Shown here: one piece after another, positions 1 through 64,000 of the stretch
How the letters are laid out: the number at the start of each line of letters is the position of its first letter
Numbering within the stretch: position 1 is the first letter of the stretch
Assembly (NCBI GenBank): GCA_963770895.1
Contig: CAVYRF010000002.1
Coordinates: 1,184,001 to 1,248,000 of the forward strand
DNA: 64,000 nt
Direction: 5' to 3'
Origin: an uncultured Acidobacteriota bacterium
GTDB lineage: Bacteria > Acidobacteriota > Thermoanaerobaculia > Multivoradales > UBA5704
The notes under the pieces: generated by a model
Database searches by the model: none
What the model was told of the DNA's origin: nothing
The model's input: the letters and a program-made list of their open reading frames with translations, nothing else
Position numbers and translations under genes: made by a program

Positions 1-254
1 GCCGCCGCCGGCGCGTCTCGCGCCACCGCCTTGGCCTCGTTCTCCACCAGATCGTAGCGACGGAAGAAGTCGCGCCGGCTGACCCCTTGCGCATCCAGGA
101 TCTTGGCCAGGGTCGTCAGGGTCGCCTCCTGAAAACCGTTCTCGATGCGCGACAGCTGGCCGCGGCCGAGGTGCGCCCGCTCACCCAGCTTCTCAAGGGT
201 CAGATGACGCTCGCGGCGCAGCCGGCGCAGCGTCTCGCCAACTTTCTCGAACAT
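1..254 (-). CDS. XRE/Cro-CI family HTH transcriptional regulator (3' end runs off the window)
   Basis: Not in the ORF track. Manual translation from ATG 254: MFEKVGETLRRLRRERHLTLEKLGERAHLGRGQLSRIENGFQEATLTTLAKILDAQGVS..., the HTH_3 pattern (LRRLR...LT.E.L...LSRIENG...TL.KI). Confidence 0.88.
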   Translation of the reverse strand, partial: MFEKVGETLRRLRRERHLTLEKLGERAHLGRGQLSRIENGFQEATLTTLAKILDAQGVSRRDFFRRYDLVENEAKAVARDAPAA

Positions 255-577
255 GTCCACCTGCGCAACATACAAGCGGCAAGGGTCCGGTTGCAAGACG
301 TAACCCCTTTAAGCTCAAATGTTTACGCCCAGGAAACATTGCCTTATGCGGCGTTTTGTTCCCACTTGCGGCAAGCGTCGCCACCCTTGCAAGCCCCGAT
401 CCGACAAGAAGTCACCTGCCCAAAAACCCAAATTCGTGCTGCGCCCGGCGCCTCAAGATCGACGGAAAAACCGGGATCGGACGTTTCTACAGGGTGATGG
501 CCCGTTTTTCAGGCACTGCCGGCGCACTGACGATCCGTGGACGCCGGGCTGGAGACGCGATGGCCGCGAGGACCCCA

Positions 578-721
578 GAGGGTTCGGACGGGATGCACTG
601 CAGCGGTCAACCGGAGCGGGAGAGGTCGGCGGGAGGGGTTCGGGCGGGATGCAATGCCACGGTCAGCCGGGAGCCGGGGAGGACTCCGGGAGGGTTCGGA
701 CGGGGCGGACGCAGCGGTCAA
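578..721. repeat. Three degenerate direct repeats, ~33-nt core, ~55-57-nt period, in a divergent intergenic region
   Basis: GAGGGTTCGGACGGGATGCACTGCAGCGGTCAA (578-610), GAGGGGTTCGGGCGGGATGCAATGCCACGGTCAG (633-666), GAGGGTTCGGACGGGGCGGACGCAGCGGTCAA (690-721). Confidence 0.75.
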
Positions 722-776
722 GAGAAACTTGGGAATGTTTGCATATTGTTAGTCTTTCCTGGAGAATCGCTGCAGC

Positions 777-1658
777 ATGGACAACCGGCCGATCGGGTCT
801 GAGCGGGGAAGCGGGCCGCAGCATGGGGGACCGGCGGCGACGCCGCTGGCGCTGGCGGCGTTCCGGCGTCATGGCGAGCGGCACCTGGCGCGCCATTTCA
901 ACAGCGTTCGGCTGGGGCGCGCGCACCACCCCGACTTCACCGCCGCCCGCGACCGGCCGCTGATCGTCTATTGCAATCACTCCTCGTGGTGGGACCCCCT
1001 GGTCTGCCTGCAGCTTGCCGCGCAGCTCCTGCCCGAGCGCCGGCACTTCGCGCCGATCCCGGCCGGCGCCCTGGCCGGCAGCCGCTTTCTGTCCGGGATC
1101 GGCTTTTACACCGTGGACGACCAGCCCGGCCGGCACGCGCGCTTTCGCCGCCACCTGGATGCCGCCAGCCAGGTCCTGGAGGAGCCGGGCGCCACCCTGT
1201 GGATCGCGCCCAGCTGGCGCCTCGCCGACCCGCGACAGCGGCCGGTCGAAGTGCGGCCATGGTTCGGCCAACTGGTCCATCGGCTCCACCGCGGCGTGCT
1301 GCTGCCGCTGGCGATGGAATTTCCCTTCTGGGACGCGCTCCTGCCAGAAGCGCTGGTGGGCTTCGGCCAGGAGCTGGCGATCGAAGACGCCGGCATGCGG
1401 GCGCGCGACTGGACGGCCGTCCTGGCCGCCCACCTGCAGGAAGCCCAGGATCAGCTCGCCGCCGACGCGCAGACGCACGACCCCAACCTGTTCGAGCCGC
1501 TGCTGGGCGCCGGCGCCGCTGCCGCCGCCGCGCCTGCCGGCGCCGCCCGCGGCGGTCTGCCAGCGGTCTGGCGACGCCTGCAAGCGCACCTGCGCCGCCG
1601 CCGCGAGCACGGCCGCGGCCCGCTGCGCCCCTCCAGCCAGGGCGAAGACGCGGGGTAG
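777..1658 (+). CDS. Lysophospholipid/glycerol acyltransferase family protein (PlsC-like)
   Basis: HX4D motif YCNHSSWWD; GGAG upstream of the ATG. Confidence 0.8.
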   Translation: MDNRPIGSERGSGPQHGGPAATPLALAAFRRHGERHLARHFNSVRLGRAHHPDFTAARDRPLIVYCNHSSWWDPLVCLQLAAQLLPERRHFAPIPAGALAGSRFLSGIGFYTVDDQPGRHARFRRHLDAASQVLEEPGATLWIAPSWRLADPRQRPVEVRPWFGQLVHRLHRGVLLPLAMEFPFWDALLPEALVGFGQELAIEDAGMRARDWTAVLAAHLQEAQDQLAADAQTHDPNLFEPLLGAGAAAAAAPAGAARGGLPAVWRRLQAHLRRRREHGRGPLRPSSQGEDAG

Positions 1659-1684
1659 TGGCCTGTCCTGGAGAATTCGCGGCT

Positions 1685-2587
1685 TCAGGCCGCCTTGCGC
1701 ACCACTTCGGCCTGGCGCGGCCAGCTGCCGCTCAGGAAGTCGCCCGCGGCCGGGAAAAAGATCTTGGGCCGCTCCAGGTAGGGGTGATGCCCGGCGCCGT
1801 CGATGCGCAGGAAGCGCCCGTTGCCGCTGTGCGCTGCCCAATCCCGCGACGCCTCGATCGGCACGTAGTCGTCCGTTCCCTGCATCACCAGCAGTGGGAA
1901 TTGCAGCGCCCCCAGGCGCGGGCGGAAGTCCCACGCCTTCATCTTGGGCACGATGTGGTCGAAGTAGAGGCTCATCGAGTGGCGCGGCCATTCGTTGGGG
2001 CAACCGCACACGTCGTCCAGGGGGAACCGCGCCGCCGCCTCCAGGTCGCTCATCTGGGCCGGCAGCAGGAAATAGGTGAACCAGGCCTTGCAGAAGGCGA
2101 CCGGATCCTCGCGATCGACGCCGTCGCGGCGCATCTCTTCGAGCCGCGGCACCCCCGGCGGGTAGACCAGCATCTCCGCCGACGGCATCTCCTGCGCCCA
2201 TTCGCCAGGCTGGCGCGGCGTGATCGGGCAGACCAGCAGCATGCGGTCGACGCGCTCCTGGTTCTCGATGGCGTACGCGGCGGTGACCGCCGCGTGGTAC
2301 GAGGTCCCCAGGAGCGACAGGCGATCCAGGCCGAAGTAGCGCCGCACCGCCTCCAGGTCCCGCACGTCCTGCTCCAATCCCACGTGCCGGCGGTCGGTGA
2401 CCGCGCTGGACCGCCCCCGGCTGCGCGGGTCGTACAGGATCAGCCGCCGCCCTTCGGCCAGCGGCAGCAACGCATCCGCCAACCAGCTGGCGTTGGGGAC
2501 CACCACCGTCTCCGCCCCTTCCCCCACCACCCGGTAGTACAGATTCAACCCGCGCCGCACCAACACAAAGCCTTCGCTACCCGTCAT
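1685..2587 (-). CDS. Alpha/beta-fold hydrolase (proline iminopeptidase-like)
   Basis: YDPRSRGRS, nucleophile elbow LGTSYH, acid QGTDD, His GAGHHPYLERP. Confidence 0.85.
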   Translation of the reverse strand: MTGSEGFVLVRRGLNLYYRVVGEGAETVVVPNASWLADALLPLAEGRRLILYDPRSRGRSSAVTDRRHVGLEQDVRDLEAVRRYFGLDRLSLLGTSYHAAVTAAYAIENQERVDRMLLVCPITPRQPGEWAQEMPSAEMLVYPPGVPRLEEMRRDGVDREDPVAFCKAWFTYFLLPAQMSDLEAAARFPLDDVCGCPNEWPRHSMSLYFDHIVPKMKAWDFRPRLGALQFPLLVMQGTDDYVPIEASRDWAAHSGNGRFLRIDGAGHHPYLERPKIFFPAAGDFLSGSWPRQAEVVRKAA

Positions 2588-2659
2588 CGCCGCTCGGTCG
2601 CCTCCGCCCTCCGGACCCGGAAGTTTACTACAGGGGTGCGAAGCGCCGGGGGTGCCGAT

Positions 2660-2746
2660 GCGTCGCGGGGCCGGGTGCTTCGCCGCCGGGCGGGAGCGGC
2701 GGCAGGAGCCCCCGGTCCCCGGCGCCCGGACGGGCCCCCGCGACGC
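2660..2746 (-). terminator. Long GC-rich stem-loop downstream of the 82-aa gene (terminator or stabiliser candidate)
   Basis: GCGTCGCGGGG (2660-2670) is the reverse complement of CCCCGCGACGC (2736-2746), with further inner pairing; no clear U-tract. Confidence 0.35.
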
Positions 2747-2764
2747 GGTTCGTCAGCCGGCCGG

Positions 2765-3013
2765 CTACTTTCCTTGGCGAAGCCGGAAGAGCGCCATGGC
2801 CTCCAAAAGGACCGACAGGAAGGCAAGGGCGCTAGCCCCGTAGCAGTGCATCATGAAGGCCACGATGCTGGCGGCGGAGCCGACCAGGAGCGAGCTGATG
2901 ATCAGGGCGTAGACCCCCCCCGGTGGAGGCAGGTTGCCGCCGCCGCCTGAATGGGGAGCGCCATCGGGGTCGATCGGGTTGATCGGGTTGACCGGCATCG
3001 TGCCATCGGACAT
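2765..3013 (-). CDS. Small 82-aa membrane peptide (Pro/Gly-rich N-terminus, two hydrophobic segments)
   Basis: Strong RBS AAGGAGG upstream of the ATG; MSDGTMPVNPINPIDPDGAPHSGGGGNLPPPGG followed by VYALIISSLLVGSAASIVAFMM and YGASALAFLSVLLEAMALF. Confidence 0.72.
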   Translation of the reverse strand: MSDGTMPVNPINPIDPDGAPHSGGGGNLPPPGGVYALIISSLLVGSAASIVAFMMHCYGASALAFLSVLLEAMALFRLRQGK

Positions 3014-3063
3014 GGGTCGATCCCTCCTTGGTTTGAAAGCGACCTTTCATGAAACATCTGCAG

Positions 3064-3093
3064 AAGAGGCGCGGCAGCGACGGCAGGCGTTAC
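3064..3093 (-). promoter_or_regulatory. Candidate ECF-sigma promoter of the 82-aa gene
   Basis: Minus strand GTAAC-N17-CGCCTCTT about 50 nt upstream of the ATG; resembles the motif at 7101-7129 and the generic ECF -35 AAC / -10 CG pattern. Confidence 0.55.
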
Positions 3094-3099
3094 GCCCGG

Positions 3100-6000
3100 T
3101 CATCGCGCCAGGCCGACAAGAACGAAAGGAGCCCAATAGTAGGGAGGAGAGTAGTCCGAATCGAGCAGGTCGAGCTTGGCCCGTTGCAGGGCAGCGGCGC
3201 GGTCGCCGGTCTGTTGCAGATTGCGATAGAAGCTGACCATGAGCTTGGCGGTGGACTGGTCGTCCACCTGCCAGAGGCTGACGACGACGCTTTGGGCGCC
3301 GGCATACAGAAAGGCGCGCGTCATGCCGATGATGCCCTCGCCCGAAACCTGCTGGCCGACGCCGGTCTGACAGGCTGACAGCACGACCAGGTTGGCGCGC
3401 AGATCGAGATCGAAGACCTCACGCACCTGCAGCAGGCCGCTGTCCGCGGGGTCGGAGGGGTGGGCGGCGGCCAGGCGCAGGCCCGAGCTTTCGGGTTCGT
3501 TTTCGTCCAGGCTGCCGTGCACGGCAAAGTGGAGGTAGCGCGCCGAGCCGATCATCGGGTTGGTCTTGACCTCCTGCTCGGTGGCCTCCGCGCCGGTAAA
3601 GACCATGGCGTCGCCGGGGAACAGCTGGGCGATGCGGTTCACCTCGTCGCGGGCACCGGGCAGCGCCGGCATGGCGGCCGGGCTGTTCTGGGGTGGCGGC
3701 GCCGCGCCGCCGCGGGTCGCGGCGAAGGCCGCCGGCGGTACCTGCGGATCGCCAAAACCGACGAACGCCTTGCCCGCCGCGCCTCCGCCGGCACCGCCGG
3801 AATTGTCGCGGCGCGTCGCCAGCAGCACCGCAAGGACGCTCGCCGACGGCGCATACGACACCGAGCGATCGCGGATCAGGTACGCCAGCTCGCGGCGGGG
3901 AGCGCCCGCCGCCGGCGGCGGGCGGGTCAGCAGCGCCTCGAAGCTGAGCGCGTAGAGCGGGCCGTCGGGAGCCACGATGAGATGGGACTTGCCGGCCAGC
4001 TCGCCCGCGGCAGGCCGCAGCAGCGCGACATACAGCTTGTAGGAATCTTCGGCCAGCTGGTGGGCGCCCTTGCCGGGTTCGCGGGCCATGCCCGTTCGCA
4101 CCTCCTCGACCAGCGCCGCCAGCGTCGCCCGCGGTGCCAGCGCATGGCTGGTCAGGCCCTCGCGCGTGACGACGAACAGGTACGACGTATCGTCGCCCAG
4201 GAAGTACTCCAGCAGCGCGCTGTCGGCGTCGAGCTTGTCCTGGATCTCCTCCAGGCCAAGCGTCCGTTGCGGCAGCAGGGCGGCGTAGGCGGGCCGCTGC
4301 TGCACGATGGTCGCATTGACCTGCAGCTCCTCGTCTTCGGCCTGGTCCAGCTGGTGCGCCAGCTGCTGCACCTCCGGATCGGGCGAGCTCGAGGCGACGG
4401 TCGACGAAAGGCGCCTGGCGAGCTTCGCGATGCGCTCGCTGGTTTCGGTTTCGCGCTGCTTGAGCTGAGGCGAAATGCCGCGACGGAGGTCCACCCGCTC
4501 CTTGGCCAGCAGGTCGAGAAGACCGCGGGCGCGCGCTTTTTCGCTGACCGCGAGCGCCTCGGCGGCATGGCCGGCAGCCGGTTCGCGGGCGTCGAGCCGC
4601 ATCAGAAGGTCGACCGACAGCTCAAAATAGCGGCGCAGGCTGGCCAGAAAGGTGACCCGCTCATCCGGCCGGATCACCGCCGTCCGCACCCGTTCGGCAA
4701 GGTCCAGGGCATTGTCGGCAGCCGTCCGCGCCGCCGGCAGCTCACCGCGGTCGCGGCGCAGCTTCGCCAAGCCGGCCCACGCCTCGGCTGCGACGATCGG
4801 CGAGCGCCGGACCAGGTGGAGCGCCTGTTCGAAGTCCATCTCGGCGTCCTCGGGCCGGCCGGCCTGCGCATAGGCCTTGGCGAGATCGCACAACAGCTGC
4901 GCCTGGCGCTGCGGGTGGTCGCGCGATTCCAGGGCGATGGCGCTCTGCAGCTCCTGCACCGCCCTTGCGGGTTGACCCATCTCGCGGTGGACGCGGCCCA
5001 GATCGTACAGCGCACGCACGTCCAGGTCGCGCCGGCTGTGCGCGCGGCTGAGCTCCAGGGCGGTTTCGAACCTGGCGGCAGCGGCTTCGCGCTGGCCGGT
5101 GGCCTCCAGGGCCTCGCCAATGCCAAGGGTCGCGGCCACGATGCCCTCGGCGTCGCCAACCCTGGAGGACTGCGCCAACGCCTCCTCGTACCACTGCTGC
5201 GCCGGCTTGTACTTGCCAAGATAGGAGAGCACCATGCCCGAGTCGTTCAGAACGCCGACCAGGTCGTTGCCGGCACTGCGCCGCGCCAACAACTTGCGGG
5301 CCTGCGCCAGGTCTTCGTTGGCAGCCTGCAGCTCGCTCAGGTTGATCTCGAGCTCTGCGCTGAAGCGCAGGGCTCGCGCCTCGCCCTCGACGTCGCCGGC
5401 CTGCCGCGCCAACTCGCTGCTGATGCCCAGCGCGTGGCGCGCCGCGTCCAGATCTCCCTGCAAGCCCAGGATGCCGCCGATCTCGCAGTAGATCGAGCTC
5501 AGATCGCCGATGGCGCCGCGGCGCTCTTCGAGCGCCAACGCCGCACGGTAGGCGGTCAGATCGCCGCGGGGGTCGCTGCCCTTCTTCAGTTCGTAGCCGA
5601 GCCACTGCAGCGTGTCCGCCTGGGCGCTCTCGTCGCCGGCCTGCCGCTCGCGCTCCAACGCCGGGCCCAGGGCGGCGGCGATGCGCGACGACGGCTGCAG
5701 CACCGCCAGACCCTGCAGCGCGGCGGCCTCGTCGCGCGCCGCGCCGAGAGCGCGCGCCAGCTCCAGGGCGCGCGCGAACAGCTTCTCCGCCTCCGCCGCC
5801 AGCCCCGCCGCCGATCCCGCCGCGCCCTCCGCCATCTGCCTTGCCGCGTCCGCCTGTCCCAGCAGGGCGCCGAGGACCGCCGGCAGCTCGCCCACCTGCT
5901 CGGCGGCTGGCACGGCCGTGGCGAACCGCGCCTGCGCCGCGGCGCCGGGATTTTCCTCCAGGTCCACCCGGCCCGACCACAGGTCGCGCTCGGCCCGCGT

Positions 6001-6444
6001 GCGCGTCATGTCGCAGGGGCCCTGCGGCCGCTCCTCGTCAAGGCCCAGGGCGACGGCGCCGCCCGCCGCGCGCGGGTGTCTGGCGACCACCGTCCAGCGG
6101 TACTCGCCCGCCGCCTCGCTCACCCACGAAAGGTGCTGCGGCGCATCGGTCAGGGCGGGGGGCAGGACCGTCTCGTCGGTAGTGCCGTCCGGGCCGGTGC
6201 GGCGCACCACGCTGCCGTCGGGCGCCGGCACGACGACCAGCCGCACGTAGGTTCCCGCCGGCAGGATGAGGGACAGCCTGTCCTGGGCTGGGTACACCGG
6301 TGCCGGCTGAGGCGCCGCGGCGCCGGCAGGCCGTGGCGGCCCGTTGCGGGCGGGCGCCGAGCAGGCGAGCGCGGCAAGCGCAAAGGGGACCAGGCCGCAC
6401 AGCGCCGCGCGCCGCCGCAGGCAGGCATGGATGGCCGAATGCAC
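3100..6444 (-). CDS. TPR-repeat CHAT-domain (caspase/HetF-like) protease, predicted lipoprotein
   Basis: Basic-then-hydrophobic N-terminus ending ALAC (lipobox-like); long TPR array; CHAT motifs LIVAPDGPL, LHFAVHG (His), LVVLSACQTG (Cys), SLWQVDD, PYYWAPF. Start codon uncertain. Confidence 0.92.
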   Translation of the reverse strand: MHSAIHACLRRRAALCGLVPFALAALACSAPARNGPPRPAGAAAPQPAPVYPAQDRLSLILPAGTYVRLVVVPAPDGSVVRRTGPDGTTDETVLPPALTDAPQHLSWVSEAAGEYRWTVVARHPRAAGGAVALGLDEERPQGPCDMTRTRAERDLWSGRVDLEENPGAAAQARFATAVPAAEQVGELPAVLGALLGQADAARQMAEGAAGSAAGLAAEAEKLFARALELARALGAARDEAAALQGLAVLQPSSRIAAALGPALERERQAGDESAQADTLQWLGYELKKGSDPRGDLTAYRAALALEERRGAIGDLSSIYCEIGGILGLQGDLDAARHALGISSELARQAGDVEGEARALRFSAELEINLSELQAANEDLAQARKLLARRSAGNDLVGVLNDSGMVLSYLGKYKPAQQWYEEALAQSSRVGDAEGIVAATLGIGEALEATGQREAAAARFETALELSRAHSRRDLDVRALYDLGRVHREMGQPARAVQELQSAIALESRDHPQRQAQLLCDLAKAYAQAGRPEDAEMDFEQALHLVRRSPIVAAEAWAGLAKLRRDRGELPAARTAADNALDLAERVRTAVIRPDERVTFLASLRRYFELSVDLLMRLDAREPAAGHAAEALAVSEKARARGLLDLLAKERVDLRRGISPQLKQRETETSERIAKLARRLSSTVASSSPDPEVQQLAHQLDQAEDEELQVNATIVQQRPAYAALLPQRTLGLEEIQDKLDADSALLEYFLGDDTSYLFVVTREGLTSHALAPRATLAALVEEVRTGMAREPGKGAHQLAEDSYKLYVALLRPAAGELAGKSHLIVAPDGPLYALSFEALLTRPPPAAGAPRRELAYLIRDRSVSYAPSASVLAVLLATRRDNSGGAGGGAAGKAFVGFGDPQVPPAAFAATRGGAAPPPQNSPAAMPALPGARDEVNRIAQLFPGDAMVFTGAEATEQEVKTNPMIGSARYLHFAVHGSLDENEPESSGLRLAAAHPSDPADSGLLQVREVFDLDLRANLVVLSACQTGVGQQVSGEGIIGMTRAFLYAGAQSVVVSLWQVDDQSTAKLMVSFYRNLQQTGDRAAALQRAKLDLLDSDYSPPYYWAPFVLVGLAR

Positions 6445-6547
6445 GCTGGCCGTATTATCGCATCCCGCCGCGGGACGGCGAAGAAACGGTTCGGTCTCGT
6501 CACCGCTTTGTGCCAGGATTAGGCCGGCACTGCAAAGGGCGGACGGG

Positions 6548-7162
6548 ATGGCGACCAGCGATCAGGAAGTCGTGTCAGGATACCTGCGGGGAGAGGCCGA
6601 CGCCGTGGCCACGGTGCAGACCTGGATCTCGCGTGCCGCCTGGCCGTACCAGCGCCGGCTGTCGGGGCGCTGGGACGACGTGTTGCAGGATGTCAGGCTG
6701 GAGGTCACCCGGCTTTTGGGAGCCGGCAAATTCCGCGGCGAGTCGTCGCTGCGCACCTACCTGTGGCAGGTGGTCAGCCACACCTGCCTGGACCAGCTGC
6801 GGTCGCTCTCGCGCTGGCAGTGGGCGGAGCTCGAAGAGCTGGACAACGGCGCGGCGGCGATCGCCGGCCCGCGCATGGCCGCCGATCACGAGGACCGCGA
6901 CCTGGTGCAGCGGGTGATGCGCAAGGTTTCGGCCGACTGCCGCGAAATGTGGTCGCTGATCGCCATGGGCTACTCCTATCGCGAGATGAGCGAGCGGCTG
7001 AGCGTCGCCGAAGGGACCCTGCGCGTGCGCGTGCTGCGCTGCCGCGAGAAGGCCGCCGCCCTGCGCCGCGGACTGCTCGCCGCGGGCGATGGCAGCGGCC
7101 GTAACAGTTCCGCCGCCGAGTCGCCTACTCTTAGTGAGCGAGCGGATGACGATGGAATGTGA
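6548..7162 (+). CDS. ECF (sigma-70 group 4) RNA polymerase sigma factor
   Basis: Region 2 WDDVLQDV...FRGESSLRTYLWQVVSHTCLDQLR; region 4 GYSYREMSERLSVAEGTLRVRVLRCR. Start set at ATG 6548. Confidence 0.92.
   Translation: MATSDQEVVSGYLRGEADAVATVQTWISRAAWPYQRRLSGRWDDVLQDVRLEVTRLLGAGKFRGESSLRTYLWQVVSHTCLDQLRSLSRWQWAELEELDNGAAAIAGPRMAADHEDRDLVQRVMRKVSADCREMWSLIAMGYSYREMSERLSVAEGTLRVRVLRCREKAAALRRGLLAAGDGSGRNSSAAESPTLSERADDDGM
7101..7129 (+). promoter_or_regulatory. Candidate ECF promoter inside the 3' end of the sigma gene, driving the anti-sigma gene
   Basis: GTAAC-N16-CGCCTACT ending about 17-23 nt before the anti-sigma ATGs (7146/7152). Confidence 0.55.
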
Positions 7163-8399
7163 CACGGCAATCGAACTCCTACCCTGGCTGCTCAACGGCA
7201 CTCTGGACGCCGGCGAGCGGCGCCAGGTCGAAGAGCACCTGCGCACCTGCGCCGCCTGCCGCACCGCGCTCGCCGACACCCGCGCGGCGTGGCAGCTCTT
7301 CGACTGGCACCCCTCCCCCGACGAGCTGATCGCCCTCGCCGCAGCCGACGCGGCCGACGCGGCGGACCCCGCGCCGCCGACGCAGGCCGCGCCCGGCAGC
7401 ATCCAGCAACACGTCGTCGCCTGCCCGCGCTGCGCCGCCGACCTGGAGCTGGTGCGCGCCAGCCGCCTGCTCGCGGAGACCGCGCCCGATGCGGCAGACA
7501 GCACGGGCGCGGACCGTGCCGGCAACGGCAGCCTGGCCTTTCTGCAGCCGCCCGCTGCGCCGCCGGCAGCGCTGCCCAAGGGACAGACGGCGCCAGCCAG
7601 GACCGCCGGCCGCACCTGGCCGCGCAACGCCCTGATCGCCGCCGGCCTGGCCGGCGTGGTGGCGCTCACCGGCTGGTTCCAGAGCAGCCGCCACGTGCAC
7701 GCCCTGGAGGATCGCCTGGCCTCCCTGGAGGTCGCGCAGACGGCCGCCGCGACCCGCACTGCCACCGCTACGACCGTGCCGCCCGCACCGGCGGCGCCCG
7801 GACCGGCGACCACCCAACAGACACCGGCGGGGGCCGCCACCCTCCAGGCGAGCGGCGGCGCGGCCACTGACGACGCCGCCAATCTGCGCCGCCGGGCCGA
7901 CGCCGCCCAGGCCAAGCTCGACCAGCTGGCTGGCGAAAACCGCCAGCTGGCGGCCAAGGTCGCGGCGCTGGGCCAAACCGCCGCGCAGCTCGAGCAACGC
8001 ACCTCGGGGCTCGGCACCGGCGCGGCCGGCGAGCCGGTCGAAAAGGCCGCCTGGAACGACGAGCTGTCGCCCAACGATCAGGCCGCACGCGGCGCTGCGC
8101 CGCCGGCGCCGGCCATCCCGCTCTCCAAAGGCGCCGCGGCGCTGGCGCTGCGCACCCGCCAGCACGGCCGCTACGGCACCTACGAGGTCGAGATCCACGA
8201 CGCGCGGGGGCGGCTGGCGGGCGGCCCCTACACGGTGACGCGGGCTGACCGCGACGACACCTTTGACCAGTTTGACGTCATCCTGCACCGCGCCACCCTG
8301 GCTCCCGGCAACTACACGCTGCAGCTGTTCGGCCGCGACGATCGCCAGCCGGGCAAGCCGCGCGAACCGGTGGCCACCTACTCCATCCGCGTCTCCTGA
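7146..8399 (+). CDS. Membrane anti-sigma factor: two zf-HC2 motifs, TM helix, coiled coil, C-terminal beta-rich domain
   Basis: CDTAIELLPWLLNGTL...HLRTCAAC and a second HVVACPRC; TM ALIAAGLAGVVALTGW; overlaps the end of the sigma gene. Confidence 0.88.
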   Translation: MTMECDTAIELLPWLLNGTLDAGERRQVEEHLRTCAACRTALADTRAAWQLFDWHPSPDELIALAAADAADAADPAPPTQAAPGSIQQHVVACPRCAADLELVRASRLLAETAPDAADSTGADRAGNGSLAFLQPPAAPPAALPKGQTAPARTAGRTWPRNALIAAGLAGVVALTGWFQSSRHVHALEDRLASLEVAQTAAATRTATATTVPPAPAAPGPATTQQTPAGAATLQASGGAATDDAANLRRRADAAQAKLDQLAGENRQLAAKVAALGQTAAQLEQRTSGLGTGAAGEPVEKAAWNDELSPNDQAARGAAPPAPAIPLSKGAAALALRTRQHGRYGTYEVEIHDARGRLAGGPYTVTRADRDDTFDQFDVILHRATLAPGNYTLQLFGRDDRQPGKPREPVATYSIRVS

Positions 8400-10201
8400 G
8401 CTTCCTCCCAGGTGCGCATGGCGGCGATCGCCTGCTGCGCCGTGGTCACCCGCCGCAGCTGGGCGCGGAGCTCGGACTGCCGGAACATCCGCGCCGCCGT
8501 CGCCAGCAGCTGCAGGCAGCCCTCCGGCCGCCGGTCCGGGCAAAGGAACAGAAAGACCTGCTCCATGGTGCCGGCGCCGGCGGCAGCTGAACCCGCCGAG
8601 CCGGCGGCGCCGGCGAGCCCGCCGCGCAACAGCCCCAGGGCGACGCGCGGCGCGTGCAGATCGGGGATGCGCACGTGCGGCATGGCGATCCCCTCGGCCA
8701 GGAAGGTGGACGCCTCCTGTTCGCGGCGATCGAGCAGGCGCAGGATGTCGGCGCTGGTCAGACGCTGCTGCTGGCCGCCCAGCAGGTCCACCAGCACGCG
8801 CAGCAGGTCCTGCTTGGCGACCGGCCGGTCGAAAAACGCCACGGCGTCGGGCTGCAGCAGGTCGGACATCCGCATGCGGCCGCTCCCCGCGGCTGCCGCG
8901 CCCGCCGCGCCCGGCGCCCTCGGCGGGTTCGCCAGCACCGACCACCCGGCGAGCGCCGCATGGCGCGACGGCAGGGAGACCACCGGCGCCGCCGCGGCCA
9001 CGGCCGCATCGCCGTCGCCCGCCGCCGCCGCCCCGGCGCCGCCGCCCGCGGCATCCAGACGCTCGCGCACTCCGGCCTCGTCCACCACCACCACGGCCAG
9101 CTTGTCGCCGCCGGCGATCAGGCGCTCGACCGGCGTGCGGCGGCCGAGCAGGCGCTGCCACCAGGGCAGCTCGCCCGGCCGGCCGACCACCACGTGGCCG
9201 ACGTGGTACTCGCGCGCGAAGCGCAGGATGGTGTCGGCGATGTCCTCGCCCTTGAAGGTGAACACCACCGCGCCCAGCTGGTGCGCCAGCGCCAGCGTGT
9301 CGGCCAGGCGGCGGCGGGTTTCGGCGTCCAGGCGCGCCGGGTCCTCGCTCGCGGTCTGCACGTAGAGCGCGTACCAGGTGCGGTTCAGCTTGCCGGCAAA
9401 GCGCGAGGCGTAGCGCAGCAGCGACGGCGCATCCGGGCTGCGCGACGACAGGCAGACGACCACCTGGTCGGGGGCCTGCACGGCCGACTCGCCGGGCGTG
9501 CGCCGCGACCGGCGCTCGATGATCGAGGCGATCTCCCGCAAGGTCAGCTCGCGCAGCTGCTCCAGGTTCGCCTTGCGGAAGAAGTTGTCGAGCGCCGCCG
9601 GCACCTGCTCGGCGGCATAGACGCGCCCCTCCTCCAGCCGCCGCCGCAGGTCCTCGGGCGCCAGGTCGACGTTGACGATCTGGTCGGCGTCGGCGATCAC
9701 CCAGTCCGGCAGGCGCTCCTTGACCTTGACCCCGATCAGCCGCTCCACCGTGTCGTACAGACTTTCCAGGTGCTGCACGTTGAGCGTCGTCACGACGTGG
9801 ATGCCCGCCGCCAGCACCTCCAGGACGTCCTGGTAGCGCTTGGTGTTGGTGCTGCCCGGCACGTCGGTGTGCGCCAGCTCGTCGATCAGCGCCACCTCGG
9901 GGCTGCGCTCGAGCAGCGCCGCCAGATCCAGCTCGCGCAGGTCGACGCCGCGATATTGGATGGTGCGCGGCGGCACTTCGGGCAGCCCCAGGCAGAGCGA
10001 TTCGGTATCCACCCGGTTGTGGGTTTCGACGATGCCCACCACCACGTCGACGCCCTGCGACTTGAGGCGGTGGCCCTCCAGCAGCATCTGGTAGGTCTTG
10101 CCGACGCCCGGCCCGTACCCCAGGTAGACCTTCAGCCGCCCGCGGCGCGAGCGGTGGATGAGGTGCAGGAAGCTTTCGGGCGTCGGCGGCGGCGCGGTCA
10201 T
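8378..10201 (-). CDS. kdpD: Soluble KdpD N-terminal domain + Usp domain + PTS EIIA (Ntr/Fru-type) fusion
   Basis: RGRLKVYLGYGPGVGKTYQML (Walker A), VVVGIVETH, DELAHT, TTLNVQHLESL; Usp segment VVVCLSS...VVVGRP; C-terminal LDRREQEASTFLAEGIAMPH. No TM or kinase domain. ATGA overlap with kdpC. Confidence 0.85.
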   Translation of the reverse strand: MTAPPPTPESFLHLIHRSRRGRLKVYLGYGPGVGKTYQMLLEGHRLKSQGVDVVVGIVETHNRVDTESLCLGLPEVPPRTIQYRGVDLRELDLAALLERSPEVALIDELAHTDVPGSTNTKRYQDVLEVLAAGIHVVTTLNVQHLESLYDTVERLIGVKVKERLPDWVIADADQIVNVDLAPEDLRRRLEEGRVYAAEQVPAALDNFFRKANLEQLRELTLREIASIIERRSRRTPGESAVQAPDQVVVCLSSRSPDAPSLLRYASRFAGKLNRTWYALYVQTASEDPARLDAETRRRLADTLALAHQLGAVVFTFKGEDIADTILRFAREYHVGHVVVGRPGELPWWQRLLGRRTPVERLIAGGDKLAVVVVDEAGVRERLDAAGGGAGAAAAGDGDAAVAAAAPVVSLPSRHAALAGWSVLANPPRAPGAAGAAAAGSGRMRMSDLLQPDAVAFFDRPVAKQDLLRVLVDLLGGQQQRLTSADILRLLDRREQEASTFLAEGIAMPHVRIPDLHAPRVALGLLRGGLAGAAGSAGSAAAGAGTMEQVFLFLCPDRRPEGCLQLLATAARMFRQSELRAQLRRVTTAQQAIAAMRTWEEAQETRME

Positions 10202-10821
10202 GGGTGGGCGGCGGCGGTGGCGGCTGGCGGCGGCGATGGCGGCGGCAGCGGGCGGGTTTCGTCCAGATCCAGGTTGAGCGGCAGCACCGCCACCCGCGGC
10301 TCGCCGAAGATCCCCCACTGGCGCCCCTCGGTGTGGCGGCGCACCAGCTGGCGCACCACCTCTTCGGGCATGGCGCGCTCGGCGGCGACGCGCGGCACCT
10401 GGAAGTCGGCCGCGGCCGGCGTCAGGTGCGGATCCAGACCCGAGCCCGACGAGGTGACCAGGTCGACCGGCACCGCCACGCCCGGCCGTTCGGCGCGCGC
10501 CGCCGCCGCCGCGGCGCCCACCTGGTCGACCACCAGCTTGCGGCTGGTCGGCCCCAGGTTGGTGCCCCCCGAGGCCAGCGGGTCGTAGCCCGCGCCGGCC
10601 GCCGAGGGGCGCGGATGGAAGTAGCCGCGGCCGGCAAAAGGCTGGCCGAGCAGGCGCGAGCCCACCACGCGGCCGCCGCGCGACACCAGGCTGCCGTGCG
10701 CCTGGTCGGGGAAGAGGAGCTCGGCCAGGCCGGTCACCGCCAGCGGGTAGGCCACCCCGAGCAGCAGGGTGAGCGCGACGGTGACCAGGCAGGCCGGAAT
10801 CAGGTGGCGGGTGAGTTTCAT
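10198..10821 (-). CDS. kdpC: K+-transporting ATPase subunit C
   Basis: YPLAVTG, GSRLLGQPF, YFHPRPSA, SGGTNLGP, VTSSGSGLDPH. Confidence 0.96.
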   Translation of the reverse strand: MKLTRHLIPACLVTVALTLLLGVAYPLAVTGLAELLFPDQAHGSLVSRGGRVVGSRLLGQPFAGRGYFHPRPSAAGAGYDPLASGGTNLGPTSRKLVVDQVGAAAAAARAERPGVAVPVDLVTSSGSGLDPHLTPAAADFQVPRVAAERAMPEEVVRQLVRRHTEGRQWGIFGEPRVAVLPLNLDLDETRPLPPPSPPPAATAAAHP

Positions 10822-10837
10822 GGTTCCTCCGGCCGGC

Positions 10838-12961
10838 TCACGCGAGCCCCAGGGCGGCGACCAGCATGTCGATCAGCTTGATGCCGGCGAACGGCGCGAC
10901 GATGCCGCCGAGCCCATAGATCACCAGGTTGCGGCGCAGCAGCGCCGCCGCCCCCAGGGCGCGGTAGCGCACGCCGCGCAGGGCGAGCGGGATGAGGGCG
11001 ACGATGATCAGCGCGTTGAAGATGACCGCCGACAGGATCGCCGATTGCGGCGTCGCCAGGCGCATGAGATTGAGCGCCGCGAGCGGCCCCGCCTGGGCGG
11101 ACGTCGCCACGTACAGGCCCGAAAACATCGCCGGCAGGATGGCGAAGTACTTGGCCACGTCGTTGGCGATCGAAAAGGTGGTCAGGGCGCCGCGCGTCAT
11201 CAGCAGCTGCTTGCCGATCTCGACGATCTCGATCAGCTTGGTCGGGTTGGAGTCCAGGTCCACCATGTTGCCGGCCTCCTTGGCCGCCATGGTGCCGGTG
11301 TTCATCGCCACGCCGACGTCGGCCTGCGCCAGGGCGGGGGCGTCGTTGGTGCCGTCGCCGGTCATCGCCACCAGCTTCCCCAACGCCTGCTCGCGGCGGA
11401 TGAGGTCCATCTTGTCCTGCGGCCGCGCCTGGGCCAGAAAGTCGTCCACCCCCGCCTCGGCGGCGATGGCGGTGGCGGTCAGCGGGTTGTCGCCGGTGAT
11501 CATCACCGTCTTGATGCCCATGCGGCGCAGCTGCTCGAAGCGCTCGCGGATGCCGCCCTTGACGATGTCCTTGAGGAAGATCACCCCCAGGGCGCGCCCG
11601 CCGTCGGCCACCACCAGCGGCGTGCCGCCGGTCTTTGCCACCCGCTCGACCGCCGCCGTCAGGTCGGGCGGCGCCACGCCGCCGCTCGCCGTGACGAACT
11701 GCAGCACGGCGTCGCTGGCCCCCTTGCGGATCTGCCGCCCGGCCAGGTCGACCCCCGACATGCGGGTGTGCGCCGAAAACGGGATGAAGGCGGCATCCGC
11801 CGCCGCCAGCTCGCGGCCGCGCAGGCCATAGCGGTCCTTGGCCAGGACCACGATCGAGCGCCCCTCGGGGGTCTCGTCGGCCAGGCTGGCCAGCTGCGCC
11901 GCGTCGGCCAGCTCGGTTTCGCTCACTCCCGCGAGCGGGATCAGCTCGACCGCCTGCCGGTTGCCCAGGGTGATGGTGCCGGTCTTGTCGAGCAGCAGGG
12001 TGTCCACGTCGCCCGCCGCCTCGACCGCGCGGCCCGACATCGCCAGCACGTTCTGCTGGATCAGGCGATCCATGCCGGCGATGCCGATCGCCGACAGCAG
12101 GCCGCCGATGGTCGTCGGGATCAGGCACACCAGCAGCGCCACCAGCACGGTCACCGACGGCGGCGCCGCGGCGCGGAAGCCCGCCGCCGGCGACGAGGCG
12201 CCGACGCTGTAGAGCGCGAAGGGGAGCAGGCTTGCCACCGCCAGCAGGAAGATGATGGTCAGCCCGGCCAGCAGGATGTTGAGCGCGATCTCGTTGGGAG
12301 TCTTCTGGCGCTCGGCCCCCTCGACCAGGGCGATCATGCGGTCCAGGAAGGTTTCGCCCGGATTGGAGGTGATGCGCACCTTGATCCAGTCCGAGATCAC
12401 CTTGGTGCCGCCGGTCACCGCCGACCGGTCGCCGCCGGATTCGCGGATCACCGGCGCGCTTTCGCCGGTGATGGCGGCCTCGTCCACCGAGGCGACGCCT
12501 TCGACCACCTCGCCGTCGCCCGGAATCAGCTCGCCGGCGCGCACCACCACGACGTCGCCGCGCACCAGGGCCGGCGCCGCCACCTGCTCGGTGCGCAGGC
12601 GGTCGAGCGGCAGCGTCCAGTCGCCGGCGACGCGCTGCGCCACGGTTTCGGTCTTGGCCCGCCGCAGCGTGTCGGCCTGCGCCTTGCCGCGCCCCTCGGC
12701 CATCGCTTCGGCGAAGTTGGCGAACAGCACGGTGAACCACAACCAGATCGTCACCTGGATGGTGAAGCCCAGGTGGGCGGTCTGCCCGGTGGCGACGTCG
12801 CGGCAGATCAGCAGGGTGGTCAACACGCTCCCCACCTCCACCACGAACATCACCGGGTTCTTTGCCACCACGCGCGGATCCAGCTTGCGCCACGCATCCC
12901 CCAGCGCCCGCCGCACGATCGCCGCTTCGAACAGCGGCCGCTTCTGCTCTCTTTCCACCAT
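10838..12961 (-). CDS. kdpB: K+-transporting P-type ATPase subunit B
   Basis: [20 protein letters not shown] phosphorylation motif, [14 protein letters not shown]; start ATG 12961 after GGGAG. Confidence 0.97.
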
Positions 12962-12975
12962 GCCAGCTCCCCGTC

Positions 12976-14766
12976 TCAGGCGAACAGCCGCCCGGCGTGC
13001 ATCAGCAGGTGCTCGACGATCGGAGCGAGCGCCAGCACCGGCAGGAACGTCAGGGCGGAAACGATCAGGATGACGCCCAGCAGCAGCGTCACGAACAGCG
13101 GCGTGTGCACCGGGAAGGTCCCGGCCGAAGGCGGCACCGCCTTCTTGGTCGCCAGGTTGCCGGCGATCGCCAGCATCGGCACGATCATCAGGAAGCGCCC
13201 GACCAGCATGGCGGCGCCCAGGGTGAAGTTGTACCAGAGCGTATTGGTGGAAAGGCCGCCGAAGGCGGAGCCGTTGTTGCCGGTCACCGAGGTGAAGGCG
13301 TAGACGATCTCCGCCAAGCCGTGCGGGCCGCCGTTGCCGAGCGGCGCCGTGCCGTAAGGGGTGACGCTCGCCCACGCGGCCAGGACCAGGATCGACAGCG
13401 CGAAGATCAGCGCGTACAGCATCGCCATCTTCACGTCCTTGCCCTCGATCTTCTTGCCCAGGTATTCGGGCGTGCGGCCGACCATCAGGCCGGCGATGAA
13501 CACCGTCAGCACGATCATCACCAGCATCCCGTACATACCGGAGCCGACGCCGCCGAACACCACCTCGCCCAGCATGATGTTGAGCAGCGGCAGGGCGCCG
13601 CCCAGCGGCGTGAACGAATCGTGTTGCGCGTTGACCGCGCCGCAGGACGCATCGGTGGTGACGGTGGCGAAGAGCGCGCTGCCGAAGATGCCGAAGCGCA
13701 CCTCCTTGCCCTCCATGTTGCCGCCGGCCTGCTCGACGCCGCGCGCGTCGGACGGCGCCTGGCTGACGCCCTGGGCGGCAAACTGCGGGTTGCCGGCAGC
13801 CTCGAAGTGATGCACCACCGCGAACCCCGCGAGCATCAGCACGAGCATCGCCGCGAACACCGCCCAGCCGTGCTTCTGGCTGCCGGTCATGCGTCCCAGG
13901 GTGAAGGTGAGGCCGGCCGGGATGGCCAGGATGGCAAGCATTTCGATGAAGTTGGTGAGCGGCGTCGGGTTTTCGTACGGATGCGCCGAGTTGGCGCCGA
14001 AGAAGCCGCCGCCGTTGGTGCCCAGCTCCTTGATGATCTCCTGCGAGGCGACCGGCCCCTGGGCGATCACCTGCTCGGTGTGCGTTGCGACCGTGACCTT
14101 GCCGGCGGCGTCCTTGGATTCGACGCGCTGCGGTTCGAGCAGCTGCGCGTGGGTGTACGGACGCAGGTTCTGCACCACGCCTTGCGACACCAGGAGCAGG
14201 GCGCCGGCGAGCGACAGCGGCAGCAGGACATAAAGGCAACAACGGATCAGGTCGACCCAGAAGTTGCCCACCGTGCGCGCCTCGCGGCGCGCGACGCCGC
14301 GGATGAAAGCGATCGCCAGCGCGATGCCGGTCGCCGCCGAAGCGAAGTTGTGAAACGCCAAGCCGGCCATCTGCGTCAGATAGCTCATCGTCGTTTCGCC
14401 CGCATAGCTCTGCCAGTTGGTGTTGCTGACAAAGCTCGCGGCGGTGTTCCAGGCCAGGTCGGGAGCGACGCCCGGCAGGTGCTGCGGGTTCCAGGGCAGC
14501 CACGCCTGCAACCGCTGCATGGCGTACAGCGCCAGCATGCTGACGCCGGAAAACACCAGCATCGCGGCGCCGTAGTCGGTCCAGCGCTGCTCGGCCGTAT
14601 CGATGCGGCAGATCCGGTACAGCAGGCGCTCGCACCCGCCGAGCGCCGCGCTGGCCCAGGTGCGCTCGCCGGCGAAGACCCGCGTCATGTAGATCCCCAG
14701 GGGCGGCGTGATGGCGATCAACGCCACGACATAGATCGAGAGCTGCACGTAGGATATTGCGCTCAT
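12976..14766 (-). CDS. kdpA: K+-transporting ATPase subunit A
   Basis: [61 protein letters not shown]. Confidence 0.97.
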
Positions 14767-14774
14767 GGCGACGA

Positions 14775-14864
14775 TCAGAACCTCTCGGGTTTCAGCAGCG
14801 CATAGGTGAGGTACACCAGGAGCGCGGCACAGACCAGACCGGACAGCAGGTATTCCCAATTCAT
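14775..14864 (-). CDS. kdpF: K+-transporting ATPase subunit F (29 aa)
   Basis: [29 protein letters not shown], the typical YL.YALL.PE.F ending, directly upstream of kdpA. Confidence 0.93.
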
Positions 14865-14892
14865 GGCAGCGGCCTTTCCATGTTGCGCCCGG

Positions 14893-14976
14893 CTAGATGC
14901 GGTCGCAAAAGCGCACGTAGGCCAGGGCCACGGCGAAAAACAGGACGGTTGCGGCAACGGCGATCAGATCGATCAT
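14893..14976 (-). CDS. 27-aa single-TM peptide upstream of kdpF
   Basis: MIDLIAVAATVLFFAVALAYVRFCDRI; RBS AAGGAG; ATGA overlap with the kinase stop. Confidence 0.75.
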   Translation of the reverse strand: MIDLIAVAATVLFFAVALAYVRFCDRI

Positions 14977-16832
14977 GCCTGCTTGTCTCCTTGCGCGACG
15001 GCGGCGGCGCCGGCCGTGGCGGCTGCCGCCGGGACCAGGGTGAACCAGAACGTTGCGCCGGCGCCGGGCGCGCTTTCGACGCCGATGACGCCGCCGTGGG
15101 CGTGCACCACCTCCTGCGCTATCGCCAGGCCGAGGCCGGCGCCCTCGACGCTGCCGGGGACCTGGAAGAAGCGTTCGAACACACGCACCAGGTGCTCTTC
15201 GGCGATGCCGGCGCCGCTGTCGGTGACGGCGAAGCGCACCATGGCGTCGCGCGGCTCCGCCTTCACCACCACGGCGCCGCCGGCCGGGGTGTACTGCAAG
15301 GCGTTGGCGAGCAGGTTGCCCAGCACCAGCTGGGCGCGCACCGGGTCGGCCATGACCCGCGGCACGTCCGGCGCCAGCTCCAGGCTCACCTTCACCCCGC
15401 GGTCGGCAAACCGCGAGCGCAGCGGCGCCAGCGACAGCTCGATCAGGTCGCGCGGCGCGAGCGGCTCCAGGCTGAGGCTCTGGCTCCCCGACTCGTAGCG
15501 CGCGATCTCCAGCAGGTTCACCAGGATCTGGCGCAGCCGTTCGGCGTCGTCGCGCGCCGCCACCAGCAGCTCGGTCTGCTGCACGGTGAGCACGCCCAGG
15601 CGCTCCTCGAGCAGGATGTGCAGCGCCATCTGCAGCGAGGTCAGCGGCGTGCGCAGCTCGTGCGAGACGGTCGAAAGCAGGCCGCTCTTCATCTCGTCGA
15701 TGCGGCGCAGGTTGGTGATGTCGGACAGGATGACGGTGATGCCGGCCAGGCTGCCGCCGGCGCCGTGCACCGCCACCGCGTGCGGCAGGTAGAACCGCTC
15801 TTCGCCGTCGTGGAAGATCTGGCGCGCCGCCTCGTAGCCGCGGTCGGGCAGAACTCCCGAGCGCGCCGCCTCCTGCATCAGGTGCGGCAGCCAATCGTCG
15901 TGGCGCGCCGGCGCCGGTTCGCCCGGCCGCAGCCCAAGGATCGACACCGCGGTGCGGTTGGCCAGCTCCACCGTCAGCTCGGGCGAGAACACCGCCACCG
16001 CGTCCGGCAGGCTGTCGATCGCCAGCTGCGACGTCTGCTCGGCCCGGCGCAGGCGGTCGGTGTCGCTGCGGCGCAGCTCGCGCAGGTGCCCGGCCATGGC
16101 GTTGAAGGCGGTCGCCAGCTGGCCCATTTCGTCCCGCTTGTCGACCCGCAGCACCAGGTCCAGGTTGCCGCGCTCCACCTCGCGCACGTACGCCGTCAGC
16201 CGCGACAGCGGCAGCAGGATGGCCCGGCTGAGGAACCACACGCAGCCGATCGCCAGCGCCACCCCCAGCAGCAACAGCAGCACCATGCGGCGGATCGCCA
16301 GCGCCGCCAGCGCCCGCGAGTGGGCGTTGGCCAGCACGATCGCGTCCTGGTTCATCTGCTGCACCCCGTCGGCCGCCGCCTTGATCTGCTGGAACAGCGG
16401 CAGCAGGCGGTCGAAATAGAGGCCGCGCCGCAGGGCGAGCGGCCGCCCGCCGTCCAGCACCTGCGCCAGGATCGCCGGATACCCCGCGTACAGGTCGCGG
16501 ATGCGGAACGCCTCGGGGCCTTCGCCGGGCAGGGTGATGTTGCGCAGCTCCGCGTCCAGCGCCTTCTGGAAGCGCGGCATGTGCAGCGCCGCCAGCGCCT
16601 GGCCCTGCCGCGCGTCGCCCGCCAGGGCGAACAGCGCGCCGCTGTCGAGCCGCTCCAGCGCCTCCTTCATCTGCTGGCAGGCCACCACGCTGTCGTAGTT
16701 TTCGCGCAGGATCACGTCGATCGAGCCGCCCAGCCGCGACAGCCAGACCGTGCTCTGCAACCCCACCCAGACGAGCAGCAGCAGCAGGCCGCCGAACCCC
16801 AGCCCCAGCTTGGTCCGCAAACTAGCCTGCAT
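14973..16832 (-). CDS. Membrane sensor histidine kinase (periplasmic helical sensor, HAMP, PAS-like, HisKA, HATPase), KinB-like
   Basis: Two TM helices, HAMP DEMGQLATAFNAM, H-box VSHELRTPLTS, NLLANA, DSGAGI, GAGLGLAI. Start moved to ATG 16832, downstream of the sigma-54 promoter. Confidence 0.92.
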   Translation of the reverse strand: MQASLRTKLGLGFGGLLLLLVWVGLQSTVWLSRLGGSIDVILRENYDSVVACQQMKEALERLDSGALFALAGDARQGQALAALHMPRFQKALDAELRNITLPGEGPEAFRIRDLYAGYPAILAQVLDGGRPLALRRGLYFDRLLPLFQQIKAAADGVQQMNQDAIVLANAHSRALAALAIRRMVLLLLLGVALAIGCVWFLSRAILLPLSRLTAYVREVERGNLDLVLRVDKRDEMGQLATAFNAMAGHLRELRRSDTDRLRRAEQTSQLAIDSLPDAVAVFSPELTVELANRTAVSILGLRPGEPAPARHDDWLPHLMQEAARSGVLPDRGYEAARQIFHDGEERFYLPHAVAVHGAGGSLAGITVILSDITNLRRIDEMKSGLLSTVSHELRTPLTSLQMALHILLEERLGVLTVQQTELLVAARDDAERLRQILVNLLEIARYESGSQSLSLEPLAPRDLIELSLAPLRSRFADRGVKVSLELAPDVPRVMADPVRAQLVLGNLLANALQYTPAGGAVVVKAEPRDAMVRFAVTDSGAGIAEEHLVRVFERFFQVPGSVEGAGLGLAIAQEVVHAHGGVIGVESAPGAGATFWFTLVPAAAATAGAAAVAQGDKQA

Positions 16833-16862
16833 GGCCCGTTGTCCGCATGGAGCTCCCTTCAC

Positions 16863-16878
16863 TGCAGGCGAGGTGCCA
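16863..16878 (-). promoter_or_regulatory. Sigma-54 (-24/-12) promoter of the kinase-kdpFABC-kdpD operon
   Basis: TGGCACCTCGCCTGCA = TGGCAC-N5-(C)TGCA with exact GG-N10-GC spacing. Confidence 0.85.
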
Positions 16879-17044
16879 CACGGCGCCGCGGCCCCGGGCG
16901 GCGCCCCTCAGGTTCCAGGCGCGGGGCACCAATACACGGCAGCAAAAGGGGTTAAGCACCGGAGTTCAGGTTGCCGCGGCGGCGGCGGGCGAGCGGCGCC
17001 AAGGCCGCCGGACGCTCCCCGGCGGCCTGCGCACAGGCCCGATG

Positions 17045-17090
17045 ATTGCAAAATGCAATGCCCCGGAACGCCCGCTGTTGCAGGCTGCAC
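17045..17090. promoter_or_regulatory. Paired palindromic upstream activator sites (TTGCA-N3-TGCA)
   Basis: ATTGCAAAATGCAAT (17045-17059) and TTGCAGGCTGCAC (17078-17090), centres 32 bp apart, about 170-210 bp upstream of the sigma-54 promoter. Confidence 0.75.
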
Positions 17091-17105
17091 GGCAGCTGGG
17101 GCTGC

Positions 17106-18539
<1,434 letters not shown>

Positions 18540-18588
18540 CCGATCGCCTCTCCGCCCCGAACACCCGCCAGGAAGCCTGGCGCTGGCG

Positions 18589-19458
18589 CTAGCGTGCCAA
18601 CGGGCGCTCCGCGGCGCCTTCGATGTTGAGGGTCTTGGGGTCTTGCAGGAAGGCGACCACTTCGAAAGGGCCCTTCCAGGTGGGATCGATGGTCAGCTCC
18701 ACCTTGTCGGATTTCTCGGAGCCGGCGGTCTCCTTCAGGTTGAACGCCTTGACCAGCTGCCGCACCACGTGGTCGTCGTGCAGGGTCATCGAGGCGTTCT
18801 CGCCGCCCCGCACCGCGGTCGTCAGGTTGTTTTCGGTCAGCGCCACCCACACTTCCAAGCCGTGGGACACCGGCCGCAGCAGGCGGGCCGACACCACGAC
18901 GCGGGACTTGCCGCCGCCGGTGGCCGGCAGGGGCTTTTCGGGCGCCGAGACGGTCACCTCGCCGGCCGGCGGGTTGGCCAGCGCCGCGCTGATCAGGCTG
19001 GCGACTTCAGGCTCCTTCGAGCCGACGCATTCGGTGCGCCCGTTGACCACCAGCTGCGGCGTGTAGATGTTGTCGGAGCGGAAGAGCGTCTTGTCGTAGG
19101 CCACCTGACGCTTCGACCAGGCCGCCGACGAGAAGGGGTCGAACCAGCCCTGGTGGTTCCAGTAGTCGACGTGGAAGCCGAGCGGGATGACCTTGACGCC
19201 GCCCAGGTTCGGGTCCTGGCCGAGCTTGGCCAGCAGGTGGTCCGCCGGCGGGCAGCTGGCGCATCCCTGCGAGGTGAACATTTCGACGACGATCGGCCCG
19301 CCACCGCCGCCGGCGGGAGTTGCCGCGGCAGGCGCCGGAGCGGCGGCGCCCGCGGATTGCGCCGCTTTCGCCAGGCCCGGAACACCAATTGCGATGACAC
19401 CTGCGACCGTCGCTGCCATTCCGAGAATCATGAATCGTTTCGCCAGCATCAGGGACAT
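18589..19458 (-). CDS. DUF1223 secreted thioredoxin-like protein
   Basis: Signal peptide; VVEMFTSQGCASCPPAD, FHVDYWN, YTPQLVVNG, RGGEN. GGAGG RBS before ATG 19458. Confidence 0.88.
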   Translation of the reverse strand: MSLMLAKRFMILGMAATVAGVIAIGVPGLAKAAQSAGAAAPAPAAATPAGGGGGPIVVEMFTSQGCASCPPADHLLAKLGQDPNLGGVKVIPLGFHVDYWNHQGWFDPFSSAAWSKRQVAYDKTLFRSDNIYTPQLVVNGRTECVGSKEPEVASLISAALANPPAGEVTVSAPEKPLPATGGGKSRVVVSARLLRPVSHGLEVWVALTENNLTTAVRGGENASMTLHDDHVVRQLVKAFNLKETAGSEKSDKVELTIDPTWKGPFEVVAFLQDPKTLNIEGAAERPLAR

Positions 19459-19501
19459 CAGAACCTCCATTTGTGGCCGTCAGAGCGCCACCCTTGCTGG
19501 C

Positions 19502-19507
19502 ATTATA
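19502..19507 (-). promoter_or_regulatory. Sigma-70-type -10 box upstream of the DUF1223 and response regulator genes
   Basis: Perfect TATAAT on the minus strand in a GC-rich intergenic gap, about 45 nt before the start; no clear -35. Confidence 0.55.
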
Positions 19508-19559
19508 CGTCCGGTGCGGCGCGGCGGTTCTCGCCGCGCCGCAATCGCAACGACGGTAT

Positions 19560-21113
19560 TTAGAATTTCACCAGCACCGCGAAATTGAGCCGGCTTTCCG
19601 CAGTGCGCAGGTCCGGCGCCCAGCCCGCCACGGCCGACCCCGGAGCACCCTGGTTGCCACCCGGCGGCGTGATGCCGCCCGCCCCCACGAAGTAGGGGAC
19701 GCTGGCCACCCGGCGATCGAACTCGGCGCGGAAGGTGATGAACTGCTTGGGCATGTAGTCGAAGGTCGCCGACGCGTCCCAGGCGCGGAACTGCTGGCCG
19801 GGGTTCTCGGTGAAATAGGGCGTGCCCGAGGCAGCGGTCGCGCCGTTGATCTCCGGCAGCAGCACCAGGTAGCGGCCGGGGTTGTTGATCTCGCCGCCGC
19901 CCACGGTGAAGGCGTAGATGTCGTTGTGGAACCACAGGCGGTGGTAGATCATGAAGCCGATGAAATACTGCGACGGCTTGGCGGGTGTGCCGCCGGTGCA
20001 GCTGACGCCGCCGCCGTTCTCGCAGCCGGCGTCGAAGGTCACCGAGAACGCCGCCTTGTCGACGAGCCCCGTCGGATGATCGAAGTACTTGACCTGGATG
20101 CTGTTGTCGCTGTGCACACGGGTGCGGTCGGCAATGCCCAGGGTGTCGCGCCCCTCGTACTCGTTGGACAGCAGCTCGAACGAATCGTTGGGCCGCCACA
20201 GCACCTGCCAGCCGACGCCCGGCATCGAATTGAACATGCCGTACGACTGCCAGCCGTTGATCAGCCACAGCTCGATCTTCAGCTTGTCGGTGGGAAACGT
20301 CTGCAGGCGCAGACCTTCGAAGAACCACGGCGTGTTGGCGGAGACGTACGAAGGCTGATAGGCCCAGTTGTCGAAGTTGTAGTAGCTGAACAGACCCACG
20401 TACGACATGAAGATGCCGGCATCCAGGTTGATGCCGTTCCAGGTGTGCCAGTGGTAGCCGCCGTAGGCTTCCGAGATGTAGCGGTAGGCGTCGGCCAGGT
20501 CGCCCTGGCCGCGTGCGGGGCTGGCGTCATCGCGCGGCGTCAGCGTCGAATACATGCCGAATTGGGTCATCAGGCGGCCGCGCACGTCGTCGTAATGGAA
20601 ATCGCCGCCGATGCCCAGCTGCTGCACCTGCAACTCCATCGCGCGGCCGGTTTCGGCGGAACCGTCGATCGTGTGGTCCTTGGGGTGGTTGTAGTCGTAG
20701 ACGTAGTTGGCATCCAGGCGAAACTCGCCGGTGAATACCTTCGTATCGAGGATCGAGTCTTTGTTGCGGGCGTTGCCCGTCAACCACGTGAAGTCGCCAA
20801 AGGCAAAAGGCTCCGGCTTCGTCGCGGGTGCGGCCGCGGGTGCGGCGGCGCCGGCGGCGCTGCCCGCGGCCGCGGTGCCGTTGGCGGCGCCGGCGCCGGC
20901 ACCGCCGCTCGCCGGGGTGGCGCTGCCGGTGCCGCTGGAAGCGGTGGCGCCGGAGCCGCCGGTGGCGGCGGCCGCGGGATTGTCGGTGGCCGGCGCGTTG
21001 GTTGCCGGCGGCGGCGCCTGGGCACGAAGCGCCACGGCGCCCGGCAGCAGAAGGGCGAGCAAAACACCGGCGCCGCGACGCAGGCAGAGTTGGTGCACGA
21101 AACGGATCGACAT
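19560..21113 (-). CDS. Outer-membrane beta-barrel / putative porin of the kind found with kdp loci
   Basis: Signal peptide, Ala-rich linker, aromatic beta-strand pattern (EPFAFGDFTWLTG, DAGIFMSYVGLFSYY), C-terminal Phe (AVLVKF); RBS AAGGAG before ATG 21113. Confidence 0.85.
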   Translation of the reverse strand: MSIRFVHQLCLRRGAGVLLALLLPGAVALRAQAPPPATNAPATDNPAAAATGGSGATASSGTGSATPASGGAGAGAANGTAAAGSAAGAAAPAAAPATKPEPFAFGDFTWLTGNARNKDSILDTKVFTGEFRLDANYVYDYNHPKDHTIDGSAETGRAMELQVQQLGIGGDFHYDDVRGRLMTQFGMYSTLTPRDDASPARGQGDLADAYRYISEAYGGYHWHTWNGINLDAGIFMSYVGLFSYYNFDNWAYQPSYVSANTPWFFEGLRLQTFPTDKLKIELWLINGWQSYGMFNSMPGVGWQVLWRPNDSFELLSNEYEGRDTLGIADRTRVHSDNSIQVKYFDHPTGLVDKAAFSVTFDAGCENGGGVSCTGGTPAKPSQYFIGFMIYHRLWFHNDIYAFTVGGGEINNPGRYLVLLPEINGATAASGTPYFTENPGQQFRAWDASATFDYMPKQFITFRAEFDRRVASVPYFVGAGGITPPGGNQGAPGSAVAGWAPDLRTAESRLNFAVLVKF

Positions 21114-21154
21114 GAACTGCTCCTTTCCCAATCGAAGCGTGCTCCGCCTGCCGG

Positions 21155-21170
21155 TGCAGACGGAGTGCCA
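21155..21170 (-). promoter_or_regulatory. Sigma-54 (-24/-12) promoter of the porin gene
   Basis: TGGCACTCCGTCTGCA, GG-N10-GC spacing, 42 nt upstream of the ATG. Confidence 0.85.
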
Positions 21171-21220
21171 CGCCGACAGGCCGCCAGGGCAGCGCTCCAC
21201 ATCCGCTCCAAATGCACCCG

Positions 21221-21245
21221 TAAGCCGCTTTAGATCAGGTACTTG
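21221..21245. promoter_or_regulatory. IHF-like site between activator sites and sigma-54 promoter
   Basis: TAAGCCGCTTTAGATCAGGTACTTG contains GATCAG-GTAC-TTG, one mismatch to WATCAR-N4-TTR. Confidence 0.5.
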
Positions 21246-21301
21246 CCGGAAACCAGCCAGCGTCGGCGGGCGGCATCGCCGGCGCCGCTCGCCCGGCCCG
21301 G

Positions 21302-21355
21302 CATTGCATAACGCAATGTCAGCAACCGCCGTTTTATTGCAGACTGCAAACTGCA
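21302..21355. promoter_or_regulatory. Paired palindromic upstream activator sites (TTGCA-N3-YGCAA)
   Basis: CATTGCATAACGCAATG (21302-21318) and TTGCAGACTGCAA (21337-21349, extended by a further TGCA), centres 33 bp apart. Confidence 0.75.
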
Positions 21356-21367
21356 GGGAGGCCCTGG

Positions 21368-22396
21368 ATGAGCGCAAGGACGACGGATCAAGCTGAAGGA
21401 AGCCACCTCGGGGACCCTCGCGGCAAACGGTCCGCCCGGCAGGCCGCGGCCTTGCGCCGCCTCGATCGCAGCGCACTGCTCGGCTTGTTGGCGGCGCTGG
21501 CGCTCACCCTGGCGCCGCTGCCGGTTGCCGGAGCGCCGGCAAGCGCAGACGCGCCAGGCGCCAATGCCACGCCGCTGGTCCTGAGCGAGGCCACCATCTT
21601 TCCCGCGCCCGATCAGGCGCCGATCCTGGGCGGCGACCTGGTGATCGCCGGCGGCAAGATCGTGGCGCTGGGCAAGCACGGCCAGGTGCCGCTGCCGGCC
21701 GGAGCGAAGACTTTGGATTGCAAGGGGCTCTCGGTGTTTGCCGGCTTCCAGAACAGCCATGTCCATTTGACCGAGCCAAGCTGGTGGGACGCCGACAAGC
21801 TGCCGCCGGCGACGCTCGCGGCGCACCTGCAAGCCATGCTCACCCGCTGGGGCTTCACCACGGTCGTGGACGCCGCATCCTTCCTGCCCAACCTGGCCGG
21901 CCTGGAGGTCGCCCTGGCCGCCCACGTCGACGTCCTGGCCCACGCCGTCGAAGACACCCGCGGCATGACCCCCGACCACCTCAAGCGCATGCGCGCCCAG
22001 GACATGGCCCTCATCCCCACCCTCAAGCTCTTCGCCGAAGACAGCCATCTCTACGAGATCCTGGACGAAGTGCGCGACTACCAGCGCGCGGGAGGGCAAC
22101 TCCTCTTCGGCACCGACGTCGGCTTTCTCGCCGACTACGACCCCACGACCGAATACACCCTGCTCGCCACCGCCGGCCTCAGCTGGCGCGAGATCCTGGC
22201 CACCCTCACCACCAGTCCAGCCGCCCGCTTCGGCGACTCCGCCCGCCGCGGCCGCATCGCCCCCGGCATGGACGCCGACCTGGCAGTCCTTGCCACCAGC
22301 CCCGTCTCCGACCCCCGCGCCTTCGCCAACATCCGCTACACCCTCCGCGCCGGAACCGTCATCTACCAGGCGCCGCCGGCTGGCAAGCAGCCTTAG
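21368..22396 (+). CDS. Amidohydrolase family protein, apparently with an internal in-frame deletion
   Basis: GFQNSHVH, GFTTVVD, VDVLAH, LLFGTDVG, RGRIAPGMDADL; the central barrel segment expected between TTVVD and VDVLAH is absent. Confidence 0.75.
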   Translation: MSARTTDQAEGSHLGDPRGKRSARQAAALRRLDRSALLGLLAALALTLAPLPVAGAPASADAPGANATPLVLSEATIFPAPDQAPILGGDLVIAGGKIVALGKHGQVPLPAGAKTLDCKGLSVFAGFQNSHVHLTEPSWWDADKLPPATLAAHLQAMLTRWGFTTVVDAASFLPNLAGLEVALAAHVDVLAHAVEDTRGMTPDHLKRMRAQDMALIPTLKLFAEDSHLYEILDEVRDYQRAGGQLLFGTDVGFLADYDPTTEYTLLATAGLSWREILATLTTSPAARFGDSARRGRIAPGMDADLAVLATSPVSDPRAFANIRYTLRAGTVIYQAPPAGKQP

Positions 22397-24372
22397 GGCA
22401 GGCGCCGGAGGGTAAAGACTCCCCCGCCGGCCGTAGCGGCATAGAGCAGCGACGGGCTCGCGGCGTCGAACGCGAGATCGGTCACGACAACGTTCGGGGG
22501 CAGGCCTTCCGTCAGGGAGCTCCAGGTGGCGCCGCCGTCGTCGCTCACCGCCAACTGCGGCTGCCCGGCCGTCGGACCCACGGCTGCGTAGAGGGTGTTC
22601 GGCGCGCGAGGATCGACCCGCACCATGCTGAGGCCGCCGGCGGTCAGCAGCGGCTCCCAGGTCGAGCCGCCGTCGCTGCTGCGCTCGAGGCCCCCGACGC
22701 TAGCGGCGTACACCACATCGGCGTTCAGCGGGTCGACCGCCAGGCCGTGCTCCGCATAGGTGGAGATCAGACTCTCCCCGGTCCAGCTGACACCGCCGTC
22801 GTCGCTGCGGAAGAAGGTCGGCCCGGCGGGAGCGTGGGCGAGGAGGGACCCAGAAGCGTAGACACGCGCGGGGTTCGAGGGCGCCAGCGCGATGCTCGCC
22901 ACGGCGACGATGGAGCCGACACCGCTGATCGTCCAGGTTGCTCCGGCGTCGGCGCTCACGCAGACGCCGAACGCTGAGGGGCCGAAAGCTCCCACCAAGA
23001 CCTGCCCCTGGGAACCGACGGCGAGCGGACCGCCGCACGCCGCGGGTGCGCTCGTCACCTGACGCCATGGCACGGCGGGTCCGGAACCACGCTGGTACAG
23101 GCCCGACGCGCCGCTCGGCGTTCCGGCCGACGCGTAGAGCTCTCCGGACGCGGCGTCGCTTGCGAGCTCGCTGATGCTCAACCCGGGCGCCAGTCCGCCG
23201 TTGAGCAGTGCCCACCGGAAGCCCCCGGTGCGGGTGCGGAAGATGCCGGCGTAGGGATCGGCGACGGTGAGCATGCCGCTGGTTTCCGCGTCCGCCACCA
23301 CGGCGGCGATGGACGTGGCGTTGGGCCCGGGACCGGAGACGGCCCAGCGCGCACCGCTCGAAGTGCTGCGGAAGATGCCCACGCCCTCCCGCGGGAGAGC
23401 GCCATCGAGGTACAAGCCGCTGCCGGCAAGGAGGAGCGAGAGCGGGCGCCCCGCCTGGGCCAGCGCGCCGATCGCTTGCCCGGCCGTTCCCGTGCCGCCG
23501 GGATTCCAGCCATGCCCGCCGTTGGCGGTGCGGAACACACCGGCATCCTGAGTGCCCGCCCAGACGGCGCCCGCGGGGTCGGCAAGGAGCGCCAGCACGC
23601 CGCGCGAAGCCAGTCCGCGCACCGCCGCATGCCAGGTGAGCCCCAGGTCGGAGCTCACGAAGAGCGCCGCCGGCAGCGGCTTGACGAACGTCGGGTCGAC
23701 AAAGGCGCCGGCGTACAGAACGCCCTCACTGTCGATCGCCAGCGAAGTGATGTAGCCGGCGAGACCGCTGCTCGTCCGTGCCCAGTGCGCGCCGCCGTCC
23801 AGGCTCCGATAGACGCCGCTTTCGGCGCCCGCCCAGAGCAGCCCCGGCTTGCGGGGATCGACGAGAAGCGCATGCACCGTCGCGGGTATGGGCTGGTCCT
23901 TCAGGAGGCCTTCGTTGATCTCCGTCCAGGTCGTCCCGCCGTCGTCGCTCCGCCAGGCGCCGGCGAAAGTCCCGGCGGCGAAGAGCGGCGGGTTCGGCCC
24001 TGCACCACCGGCCAGCGCGCTCACCGAGCCGGGGGAGCCCGCCAGCAGCCGAAACTGCAGGCCGTGATCGTCGCTGCGGTAGACACCCCTGCTGCCACCG
24101 ACGTAGACGACCGCGCCGGTCGTGACGACATTCTGCAGCTGAGCATCCAGCAAGCCGTCGTTGCTGGCCGTCCAGGAAGCGCCCCCATCCGTCGAGCGAA
24201 AGAAGCCGCCCATCGCCGTGGCGTACGCAACGTTCGCCACGCTGCCGTCAAACGCCAGGCCGGTGACGAAGCCACCCACAGGACCAATGGATATCCACGG
24301 GTTGCTCGCCGCCCCGACCCGCCCGGCGGCAAGGAGAAACACGATCGTTGCGCGGACGCAAATTCGAGACAT
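22393..24372 (-). CDS. Secreted BNR/Asp-box (VPS10/sortilin-like) beta-propeller protein
   Basis: RBS AGGAGGT, signal peptide, NPWISIGP, many S-x-D-G-G-x-S/T-W repeats. Confidence 0.85.
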   Translation of the reverse strand: MSRICVRATIVFLLAAGRVGAASNPWISIGPVGGFVTGLAFDGSVANVAYATAMGGFFRSTDGGASWTASNDGLLDAQLQNVVTTGAVVYVGGSRGVYRSDDHGLQFRLLAGSPGSVSALAGGAGPNPPLFAAGTFAGAWRSDDGGTTWTEINEGLLKDQPIPATVHALLVDPRKPGLLWAGAESGVYRSLDGGAHWARTSSGLAGYITSLAIDSEGVLYAGAFVDPTFVKPLPAALFVSSDLGLTWHAAVRGLASRGVLALLADPAGAVWAGTQDAGVFRTANGGHGWNPGGTGTAGQAIGALAQAGRPLSLLLAGSGLYLDGALPREGVGIFRSTSSGARWAVSGPGPNATSIAAVVADAETSGMLTVADPYAGIFRTRTGGFRWALLNGGLAPGLSISELASDAASGELYASAGTPSGASGLYQRGSGPAVPWRQVTSAPAACGGPLAVGSQGQVLVGAFGPSAFGVCVSADAGATWTISGVGSIVAVASIALAPSNPARVYASGSLLAHAPAGPTFFRSDDGGVSWTGESLISTYAEHGLAVDPLNADVVYAASVGGLERSSDGGSTWEPLLTAGGLSMVRVDPRAPNTLYAAVGPTAGQPQLAVSDDGGATWSSLTEGLPPNVVVTDLAFDAASPSLLYAATAGGGVFTLRRLP

Positions 24373-24494
24373 CGAGACACCTCCTGTTGAACACCTGCTC
24401 CCTTGTACGGCCGCAGCCGCCATTGCGTCGCCCACCGCCGCAGGTCCTACCCAACTCGCCGCCAGAACCTGCAATGCCGCAGGCGCCGCAACGC

Positions 24495-24965
24495 TCAAGG
24501 CCCGAAGGTGATCACGGCGAGCAGGATGACGATGGCGACGATCACCAGGTGCAGCGTGACGTGGAGCGTGTTCGGGCTGATGCCGTGACGCATGGGCAGG
24601 AAGGTGTGGGTGCGGCCGAACATCGTCTGGTAGCGTGCCGCGCGCACCGGGTCTGGGAGCAGCAGGTAGGGAATCCACCACGCCCGCAGCAGGCCGTAGA
24701 TCGCACTGCCGTAGGTGATCCATAGAAACCACAGCAGCCAGTGGGGCAGCGCCGGGCGACCTGCGTTGTGAACAGTGGCTATCAGGCCGATGGCGAAGGG
24801 CAGCGTGCTGAGCACGGTCACCAGGCCGAGCTTGCGGGTCGGGTCCGCCGATTGGACCGCCCGCACGTCGTTCAGCGACCCCAGGGGGATCCAGTCGTGC
24901 AGGGCGATGAACAGCACGACGAAGACTTGCAGTGCCACCAGCAGGTCAATCAGCGTGGACGCCAT
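24495..24965 (-). CDS. Hypothetical integral membrane protein (about 4 TM)
   Basis: RBS AGGAG; hydrophobic helices; LHDWIPLGSLND and PNTLH segments. Confidence 0.75.
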   Translation of the reverse strand: MASTLIDLLVALQVFVVLFIALHDWIPLGSLNDVRAVQSADPTRKLGLVTVLSTLPFAIGLIATVHNAGRPALPHWLLWFLWITYGSAIYGLLRAWWIPYLLLPDPVRAARYQTMFGRTHTFLPMRHGISPNTLHVTLHLVIVAIVILLAVITFGP

Positions 24966-25065
24966 TGCGGACTCCTGTCGGGCTTTTCCGGTTTACTGAC
25001 TCCCAGCATATCGCCGGCGCGGTCCCTCCCGGCCAGGGAATCCAGGCGGGGGTTGGGGCGCGGCC

Positions 25066-26229
25066 CTAATTGAGGAACATCGGCAGGTCGAGGACTTCGA
25101 CGATCTTGGGGCGGTAGGCGGCGCGATCGTAGAAGCGCTGGACGTCGACCTTTTTGACGCCGGTGCCGACGATGTTGATCGGCACGGTGGTGTAGCGGCC
25201 GCCGGCGATGGCGACCATGCGGCCGGTGTCGTGGGCCAGCACCAGGTCGGCGGCCAGGCTGGCGAAGTTGCTGGCGACCAGGCGGTCCAGGGCGTCCGGG
25301 GGGCCGGAGCGCATGAGGTAGCCGAGGCGCTGATAGATCACGCGCTCGCCGGTCGTGCGCTGCAGCTCGTGGCGGAGCAGGCGGCCGATGCCGCCCAGCT
25401 CGCGGTTGCCGATCGAATCGGCTTCGCCGCTTTCGACCGGCTGGCCGCCCACCGGGTAGGCGCCTTCGGAGATGGCGACGACCGCGTAGCTGCTGGGGTT
25501 GCGGCGCTTGTCGGCGGCGAGCAGCTCCACGACCGCGGCGCTGTCGAAGGGGACTTCGGCGATCAGGGCGCGGTCGGTGCCGGCCAGGTAGGAGGCGAGC
25601 AGGCAGGTTTCGCCCGAATAGCGGCCGAACAGCTCGACCACCAGGAAGCGCTCGTGCGAGCCGGCGGCGGTGCGCAGGTCGTGGATGAAGTTGACGGCGC
25701 GGGTGACGGCGGTCGAAAAGCCGATGCAGTATTCGGTGCCGAAGACGTCGTTGTCCATGGTCTTGGGCACGCCGATGGTGGGCACGCCCTCGTCGTGCAG
25801 GCGGCAGGCGAACGACAGGGTGCCGTCGCCGCCGATCGCCACCAGGGCGTCGATGCGCAGAAACTCGATCACTTCCAACGCCGCCTGGGTGAGGTCGCAG
25901 CGGCCCGCGCCGTCGGCCGGGGCGGCGCGGCCCTGCAGGTGGGCGGGGATGCTTTCGGGCTTCATCATCGCCGGGTTGATGCGCGAGGTGTGCAGCATGG
26001 TGCCGCCGCTGCGGTCGATGGTGCGCGTGCTGGCGCGGGTGAGCGGCACCAGCCATTCCGAGTTGTCGGCGGCGGCCAAGGGAACGATGTTGAGCAGGGC
26101 GGCAAAGCCGCGCCGCAGGCCGAGCACTTCGTAGCCCGCCTCTTCCATGCGGGCGACGAAGCCCTTGATTGCCATGTTCAGGCCGGGGACGTCGCCGCCG
26201 CCGGTGAGAATGCCGATTCGTCCGTGCAT
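25066..26229 (-). CDS. pfkA: 6-phosphofructokinase, PfkA family (probably ATP-dependent)
   Basis: IGILTGGGDVPGLN, GGTMLHTSR, IGGDGT, PKTMDND, VVELFGR, LGYLMRSG. Confidence 0.93.
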   Translation of the reverse strand: MHGRIGILTGGGDVPGLNMAIKGFVARMEEAGYEVLGLRRGFAALLNIVPLAAADNSEWLVPLTRASTRTIDRSGGTMLHTSRINPAMMKPESIPAHLQGRAAPADGAGRCDLTQAALEVIEFLRIDALVAIGGDGTLSFACRLHDEGVPTIGVPKTMDNDVFGTEYCIGFSTAVTRAVNFIHDLRTAAGSHERFLVVELFGRYSGETCLLASYLAGTDRALIAEVPFDSAAVVELLAADKRRNPSSYAVVAISEGAYPVGGQPVESGEADSIGNRELGGIGRLLRHELQRTTGERVIYQRLGYLMRSGPPDALDRLVASNFASLAADLVLAHDTGRMVAIAGGRYTTVPINIVGTGVKKVDVQRFYDRAAYRPKIVEVLDLPMFLN

Positions 26230-26341
26230 ATCCTCTGTTCTTGGTCCCAGCGACGGCCCCTTCCGGCGCGGCGGAGGCGCCAGCGGCGGCGGGCGCCGCG
26301 GGCCGCGGGGCAGCCGGCGGCGGGTTCCGGCGGACGCTGGC

Positions 26342-27343
26342 TCAGCCGGCGGCGGCGAGACGATCGATCAGGTCCACCACCCGGTTCGAGTAGCCCCACT
26401 CGTTGTCGTACCAGGCTACCACCCGCACCCAACCGTCGCCGGCGGCGTTGGTCGAAAGCGAGTCGAAGACCGACGAGTGGGGGTTGCCGATGATGTCGGT
26501 CGACACCAGCGACGCTGCACTGTATTCGACCACCCCGGCGAGCGGGCCGGCGGCGGCTTCCCGCACGGCGTCGTTGACGCCGGCCGCGTCGGGCCGCGCC
26601 CGCAACCGCGCCGCGAGATCGACGATCGAACCGTCGGACACCGGCACGCGCATCGCCATGCCGTCAAGCTTACCCTTGAGATGTGGCAATACCTTGCCAA
26701 CCGTGCGGGCCGCTCCGGTGGTGGTCGGGATGATGTTTTGCGCCGCGGCGCGGCTGCGCCGGAAGTCCTTGTGCGGCGCGTCGGCAAGGCGCTGGTCGTT
26801 GGTATAGGCGTGCACGGTGGTCATGAAGCCCTCTTCGAGACCGAAGCGGTCGTCGAGGATCTTGACCACCGGCGCCAGGCAGTTGGTGGTGCACGAGGCG
26901 TTGGAAACCAGCCGATGGGCGGGGCCCAGGATGCCGTCGTTGACGCCGATGACCACGGTCGCGTCCAGCTCGTCCTTGGCCGGCACGGTCAGGATGACCT
27001 TGCCGGCGCCGCCCTGCAGATGCTTGGCGATCTGCGCGCGGCTGGTGAAGACGCCGGTCGACTCGATCACGACGTCCACGCCCAGGTCGCCCCAGGGGAT
27101 GGCCGCCGGATCCCGCTCTTCCAGCATGGCGACCCGCTGGGCGCCGGCATACAGGGTGTGCTCGTCGCAGGTGACCTCCTGCTCGAACGGCCCCATCACC
27201 GTGTCGTACTTGAGCAGGTAGGCCAGCTGGCGGTTCTCGAACAGGTCGTTGATCGCCACGACCTGGTGGTCGGTGCGCGCCGCGACGATGCGGAACACGC
27301 TGCGGCCGATGCGGCCGAAGCCGTTGATGCCGATTCTGCTCAT
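26342..27343 (-). CDS. gap: Type I glyceraldehyde-3-phosphate dehydrogenase
   Basis: GINGFGRIGR, SNASCTTNCLAP, TTVHAYT, NIIPTTTGAA, MRVP, WYDNEWGYS. Confidence 0.97.
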   Translation of the reverse strand: MSRIGINGFGRIGRSVFRIVAARTDHQVVAINDLFENRQLAYLLKYDTVMGPFEQEVTCDEHTLYAGAQRVAMLEERDPAAIPWGDLGVDVVIESTGVFTSRAQIAKHLQGGAGKVILTVPAKDELDATVVIGVNDGILGPAHRLVSNASCTTNCLAPVVKILDDRFGLEEGFMTTVHAYTNDQRLADAPHKDFRRSRAAAQNIIPTTTGAARTVGKVLPHLKGKLDGMAMRVPVSDGSIVDLAARLRARPDAAGVNDAVREAAAGPLAGVVEYSAASLVSTDIIGNPHSSVFDSLSTNAAGDGWVRVVAWYDNEWGYSNRVVDLIDRLAAAG

Positions 27344-28497
27344 GGCGCGGGCTCCGTGACTTCGCCTCGATGGCGATTGGCGGGGGCGGGGGCGTTGGCG
27401 GCAGCGGCGGCGTCGTCGAGCTGGCGGCAGCGCACCACCAGGTCCAGCGCGCGCTGCGCGTACGCCCAGCTGTTGTCGAACCAGGTGAGGGTCTTGGACA
27501 CGCGCCCGCCCAGTACCATGGTGGCCTGGCTGTCGAAGATCCCCGAATGGGTGGCATGCTGGACGTCGGCCGAGACGATCGGCTCCTCCTCATACGCCAG
27601 GATGCCGGCAAGCCCCGCCGCCGCCTGGCGCACCGCGCGGTTGACGTCTTCGACGCTGACCGGCTGGGGGTGCCAGCAGACCAGGTCGAGCGCCGAGCCG
27701 TTGGCGACCGGCACGTTCATCGACGAGCCGCTCAGCTTGCCGCGCAGAGCCGGCAACAGCGCCATCACCACGTCGGCCGCCGCCGCCGGCAGCGGGATGA
27801 TGTTTTGTGCCGCCGCGCGCCCCCAGCGGGGGTCGGCCGCCGGGACGTCGGCGAGGTGCTGTTGATCGACGTAGGCGTGCACGGTGTTGAGGAACCCGCG
27901 CTCGATGCCGAACGCCTGGTGCAGGATCTTGACCACCGGCGCCGCGGCGTGGGCCGCGGGCGAGGCGTGGGAGACAATGCGATGCTCGGCGCGCAGCTGG
28001 GCGTCGTTGGCGCCGGCGACGACCATGACGTCGGGCGCCAGGTCGGCGATGAAGTCAGCCTGGTTGCCCGCGGCGCCGACCTGCTGGCCGCTATTGGCGG
28101 GGGTCGCCGGGGCGGCGGGCGCGGCGGGGGCGCACAGGATCACCCGCCTGGCGCCGGCCGCGAGGTGCCGCTCCAGGTCGGCGCGGCTGCGCGACCGGCC
28201 GGAGGTCTCGATCACCGTGTCGACACCCAGGTCGCCCCACGAGGCGTCCTGCGGCGTCCCCGCCAGCAGGCGCACCTGCCGGCCGCCGGCGTGCAGCATG
28301 TCGCCGTCGAGCGTGAGCGGCGCCGGGAAGCGCCCCAGGAGGGTGTCGAATCGCAGCAGGTAGGCCAGCGCGGCCCGGTCGGACGGGTCGCTGACCGCTT
28401 CCAGCCGCAGGTCGTCGCGGTCGTGCAGCAGGCGAAAGAGATTTCGCCCGATTCGTCCCAATCCCAACACGGCGACACGCGTGACGCGCCTGGTCAT
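27340..28497 (-). CDS. GAPDH paralogue lacking the catalytic cysteine (pseudoenzyme candidate)
   Basis: Full-length GAPDH alignment (GLGRIGRN, WGDLGVD, TVHAY, RAAAQNIIP, WFDN) but SHASPAAHAAAP replaces SNASCTTNCLAP; open frame; ATGA overlap with gap. Confidence 0.88.
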   Translation of the reverse strand: MTRRVTRVAVLGLGRIGRNLFRLLHDRDDLRLEAVSDPSDRAALAYLLRFDTLLGRFPAPLTLDGDMLHAGGRQVRLLAGTPQDASWGDLGVDTVIETSGRSRSRADLERHLAAGARRVILCAPAAPAAPATPANSGQQVGAAGNQADFIADLAPDVMVVAGANDAQLRAEHRIVSHASPAAHAAAPVVKILHQAFGIERGFLNTVHAYVDQQHLADVPAADPRWGRAAAQNIIPLPAAAADVVMALLPALRGKLSGSSMNVPVANGSALDLVCWHPQPVSVEDVNRAVRQAAAGLAGILAYEEEPIVSADVQHATHSGIFDSQATMVLGGRVSKTLTWFDNSWAYAQRALDLVVRCRQLDDAAAAANAPAPANRHRGEVTEPAP

Positions 28498-28714
28498 CCG
28501 CAGCCCCCTCTGGGGGATCGGTCGCGACCTGGGCCCCCGCCGGACCGCCCTGCGCGCCGCCCCTCCGCCTTCAGACCTTAACACGATCGTAACCGCCTGG
28601 GACCGCCGGACCCGGCTCGTCGAGCGGGGGCGGCGAGACTTCTGGACAACGCCCGATCCGCTTGACACCATCGCAGCGTCGGCGGCCCTGCCGCCGCCGA
28701 ACCGGAGGTGCCGT

Positions 28715-29749
28715 TTGCTGATCCCGCCAGGGTTGCCGCGCCGCGCGCGCGGGCTGCTCGCCATCGCCCTGTGGCTCGCGGTCGCGGCCGCCGCCGCGGC
28801 GCAGAAGATGTCGTTCCAGGACCCCACCGGCGACGACAACGGTCCCGGAACGTACGTCTATCCCACCGACCCGGTGTACACGCCCGGCTCCTTCGACATG
28901 ACCAACGTCGAAATGAAGGTGCACAAAGACACGGTGGACGTCGAGGTCACGATGGCGGGCAAGCTCGCCGACGCATGGCACACGGGCAGCGGCTTTTCTG
29001 TCCAGACGGTGTTCCTCTTCTTCCAGACCGACGGCCCCGAGCAGTCGGTGCCGCCCAAGGACAAGAAGACCCTCCGCGCCGAAAAGCGGGCGGCGGCCGA
29101 AAAGCTGGCGGAAGAGAAGATCAAGCAGAAGCTCAACGGCACCCCGATACCACCGCCGACGCCCAAGGTCAGGAAGCCGTACGGCCACACCCAGAGCCTG
29201 CCGGGGATGAACGTGGAGTTCGCTCCCGCCGACGGGTGGGACCACTGCGTCATCCTGTCGCCGCTGCCGGCGGCGCAGGTGCAGGCGGCGGTGGACAGCA
29301 AGGTGCCCGCTCCCCTGCGCGGCGCCGTCCTGGTGCCGGCGCGGGTCAAGGGCGCCGGCCACGTCATCTCCGCCACCTTCGACCGCAAGCCGCTCGGCAA
29401 GCACCTGCCCAAGACCTGGGGCTACCAGGTGGTGGTGGTCGGCACCGACCCCTACCCCGGCACCGACAGCCTGTTCGTGCGTCCGGTGAGCGAAACGGAA
29501 AGCCAGCTGCGCTTCGGCGGCGGCGCCGGCGGCGGCTGCGACGCCAACGTGCTGGACGTCCTGGCCGGCGATGCGGAGGCCGACGCAGCCGAAATCGACA
29601 AGCAGCACACCCAGCTGCTGGGCGACTGCACCAGCACGGATGCCAAGCTCCACAGGCTCCCCACCCTCAGCCTGGTCTACGTCCACGACGAGGACGAAGC
29701 CGAGGAGAAGAAAGACGAGCAGCCAAAGCCTCCGACGCCGCCCCAGTGA
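28715..29749 (+). CDS. Secreted glucodextranase-type DOMON-like (carbohydrate-binding) domain protein
   Basis: GGAGG then TTG 28715; signal peptide; FQDPTGDDNGPGTYVYPTD...GSFD, GFSVQ, WGYQVVV, FGGG. Confidence 0.78.
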   Translation: MLIPPGLPRRARGLLAIALWLAVAAAAAAQKMSFQDPTGDDNGPGTYVYPTDPVYTPGSFDMTNVEMKVHKDTVDVEVTMAGKLADAWHTGSGFSVQTVFLFFQTDGPEQSVPPKDKKTLRAEKRAAAEKLAEEKIKQKLNGTPIPPPTPKVRKPYGHTQSLPGMNVEFAPADGWDHCVILSPLPAAQVQAAVDSKVPAPLRGAVLVPARVKGAGHVISATFDRKPLGKHLPKTWGYQVVVVGTDPYPGTDSLFVRPVSETESQLRFGGGAGGGCDANVLDVLAGDAEADAAEIDKQHTQLLGDCTSTDAKLHRLPTLSLVYVHDEDEAEEKKDEQPKPPTPPQ

Positions 29750-29762
29750 GCCGCGGCCGCGG

Positions 29763-30305
29763 GTGTTTTTGCGTCAGCCGCAGGCCCAGGACGGCCCCGA
29801 GCTGGTGGCGCTGATGCGCGCCAGCCGCCGCCTGCACGCCCCGTGGGTCGCGCCGCCGCTCGACGACGCCTCCTTTCAGGCGTTCCTGGCGCGGGCGCGG
29901 CGCGCCAACGCGCTGACCTTCCTGGTCTGCCTGCGCGACGGCGGCGCCATCGCCGGCGTCTTCAATTTGAGCGAGATCGTGCGCGGCCCGCTGCAAAGCG
30001 CCTATCTGAGCTACTACGTCGGCGCCCCCCATGCCGGCCGCGGCCTGATGACCGAAGGGCTCCGTCTGGTGCTGCGCCACTCGTTCGCCAACCTGCGCCT
30101 GCACCGGCTGGAAGCCAACATCCAGCCCGCCAACCGCCCGTCGATCGCGCTGGTCGAGCGCTGCGGCTTCCAGCTGGAGGGGTTTTCGCCGCGCTACCTG
30201 AAGATCCGCAACCGCTGGCGCGACCACGAGCGCTGGGCGATCCACGCCGAAGCCTGGCGGGCAGGGCACGGCCGCCGCCCGGCCGCGGCGTCCGACCCTA
30301 CGTAA
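29763..30305 (+). CDS. GNAT N-acetyltransferase, RimJ/RimL family
   Basis: NLSEIVRGPLQSAYLSY, AGRGLMTEG, LHRLEANIQPANRPS, GFQLEG, WRDHERWA. Start uncertain (GTG 29763). Confidence 0.88.
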   Translation: MFLRQPQAQDGPELVALMRASRRLHAPWVAPPLDDASFQAFLARARRANALTFLVCLRDGGAIAGVFNLSEIVRGPLQSAYLSYYVGAPHAGRGLMTEGLRLVLRHSFANLRLHRLEANIQPANRPSIALVERCGFQLEGFSPRYLKIRNRWRDHERWAIHAEAWRAGHGRRPAAASDPT

Positions 30306-30315
30306 CCGGGACGGG

Positions 30316-32274
30316 TCAGTTGGTGCGGGCGAGCAGGACGCCGTTGCCGATCTGGCGCTCGATCTCGGCGGCGGCGACCGGCTTGCTGACCAGGTAGCCC
30401 TGGTACTCGTCGCAGCCCTGGCCGCTCAGGAAGTGGAACTGGCTGGCGGTTTCGACGCCTTCGGCGATCACCTTCAGCCCCAGGCCGTGCGCCATGTCGA
30501 TGATCGCGGTGACGATCGCTTCGCCGCCGTGATCGGAATCGATGTCGCGCACGAAATCGCGGTCGATCTTGAGGCAGTCGATGGGCAGGCGCTTGAGGTA
30601 GTTGAGCGACGCCTGGCCGGTGCCGAAGTCGTCCATCGAGATGCGCACCCCCAGCCGGCGCAACGCCGCGAGCGTCGCCACGGTCTGCTCGATGTCCTGC
30701 ATGGCGGCGCTTTCGGTGATCTCCAGCTCCAGGCAGTCCGGCGCCAGGTCGATCTCGCGCAGCAGCGCCGCGACCGCCCGCGGCAGGTCCGAGTCCTGGA
30801 AGTGCCGCACCGACAGGTTGACGGCGATGCGCAGGCCGGGCAGCGGACCGTCCTGCCAGTCGCGGGCCTGGCGGCAGGCGGTGGCCAGCACCCATTCGCC
30901 CAGCGGGATCACCAGGCGCAGCTCTTCGGCCAGCGGGATGAAGTGGGCCGGCGCCACCAGGCCGCGCTCGGGATGGCGCCAGCGCACCAGCGCCTCCATC
31001 CCCACGGTGAGACCGCTGGCAAAGCTCACCACCGGCTGGTACAGGACTTCCAGCTCGCGCCGTTCCAGCGCCCGCCGCAGGTCGTTCTCCAGCGCCAGGC
31101 GCGCCAGGGCCTTGGCGTTCATCGCCGGGGTGCACAGCTGGTAGACGCCGCCGCCCAGCTCCTTGGACCGGTACAGGGCCAGGTCGGCGCTGCGCAGGAG
31201 CGTTTCGGCGTCCTCGCCGTCGGAGGGGAACAGGCTGATGCCGACCGCGGCGGTCACGTGCAGGGTGTGCTCGTCCAGGTGGAAGGGTTCGTCGGCCAGC
31301 CGGGCCAGGATCTTTTCGGCCACCTTGGCCCCTTCGGCGGCGCGGGCGTTGTACTGCAGCAGCAGGGCGAATTCGTCGCCGCCCAGGCGCGCCACCGTGT
31401 CGCCCTGCCGCACCATCGCCCGCAGCCGGCCGGACACACCGCACAACAGCCGGTCGCCGATGCTGTGGCCCAGCGTGTCGTTGACCACCTTGAACCGGTC
31501 CAGGTCGAGCACCAGCACCGCCAGCCCGGTGTCGGTGCGGTGCGTCTTGGCGATCGACTGCGACAGGCGGTCCAGGAAGAGGGTGCGATTGGGCAGGCCG
31601 GTGAGGTGGTCGTGGTAGGCCTGGTAGGCGATCTGCACTTCGGCCGCCTTGCGGTCGGTGATGTCGATCAGGGTGCCTTCGATCAGGTCGGCTTCGCCGT
31701 CGTGCCCCGGCCGCCAGGTGACGTTTTCGAGGATCCACACTTCGCCGCCGTCCTTGCGCCGCAGCCGGAACTCCGCGTTGTTGAGCTGGCCGGCGGTGCG
31801 CAGGCGGGCGATGAAGCGCTCGCGTTCCGCCGCGTCCAGATAGAGATCGTTGGCGTTGCAGCGCATCAGCTCGGTTTCGGAGGCATAGCCCAGCAGATGG
31901 GCCAGCGCCGGGTTGCACTCAAGGAAGGCGCCGTCCACCGAGATGCGGTAGATCCCGGCCAGGGTGCGCTCGAAAAACAGCCGGTAGCGCCGCTGCCCCT
32001 TGGCCAGCCGCGCCATTTCCCGCCGCAGCAGGGCGGCGACGCGCAGCGAGATCCAGGTCGAAGCGGCGAGCAGCACCGTCGCCGTCGCCACCAGAGCCAT
32101 CAGCGCCGGGTCGTCGATCCACTCCAGCCAGCCCTTGGCGGCGACCAGCGTCACCACCACCGCCGCCGCCCACAGCACCAGGCAGAGCGGGATGAGGACC
32201 AGTGCGCGCTCGATCGTCGAGGCGCGGGACGCACTGGCTGCCGTGTCACGCGGCGGGCTGGTTGGATCAGTCAT
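30316..32274 (-). CDS. Membrane PAS-GGDEF-EAL c-di-GMP cyclase/phosphodiesterase
   Basis: Two TM helices, PAS/PAC, LTGLPNR, RLGGDEF, EALVRW, LEITES, DDFGTG, KIDRDF, AEGVET. Confidence 0.95.
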   Translation of the reverse strand: MTDPTSPPRDTAASASRASTIERALVLIPLCLVLWAAAVVVTLVAAKGWLEWIDDPALMALVATATVLLAASTWISLRVAALLRREMARLAKGQRRYRLFFERTLAGIYRISVDGAFLECNPALAHLLGYASETELMRCNANDLYLDAAERERFIARLRTAGQLNNAEFRLRRKDGGEVWILENVTWRPGHDGEADLIEGTLIDITDRKAAEVQIAYQAYHDHLTGLPNRTLFLDRLSQSIAKTHRTDTGLAVLVLDLDRFKVVNDTLGHSIGDRLLCGVSGRLRAMVRQGDTVARLGGDEFALLLQYNARAAEGAKVAEKILARLADEPFHLDEHTLHVTAAVGISLFPSDGEDAETLLRSADLALYRSKELGGGVYQLCTPAMNAKALARLALENDLRRALERRELEVLYQPVVSFASGLTVGMEALVRWRHPERGLVAPAHFIPLAEELRLVIPLGEWVLATACRQARDWQDGPLPGLRIAVNLSVRHFQDSDLPRAVAALLREIDLAPDCLELEITESAAMQDIEQTVATLAALRRLGVRISMDDFGTGQASLNYLKRLPIDCLKIDRDFVRDIDSDHGGEAIVTAIIDMAHGLGLKVIAEGVETASQFHFLSGQGCDEYQGYLVSKPVAAAEIERQIGNGVLLARTN

Positions 32275-32308
32275 GAATTTATCGAGGATTGTAGCCGATC
32301 CTCAAGCG

Positions 32309-33343
32309 CTAGTGCCCCGCATCGGGGGGCTGCGCGAGCCCGGCGACGATCTCGCGCGCCAGCTCGACGATCGAGAGCGGCGCCGCGCCCTCGGCGTTGT
32401 TGTTGACCGTCAGCAGGAAGCGGCGGCCGGCGGCGAGCGCCTGGCCGGCCAGCGCGGCCAGGGAGCGGCGGTTTTCCGGGTCGGGCGCCACCAGGCGGTT
32501 GAAGGGCGCGTAGCGGTGCGACGCCTCCTCGTAGGTGCCGCTGCCCAGCAGCCAGCGGCCGGCGACGACCGGCCCGGCGGCCGGCGCCGTCAGCGCCGCC
32601 TGCACCGCCACCGGCGGCATGCGCGGGTGCACGTTCAGGCAGTGGCAGGCGCCGGCGGCCGCCAGGGCGGCGGCGTAGTCGGCGGTGAGCAGCTCGCGGT
32701 TGCGCAGCTCGACCGCGTAGACCGGGCCCCGCGGCAGGGCGGCCAGGAACGCATGCAGGCGGGCGGCGAAGCGCTGCGGCGGCCCGAGCGACTGCGGCGC
32801 GAACTGGAACAGCAGGGCGCCGCCCTTGGCGCCAAGGCCTTCGACATAGGGCGCCACCACCTCGGCGGCGGCGTAGGCAGGGTCGAGGAAGCGCGGGTTG
32901 ACCTGGCCGCGGTCGGCGCCGTACCGCGGATGATCGGGCAGGCGGGCCAGCGTGCAGGCGTCGTGCGCCTTGACCAGGAAGGCGAAGCCGGCGGGCACCG
33001 CCGCCGCGTAGTCGGCAAAGTCGGCGGCGGAGATCGGCCGGTAGTGGGTGCGATCGAGGCCCACCGCGCGCAGCAGCGGATGGCGGGCGTAGGCGTGCAG
33101 GCCCTCGCGCGCCAGGCGGGCGGTGGTGTGCTCGCGGTCGTAGACCAGCCCCGCCCAGCCGGGGAACGACCAGGTGGAGCCGCCCAGCTGGACGTCCAGG
33201 GGCAGCTGCGCCGCCAGCTCCGCCACCGCCGGCGGCTGTTCGGCGGCGCCGACCGCGGCACGCGCGCTGCCTGCCGCCGGCGCCGCCGGCGCCGGGTCGT
33301 CGCCGAAGAGGTTCAGCTGGGAGGCCTTGGCGGCGCCGGGCAT
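32309..33343 (-). CDS. DUF72 (YecE-like) protein
   Basis: LGGSTWSFPGW, LDRTHY, FLVKA, LLFQF, YAVELRN, VNNNAEG; N-terminal QLNLF. Confidence 0.88.
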   Translation of the reverse strand: MPGAAKASQLNLFGDDPAPAAPAAGSARAAVGAAEQPPAVAELAAQLPLDVQLGGSTWSFPGWAGLVYDREHTTARLAREGLHAYARHPLLRAVGLDRTHYRPISAADFADYAAAVPAGFAFLVKAHDACTLARLPDHPRYGADRGQVNPRFLDPAYAAAEVVAPYVEGLGAKGGALLFQFAPQSLGPPQRFAARLHAFLAALPRGPVYAVELRNRELLTADYAAALAAAGACHCLNVHPRMPPVAVQAALTAPAAGPVVAGRWLLGSGTYEEASHRYAPFNRLVAPDPENRRSLAALAGQALAAGRRFLLTVNNNAEGAAPLSIVELAREIVAGLAQPPDAGH

Positions 33344-33540
33344 TATTGGAGCCGCTCGATGCGCACGTCCGGGTCGCCGTCGCGGTCGCGGGTGATGGTC
33401 AGCTGCCAGGGGTTGCAGCAGACCTCGCAGTCCTGGACCAGGGAGCCCCACACGTCGGGCTCGACGGCGATCTCCACCCGCTCGCCGCAATAGGGGCACT
33501 GCACCTCGATCGGCACGTTCCAGTAGCCGTCGCCGCTCAC
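33343..33540 (-). CDS. CPXCG-motif cysteine-rich small protein (65 aa)
   Basis: VQCPYCGE...QDCEVCCNPW; GTG start overlaps the EVE gene stop. Confidence 0.85.
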   Translation of the reverse strand: MSGDGYWNVPIEVQCPYCGERVEIAVEPDVWGSLVQDCEVCCNPWQLTITRDRDGDPDVRIERLQ

Positions 33541-34016
33541 GCTTTCCCCCGGCCCAGGGCCAAAACCACCAGAAAGTCGGCGCGGCTGACCGGCTGCACC
33601 GACAGGCGCGAGCCCTTTTGCACCACCATCATGGACGCCAGGTTCGGCGTCGCCTTCAGCGTCGCAAGCGGCACGATCTGCGGGAACCGCTCCGCGAACT
33701 GGATGTCCACGGTGTACCAGGTGGGGTTGGCGGGGTCGCTCGCCGCATCGTAGTAGTGGCTGGAGGCGTCGAACGCGGAGGGATCGGGATAGCCGTCTCG
33801 CACCACCGAGGCGACGCCGGTGACGCCGGAGGGTTCGGCGTTGGAGGCGTAGAACAGGACGTTGTCGCCGATCTGCACCTGGTCGCGCAGCAGGTTGCGC
33901 GCCTGGAAGTTGCGCACCCCTTCCCAGCACGTCTTGCCGTCGCTCTGCAGGTCGTCGATGCTGTAGGCGCCTGGCTCGCACTTCATCAGCCAGAACTGCC
34001 TCTGGTTGCGGGTCAT
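33537..34016 (-). CDS. EVE domain protein
   Basis: FWLMKCEP, WEGVRNFQARN, GDNVLFY, YPDP, GSRLSVQPV. Confidence 0.92.
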   Translation of the reverse strand: MTRNQRQFWLMKCEPGAYSIDDLQSDGKTCWEGVRNFQARNLLRDQVQIGDNVLFYASNAEPSGVTGVASVVRDGYPDPSAFDASSHYYDAASDPANPTWYTVDIQFAERFPQIVPLATLKATPNLASMMVVQKGSRLSVQPVSRADFLVVLALGRGKA

Positions 34017-34288
34017 GATCCCGTCCTCCGCCGGCCGGCCGCCACCGATAGATACTACGCGGCAGGGCGGCAGCCGACCTGAATCCGGCGTCGCCGCGCC
34101 TGTGACATTTGCCACAGCCCGGCCGCAGGCCTGCCTTATAGACTGCGCAACGAGCGAAGCTGCTCGTCCGAGCGACTCACCGCGGGTGCCCCGGCATTCG
34201 CGGCTTTTTCGCCTGTGCCGGCAGGCCACCGAATAGGAACCACGCCACGAACCAGCATCTTCCATCGGCTGCCGCCAGCGCCTGCCAG

Positions 34289-36346
34289 GTGCCGCGCCGG
34301 CGCGCCGCGTCGTTGCCTGGACCTTCCGGGTTCGCCGCGCGTGCGGCGCTGGCCGTCGCGGCGGCCGCCCTGTGCAGCGCCACCGCGGCGTTGGCCCAGG
34401 CCGGCGCGACCGTGACCGTCAACGTCGATCCCACCGCCAACCGGCATCCCATCAGCACCCTGATCTACGGGGTCAACTTCGGCGACGACACTCAGGCCGC
34501 CACCTTGCATTGGCCGGTGCGCCGCTGGGGCGGCAACGCCACCACCCGCTACTCCTGGCAGGACGACATCAACAACCGTGCCAGCGATTGGTTCTTTTAC
34601 AACATTCCCAACGCCAACGCGAATCCCGCGGCGCTGCCCGCCGGCTCTTCGTCCGACCAGTTCATCCTGGTTACGCGCGGCGACGGCACGGAACCGCTCA
34701 TCACCGTGCCGACCATCGGCTGGACGCCGATCGACCGCAACTACCGCTGGGGCTTCTCGGTCGCCAAGTACGGCGCGCAACAGCAGACCGAATGCACCGC
34801 CACCGACAACGCTTCGTGGTGCAACGGCGATGCCGGCAACGGCGTCAAACCCGACGGCACGCCGATCACCGGCAACGACCCGACCGATACCTCGCGCGCC
34901 ATCGATCCCAGCTTCGTCACCGGCTGGATGGCGCACATCGCCGGCGAAACCGGCACCGGCGCCAACGGCGGCGTGCACCTGTACGCGCTCGACAACGAGC
35001 CGACGCTGTGGAACAGCACCCATCGCGACGTCCACCCGCAGCCGACGACCTACGACGAGCTGTGGCAGCGCACGCAGCAGTACGCCGCCGCGATCAAGGC
35101 GCAGGACCCCGCGGCGCAGGTGCTCGGGCCCGCCGATTGGGGCTGGTGCGCCTACTTCTATTCGGCCGCCGACGGCTGCTCGCCCGGCAGCGACTACGCC
35201 AGCCACGGCAACCTGGCGCAGACCGACTGGTACCTGCTGCAGGCGGCCAGCTACCAGGCGGCCAACCGCGTGCGCCTGATCGACTACCTGGACGTCCACT
35301 ACTACCCGCAGGGCAACGACGTGAGTCTGTCCGACGACGAATCGGCGGCCACCTCGGCGCTGCGGCTGCGCAGCCTCAAGAGCCTGTACGACCCCACCTA
35401 CACCGACGAATCGTGGATCGCGCAGCCGGTCGACCTGATCCCGCGCATGCAGGCCTGGATCGCCGACCGCCTGCCCGGCACCAAGCTCGCCATCTCGGAG
35501 TACAACTGGGGCAACGACAACGGCTTGAGCAGCGCCCTGGCGCAGGCCGAGGCGCTGGCCATCTTTGGCCGTGAAGGGGTGGACCTGGCGTCGCGCTGGG
35601 AGGCGCCGGCGGCGGGGAGCCTGGTCGAGCAGTCCTTCCTGTTCTACCTCAACTACGACGGCAAGGGTGGGAAGGTGGCGGGCGACAGCATCCAGGCGGT
35701 CAGCAGCAACGTCGACCAGGTGGGCGCCTACGCCGTGGCCGGCGCCAGCAACCGCCTGTTCCTGCTGCTGTTCAACAAGGACACGGTGAGCCACCCGGTG
35801 GCGGTGCAGGTGGCGGGCGGGCCGACGGCGCCGCTCACCCTCTACCAGCTGTCCGGCAGCCAGTCGCTGGGCCCCGCCGGCACCTCGGCGCTCACCGCCG
35901 GGGCGGTCACCCTCACCCTGCCGGCGCGCTCCGCCACCCTGGCCGTCAGCGCCGCCGCTCCGGGGCCGGGCCGCTTCTACACCATCACCCCGTGCCGGGT
36001 GATCGACACCCGCAACCCCACCGGCGCCTGGGCCGGCCCCGCCCTGGCCGCGGCCGCAGCGCGCACCTTCGGCTTGGCCGGCCGCTGCGGCGTGCCGGCG
36101 ACGGCGCGCGCCATCTCCGGCAACGTCACGGTGACCGGCTCCACCGCCGGCGGCGATCTGCGCGCCTTCGCCGCCGACGTGGCGCAACAGCCGACCAGCA
36201 CCATCAACTTTGCCGCCGCCCAGCTGCGCGCCAACAACGTGGTCCTGGCGGTGTCGCAGGACGGCAACGCCGCGATCACCATCGACAGCGACCAGGCCAG
36301 CGGCCCGGTGCAGTTCATCCTGGACGTGAACGGCTACTTTCAGTAG
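34289..36346 (+). CDS. Secreted glycoside hydrolase family 44 (endoglucanase/xyloglucanase) with C-terminal PCRVIDTR domain
   Basis: ISTLIYGVN, RWGGNATTRY, LDNEPTLWNSTHRDVHP, DVHYYPQ, AISEYNWG; tail FYTITPCRVIDTR...ILDVNGYFQ. Confidence 0.9.
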   Translation: MPRRRAASLPGPSGFAARAALAVAAAALCSATAALAQAGATVTVNVDPTANRHPISTLIYGVNFGDDTQAATLHWPVRRWGGNATTRYSWQDDINNRASDWFFYNIPNANANPAALPAGSSSDQFILVTRGDGTEPLITVPTIGWTPIDRNYRWGFSVAKYGAQQQTECTATDNASWCNGDAGNGVKPDGTPITGNDPTDTSRAIDPSFVTGWMAHIAGETGTGANGGVHLYALDNEPTLWNSTHRDVHPQPTTYDELWQRTQQYAAAIKAQDPAAQVLGPADWGWCAYFYSAADGCSPGSDYASHGNLAQTDWYLLQAASYQAANRVRLIDYLDVHYYPQGNDVSLSDDESAATSALRLRSLKSLYDPTYTDESWIAQPVDLIPRMQAWIADRLPGTKLAISEYNWGNDNGLSSALAQAEALAIFGREGVDLASRWEAPAAGSLVEQSFLFYLNYDGKGGKVAGDSIQAVSSNVDQVGAYAVAGASNRLFLLLFNKDTVSHPVAVQVAGGPTAPLTLYQLSGSQSLGPAGTSALTAGAVTLTLPARSATLAVSAAAPGPGRFYTITPCRVIDTRNPTGAWAGPALAAAAARTFGLAGRCGVPATARAISGNVTVTGSTAGGDLRAFAADVAQQPTSTINFAAAQLRANNVVLAVSQDGNAAITIDSDQASGPVQFILDVNGYFQ

Positions 36347-36352
36347 CCGCCG

Positions 36353-37636
<1,284 letters not shown>

Positions 37637-37643
37637 GACCTGC

Positions 37644-37707
37644 TAGCGTACCATCCAGAGCGGAGGTGCACCGTGTAGCGCACCATCCAGAGAAGAGGTG
37701 CACCGTC
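37644..37707. repeat. 32-bp tandem duplication (28/32 identical) filling the divergent intergenic region
   Basis: TAGCGTACCATCCAGAGCGGAGGTGCACCGTG / TAGCGCACCATCCAGAGAAGAGGTGCACCGTC. Confidence 0.88.
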
Positions 37708-38226
37708 GTGGAGATCCGGCACGCCGATTCGTTCGCCAACTACTTTGACGGCATCCGCGTCCGCACCCTGCGGGTCGCCGCCTGCATCCCGCCCGACCGC
37801 CTGGAGTGGGCGCCGGCGGGCAAGGCCGGGGCGTGGACCTTCGGCGACCTGCTGCGGCACCTGGGCGCCATCGAACGCTACATGTTCGCCGAAAACGTCC
37901 AGGGCCTCCCCAGCCGCTACCCCGGCCACGGCCGCGAGCTGGCCGACGGCTACGACCCGGTGATGGCGTTCCTGGCCCGCATGCACCAGGAGGCGGCGGC
38001 GATCTTCCGCGCCCTGACCCCCGAGGACCTGGAGCGCCGCTGCCAGACGCCGGCCGGCGTCGAGATGGCGGCGTGGAAGTGGCTGCGCGCCATGGTCGAG
38101 CACGAAGTCCACCACCGCGGCCAGATCTACCTCATGCTGGGCCAGCTCGGCATCGCCACGCCGCCGATCTACGGCCTCACCTCCGAAGAGGTGCTGGCCC
38201 GCAGCTTGCCGCCAGGGACTACCTGA
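37708..38226 (+). CDS. DinB/YfiT-like family protein
   Basis: WTFGDLLRHLG, HEVHHRGQIYLML, PPIYG; GAGG then GTG 37708. Confidence 0.9.
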   Translation: MEIRHADSFANYFDGIRVRTLRVAACIPPDRLEWAPAGKAGAWTFGDLLRHLGAIERYMFAENVQGLPSRYPGHGRELADGYDPVMAFLARMHQEAAAIFRALTPEDLERRCQTPAGVEMAAWKWLRAMVEHEVHHRGQIYLMLGQLGIATPPIYGLTSEEVLARSLPPGTT

Positions 38227-40972
38227 ACCGCAGCCGCAGGCCCAGCCGCAGCAGGCGCGGCGCCACCACCTGGTCGACGTAGCCGGCGCGGGTGGCGCCC
38301 AGATCGGCCTCGCGCCGCAGCACCTGGCCCGCGTTGAGCAGGTTGAGCGCCTCCAGACTGAGCGAGGCGTCCAGGTCCGATAGCGCCCGCAGACGCTTCT
38401 CCAGGCGGGCGTCCAGGCTGACCAGGGCGCCGGTGCGGTAGGAGTCCACGTCGCCCACCCGCACGTCGATCGGGCCGGCGTCGTCGCGCGCCACCATGCG
38501 GTACCAGGCGAGCGGCAGGCCGGCCCGGCCGGCCAGCTGGGCGGCCGCGGCCAGCCCCCAGGGCAGCTCGACGGCGCCGCCCAGATCGAACGACCAGGGC
38601 GGCACGACGTACAGCGGCAGCCCGCCCGGCGTGGCGCCGGAGACGCCGACCGGCTCGCCCGCATAGTTGCCGTCCACCAGGGCGGGCGTGGGGTCGGTAT
38701 GGCGGCGGTAGTCGGGCCCGATCTTCCAGGTCCAGCTTTGCAGGGTGACGCGGCCGCGCAGGGTGAAGCGGCGCGCGACGCGCTGGTGCCAGCCCAGGGC
38801 GGCGCCCAGCAGCTGCTGCTGGCGGTCGCCGTTGACCAGCAGCGCGCCGCCGGTCGGCGCCAGGCCCGGCCGCAGGTCGTAATACGGCACGCTGTAGGGC
38901 GTGCCATCGGGCAGGTTGCCGGCGACGGCGCCGGCCGGCACCCAGTCGGCAGCGGTGGCGACGCCGACCGCCTGGGTGGCGGCGTCGCGCACCAGCAGGC
39001 GGTCCTCCAGGATGCCGGTGACGCGGCGCCACACCAGCTGCAGATCCAGGCCGCCTTCGGGCCCCAGCGCGTAGGCGCCGCCCACGATCGCCTCGTCGGT
39101 CATCTCGGGCCGCAGGTGCGGGTCGATGGCGTTGGCCGGCACGTTGGACGGCAGCGCCGGATCGAAGCCGGCCGGATACCAGAACGCCGCCCCTTCGGCG
39201 TCGCCCCCTTCGACGTAACCGCTGCCGGGGAAGCGGTAGCCCGCCGCCGCCGGCGCCGCCGGATTGAGCCGCAGCGGGATGTCGCTGGTCAGCGGCGAGG
39301 CGTAGCGCGCCAGCGAGGCGCGCAGCTGCAGCGACCGCAGCGGCGCGGCGACCAGGCCGATGCGCGGCGCCAGGCTCTGCCAGCGCACCCCGCCGGCGTC
39401 GTTGCCGGCGAAGGCCACCGCCGGCAGCAGCGGGTCGCCGGGCACCGCCGGAGCGATGCTCGCCAGGTTGCGCGGCGTCTGCAGGTCGTAGCGCAGGCCG
39501 AACGAAGCGGTCAGGCGGCTCCAGCTCACCGTGTCCGCCACCCACAGGCCCTGCCGCGTCACGGCGTCGCGGGTGTTGCCGTCGCGCCAGATGTCGAGCG
39601 CGTCCAGGCCGGGCGCCAGGCCCAGCAGCTCGCCGGCGGTGATCTGCGCCCACAGCGGCGCCTGCCAGGTGGCGTCCTCGGTCGTGCGGCGCCACTCGCC
39701 GCCGATCTTCGCTTCGTTGTCGCCGCCGAACAGCCGCCCCGAGGCGGCCGCCTCGGCGGTGCCGGCGCCGGTCGAGCGGTGATCGGTGTCGCCATACCAG
39801 CTGCCGTAGGCCACCCCGGCCGCATCGACATAGAGCGGCGACGTCAGCCCGCCGTTGGGCTGCTGGCGCGAGCCCGAGCCGACGGCGCCGGCGGTGGCGC
39901 TGAAGTAGAGCCGCGGCGAAACGACGCCCAGGTCCGCCAGGCGCAGCACCTGCGTCCAGGCATGGTCGTCGAGCAGCGTGCCGGGGCTGCGCTCCGGCCC
40001 CGCGCCGATATCCGTGCCGTCCTGGCTGGCGCGGGTGAACGACAGCGCGGCGCTGTTGCCCTCCGTGACGTGGGCATCCAGCTTGGCCGCACCGCTGGCG
40101 TCGGCCAGGGTGAACGGCTGGCCGCCGAACGCGGACAGCGAGGTGCGGTCGTGATCCAGCCCGCCCCAGCCCCACAGCACACCGCGCAGCAGCGGCCCGC
40201 CCGCTTCCCCCGCCAGCGCCCCGGTCGTGCGCACCCGGTCGCCGGCCACCCGCTCGCTCGCCGCCTGGCCCGGCGGCAAGCCGCCCGCGGGCGACGGGGC
40301 GCCGGCGGCCAGCGCCCCGCCGCTGCCGGCCGCCAGCCCCGAAGCGCGCCACTCGTTGGTGCCCCGCCGCTCCACCAGGTTCACCTGCGGCCCCGGCGAC
40401 AACGCCACCACGTCGGCGCCGCCGGCGGTCGTCTCCACCCCCTGGGCGATCGCGTCCAACGTGCCCGACGGCGCCCCCGGCGAAGCCGCGCCGCCGATCT
40501 CGAAGCCGTCGATGCGGAACGCCCCCTGGTCGCCGCGCGCCACCGGCCCCGCAAAAGGCTCCCCCGGCCGCACGCTGTAGCCATCGCTATAAAAATCCGG
40601 ACCCGACGCCCCCGGCGTCCGCGCCCCCCCCTGCGCCGCATCGCCCACCGCCACCGGCGCATACCCCGCAATCGCCGGATACAGCGTCGTCGCCGCCGCC
40701 GGCGGCAGCACCGGCGGCGCCGCAACCGCCGGAGCCGTCGCGCCAGGCGCCCCGCTCCCCGCGTCCGCGCCAGCATCGGCCCCGTCCGGGGGAACCACCG
40801 GCGGGGCCTGGGCAGCCGTGCCGTCCGCTGCTGCCGGCGCGGCAGCGGCGCCCAGCTGGGGGTCGAGCAGAGCGCCCAGGGTCGCCAACAGCAGCGCCGC
40901 CGCCCGTCGGCAATGGCTTTTCCGCCGGCCCTTCGGCCACGGCGCGGCGCGGGGCGGCGGGGCGGCGGTCAC
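38219..40972 (-). CDS. TonB-dependent-receptor-like (Oar-type) outer-membrane beta-barrel
   Basis: Signal peptide; QVNLVERRGTNEW (cf. VTKSGTN), GLRYD, LAPRIG, LNLLN, C-terminal PRLLRLGLRLRFR. Confidence 0.8.
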   Translation of the reverse strand: MTAAPPPRAAPWPKGRRKSHCRRAAALLLATLGALLDPQLGAAAAPAAADGTAAQAPPVVPPDGADAGADAGSGAPGATAPAVAAPPVLPPAAATTLYPAIAGYAPVAVGDAAQGGARTPGASGPDFYSDGYSVRPGEPFAGPVARGDQGAFRIDGFEIGGAASPGAPSGTLDAIAQGVETTAGGADVVALSPGPQVNLVERRGTNEWRASGLAAGSGGALAAGAPSPAGGLPPGQAASERVAGDRVRTTGALAGEAGGPLLRGVLWGWGGLDHDRTSLSAFGGQPFTLADASGAAKLDAHVTEGNSAALSFTRASQDGTDIGAGPERSPGTLLDDHAWTQVLRLADLGVVSPRLYFSATAGAVGSGSRQQPNGGLTSPLYVDAAGVAYGSWYGDTDHRSTGAGTAEAAASGRLFGGDNEAKIGGEWRRTTEDATWQAPLWAQITAGELLGLAPGLDALDIWRDGNTRDAVTRQGLWVADTVSWSRLTASFGLRYDLQTPRNLASIAPAVPGDPLLPAVAFAGNDAGGVRWQSLAPRIGLVAAPLRSLQLRASLARYASPLTSDIPLRLNPAAPAAAGYRFPGSGYVEGGDAEGAAFWYPAGFDPALPSNVPANAIDPHLRPEMTDEAIVGGAYALGPEGGLDLQLVWRRVTGILEDRLLVRDAATQAVGVATAADWVPAGAVAGNLPDGTPYSVPYYDLRPGLAPTGGALLVNGDRQQQLLGAALGWHQRVARRFTLRGRVTLQSWTWKIGPDYRRHTDPTPALVDGNYAGEPVGVSGATPGGLPLYVVPPWSFDLGGAVELPWGLAAAAQLAGRAGLPLAWYRMVARDDAGPIDVRVGDVDSYRTGALVSLDARLEKRLRALSDLDASLSLEALNLLNAGQVLRREADLGATRAGYVDQVVAPRLLRLGLRLRFR

Positions 40973-41658
40973 AGGGGCGGAGGCGGCGCCGGGGCGCCGG
41001 TGGCGTCCAGGATTCCCATGGCGGCGAGGGGCTGGGCGAGGTCGGCGGGAAGGGGTGCGTGGAGGGCCAGCGGCGCGCCGGTCGCGGGGTGGGTCAGGTG
41101 CAGGTCGGCGGCGTGCAGGGCCAGGCGGTAGAGGCCGAAGCGCGAGCGGAACAGGCGGTTGTGCTCGCCCTTGCCGTAGCGGACGTCGCCGATCAGGGGG
41201 AGCGAAAGGTGCTTCAGGTGGCGGCGGATCTGGTGCAGGCGGCCGGTTTCCGGGGTCACCTCCAGCCAGGAGTAGCGCTCAAAGGTGGCCAGGCGGCGGT
41301 AGCCGGTCACCGCCGGCACGCGCGGGCCGCCGGGGGAACGCGGGATCGGATGGTCGATGACGCCGGATTCGGGGGCGATGCCGCGCACCAGGGCCAGGTA
41401 GCGCTTGCGCACCGCGCCGGCGGCGAACGAGGCGGCCAGGCCGCGGGCGGGCTCGACCGCCAGGGCCATCACCAGCACGCCGCTGGCGCCGCGGTCCAGC
41501 CGGTGGACCGGGTAGACGCGGCAGCCGGCCAGACGGCGCATCAGGGTCAGCATGACCTCGCCGTCGCGCGCCCAGCCGCGGTGCACCGCCAGGCCCGAGG
41601 GCTTGTCCACCGCCAGCAGGTCGTCGTCCTGGTAGAGCAGCCGCAGCGGCGCGATCAC
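40969..41658 (-). CDS. RluA-family pseudouridine synthase (TruC-like)
   Basis: VDKPSGLAVH, PVHRLDRGASG, KRYLALVRG, TGRLHQIRRH, IGDVRYGKG, LALHA. Confidence 0.92.
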   Translation of the reverse strand: MIAPLRLLYQDDDLLAVDKPSGLAVHRGWARDGEVMLTLMRRLAGCRVYPVHRLDRGASGVLVMALAVEPARGLAASFAAGAVRKRYLALVRGIAPESGVIDHPIPRSPGGPRVPAVTGYRRLATFERYSWLEVTPETGRLHQIRRHLKHLSLPLIGDVRYGKGEHNRLFRSRFGLYRLALHAADLHLTHPATGAPLALHAPLPADLAQPLAAMGILDATGAPAPPPPL

Positions 41659-41782
41659 GTGTCGAACGATCTCCTCGAGCTCCCGGCGGCGCCGGGCGGA
41701 CCTGTTGCATCCGGTATCCTACTCGCACGCGCGGGCCGTTGGCGGCGCGGCGGCGGGCGGCGCAGGCCCGCGGAGGTGCGGT

Positions 41783-43072
<1,290 letters not shown>

Positions 43073-43092
43073 CTTAGTGAGCTGTACCAGCC

Positions 43093-44895
43093 TCAGCTGG
43101 ACCAGCGGGTGCTGAAGCGCGGGCGGAACAGCGAAGCCGCCTTGGCGGCGCGGGCTTCGGTATCCCCCAGGCGATCCACTTCGACCGGCGGCTGGCGCGG
43201 ATCGACGGGCTGGCGTTCGCCGTCGGGCCCCTCCAGGGCGGTGAGCCTGGATTCCCGCGCATCCCGCGATTCGCGCACCAGGTTGCCGCGCGAATCGTTG
43301 TCCTGGCGTCCGGCGCCGCCACGGCCGCTCCAGGCGGGGGCATGGCCGCCGCCGTTGGAGCGATAGTCGCGACCGCCGCGCCCGGCATACGGTCCCGGCT
43401 GCCCCTGCCCACCTTGCTGCGAGTGGCTGTAGCCGGAGGGTTGCGGCCGCCTGGCGGAGCGGGCGCCATGATTCTGGCCGCCGTGGTGGCTGTTGCCGGC
43501 ATTGCTCATCGGCTGGCCGGCGCCGCCCGCGCGGCTGTCGCGCGGGTGTTGCCCGCCGCCCGGACGCACGCCCGGACGATTGGCCGCACGGCCGGCGCCC
43601 TGGCGCCCGGCCGCACGCTGCGCCGCGGCCGGCGCTCCCGGCGCCTCGCCACCGGCCTGCGCCTTGCGCGCCGCCTTTTCGCGGGCGCGCGCCCGCTCCT
43701 CGGCCTTGCGGGCGCGGATGGCGGCGATGCGTTCGGCGATGGGGATCTCCAGCCGCTCTTCGGCCGGCGCCTGGTAGTCGAAGCCGGTCAGCGTGCGCTG
43801 GGGGATGCGCCGCCCCACCGCGCGCTCGATGGCATGCAGGTCCGCCTGCTCCTGCGGCCCGACAAAGGTGAAAGCGTCGCCCACCGCACCGGCGCGGGCG
43901 GTGCGCCCGACGCGGTGGATGTAGTCCTCGGGCACGTTGGGGACGTCGAAGTTGATGACGTGGGACAGCGCCTCGACGTCGATGCCGCGCGCCGCGATGT
44001 CGGTGGCGATCAGCACCCGCAGGCGCCCGTCCTTGAAGCGCGCCAGGGCGTCGGTGCGCTGCGCCTGGCTGCGGTTGCCGTGGATGCGATCGCACGGCAT
44101 GCCGTTGCGGTCCAGGAAGTCGGCCAGCCGGTTGGCGCGATGCTTGGTGCGGGTGAACACCAGCACGTTTTTGATTTCGTCGCGCTGCAGCAGCTCGAGC
44201 AGCAGCCGCGGCTTGAGGTCGTCGCGCACCGGGTAGATCGCCTGGGTCACGCCGTCGGCGGGAAGCGAGCGGCGATCCACGTTGATCGCCACCGGGTCGT
44301 GCAGCAGGTCCTGGGACAGCTCGACGATCGGCGGCGGCAGGGTGGCCGAAAACAGCATCGTCTGGCGCTCGCCCGGCAGCGCCGCCAGCACGCGCCGCAC
44401 GTCGGGGAGGAAGCCCATGTCGAGCATGCGGTCGGCTTCGTCGAGCACCAGCACCTCGAGCCCGTCGAGCCGCGCGTAGTCGTTCTGGAAGTGGTCGAGC
44501 AGGCGCCCCGGGGTCGCCACCAGGATGGCGACGCCCTCCTTGAACGCCCGTTCCTGGGGCCCCATCGCCACGCCGCCGAACACCGCGGCGCCGGACATCG
44601 GGGTGTGCGCGGCCAGCCCGTCCAGGTGCTCGGCGATCTGCGCCGCGAGCTCGCGGGTGGGGGTCAGGATGAGCGCGCGCGTGGTGCCGGGCGGCTTGCC
44701 GGCCAGCCGCTGCAGGATGGGCAGCAGGAACGCCGCCGTCTTGCCGCTCCCCGTCATGGCACAGGCGAGCAGGTCGCGACCGGCGAGGGCCGGCGGGATC
44801 GCCTGGATCTGGATCGGGGTGGGCTCGACGAAGCCGAGCTCCTGGATGCCGCGCAACAGCTCGGCGGAAAGGCCGAAGGACGAAAAGTCATTCAT
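43093..44895 (-). CDS. DEAD-box RNA helicase (RhlE-like)
   Basis: Q-motif PTPIQ, TGSGKT, PTRELA, TPGRL, DEAD, SAT, ARGID, HRVGRTAR; long Gly/Arg-rich tail. Confidence 0.96.
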   Translation of the reverse strand: MNDFSSFGLSAELLRGIQELGFVEPTPIQIQAIPPALAGRDLLACAMTGSGKTAAFLLPILQRLAGKPPGTTRALILTPTRELAAQIAEHLDGLAAHTPMSGAAVFGGVAMGPQERAFKEGVAILVATPGRLLDHFQNDYARLDGLEVLVLDEADRMLDMGFLPDVRRVLAALPGERQTMLFSATLPPPIVELSQDLLHDPVAINVDRRSLPADGVTQAIYPVRDDLKPRLLLELLQRDEIKNVLVFTRTKHRANRLADFLDRNGMPCDRIHGNRSQAQRTDALARFKDGRLRVLIATDIAARGIDVEALSHVINFDVPNVPEDYIHRVGRTARAGAVGDAFTFVGPQEQADLHAIERAVGRRIPQRTLTGFDYQAPAEERLEIPIAERIAAIRARKAEERARAREKAARKAQAGGEAPGAPAAAQRAAGRQGAGRAANRPGVRPGGGQHPRDSRAGGAGQPMSNAGNSHHGGQNHGARSARRPQPSGYSHSQQGGQGQPGPYAGRGGRDYRSNGGGHAPAWSGRGGAGRQDNDSRGNLVRESRDARESRLTALEGPDGERQPVDPRQPPVEVDRLGDTEARAAKAASLFRPRFSTRWSS

Positions 44896-44974
44896 CTGTG
44901 TGATCTCTCTTCGGCGATCGCGGCCCTTGGGTGAGCTGCCGAACGCCTGAATGTCCCGGCTTGAAGACAGGAAA

Positions 44975-45167
44975 GAACGGGAGCCTTGCCGGGAGGCCTG
45001 CCGTTCATCGGTTCCCGGATGACGCTCCGGGAAACGCTACTGCAACGATTGCAAAGATTGCGGAAGCCCTGAGCAGGCGCGCCCGCCCTGTGAGCTTCTC
45101 ACATCTAGGCCAAAACACCAAGTTGACCAGCGGTGTACGCCTCCTTGGGCGTGGTCGAAGACCGACC
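44975..45167 (-). ncRNA. Candidate structured leader or ncRNA upstream of the DEAD-box helicase
   Basis: About 8 short stem-loops, several abutting (45153-45167, 45137-45152, 45115-45136, 45089-45103, 45071-45088, 45041-45053, 45012-45033, 44975-45006). Confidence 0.45.
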
Positions 45168-45190
45168 CTGTAAACCGAGTGGCGCCGGTG

Positions 45191-45868
45191 TCACGCCGGC
45201 GATTCGGGCGGTGTGGGCACCCCGCTCGCGCCCTTCGCGGCGCGACCGGCAGTACGGCGCGCCCGCCAGATTTCGAAGACGGCGGGCAGCAGCGAAATCA
45301 CGACGATCGCCAGCAGCACCAGGCTGAAGCTCTTCTTGACCGCCGGCACGTTGCCGAACAGGTCGCCCGCCATGATGCCGATCACCACCCACAGCAGGCC
45401 GCCGGCGACGTTGTAGGCGGAGAACTTGCGGAACGACATCCGCCCCAGCCCGGCGACGAACGGCGCGATCGTGCGCACGATGGGCACGAAGCGGGTGATG
45501 ACGATCGTCTTGGCGCCGTATTTTTCGTAGAACTCGTGGGTGCGCTGCAGGTGCTCGGGCCGCACGCGCCCTCCCGCCACCAGCCGCGGTCCGATCAGGT
45601 AACCCACCCAGTAGTTGACCGTATTCCCCAGCACCGCCGCCACCAGCAGCAGGCCGATCAGGTTCCACGCCGAAAGCGCCCCCACGCCGGCAAACGCGCC
45701 GGCGGCGAACAGCAGCGAATCTCCGGGCAGGAACGGCGCCACCACCAGGCCGGTCTCGCAGAACACGATCGCGAACAGCAGCAGGTACGTCCACGCCCCG
45801 TACTGGGCGATGACGCCGCCCAACGTGCGGTCGAGGTGCAGAAAGAGATCGATGAAGTGTGTCAGCAC
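45191..45868 (-). CDS. dedA: DedA family membrane protein
   Basis: IVFCETGLVVAPFLPGDSLLFAAG, FYEKYG, RFVPIVRTIAPFVAG. Confidence 0.92.
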   Translation of the reverse strand: MLTHFIDLFLHLDRTLGGVIAQYGAWTYLLLFAIVFCETGLVVAPFLPGDSLLFAAGAFAGVGALSAWNLIGLLLVAAVLGNTVNYWVGYLIGPRLVAGGRVRPEHLQRTHEFYEKYGAKTIVITRFVPIVRTIAPFVAGLGRMSFRKFSAYNVAGGLLWVVIGIMAGDLFGNVPAVKKSFSLVLLAIVVISLLPAVFEIWRARRTAGRAAKGASGVPTPPESPA

Positions 45869-46043
45869 GACAGGGTGTCCCGCCGGCACCACGCGAACCA
45901 CCCGCGGGCGCGCGTCCGGCGCGGAGAGCCTAAGGGCTCGCCGCCGCGATGTCCAGCCCTGCCCCCCGCGATCGCAGGACCGCGGGGAAGCGGTCGTTGC
46001 CTGGGGTCCGGCGGCGGCGCCGCCGCCGGCTGACGGGCGGCGG

Positions 46044-48491
46044 CTACCGGAGGTAGCCCAGGGCGCGCAGCTTGGTGATGTAGCGCCACTCCAGGTAGGT
46101 GGCCCCCAGGGTGTCGCCGTGTTGCAGGTAGGTCGCCCGCGCCTTCAGGCGGGCCGCCAGCTCGCGCTCGCCGATGGCGCGCAGGGCGGCGACGGTCTGC
46201 GGCTCGCCGACGGCCAGGTTGGTGCGCTCGGCGGGATCGCGATCCAGGTTGTAGAGCTCGACCGGCAGCGCCGGGTCGCGCGCCACCACCAGCTTCCAGG
46301 GGCCGCGCCGCACCGACCAGCGCGGGCGGCCGTGCAGGATGACGTCGGCCATCGGCGTTTCGCGCGCTGCGAGCGGTTTGCCGTCGAGCAGCGGGGTGAG
46401 GTCGGTGCCCTGGCTGGGCGACGGCGCGGCGCCGACGGCGTGCAGCAGGGTCGGAAACAGGTCGACCATCTGCACGGCGTCGGGCACCACGGCGGGCTTG
46501 CGGCCTGGGATGCGCAGCAGCGCCGGCACGTGCACCAGCTCCTGGTACAGGGTGTGGCCGTGGTCGGAGTTGGGTTCGTAGCCCAGGGCCGCCTCGCGGT
46601 CCAGCCGCCCCCAGAACTCCTCGCCGTGGTCGCTCACCACCGCCACCACCGTGTGGTCGGCAAGCCCCAGGTCGCGCAGGCCGTCGAGAAAGCGGCCGAC
46701 CTGCCGGTCGGTGTAGGCGACCTCGGCGCGGTACAGCGCCTCGAACCAGGGGCGATCGCCCGGCGCCGGGATGGTGGTGCGCTCGGGATTGCGGTCGGCC
46801 TCGCAGCCCAGCGGACCGCGGTAGCCGGGCGCCAGGCGGTGCGCCACCTGGGTGCACTCCGGCTCGGGCGCGCTGTAGGGCGAATGCAGGTCGAACAGGT
46901 GCAGGTAGAGGAAGGTGCGGCGGTCGGCGGCGGTGCGGCGCAGCTCGGCCAGCGCCCGGTCCACCAGCACTTCGGCGCGGTCTTCGATCGAGGTGTAATC
47001 GTCGAAGCCCTGGTGCACGCCGAAGCCGGGCAGGATGTAGAAGTTCTGGTAGATGCCCAGGCTGTAGAAGCCCTGGTGCGCCAGCACCCCGGCAAGCGTG
47101 TGCACGCCGCCGGGCAGGCCGGTCGGGGCAAAGTCGTTCTGGCGCGGGCTGGCCGGGTCGAAGTCGCCGAAGCGCTGGCCGGCGCCGTGCGTCTGCGGCT
47201 GCAGGCCGGTCAGCAGCGAGCAGACGCTGGGCAGCGTCCAGGGGGCGGGCGACAGCATCTCGGCAAAGCGCACCCCGTCGCGCGCAAAGGCGTCCAGGCG
47301 CGGGGTCAGGCCGTGGGTATCGCCGTAGGCGCCCAGCGCGTCGGCGCGCAGCGTGTCGATCAGGATCACCACCAGGTTGTTGCCGGCGGGGGGGCCGGGG
47401 CGCACCAGCATCGGGTTGCCCCACACCGCCGCCCCCTCGGGCAGGGCGGCGCCGTCGCGCAAGGCGCCGCTTTCCAGCACCAGGCGATCGCCGGTGCGGT
47501 CGGCGCCGGCGGGCAGGTCGCGCCGCACCAGGCGCCAGGCCGGGCCGCCCTTGCCGCCGCCCGCCAGGGTCTCTTCCAGCAGGGGGCCGCCCGGCGCGGC
47601 GTCCGCCGGCTTGCCGTCCGGCCCCTCCAGGCGCACGCGGAAGGTGGCGGTCACCCCCGGCTTGTCGTATTCGGGGATGAGGCCCAGGTGGACCTCCAGG
47701 CGGGTGCCCGCCGGCAGGTCAGGCGGCAACGGCAGCGTCAGCCTGCCGCCGCCGGACAGCGCCGGCATGGTTTCGCCGCCCAGCGACATCGAACGATAGG
47801 CGTCGTCGGGCGGCGCCGCGGAGCCGCCCAGCAGGCGCACGCTGCCCGCGTCCACCTCCAGGCGCAGACCCACCACGCGCCCATGCCAGTGCGCTTCGCG
47901 CTCCAGGTCCACTTCGTACGGATGCGGCTTGCCGTCGCCGGCCAGCGGGAAGCTGACGGCGCGGAAGGGCGTGAACACGCGGTCCTGCGCCAGCCGCCAG
48001 GACAGGGTGGCCAGCCGCGCCGACCCGGCCAGAGTCAGCCGCAGCCGCCCCACCCGCGACGCCGACACGTCCACCGCCGCCTGGTAGGGTTCTTCGGGCG
48101 ACACGCTGCCGGCAACCAGCGCAGGCAAGGCGCCGCCGCCGGCGCCCGGCTCCTCGCCCCCAGCTCCCGGCGCCTGTTGTCCTCCGGGACCTCCGGGTTC
48201 GCCGGATCCGCCAAGCCCGCCGGCGCCGCCCGGCGCTCCTGGCGCTCCCGGCGCCGCGGTCTTGATCAGGTCGCCCAGGCGGACCAGCTTGGCCGCCGGC
48301 GGCGTGGCGCGGTCGGCGCCACAGCCGGCGACGCAGAGGGCCGCCGCCATCGCCGCCATCGCCGCCATCGCCGCCAACAACGCCATCGGCGCCAGCGGTG
48401 CCATCGGCGCCATCATCGCCAGCCACAGACGCGCGGTGCGTCCGGCGAAACCGCGCGGCAGACCGGCCGCCAGGGAGGGCAAAGCCCGCAT
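46044..48491 (-). CDS. Lipoprotein with sulfatase/alkaline-phosphatase-superfamily domain
   Basis: Lipobox-like VAGC; NLVVILIDTLRADAL, PWTLPS, HSPY, SDHGEEF, HGHTLYQE, LYNLDRDPAE. Confidence 0.87.
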   Translation of the reverse strand: MRALPSLAAGLPRGFAGRTARLWLAMMAPMAPLAPMALLAAMAAMAAMAAALCVAGCGADRATPPAAKLVRLGDLIKTAAPGAPGAPGGAGGLGGSGEPGGPGGQQAPGAGGEEPGAGGGALPALVAGSVSPEEPYQAAVDVSASRVGRLRLTLAGSARLATLSWRLAQDRVFTPFRAVSFPLAGDGKPHPYEVDLEREAHWHGRVVGLRLEVDAGSVRLLGGSAAPPDDAYRSMSLGGETMPALSGGGRLTLPLPPDLPAGTRLEVHLGLIPEYDKPGVTATFRVRLEGPDGKPADAAPGGPLLEETLAGGGKGGPAWRLVRRDLPAGADRTGDRLVLESGALRDGAALPEGAAVWGNPMLVRPGPPAGNNLVVILIDTLRADALGAYGDTHGLTPRLDAFARDGVRFAEMLSPAPWTLPSVCSLLTGLQPQTHGAGQRFGDFDPASPRQNDFAPTGLPGGVHTLAGVLAHQGFYSLGIYQNFYILPGFGVHQGFDDYTSIEDRAEVLVDRALAELRRTAADRRTFLYLHLFDLHSPYSAPEPECTQVAHRLAPGYRGPLGCEADRNPERTTIPAPGDRPWFEALYRAEVAYTDRQVGRFLDGLRDLGLADHTVVAVVSDHGEEFWGRLDREAALGYEPNSDHGHTLYQELVHVPALLRIPGRKPAVVPDAVQMVDLFPTLLHAVGAAPSPSQGTDLTPLLDGKPLAARETPMADVILHGRPRWSVRRGPWKLVVARDPALPVELYNLDRDPAERTNLAVGEPQTVAALRAIGERELAARLKARATYLQHGDTLGATYLEWRYITKLRALGYLR

Positions 48492-48492
48492 T

Positions 48493-49731
48493 TCAGGCCA
48501 GCCGGTCGCGGATCCAGCAGCCGCCCAGGACGCGGCTGCCCTGGTAGAAGACGGCGGCCTGGCCCGGCGTGACGCCGCGCTGCGGCTGCAGAAACTCCAC
48601 CTCCACCTCCACCTCCACCTCGGCCGGGGCAGCGGGGCCGCCGGCGGCAGGCGCGGGCTGCGGCGGCCGCGGGTGGATGCGGGCGGCGACGCCTGGATGC
48701 CGGGAGCGGATGCGGACTGTGGCTTCGATGCCGCCGGCCGGCGACGCCGCCGGTGCATCGCCGATCCAGTGCAGGCGCTCGCCGAGCAGGCCCGGCGCCA
48801 TCAGCTGCCGCTCCTCCCCCACCACCACGCGGTTGTCGCCGGGCTCGATCGCCAGGACGTAGAGCGGATGGCGGCTGGCCACGCCCAGGCCGCGCCGCTG
48901 CCCGACGGTGTAGCGGTAGTACGGCTGACCCTGGCCCAGCACGGCGCCGCCGGAATCGACCAGCGTCGCCGGCCGGCCGAGCGCCACGCCGGCGGTGCCG
49001 GAGCCCGCGGCGGCCTGGGCGTCGGCGGCCGGCCGGGCGGCGCGGGCGGCGGTTTCGGCTTCCACAAACTCGCGGATGCCGCCGGAGACGAAGCACACTT
49101 CCATGCTCTCGCCCTTCTCCGCCACCACCAGGCCGGCGTCGCGGGCCAGCGCGCGCACCTGCGGCTTGGTCATGGCGCCCAACGGGAAGAGCGAAGCGGC
49201 AAGCTGCTCCTGCGACAGCTCGAACAGGTAGTAGCTCTGGTCCTTGTCGGCGTCCACCGCGGTGTGCAGCTCCCACCCGCCGGCGCCGCGCACGATGCGG
49301 GCGTAGTGGCCGGTCGCCACGGTCGCCGCTCCCAGGCGGCGGGCGCGCTCGTGCAGCAGGTCGAACTTGATCCAGGTGTTGCAGCGGACGCAGGGGCTGG
49401 GAGTGCGCCCGGCCAGGTAGTCGGCGACGAACGGGTCGACCACGTGGCGGCGGAACTCCTGGTCCAGGCGCAGCGTGTAGTGGGGGATGCCGGCCTGCTG
49501 CGCCACCCGCCGCGCGTCGCCCAGGTCCAGGGCGCCGCAGCAGCGGCCGTTGCTGGACACCGCGGAGTGGTCCCACAGCAGCATCGACAGGCCGATCACC
49601 GGCTGCCCGGCGCGGGCGAGCAGCCAGGCGGTCACCGACGAATCCAGGCCGCCGCTCATCGCCACCGCGATGCGATCGGTCGCGGCGCCCGCCGCCGCAC
49701 CCGGCAGCGCCACCGGCACGCCGCCGGTCAC
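48493..49731 (-). CDS. mnmA: tRNA 2-thiouridine(34) synthase MnmA
   Basis: [56 protein letters not shown]; GTGA overlap with the desulfurase. Confidence 0.96.
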
Positions 49732-50945
49732 GCCGGAACCCGCACCCGCCGGGTCGGCGCCAGCGACTCGCGCAGAGTCGCCACTTCGACCGTCAGCGCA
49801 TCCAGGAACAGGTCCACCTCGCCGGGCAGGTTGCGCGGGCCGAAGCTGATGCGCAGCGACGCCAGCGCTTCGTCCGCGGAAATGCCCATGGCGAGCAGCG
49901 TCTTGCTGGGCTCGACGACGCCCGAGGAACAGGCCGAGCCGGTCGACACCGCAAACCCGGCAAGGTCGAGCCGGATCAGCAGCGCTTCGCCCTCGACGCC
50001 GGGAAACGCCACGTGCGAGGTGTTGGGCACCCGCGGCCAGGCGCGGCAGTGGACGATGGCGCCGGGGATGGCCGCCAGCCCGTCTTCGAAGCGGTCGCGC
50101 AACGCCGCCATCCGCGCCGCGCGCTCGGGCAGCTCGGCCTGCACCAGGGCCGCCGCCGCCCCCAGGCCGACGATCGCCGGCACGTTCTCGGTGCCGGCGC
50201 GCCGCCGCCGCTCCTGGCTGCCGCCGAGCAGCAGCGGCTCGACGGTGCACCCCTCGCGCATCCACAGCGCCGCGGCGCCGAGCGGGCCGCCGAACTTGTG
50301 CGCCCCCAGGACCAGCAGGTCGGCACCCAGGCGGGTCACGTCCACCGGAATGCGGCCCACCGCCTGCGCCGCGTCGCAGAGCAGGGGTATGCCGCGCCGC
50401 TGGCACTCCGCCGCGACCTCGGCGACCGGCTGCACCGTCCCCACCTCGTTGTTGGCGAGCATCAGGCAGACCAGGCGGGTGTCGGGGCGCAGGGCGTCGA
50501 TCATCGCCGCCGCGCTGACCACGCCCGAAGGCGCGGGCGCCACGCGCGTGACCGCCATGCCGCGGCGCTCGGCGCGCGCCGCCGCCTGGCGCAGCGACGA
50601 GTGCTCCAGCTGCGACAGCACCAGGTGGCCCCCGCCGGCGTCGCCGACGCTGGCAACCACCGTATTGTTGGCCTCCGTCCCCGAGGCGGTGAAGATCACC
50701 TCCGGCGGCCGGGCGCCCAGCAGCGCCGCCACCCGCTCGCGCGCCTCCTCGACGGCGTTGCGCGCCGCCTGGCCGAAGCGGTGGATCGAAGAGGGGTTGC
50801 CGTGCCGCTCGCCGAGCCACGGCAGCATCGCTTCGCGGACCCGCGGGTCGAGCGGCGTGGTGGCGTTGTAATCCAGATAGACGTCGGCCCGGACGGGCTG
50901 GGGGTCGCTCCCTCCGGTGCGGGGCGGCTGCGCGGGCGGCACCAT
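49728..50945 (-). CDS. iscS: Cysteine desulfurase (IscS/NifS type)
   Basis: [48 protein letters not shown]. Confidence 0.94.
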
Positions 50946-51100
50946 GGCCGCGCCATTGTAGCGCGTGGTCTCAGCGAACGATCCGCAATTGGCTCTTGCG
51001 GCAGAAGGCAAACGCCGCCACAATGAGAGCCGCTGCCGCAATCTCTTTGCGGGTTGATGCGCATCCCGCGGAGCGGCGGTTACCTCCTGGAGTCACGACG

Positions 51101-53896
51101 ATGGCCATGCCTCGGACCCTGCGCGCTCCCCTCCTGACAGCTCTCCTCGCCGCGAGCCTGGCGGCACCGGCCTTGCCGGCGCTCGCCGCCGCTACCGCCG
51201 ACCAGGGCGGTGCCAACGACCAGGGCGGCCAGAGCGCCGCCGGTGGTCAGAGCCCGCAGGGCGGCCAAAACGCCCCAGGCGGACAGGGCGCCCAAAGCGG
51301 TCAGAGCGGTCAGAGCCCGCAGGGCGGACAGGCCGGCCAGGGGGGCCAAAGCGGTCCGAGCCAGGGAGGCCAGGCCGGCCAGACCGCCCCAAGCGGTCCG
51401 AGCCAGACCGCACAGAGCGGACAGCCCGGACAGGTCGCCCAGCCGGCGGTCCAGCTGCCCAACAGCAAGCCCGCCTCGAAGAGCGACAAAAAACTGATCG
51501 CCGCGCTGCCACCCAAATACCGCGAGTGGCTGGAGTTTGTCGATCTGCTGATCACCAAGGCGGAGAAGAAGTCGTTCCTGGCGCTCGCCGAGGACTACCA
51601 GCGCGACGCCTTCATCGAGCGCTTCTGGGAGGTGCGGGACGGCAACGGTACCCCCGGCGACTTCCGCCGCAGCTGGGAGGCGCGGGTCGAGCAGGTCATC
51701 GCGCAATACGGCTCGGTCAGGGACGACCGCGCGCGGGTGTTCCTGCTCAACGGCCCGCCGGGCGGCGTGATCGCCGAGCACTGCGCCACCGTCCTGTGGC
51801 CGATCGAAGCCTGGTACTACCAGCGCAGCGAGCGTTTCGGCAACGAATTTGTCGTCGTGTTCTTTCAGCTCTGGGGCGCCGGGCCGTGGCGGATCTGGGA
51901 GCCGACCGAGGGATTGGCCGACCTGTTCATGAACAACAACCCCTCCAACGGCCTGCAGGAGATCGTCAACGAATGCCGCAACGGCGACTCCATCGCCGGA
52001 GCGCTCAGCTGGGTGAACGGCCAAGGCCTGGGCTACATGACCCTGGAAGCGACCTTCCTGTCGAACGCCAAGGGGCCCGGCACCGAATGGATCAGCTCGT
52101 TCCATTCGTATTCGACCGACCTGGCGGCGACCACCTCGCCGCTGCCGGCCAAGCTGGAAACGTCCTACCCCGGACGCCACGGCGAGCGCACCCTGTTGCA
52201 GGCGCTGCTCACCGTGCCGGCGAGCAGCCCGGCGGTCGTGCAGCTCGCCGACCGCCGGTCGTACAACCTGCTGGTGACCGGCGAGATCCTGCAGGGCAAG
52301 CACCTGTTCGAAAACTTCCGCTACAAATTCGAGTTTCCGGGCGACGAGCCGCAGACCGCCAACCTGCCGGTCGTCTTCCAGCGCCCGCTGCGTCCCGGCC
52401 AGTACACGCTCATCGTCAAGCTGGAGGATCTCAACTCCAACAAGGCGGCGCGCATTCAGCAGGAGCTGACCGTGCCGCAGGTGGACAACGAAGCGCCGGC
52501 GCCGCCGCCGAGCGACCCCGAAACGCGCGAGGTGCTCAACGAAGCCAACGCCGCGCTCGGCACCGGCGAAACCACGCTCAAACTGATCGCGCCGCGCGGC
52601 GAGCTGCAGACCGGCATGAACCGCTTCGACACCCTGGCCACCGGCCACAACATCGAGCGCGTCACCTTCTCGCTCGACGGCAAGGCGATCCTCACCAAGG
52701 TGAAACCGCCGTTCAGCGTCGAGCTCGACCTGGGCAGCCTGCCGCGGCCGCGCACCCTGCTCGCCACCGCCTTTGACAAGGGCGGCGAACAGGTAGCCAG
52801 CGACGAGCTGATCATCAACGCCGCGCCGCACCGCTTCCGCGTGCGCCTGACCGAGCCGCAGAAGGGGCGCCGTTACAGCCGCAGCCTGCTGGCGCGCGTC
52901 GAGGCCGAAGTGCCCGAAGACGAGGTCCTGGACCGGGTGGAGATCTACCTCAACGAAGACCTGGTGGCGACGCTCTACCAGCCGCCGTTCACCCAGCCGA
53001 TCGTGCTGCCCAAGGGGCAGCCGCTCGCCTACGTGCGCGCGGTCGCCTACACCGACGACGACGCTTCGACCGAAGACCTGGTGTTCGTCAATGCCTTGGA
53101 CAGCAACATCGAGCAGCTCAACGTGCAGTACGTCGAGCTCTACACCGCTGTGCTCGATCGCGCGGGGCACCCCGCCATGGGCCTGACGGCAAAGGATTTC
53201 AACGTCACCGAAGACGGCGCCAAGCAGACCATCAGCCGCTTCGAACCGGTCGCCGACCTGCCCATTCACGCCGCGGTGGTGCTGGATTCCTCGGCCTCGA
53301 TGGAAAAGAGCATCCAGGAGGCGCGCGACGCCGCGCTGGGCTTCCTGCGCGACGCCATCCAGCCCAAGGACCGCGCGGCGATCATCACCTTCAACGACCA
53401 TCCCAACATCGGCGTCAAGTTTTCCAACGACCTGACGACCCTTGCCGGCGGCCTGGCCGGCCTCAAGGCCGAGCGCGGCACCTCGCTGTGGGACACCCTC
53501 ATCTTCACCCTCTTCTACTTCAACGGCGTCAAGGGCCAGCGCGCCATCCTGCTGCTCACCGACGGCCGCGACGAAGGCAGCCGCTTCACCTTCGAAGACG
53601 CCCTGGAAGACGTCCGCCGCGCCGGCGTCACCATCTACACCATCGGCCTGGGCCAGGACATCGAGAAACACAAGCTGTCGCGCCTCAGCGAAGAGACCGG
53701 CGGCCGCGCCTTCTTCATCAAGAACGCCGCCGAGCTGCCCGCCATCTACGCCACGATCGAGCAGGATCTGCGCTCGCAATACCTGATCGCCTACCAGTCC
53801 AACAACACCACTCCGGACAACGTCTTCCGCACCGTCGACGTCAAGGTCACCCGCTCCGGCCTGGAAGCCAAGACCCTGCACGGCTACTACCCGTAG
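51101..53896 (+). CDS. Secreted GWxTD-like + Ig-like + VWA (acidobacterial VWFA-type) protein, paralogue 1
   Basis: Signal peptide, Gly/Gln/Ser repeats, YREWLE...FIERFWEVRD...DDRARVFLLNGPP; MIDAS DSSAS, LLTDG, ETGGRAFF, LRSQYLIAY; ends GYYP. Confidence 0.88.
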   Translation: MAMPRTLRAPLLTALLAASLAAPALPALAAATADQGGANDQGGQSAAGGQSPQGGQNAPGGQGAQSGQSGQSPQGGQAGQGGQSGPSQGGQAGQTAPSGPSQTAQSGQPGQVAQPAVQLPNSKPASKSDKKLIAALPPKYREWLEFVDLLITKAEKKSFLALAEDYQRDAFIERFWEVRDGNGTPGDFRRSWEARVEQVIAQYGSVRDDRARVFLLNGPPGGVIAEHCATVLWPIEAWYYQRSERFGNEFVVVFFQLWGAGPWRIWEPTEGLADLFMNNNPSNGLQEIVNECRNGDSIAGALSWVNGQGLGYMTLEATFLSNAKGPGTEWISSFHSYSTDLAATTSPLPAKLETSYPGRHGERTLLQALLTVPASSPAVVQLADRRSYNLLVTGEILQGKHLFENFRYKFEFPGDEPQTANLPVVFQRPLRPGQYTLIVKLEDLNSNKAARIQQELTVPQVDNEAPAPPPSDPETREVLNEANAALGTGETTLKLIAPRGELQTGMNRFDTLATGHNIERVTFSLDGKAILTKVKPPFSVELDLGSLPRPRTLLATAFDKGGEQVASDELIINAAPHRFRVRLTEPQKGRRYSRSLLARVEAEVPEDEVLDRVEIYLNEDLVATLYQPPFTQPIVLPKGQPLAYVRAVAYTDDDASTEDLVFVNALDSNIEQLNVQYVELYTAVLDRAGHPAMGLTAKDFNVTEDGAKQTISRFEPVADLPIHAAVVLDSSASMEKSIQEARDAALGFLRDAIQPKDRAAIITFNDHPNIGVKFSNDLTTLAGGLAGLKAERGTSLWDTLIFTLFYFNGVKGQRAILLLTDGRDEGSRFTFEDALEDVRRAGVTIYTIGLGQDIEKHKLSRLSEETGGRAFFIKNAAELPAIYATIEQDLRSQYLIAYQSNNTTPDNVFRTVDVKVTRSGLEAKTLHGYYP

Positions 53897-53946
53897 GGTC
53901 CTGGGTCAGCCAGGCCGGGGGCCGGGGGCCGCCGGGGGAGCGCCCT

Positions 53947-55299
53947 TCAACGGGACGCACGGCCGCCGGTGTAGACGGTGGTCCGCGGGTGGTAGGTGCG
54001 CCAATCGAACCAGTAGTCCTTGAAGGCGGGGATGGGCTGCAGGCGCCGGCCGGCCAGCGGGCCGCTCAGCGCTACGCCGGCGAAGCTCCAGGCGCTGCCG
54101 GTGGCGCCGTCGACCCAGGGCGCGGCGGCGGCGCCGGCCGGCCCGGCGAACAGCGACAGGCGGCGGCCGTCGACGGCGCCGGCGAAGACGCGCATGGAGC
54201 GGCCGTCGTCGCCGGTCAGGATCACCAGCGGCACGCCTCCCAGGTCGTCCATGACCGGGCCGCCCTGGAGCCGCAGAAGGTCGACCGGGTAGGCGCGGTC
54301 GGCGCCGCCCAGCGTCAGGCCGACCACCAGGGTGCGCGGCGGCAGCGGACCGGCCGCGGCGCTGACCACCGGCAGGCGGTCGGTCGTCGCCTCCCAATCA
54401 GCGCTGAAGGCCCGCCAGTCCGCGCTGGCCGCGGGGCGCAGCACGCGGCCGCCGGGGTGCTCGGACCGCCAGGTGGCGAAGCTCACCTCGTCGGCGAAGA
54501 CCGGCTGCAGGCGGGTGCCGCGCAGCGGGCCCAGGAACGCCTTGCCGTCCGCCTGCTGCCACCACGAGCCGGTCTGCTCGTCCCGCATGATGAAGTTCTG
54601 GTTGTTGATGCCGCTCAGGTGAAAGGTGAGCCGCCGGCCGCCGTCGATCGCCGCGTTCCACACCAGACCGGTGTGGCAGAGCGTTCAGTAGGTGACCGCG
54701 ACGGGCGTTCCTCCCACGGTGTCGAGAACCACGTGGTGGTAGGCGATCTGGCGCACCGGATACGCCGCGGCGTCGCCGCCGATGGCAACCGCCAGCACCA
54801 TGTCCCGCGGATCGACGAAGGCAGACGCCGACGCGGCCGGAACGTAGCCCGGATGCGGCAGCGGCTTGAACATCAGCTCGAAATGGTTCACCCGTGAGAT
54901 CCCGGCGGACAGGCCGGCGACCAGGACCAGCAGCGCCAGCGCCGTCCGCGCCGGCCAGCGCGCGCCCCGCCACTGCCGCCAGGCCAGCGCCGCGACCGCC
55001 GCCAGCGCCAGGAGCGTCGCGAGCGGCGAGATGCGGCGCAGCACGTACGCCTTGGTCACCAGCGCGGAGGTCTGGGGAGCGAAGGGCCGCAGCGCCCAGG
55101 CCGGCGACAGCACCATCCACAGGGCCGCGCCGGCGATGGCGACCAGGGCCGCCCAGCGCCACGCCCGCCAGCGGTCGCGCGCCGCCGCCGGGGCGCCGGC
55201 CACCGGGGCGCCCGACGCCGCGCCAGGAGCCGCGACCGCCAGGTCGTGCGGCGGGGTTGCGGGCGTTGCCCGGGGATCGCGCGGGTCGTGGTGCGGCAT
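53947..55299 (-). CDS. DUF3179-family membrane-anchored selenoprotein (in-frame TGA at 54685-54687 read as Sec, UxxC motif)
   Basis: ORFs 54685-55299 and 53947-54663 are one frame separated by a single TGA: AYPVRQIAYHHVVLD...VAVTY-U-TLCHTG...MRDEQTGSWWQQ...GPLRG...YWFDW. Family motif is TYCxxC. Confidence 0.88.
54658..54676 (-). promoter_or_regulatory. Bacterial SECIS-like hairpin
   Basis: CCACACC-GGUCU-GGUGUGG, 7-bp stem after an 8-nt spacer following the UGA; GGUCU also occurs at the apex of the E. coli fdhF SECIS. Confidence 0.8.
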
Positions 55300-55409
55300 G
55301 CGGGCACCTCCTGGTCAAGGCATCGGCGGTCTGCCGGCCGGCACAGCTTATCGCCACCCGGATGACGGCGCGACAGCCGCTGGCAGGGTGCTTGCTTTGC
55401 TTCCCCGGC

Positions 55410-58202
55410 ATGGACGAGCGCGGCCCCTTCGAACCACCCCACGGCACCTGGCCTGACCTGCAGGCGCGGGCTCGCCTCCTGGCCGGCCGGGCATGGCGGC
55501 GGGTGCGCGGCGCCGGCGCCGACCTGTCCCGCTTCGTGGGCGAGCGGCGATGGCTGCGCCTGAGCCTGATCGCCGCCGCGGCCGCGACCGCGGCGCTGGC
55601 CGTGGCGGGAGGGGCGGCCTGGCAGACCTGCGGCTTTGCCGGCTGCCCCGACGCCGCGCGGCTCGCCGCCTACCGGCCGGACGGGGCGCCGCTGCTGCTC
55701 GACCGTCACGGTCAGGTCATCGCCACGCTGTCGCCGGACGACGGTTCCCAGGTGCGGCTGGCTTCGCTCCCCGCCCATGTCGCGGCGGCCTTCGTGGCGA
55801 TCGAGGACCGGCGCTTCTTCGAGCACGGCGCCGTGGACTGGCGCCGCGCCGTCGGCGCCTTCACCGCCAACCTGCGCGCGCACGCCATCGAGCAGGGCTT
55901 CAGCACCCTGTCGATGCAGCTGGCGCGCAACGTCTTCCCGCAGGAGATCCCGGGCAGGGAACGCACCCCGTCGCGCAAGCTGATCGAGATCCGCGTCGCG
56001 CAGCAGCTGGAAGCGCGCTACAGCAAGCCCGAGATCCTGGAGCTATACCTCAACCACATCTACTTCGGCAACGGCGCCCGCGGTATCGAGGCGGCGGCCT
56101 GGCAGTACTTCCGCGAGCCGGCGGCGCGCCTCACCCTGGCGCAGGCGGCCCTGCTCGCCGCGCTGCCCAAGGCGCCCACGCGCTACGATCCGCGGCGCCA
56201 CCCGGACCGCGCGCTGACGCGCCGCAACCTGGTCCTGGCGTGCATGGCGGCGCAGGGACGCATTGCGTCCAGCAGCGCCGCCGCGGCAAGGCACGAACCC
56301 TTGGGCGTGCGTCCGCCGCCCGAACGCCCGCCCGGCCAGCCGGTGGTCGCCTCCTATTTCGTCGAGGAGGTGCGGCACCAGCTGGAGGAGCGCTTCGGCG
56401 CCAGCCTGTACGACCAGCCGGTGCGGGTATGGACCAGCCTCGACCTGACGGCTCAACGCGCCGCCGAGGAAGAGCTGGAGCACCAGCTGCAAGCGATCGA
56501 GGCGCACGGCCTGCGGCACGCGGCGCGGGCGAAGGCGGACGACGACGACGGCGGCGACCAGCGGCTGGAGGGGGCGGTCGTGACCCTCGCCGCCGCCAGC
56601 GGCGACGTGCTGGCCTGGGTGGGAGGCCGCGACGGCGACGCGTCGCGGTTCGACCGCGTGGCCAATGCCCGGCGGCAGGTGGGCAGCGCCTGGAAGCCCT
56701 TTGTCTACGCCGCCGCCCTGGCGCGCGGCGTGCCGCTCAGCCAGAACATCGCCGACACGCCGCTGGTCGTGCCGCTGGGCGGCGGCGCCAGCTGGGAGCC
56801 GCGCAACTACGACGGTTCCTTCGACGGCCAGGTAACCCTGCGCGAAGCCCTGGTCCGCTCCAAGAACGTGCCGACCGTGCGTCTGTCGCAGGCGATCGGC
56901 TACGGCCAGATCGCCGAGCTGGCGGCCAGCGACGGCATCCCGGCGGATGGGCCCCTGGTGCCGTCGATGGCGCTCGGCACCGTCGCCGCCTCGCCGCTCA
57001 AATTGACCGCCGCGTATTCCGCCTTTGCCAACCTGGGCTGGCGCGCCACGCCGCGCCTCATCCTGCGCGTCGATCGCGCCGACGGCACGACGCTGTGGAC
57101 GGCGCCGGTGCCCAACCGGCGGCAGGTGCTCGATCCATCGGTCGCCTACCTGCTGGACGACGCGCTGCGCGACGCGATGCTGCGCGGCAGCGGCGCCCCC
57201 GGCCTGCCGCCGGGCCTGGCCGGACGCGCCGGCGGCAAGACCGGCACCAGCACCGGCGGCGACGACGTCTGGTTCGTCGGCTTCACGTCCGAGGTGGTCA
57301 CCGGCGTCTGGATCGGCTTCGACGAACCGCGACCCATCGCCAACCAGGCCACCGGCGGCCGCCTTGCCGCGCCGATCTTCCGCCGCCTGATGACCCGCTT
57401 CTACGCCGGGCGCCCCGCCCCCGCCTGGCCGGCCATGCCCGCCGGCGTCGAAACCGCGGCGATCGACCCGGTCAGCGGCCGGGTGCTGTCGGCCGGCTGC
57501 GTTCCCGCCGGCGGCGTCCCGGCCCGGCAGGAACTGTTCCTGGCCGGCCACGAGCCCGAATCCGCCTGCCCCGGCGACGTCACCGCCGATGCCGCGCTGG
57601 TGACGATCTCGCCGGCGGCGGCAACGGTGCCGGCGGCCTATCAGCAGGACGACGAATCTTCGGCAACGCGCGACGCGGCCGGCGGCGAGGCTCCGGCGGG
57701 CGATGCGGCGACGGCGCCGACCGCCCCCGCGGCAGCCGTGCCGCGGGACGGCGCGGCGGCGGCATCCGAGCAAGCGGGCGCCGGCGCTGGCGGCGGCGTC
57801 ATCGTCTCCGGCGGCGCCACCGGCATCTCGGCCAGCGCCACCAATCTCGCGGGGTGGTGGACCGTCGTCATGACCGCCGACGGCGCTTCCGGCACCGCCC
57901 GCGGCGCGCGCCAGACCTACCTGGTCGCGCTGCGCCAGCAGGGCACGGAGGTCACCGGCAGCGGCGAATGCTGGGAAGTGGACGGCCGCCAGCTCGCCGC
58001 CGGCTCGCGCAACCGCATCGACGTCGCCGGCACCATCGAAGGCCGCGAAGTCCGCCTCCACTTCACCGAGCGCGGCTCCGACCAGGGCAACGCCGGCACC
58101 CTCTTCTTCCACCTGGCACCCGGCGGCCAGGACCTGGCCGGCACCTTCACCGCCGGCGCCGACAACGCGCACGGCGTCGCAGCGGCCACGCGCCTGCGCT
58201 GA
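55410..58202 (+). CDS. Class A penicillin-binding protein (PBP1A family) with extra C-terminal beta-rich domain
   Basis: TG motifs EDRRFFEHG, GFSTLSMQL, RKLIE, ILELYLN; TP motifs SAWK, SKN, KTG. Confidence 0.93.
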   Translation: MDERGPFEPPHGTWPDLQARARLLAGRAWRRVRGAGADLSRFVGERRWLRLSLIAAAAATAALAVAGGAAWQTCGFAGCPDAARLAAYRPDGAPLLLDRHGQVIATLSPDDGSQVRLASLPAHVAAAFVAIEDRRFFEHGAVDWRRAVGAFTANLRAHAIEQGFSTLSMQLARNVFPQEIPGRERTPSRKLIEIRVAQQLEARYSKPEILELYLNHIYFGNGARGIEAAAWQYFREPAARLTLAQAALLAALPKAPTRYDPRRHPDRALTRRNLVLACMAAQGRIASSSAAAARHEPLGVRPPPERPPGQPVVASYFVEEVRHQLEERFGASLYDQPVRVWTSLDLTAQRAAEEELEHQLQAIEAHGLRHAARAKADDDDGGDQRLEGAVVTLAAASGDVLAWVGGRDGDASRFDRVANARRQVGSAWKPFVYAAALARGVPLSQNIADTPLVVPLGGGASWEPRNYDGSFDGQVTLREALVRSKNVPTVRLSQAIGYGQIAELAASDGIPADGPLVPSMALGTVAASPLKLTAAYSAFANLGWRATPRLILRVDRADGTTLWTAPVPNRRQVLDPSVAYLLDDALRDAMLRGSGAPGLPPGLAGRAGGKTGTSTGGDDVWFVGFTSEVVTGVWIGFDEPRPIANQATGGRLAAPIFRRLMTRFYAGRPAPAWPAMPAGVETAAIDPVSGRVLSAGCVPAGGVPARQELFLAGHEPESACPGDVTADAALVTISPAAATVPAAYQQDDESSATRDAAGGEAPAGDAATAPTAPAAAVPRDGAAAASEQAGAGAGGGVIVSGGATGISASATNLAGWWTVVMTADGASGTARGARQTYLVALRQQGTEVTGSGECWEVDGRQLAAGSRNRIDVAGTIEGREVRLHFTERGSDQGNAGTLFFHLAPGGQDLAGTFTAGADNAHGVAAATRLR

Positions 58203-58270
58203 GCGCGCGCGCCGGATCTGTAGAATGGATCTGCCGCCGGTGGGAGCCGCGGACCAGGGGGAGGTTTGTG

Positions 58271-61063
58271 ATGCGGGCAGCAGGTGCAGCCGTGGTGCTG
58301 ATGGGTTGCCTTTTGGGTGTGGCGCCGGCGGCGGCGCTGACGCCTTACATGGTCAAACAGATCAATACCACCGGCACGCCCCAAGGCTCGTCGCCGCAAT
58401 CCTTCTGGTCGGCCGAAGACTTTGCGGTGTTCACCGCCGACGACGGCGTGCACGGTCCGGCCCTGTGGCGCAGCGACGGCACCGCCGCGGGGACCTACCG
58501 GCTGAAGGTCCCGTACACGCCGTATGAGCCCACCGTGTTCGCCAGCCTGGATGACACGCTCTTTTTCACCCTCGCCGACGCGAACGGCAACGGCGGGCTC
58601 TGGGTCACGCACGGCACTTCCGCCACGACCAGGAAGCTGGTCGCTCCTTTCGACTTCCTGCCGATCGGCAACAGCTTCGCCACCTACGACCTGTGGCCGC
58701 AGGGCCTGGTGTATTTCGAGGCCTTCTCCCCACCGGTCGGCGCCCAATTGTGGCGCTCCGACGCAACGCCCGGCGGCACGTTCCCGCTCGGCGCCTGGAA
58801 CCCGGAGGAACTGGCCTTCGCCGCCGGCGACCTGTACTTTGGCGCCGTCGACGCCACCGGCCCCGGCCTGTGGAAAACAGACGGCACCGTGGCTGGCACC
58901 CGCGTCGTGCAGCGGTTCCCGACGCCGGCGGGGCAGGTCAGCGTGCCGACCTTCCCCTTTGGGCCTGCCGGCAAAGAGCTGATCTTCGGTGCCGCCACCG
59001 CGGCGCGCGGCTTCGAGCTGTGGCGCACCAACGGCACCGCCGCCGGCACGCAGCCCTTGCGCGATCTGGTGCGCGGGCCCGGTTCGCCGGGCATCTTCGA
59101 TTGGACGACGCTCGGCGCGCGGCAGCTTTTTGCCCTCGACATCGGTCAGCAACGGAACGTCTGGGCGACCAACGGCACGACGCTCGCTCAACTCACCAAC
59201 TTCGACAGCCGCGCCGTGTTTTCCGCGCAAGGCAAGGTCTTCTCGCCGGCCTCTCTGGGCCCGACCACCTTTTTCAGCGCCGACGACGGCGTGCACGGCT
59301 TCGAATTGTGGGCCACCGACGGCACCAAAACCGGCACGCACCTGGTGAGCGACGTCTGCCCCGGATCTTGCTCCAGCAACGCCTCGGGGCAGGCGATCCT
59401 GGACGGAGGGCTGCTGTTCTCAGCGGATGACGGGGTTCACGGCAACGAGCTGTGGACGACCGACGGCACCAAAGCCGGCACCCACATGGTCGCCGACGTC
59501 TGCCCCGGCTCCTGCGGCTCCTCCCCAGAGGTGATCGCGGTGCTCGGCAGCCGCGCGTTGTTCCTGGCCGACGATGCCGACCAGGTCACCCAGCTGTGGC
59601 GCACCACCGGCACCGCCGCCGGCACCTTTCGCCTCACCGGCTTCGACGACACCTACTTCTCTTCGCTCGCCGGCGATGACGCCGCCGTCAACGACGTGCT
59701 GCTCTTCCAGGGCACGGACGCCGCGCACGGCAGCGAGCTGTGGGTGAGCGACGGGACCCGCGCCGGGACCCACCTGCTGGTCGACATCAATCCTGCGGTG
59801 GTGCCCAACGGCGCCAATCCCGCGGACCTGCAAGCCGCCGGCAGCAAGCTCTACTTTTTCGCCGACGACGGCATCGACGGCACGCAGCTGTGGGTGACCG
59901 ACGGCAGCGCGGCGGGGACCGTCGAGCTGAGCAGCCCGGCGGACGGGCTGGGTAACGGCGCAGTCGCCACCGTCGCCAGCGGGAACAACCTCTTCCTGGT
60001 GACCCAGGGCCAGCAGAACAGTTCTCTTTGGATCAGCGACGGCACCCCCGGCGGACTGGTTCAGCTGACGCCCGACACCGTGGACGTGCTCGCGGACTCG
60101 CAGCTCGGGGCGCCCGCGGCGCTCGGCAGTACGGTGTTCTTTGTCGCCAACGACGGCGTGCACGGCCCCGCTCTCTGGAAGAGCGACGGCACGACGGCAG
60201 GCACCGTGCCGGTGGACGGCGTGAACTGGAGCGGCGGCGAGGCGCAGCTGCTGACCCCATTCAACGGCGAGCTGTTTTACTTCCTCCCCGACCCCGAGTT
60301 CGAGAACGACCGCGACCTGTGGCGCACCGACGGTACGCCCGGCGGCACGACGCTGGTCGCCCCCCTGAACACCGACGTCGACGACGACTACCAGCCGCTG
60401 CTGCAGGATTTCGGCGGCAGGCTCTATTTCTTCGCGGCGGACACCGACGGCACCTTCGGGCTGGCCCTGTGGTCCACCGACGGCACCGCGGCCGGGACGC
60501 GGCAGGCGGCTTCCTTCAACCTGGACGCGCAGGACGGCGCATTCGGGGAGCCGACCCGGTTCGCGGTGGCGGGCAACCGGCTCTTTCTCTTCACCTCTGC
60601 AGGCCTCTGGGCCAGCGACGGCACCCAGGCCGGCACGCAGCTCGTAAGCCCGTCGATCGAGCCCCCCTCTTCTTCTTCGTATCCCTTGTCGACTGCCGCC
60701 TTGGGGCAGAAGCTCGTGTTCCTGGGCGCCAGCGGCGCCTCGCCGCACGCAAGCATCTGGGTGAGCGATGGGACCGCCGCGGGCACCGTACCGCTCACCG
60801 ACGCGCAGGGCAACCCGATCCACACGGCCACCGCCGTGGTGGCATTTGACGGGGCCGTCGCGTTCTCGGTGGTCAGCGCCGCGGGCACCGCCCTCTGGCA
60901 GAGCGACGGCACACCGGCGGGAACTTCGCAGGTCGTCGCCTCGGGCCTGGGCGGCCCGCCGGGAAGCTACGCCGCCCCGGCACTGGTCCCGGCCGGCCAG
61001 CTCCTGTACTTCAGCGACTCCACCGCGGCGACCGGCACGCAGCTGTGGGCAGCCCGGCCGTAA
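58271..61063 (+). CDS. Secreted ELWxxDGT-repeat beta-propeller protein
   Basis: GGAGG RBS, signal peptide, many (EL)WxS/TDGTxxGT repeats. Confidence 0.92.
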   Translation: MRAAGAAVVLMGCLLGVAPAAALTPYMVKQINTTGTPQGSSPQSFWSAEDFAVFTADDGVHGPALWRSDGTAAGTYRLKVPYTPYEPTVFASLDDTLFFTLADANGNGGLWVTHGTSATTRKLVAPFDFLPIGNSFATYDLWPQGLVYFEAFSPPVGAQLWRSDATPGGTFPLGAWNPEELAFAAGDLYFGAVDATGPGLWKTDGTVAGTRVVQRFPTPAGQVSVPTFPFGPAGKELIFGAATAARGFELWRTNGTAAGTQPLRDLVRGPGSPGIFDWTTLGARQLFALDIGQQRNVWATNGTTLAQLTNFDSRAVFSAQGKVFSPASLGPTTFFSADDGVHGFELWATDGTKTGTHLVSDVCPGSCSSNASGQAILDGGLLFSADDGVHGNELWTTDGTKAGTHMVADVCPGSCGSSPEVIAVLGSRALFLADDADQVTQLWRTTGTAAGTFRLTGFDDTYFSSLAGDDAAVNDVLLFQGTDAAHGSELWVSDGTRAGTHLLVDINPAVVPNGANPADLQAAGSKLYFFADDGIDGTQLWVTDGSAAGTVELSSPADGLGNGAVATVASGNNLFLVTQGQQNSSLWISDGTPGGLVQLTPDTVDVLADSQLGAPAALGSTVFFVANDGVHGPALWKSDGTTAGTVPVDGVNWSGGEAQLLTPFNGELFYFLPDPEFENDRDLWRTDGTPGGTTLVAPLNTDVDDDYQPLLQDFGGRLYFFAADTDGTFGLALWSTDGTAAGTRQAASFNLDAQDGAFGEPTRFAVAGNRLFLFTSAGLWASDGTQAGTQLVSPSIEPPSSSSYPLSTAALGQKLVFLGASGASPHASIWVSDGTAAGTVPLTDAQGNPIHTATAVVAFDGAVAFSVVSAAGTALWQSDGTPAGTSQVVASGLGGPPGSYAAPALVPAGQLLYFSDSTAATGTQLWAARP

Positions 61064-61124
61064 CCGCCGGGCGCGCTCTTGGCGCTTGCCGGGGACAGGC
61101 AAGGGCGGGTAGTATGTGGTCGTT

Positions 61125-63971
61125 ATGCCAATGCGTTTGCGGTTGCGGTTAGGGCAGGTTGCGCGGATCATCGCCAGCTGCGCGGCGATGCTGGTGTGCG
61201 CGGGCGGCGGCGCTCGCGGGCTGGCGGCGGGGGCGGGCGCGCCTCCTCCGACCCCTCCGACCGCGGCCACGACGCCGGCGACGGCGCCGCCAGGCGTCGC
61301 GGCGTCGCTCGACGACCTGGCCGGCGGCGGGTCCGGCGCGGGGGACCTGGATCCCAAATACAGGGCCTGGCTGGAAGAGGTGGCGCCGCTGATCAACGAG
61401 CGCGAGCGGAAGGTGTTTCTGGCGCTCAACCGGGACTACCAGCGCGACGAATTCATCCAGAAATTCTGGGACGTGCGGGACCCCTACCCCGAGACGCCGC
61501 AAAACGAGCTGCGGGACGAGTGGGAGGAGCGCATCAAGGCGGCGCGCGACCGCTACGGCAACGTCACCGAAGACCGCGCGCGGGTGCTGCTGATCCACGG
61601 CGAGCCCGCCCACGTCTTCCATTCGCGCTGCTCGGACGTGGTGCTGCCGCTGGAGATCTGGTCCTACGAAAAGATGAAGCGGTCGCGGCGCGAATACGCC
61701 GTGGTGTTCGTGCAGGACATGGGGGCGGTCCGCGGCCGCTATCGCCTGTGGGCGCCCGGCGAAGGGCTGCTGCCGCTGCTGGCGATGCAGGCGCGCTCCC
61801 GCTACGTCGAGCACGCGGACGACTCGGCCGCCCTGGCGTCCTGCCTGGAGGGGTCGGACATCGCCGGCTACCTGACCGAAGCGATCGACGAAAAGCAGCT
61901 GGAGGAAAAGGGCCACGTGCTGCCGCGGCCCAGCGACGAATGGCTGTCCAGCTTCGCCGCCGCCTCCACCGACCTGCCGGCGGGCGCGACGCCGCTGCCG
62001 GCCGATCTGGACATCTCGTTTCCGGGCCGCGCCGGCAGCCGCACGGTGATGCAGGGGCTGGTCCACGTGCCGCGCCAGGCGACGGCGCCGGAGCAGGTGG
62101 GCGACCGCTCGTTCTTCGCCTTCGTGGTCGACGGCGAAGTGTTGCGCAACGACCAGCTGTTCGAGCACTTCCGCTACCGTTTCAGCTTCCCGGTGGAGGC
62201 GCCGGCCGCCGCACCGGCGGCAAAGGCGGCAGCGTCCGCCGCGCCGGCGGCCGGGTCGGCCACGTCTGCCACATCTGCCGCGCCGGCCGCAACCAGTGCC
62301 GAAGGCGTCCCCGGCACCGGCGGCAGCGAGATCCCGCTGGTGTTTCAGCGCTACTTCCGGCCCGGCACCTACACCCTGCTGCTGAAGGTCGAAGACATCG
62401 GCGGCAAGCGCTTCTACCGCGCCGAGCGCGATCTGAACGTCCCCGCGGTGGCCGCACCGGTACAGACGGCGGCCTTGCCGGGCGCGCCGGGGACCGCCGC
62501 CACGCCGACGACGCCGGCAGCGGCGCCGGCGGCCGGCGGCGGCGCCGGCGCCACCACGGCCAGCACCGCCGCCGGGCCGGGCAGCGCCCCGGGGGCACAG
62601 CTGGCCGAAGCCAATGCCGCGATCCGCGCCGGCGACCAGACCGTGCGGCTGCTGCCACCGCAGGACGGCCTGTTGACCGGGGCGGTGCGCATCGAAGCGA
62701 TCGCCGACGGCGGCGGCATCGACCACGTGCGCTTCCAGCTCGACGGCAAGCCGGCGCTGACCAAGCGGCACTCGCCCTACAGCGTCGATCTCAACCTGGG
62801 CTCGCAGCCTCGCGCGCACGTCGTCAAGGCCTTTGCCGAGGGGGCGGACGGCAAGGTCCTGGCCGAAGACCAGCTGGTGCTCAACGCCGGCCCGCACCGT
62901 TTTTCGGTGCGCCTGATCGAGCCGCAGGCAGGCAAGATGTATCGCGCCAGCCTGCGCGCGGAGGCGCAGGTGGAGGTGCCCGAGGGCGAAAAGCTGGACC
63001 GGCTCGAGCTGTACCGCAACGACGCGCTGGTGGCGACGCTCTATCAGCCGCCCTGGACGCAGCCGATCCTGCTGCCGGCCAGCTCGCAGGTGTCCTACGT
63101 GCGCGCCGTCGCCTACCTGGCGGACGGCAATTCCTGCGAAGACCTGGTGCTGGTCAACTCGCCCAATCCGGGCGAGCGGATCGACGTGCAGATGGTGGAG
63201 CTGTACACCACCGTCACCGATCGCCGCGGCAGGCCCGTCGACGGCCTGCAACGCGACGACTTCAAGGTCTACGAAGACGGCGCCGAGCAGTCGGTGCGCC
63301 GCTTCGAGCGCGTCCAGGATCTGCCGATCTACGCCGGCGTGCTGCTCGACACCTCGGGCTCGATGCTGGATCACCTGGACACCGCGGTGCAGGCGGCGCT
63401 CAGCTTCTTCCACACCGTGATCACCCCCAAGGACCGCGCAGCGGTGATCACGTTCAACGGCGAGCCCAACCTGGCGGTGCGCTTCACCAACAACTCCGAA
63501 GTGCTCGCCGGCGGCCTGGCGGGGCTGCGCGCCGACGGCAGCACCGCGCTGTACGACAGCATCATCTACACCCTCTACTACTTTGGCGGCGTGCGCGGCA
63601 AGCGCGCGGTGGTGCTGCTGACCGACGGCAAGGACGAAGGCAGCCGCTTCCGCTACGCCGAAGCGCTCGAATATGCCAAGCACAGCGGCATCGCCTTTTA
63701 CACCATCGGCCTGGGGCTCACCGCCAAGGAGCCCGACATCCGCATGAAGCTGGTGGAGATCGCCGACCAGACGGGCGGCCGCTCGTTCTTCATCGACCGG
63801 GTGGTCGAGCTGTCGGGGGCCTATCGCCAGATCGAAGCGGAGCTGCGCTCGCAGTACCTGATCGCCTACCAGTCCACGAAGCAGGGCAGCGACGGCAAGT
63901 TCCGCAACGTCGAGGTCAAGCTGGATCGCTCCGGCATGGCCGCCCGCACGGTTCCCGGGTACTACCCCTGA
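61125..63971 (+). CDS. Secreted GWxTD-like + Ig-like + VWA protein, paralogue 2
   Basis: YRAWLEEV...FIQKFWDVRDP...EDRARVLLIHGEP; MIDAS DTSGS, LLTDG, QTGGRSFF, LRSQYLIAY; ends GYYP. Start uncertain (61116/61125/61131). Confidence 0.88.
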   Translation: MPMRLRLRLGQVARIIASCAAMLVCAGGGARGLAAGAGAPPPTPPTAATTPATAPPGVAASLDDLAGGGSGAGDLDPKYRAWLEEVAPLINERERKVFLALNRDYQRDEFIQKFWDVRDPYPETPQNELRDEWEERIKAARDRYGNVTEDRARVLLIHGEPAHVFHSRCSDVVLPLEIWSYEKMKRSRREYAVVFVQDMGAVRGRYRLWAPGEGLLPLLAMQARSRYVEHADDSAALASCLEGSDIAGYLTEAIDEKQLEEKGHVLPRPSDEWLSSFAAASTDLPAGATPLPADLDISFPGRAGSRTVMQGLVHVPRQATAPEQVGDRSFFAFVVDGEVLRNDQLFEHFRYRFSFPVEAPAAAPAAKAAASAAPAAGSATSATSAAPAATSAEGVPGTGGSEIPLVFQRYFRPGTYTLLLKVEDIGGKRFYRAERDLNVPAVAAPVQTAALPGAPGTAATPTTPAAAPAAGGGAGATTASTAAGPGSAPGAQLAEANAAIRAGDQTVRLLPPQDGLLTGAVRIEAIADGGGIDHVRFQLDGKPALTKRHSPYSVDLNLGSQPRAHVVKAFAEGADGKVLAEDQLVLNAGPHRFSVRLIEPQAGKMYRASLRAEAQVEVPEGEKLDRLELYRNDALVATLYQPPWTQPILLPASSQVSYVRAVAYLADGNSCEDLVLVNSPNPGERIDVQMVELYTTVTDRRGRPVDGLQRDDFKVYEDGAEQSVRRFERVQDLPIYAGVLLDTSGSMLDHLDTAVQAALSFFHTVITPKDRAAVITFNGEPNLAVRFTNNSEVLAGGLAGLRADGSTALYDSIIYTLYYFGGVRGKRAVVLLTDGKDEGSRFRYAEALEYAKHSGIAFYTIGLGLTAKEPDIRMKLVEIADQTGGRSFFIDRVVELSGAYRQIEAELRSQYLIAYQSTKQGSDGKFRNVEVKLDRSGMAARTVPGYYP

Positions 63972-64000
63972 CACCGCCGCCGCGCTCTTCCCTGCCCCGC

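Follow-up and report, generated by a model that had tools for sequence, protein, structure and literature searches.

A GAPDH paralogue lacking catalytic residues, encoded directly upstream of an active gap gene, belongs to an old multi-phylum subfamily and is a candidate non-catalytic Gap subunit

Within a 64,000-nucleotide stretch of contig CAVYRF010000002.1 from an uncultured Acidobacteriota bacterium (the window, meaning the whole stretch of DNA that was analysed), a diverged paralogue of glyceraldehyde-3-phosphate dehydrogenase (GAPDH) lies at the head of a paralogue-gap-pfk run on the minus strand:

27340..28497, minus strand: GAPDH paralogue ('para'), 385 aa plus stop, an open frame by translation
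27340..27343, minus strand: ATGA stop/start overlap of the paralogue (TGA, 27340-27342) and gap (ATG, 27341-27343)
26342..27343, minus strand: gap, canonical type I, 333 aa; active site complete (SNASCTTN, TVHAYT, MRVP)
25066..26229, minus strand: phosphofructokinase (PFK)-family gene, co-oriented with gap and following it after 112 nt (Pfam PFK, E 2.3e-66)

The DNA and the Pfam matches agreed with a sequence-only reading of the window in the intact frame, the ATGA overlap and the order of the run. NCBIfam PFK models scored under their cutoffs for the third gene. The neighbours examined around the paralogue were gap, the PFK gene, a Glucodextran_C protein and a GNAT protein, and a promoter and terminator scan of the locus gave nothing useful. 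A separate gap-pgk locus is present elsewhere in the genome.

Both the paralogue and the adjacent Gap contain the Pfam domains Gp_dh_N and Gp_dh_C (paralogue: PF00044, E 2.2e-20; PF02800, E 9.5e-46), and the two proteins are 42% identical over 354 columns (BLASTP, E 2e-88). While Gap scored 421.5 bits with the type I GAPDH equivalog model TIGR01534, above its cutoff of 367.2, the paralogue reached 267.5 bits and remained below it. Assignment to the Epd model (TIGR01532, 250.1 bits vs a cutoff of 530.55; the catalytic Cys is also absent) or to the ArsJ-associated GAPDH model (NF033735, 233.3 bits vs 450) likewise failed. Like the paralogue, the proteins of these two models are diverged GAPDH relatives in which the phosphate sites have changed (PMC12041015, section 39), but they keep the catalytic Cys, and the paralogue scores far below their cutoffs. 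Alignment with Gap and inspection of the family placed the following features in the paralogue:

28444..28464, minus strand: GLGRIGR, the dinucleotide-binding GxGxxG motif, kept (residues 12-18)
28042..28113, minus strand: Pro/Ala-rich lineage-specific insert, predicted disordered (residues ~129-152, 24 aa; pLDDT <50 over 129-152)
27958..27960, minus strand: codon of Pro180, which stands where catalytic Cys149 would be (SHASPAAH vs SNASCTTN in gap)
27793..27870, minus strand: S-loop, residues 210-235, VDQQHLADVPAADPRWGRAAAQNIIP, with Val for Thr179 and Trp for the second Arg of RR
27772..27792, minus strand: degenerate Pi-site loop LPAAAAD, residues 236-242 (gap, TTTGAAR; family consensus, QETNAAE)
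27715..27717, minus strand: Asn261 codon at the Arg231 position (MNVP vs MRVP), reading gtt on the plus strand
27343..27429, minus strand: C-terminal extension past the end of Gap, residues ~357-385, from the alignment

All substitutions listed in the sequence-only reading were recovered in the pairwise alignment and site table: besides the changes at Cys149, the Pi loop (LPAA) and Arg231, the second Cys is Ala, and YVDQ stands where gap has YTND. Translation and alignment likewise reproduced the residues it had described as retained, namely GLGRIGR, His176 (TVHAY), the S-loop motif RAAAQNIIP and WFDN; Ser148, the Asp of ISD and Asn313 are also kept. In the 73-sequence family alignment A1, G12, G14 and R18 of the dinucleotide motif are invariant, as are L215, A216, D217, P219, R224, R227, A228, A229 and N232 of the S-loop. 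Thus, compared with type I phosphorylating GAPDH (GapA; TIGR01534, EC 1.2.1.12), the paralogue has both domains, the fold, GxGxxG, His176, the S-loop and WxDN, but it differs in lacking Cys149, Thr179 and Arg231, in its degenerate Pi loop, in its score below the TIGR01534 cutoff and in occupying a separate branch.

The roles of Cys149, Thr179, Arg231 and Ser148 in GAPDH catalysis and in the Ps and Pi phosphate sites are covered in section 38 of PMC12041015. Because Cys149, Thr179 and Arg231 are missing, the paralogue should be incapable of phosphorylating GAPDH chemistry, a loss that is well supported by the sequence comparison and in line with the earlier description of the protein as catalytically dead. 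An AF2 model of the paralogue (pLDDT 86.2, pTM 0.85) had B. stearothermophilus GAPDH as its top Foldseek matches (TMt 0.91-0.92). The best PDB matches in both sequence and fold were the engineered C149S and C149A enzymes of that species (1nq5, 1npt), whose entry titles indicate that GAPDH can fold and bind NAD+ even when this Cys is missing; unlike the paralogue, these are laboratory mutants in which all other site residues are intact.

Database comparisons revealed that the paralogue is one member of a large, old and unnamed type I GAPDH subfamily present in several phyla. The 120 best relatives listed (P0003-P0121 and P0001, the window protein) matched with E values of 1e-118 or better, and all but one were at least 54% identical. 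Public databases label them 'glyceraldehyde 3-phosphate dehydrogenase' or 'NAD-binding domain-containing protein', and an ESM Atlas search with the paralogue returned generic GAPDH clusters only. In the tree, a branch with an SH-aLRT support of 99 separates the family from every canonical gap that was sampled. The view of the paralogue as a recent copy of the neighbouring gap had to be abandoned: forcing Acidobacteriota paralogues and gaps into one clade, as a recent tandem duplication would demand, costs 169.7 lnL (p-AU 4e-7), a test that shares the model's weakness with long branches. A longer C-terminal helix is common to the family and spans residues 344-368 in the AF2 model. The Pro/Ala-rich insert is limited to the window protein, P0003 and P0004, and the LPAAA form of the Pi loop was found in 3/156 family sequences.

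Residue patterns across these 156 sequences modified the picture of a family defined by Cys loss. Position 149 is occupied by Asn in 55 sequences, Cys in 47, Ser in 24, Ala in 12, Pro in 10, Val in 6, and Asp and Phe in one each, with at least 24 changes on the family tree (parsimony). The sequence-only reading, which treated the lost Cys as the hallmark, was therefore right for the window protein but not for the family, of which 47/156 members keep the residue; the near-universal change is Arg231 to Asn (Asn in 138, Arg in 2) together with a remodelled Pi loop. The upstream copies L001, L002 and L052-L056 keep both Cys and Arg231, and some family members may therefore still be enzymes.

Gene order was compared across genomes. 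The search for gap paralogues beside gap, proposed along with the first description, proved productive: a canonical gap directly follows the paralogue in 33/41 related genomes and in 59/61 Marinimicrobia loci, the two exceptions ending at contig edges. Single loci titled Eisenbacteria, Acidimicrobiia and Actinomycetota have the same order. In a sample of the phylum, 23/201 genomes (21/198 without three unpublished genomes) had a pair of neighbouring matches in which the upstream copy was the higher-scoring or the divergent one, 16 of these pair-bearing genomes being counted by score and adjacency only. Among the phylum-sample entries listed, a partner-type gap (413-470 bits) never occurred without the paralogue. 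The junctions are tightly coupled: 21 of 35 related loci overlap by 4 nt and 10 by 1 nt, one lies at 0 and one at +3 (two were not resolved), and all 59 Marinimicrobia junctions fall between -7 and +3, 35 of them at -4, despite AT-rich DNA. The paralogue is encoded and co-inherited with an active partner gap, and since both the substitutions and the gene order recur in dozens of genomes, neither is due to chance. A search for longer, fused proteins yielded P0005 (673 aa) and P0272 (677 aa) and no others. In both, the reading frame is lost in the C-terminal third of the paralogue, which continues into the gap frame; they are frameshift read-throughs rather than true fusions, and Rosetta-stone support is therefore absent.

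The proposed dN/dS check gave values far from 1. In a maximum-likelihood codon model (GY+F3X4), omega was 0.056 for the paralogue family and 0.043 for gap (14 genomes each), and 0.153 and 0.078, respectively, in the window's subclade (6 each), these sets being without P0003 and P0004, the window's immediate lineage, whose contigs were not among the metagenome scan matches. Retention of a paralogue function under purifying selection is well supported by these codon comparisons. In the window's genus-level subclade, the substrate pocket is further decayed and constraint is about 2-3 times weaker, with selection still present. Estimates by the Nei-Gojobori method (NG86; 0.11-0.88) were replaced by the codon model, as values for gap itself were as high as 0.13-0.34, probably an effect of strong GC3 bias, which lowers dS.

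Conservation is unevenly distributed along the protein. At a threshold of at least 85%, 182 columns are conserved in the family and 188 in partner Gap, and the window protein keeps 155 of the 182. The S-loop is the best-conserved family segment (0.87 vs 0.91 in gap) and the Pi loop the least conserved (0.64 vs 0.97 in gap). The 41 predicted interface positions scored 0.88 in the family compared with 0.71 for the rest (Mann-Whitney p 1.3e-6; 5e-6 inside the catalytic domain) and 0.79 compared with 0.79 in partner Gap, a comparison of unequal sets (142 and 32 sequences) with the interface taken from a model. Going by this modelled interface, the family is constrained chiefly in its S-loop and at the predicted dimer contacts, not in the substrate pocket. 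A paralogue-Gap heterodimer was predicted with a median ipSAE of 0.67, the best of three controls giving 0.00, in a model that resembles solved GAPDH tetramers and cannot separate a hetero- from a homo-oligomer. In calibration, the ipSAE mark was reached by 116/157 solved complexes and 2/215 mismatched pairs; contacts agreed by at least 98% among the runs, and the partner pLDDT was 86 in each of three (threshold at least 85). The pass of the heterodimer model may only reflect likeness to solved GAPDH homo-oligomers.

Our best explanation, to which we give about even credence, is that the paralogue is a functional, GAPDH-inactive subfamily member that is made with the downstream Gap and most likely co-assembles with it as a non-catalytic subunit of a mixed tetramer. 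The protein has kept the fold along with its dinucleotide-binding motif, S-loop and oligomer interface, with the thiol nucleophile and both phosphate sites gone. Paralogue and Gap would be produced together through translational coupling at the ATGA overlap, and the paralogue, as a probably NAD(H)-binding chain, would tune or stabilise the catalytic chains of an accessory, second glycolytic GAPDH. We infer that the paralogue binds NAD(H), that it physically assembles with Gap and that it has some effect on Gap. In chloroplasts, A2B2 GAPDH combines two paralogous chains, GapA and GapB, one of which has a regulatory C-terminal extension; GapB is an active chain that retains the catalytic Cys, and it carries a CP12-like extension containing Cys pairs. 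This enzyme, represented by name among the PDB matches listed, is the nearest precedent for the mixed GAPDH tetramer that is predicted here. Unlike GapB, the paralogue lacks the catalytic residues, and its tail (RCRQLDD...TEPAP) has one Cys and no Cys pair. Bacterial enzymes with non-catalytic paralogue subunits include GlgC with GlgD and ClpP with ClpR. As in these systems, selection maintains a catalytically degenerate paralogue whose gene adjoins that of its active relative, and it would work alike if co-assembly were confirmed; GlgD and ClpR belong to different enzyme families.

The residues that the family has kept in and around the former active site also fit an independent homo-oligomer with a new ligand, or with an NAD-dependent activity on a non-phosphorylated substrate, built around a thiol-free polar pocket (Asn231, Gln206, Glu207, Thr208, Asn209, His152, His176), for which gap would be a neighbour only through a common sugar or glycogen pathway. 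Asn231, Gln206, Thr208 and His152 are conserved as a replacement pocket, which suits a new ligand-binding or catalytic site rather than a passive subunit: besides N231, H152 (126/156) and Q181 (131/156) are frequent and QETN-type Pi loops dominate. His176, present in 138/156 members, and the Cys kept in 47 speak against a passive dead subunit, and all 142 sequences compared (100%) carry a para-specific Cys at the Thr119 position. GxGxxG, the ISD Asp and Asn313 are retained, and neighbouring genes across loci are glycolytic or glycogen-related (PFK, glycogen phosphorylase, amylase, pyruvate kinase, enolase). However, position 149 varies freely, and the pocket decays further in Cys-less than in Cys-bearing members (E207, 48/109 vs 40/45; H176, 92/109 vs 44/45), down to the LPAAA loop and Val for Thr179 of the window protein. 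Conservation is lowest in the Pi loop and highest at the interface, and stop/start overlaps, here maintained across phyla, are more typical of subunits produced in a fixed ratio. We consider such a new activity unlikely.

The extended C-terminal helix and the lineage-specific inserts could instead serve an NAD(H)-binding regulator or scaffold whose partners are not Gap but, for instance, PFK, further glycolytic enzymes or nucleic acids. In line with this, the helix extension is family-wide, the para-specific motifs DLVCWH and LRFDTxLGRFP are conserved outside the active site, the window lineage has its disordered 24-aa insert and a tail, and PFK follows gap both in the window and in L027. Comparison of neighbourhoods showed that the flanking genes differ among genomes and that gap alone is constant, with no other partner co-occurring consistently, and this role is distinctly improbable. 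That the window lineage merely holds a duplicate that is decaying into a pseudogene and whose frame is open only as a leftover would fit the raised subclade omega, NG86 values of 0.66-0.88 in two pairs, the loss of His176 in 4/5 other subclade members (L012, L023, L024, L033), the long end branch of the window protein (0.36 vs 0.17 for gap) and pocket segments down to 0.43-0.53 pairwise identity in the subclade, but is very improbable indeed, as an omega of 0.153 still means strong purifying selection, frames are intact in 6/6 subclade members, P0003 (87% identical) and P0004 (77%) share the same odd residues, 155/182 family-conserved columns and the ATGA overlap are kept, and subclade interface positions remain at 0.81.

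The co-assembling subunit may be extended to the whole family, which we do more tentatively, at somewhat less than even credence. The family would then represent ancient non-catalytic GAPDH subunits of Acidobacteriota, Fidelibacterota/Marinimicrobia and the single MAG loci titled Eisenbacteria and Actinomycetota, acting in obligate mixed tetramers with a dedicated Gap. Such a glycolytic GAPDH would be regulated or would sense redox state and would be the first equivalent in bacteria of plant A2B2, and the family would form a natural series from active through Cys-only to fully dead chains. GAPDH is among the best-studied enzymes, and full-text literature searches turned up neither a described Cys-less GAPDH paralogue from bacteria nor a natural bacterial one without the catalytic residues; the review PMC12041015 refers to GapDH superfamily branches that are 'probably inactive' and unnamed only in the legend of its Fig. 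9. Members of the family are frequent among soil Acidobacteriota and marine Marinimicrobia, and given the generic GAPDH labels in public databases, metabolic reconstructions will count the paralogue as a second active gap. A partner subunit would mean a new mode of regulating a central glycolytic step, and members with Cys and Arg, with Cys only and with neither would offer a graded series from a homomer to a heteromer with a dead subunit. Should the protein be a new enzyme or sensor, its remodelled pocket would be a defined target for ligand screening.

Near-identical pieces of the locus were also found in soil metagenome contigs from four DNA runs. A 917-nt contig, which may derive from the source sample, spans the gap/paralogue junction with two differences, and in one soil contig the indels within the Pro/Ala-rich insert sum to 12 nt, so that the frame is kept.

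The paralogue precedes gap and a PFK-family gene in a run on the minus strand, as laid out below in window coordinates (the two codons were located by pairwise alignment with Gap).

27340-28497, minus strand: paralogue, open frame, 385 aa
26342-27343, minus strand: gap, 333 aa; its ATG is overlapped by the paralogue's TGA, giving ATGA
25066-26229, minus strand: PFK-family gene, 112 nt downstream of gap
27958-27960, minus strand: paralogue codon with Cys149 replaced by Pro
27715-27717, minus strand: paralogue codon with Arg231 replaced by Asn

Paralogue and Gap are 42% identical, and Gp_dh_N and Gp_dh_C were found in both. In addition to the two changes listed, the second Cys of Gap is replaced by Ala, Thr179 by Val and TTTG by LPAA in the paralogue, and GLGRIGR, TVHAY, RAAAQNIIP and WFDN are retained. 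All substitutions and kept motifs named in the sequence-only reading were present in this alignment, and the sequence confirmed the intact frame, the ATGA overlap and the paralogue-gap-pfk order that it had described. Cys149, His176, Thr179, Arg231 and Ser148 have the functional roles in GAPDH that are given in the review PMC12041015. Judged by its residues, the paralogue cannot be a phosphorylating GAPDH. It scored 267.5 bits against TIGR01534, below the cutoff of 367.2 bits, while the neighbouring Gap scored 421.5 bits, above it. A third gap elsewhere on the same contig is canonical, its active site being complete (SGASCTTN, VIHSYT, TVRVPT), and the gene directly after it encodes phosphoglycerate kinase (the two genes at about 1520.1-1522.7 kb; 1501-2631 and 283-1485 of locus L005, both minus strand). 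These two probably form the housekeeping gap-pgk pair, so that the paralogue-gap pair of the window comes on top of it as a further module. Around the cluster, a Glucodextran_C-domain protein (28481-29749, plus strand) lies upstream of the paralogue in divergent transcription, a 652-aa ORF (30316-32274, minus strand) showed membrane segments and PAS, GGDEF and EAL marks in a translation read by eye, and a BNR/Sortilin-Vps10 repeat protein (22393-24732, minus strand) lies downstream; a similar BNR protein flanks the pair in a related locus, L027.

A word-indexed search returned 2263 protein matches to the paralogue at E 0.001 or better. With one exception, the best 120 of these (query included) were 54-87% identical to the paralogue and closer to it than is its neighbour Gap; where names were given, they read 'glyceraldehyde 3-phosphate dehydrogenase' or 'NAD-binding domain-containing protein', from Acidobacteriota or Thermoanaerobaculia. 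Genome loci, protein matches and four cluster representatives were pooled into 156 family sequences, some possibly duplicated between sources. Position 231 was Asn in 138, Ser in 6, Asp in 4, Thr in 3, Arg in 2, and Cys, Lys and His in one each, and position 149 was Asn in 55, Cys in 47, Ser in 24, Ala in 12, Pro in 10, Val in 6, and Asp and Phe in one each. His was found at position 176 in 138 of the 156; the commonest Pi loops were QETNA, QDTNS and QETNS, and the LPAAA of the window occurred in only three. By these site states, what defines the family is loss of Arg231 together with remodelled phosphate sites. Loss of Cys149 is frequent, repeated (24 or more changes on a FastTree tree from which that column had been left out) and apparently tolerated; the emphasis of the sequence-only reading on Cys loss holds for the Pro of the window and as a common family trait, but not as a defining one, Cys being kept in 47 sequences.

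Among 32 complete paralogues of related genomes, the Cys site held C in 11, S in 8, N in 5, A in 3, P in 2, and D, V and F in one each. Position 231 was N in 28, D in 2 and S in 2, never Arg, and His176 was lost in five, four of them from the window's genus; the partner gaps of the tabulated paralogues were all canonical. Both Cys149 and Arg231 are kept in the upstream copies of a subgroup of loci (L001, L002, L052-L056; SNASCTAH, LRVPV), which also show other features typical of the family, TAH and WFDNSWAY among them, and may be still-active intermediates. Together, these states read as a graded series. Of the best 150 50%-identity representatives from an exhaustive search, 124 were of alignable length, and in 25 of these the alignment showed Cys149, Arg231 or both to be missing, two truncated canonical gaps among them.

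The paralogue is encoded with a canonical gap, and overlaps it, across this family. It lies directly upstream of gap in 33 of 41 related genomes, the window's own counted, and the junctions at 35 loci comprised 21 4-nt overlaps, 10 1-nt overlaps, one abutting pair and one 3-nt spacing, the other two falling outside the tally (one fragmentary gap, and one TGATG visible in the sequence that the script missed). Phylum-wide, a profile search found two adjacent matches in 23 of 201 genomes (21/198 minus three unpublished genomes), 16 of the 23 being counted by score and adjacency alone, with the active site unread. The upstream copy reached at least 491 bits in 19 of the 23, the window's own counted, and was more divergent in the remaining four (G031, G231, G093, G189). 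Among the rows listed, every gap at 413-470 bits had a paralogue next to it, and no stand-alone gap exceeded 397 bits. A second non-canonical cluster (representative P0160) yielded 61 loci, titled Marinimicrobia, Neomarinimicrobiota or Fidelibacterota where named and in many cases just 'uncultured bacterium'. Here the paralogue lay directly upstream of a canonical gap in 59 of 61, the other two ending at contig edges; all 61 had NVP at 231, Ser or Ala led at 149 in the commonest motifs printed, and junctions, set in AT-rich DNA, ranged from -7 to +3, 35 of them being -4. The pair also occurred in single loci titled Eisenbacteria, Acidimicrobiia, Actinomycetota, Thermoanaerobaculia and Polarisedimenticolaceae. 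Two protein matches, P0005 (673 aa) and P0272 (677 aa), were rejected as fusions: the last third of the paralogue is out of frame and reads into the gap frame, for which one indel suffices, since the overlapping genes are read in different frames. They are either sequencing errors or truly broken copies.

In a 73-row tree (IQ-TREE, PMSF, quick search; root not known, long branches involved), a single branch with SH-aLRT 99 separated all 33 non-canonical sequences (15 acidobacterial paralogues, 12 Marinimicrobia paralogues, six representatives) from all 40 canonical gaps, partner and stand-alone. Forcing acidobacterial paralogues and partner gaps into one clade cost 169.7 log-likelihood units (p-AU 4e-7), so the paralogue did not arise by recent copying of the gap beside it. 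Within the order, paralogue and gap subtrees showed mostly matching groupings; the module may have passed from one phylum to another.

We modelled a Gap-paralogue heterodimer from purpose-built alignments with three controls. The median ipSAE was 0.67 (best control 0.00), with at least 98% of contacts agreeing between runs and a partner pLDDT of 86. Of 157 solved complexes, 116 reach this mark, as do 2 of the 215 mismatched pairs. Because GAPDH homo-oligomers are solved, this pass may show likeness alone; it is no proof that this copy binds, and the model does not tell hetero- from homo-oligomer. At 41 aligned positions of the modelled interface, conservation in the paralogue family was 0.88 versus 0.71 elsewhere (Mann-Whitney p 1.3e-6 overall, 5e-6 inside the catalytic domain), and in partner gaps 0.79 versus 0.79, the sequence sets being unequal in size. 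The constraint lies on oligomer surfaces, not on the substrate pocket. We infer, at roughly even chances, that the paralogue is an NAD(H)-binding, non-catalytic subunit that assembles together with the Gap encoded downstream.

The main rival, in which the paralogue stands on its own with a remodelled pocket that serves a new ligand or activity, is distinctly less likely; the remodelled pocket is still partly conserved across the family. At least 85% conservation was reached by 182 columns in the paralogue family (142 sequences, window's subclade left out) and 188 in partner gaps (n=32); 99 were common to both and 27 conserved but different, including T119C, T151A, D181Q, T206Q, R231N, Y311F and E314G (positions 119, 152, 206-209 and 313 are numbered by our transfer of the usual GAPDH scheme). 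The pocket was somewhat better kept with Cys149 (E207 40/45 versus 48/109 in Cys-less sequences; H176 44/45 versus 92/109). Over a shared set of 24 genomes, pairwise column identity averaged 0.68 in the paralogue and 0.75 in gap, with 0.87 versus 0.91 in the S-loop and 0.64 versus 0.97 in the Pi loop. That the paralogue regulates partners other than Gap seems improbable; flanking genes change by genome (PFK, glycogen phosphorylase, alpha-amylase, pyruvate kinase, enolase), and gap alone is constant.

The paralogue is kept by selection, as the dN/dS check proposed with the sequence-only reading bore out. Maximum-likelihood codon models (GY+F3X4) gave an omega of 0.056 for the paralogue and 0.043 for gap over 14 genomes of the family, and of 0.153 and 0.078 over the six genomes of the window's subclade; Nei-Gojobori estimates, which ran higher for paralogue and gap alike, deserve less trust given the GC content. 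In that subclade, identity fell to 0.53 in the His176 segment and 0.43 in the Pi loop, and the window protein retains 155 of the 182 family-conserved columns; decay of the paralogue in the window's lineage is very improbable.

A dead paralogue kept beside an active relative is a known kind from other enzymes; for GAPDH in bacteria it appears to be undescribed. Full-text literature searches found no description of a Cys-less bacterial GAPDH paralogue, in line with the sequence-only reading. The best 60 PDB sequence matches of the paralogue included no natural Cys-less relative; the top matches were engineered C149S and C149A mutants. Unnamed, probably inactive branches of the GapDH superfamily are mentioned in a figure legend of PMC12041015.

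An AlphaFold2 model of the paralogue from an alignment of 73 family sequences had a mean pLDDT of 86.2 and a pTM of 0.85, with low confidence only in the lineage-specific insert 129-152 and part of the S-loop, and best matched B. stearothermophilus GAPDH (TMt 0.91-0.92). Inside this Pro/Ala-rich insert, at window 28075-28112, a soil-metagenome contig (run X2) differs from the window by five small deletions that add up to 12 nt, so the length of the insert varies while the frame stays. A separate Ser/Gln/His-rich insert occurs at about paralogue residues 72-90, in the NAD domain, in L033 and L035 (genomes G006 and G004 of one genus). Cys122 (window 28132-28134, minus strand), in place of Thr119, was found in 100% of 142 family sequences, and Cys274-Trp275-His276 of a DLVCWH motif (27676-27684, minus strand) is at least 90% conserved in the family; both are absent from partner gaps.
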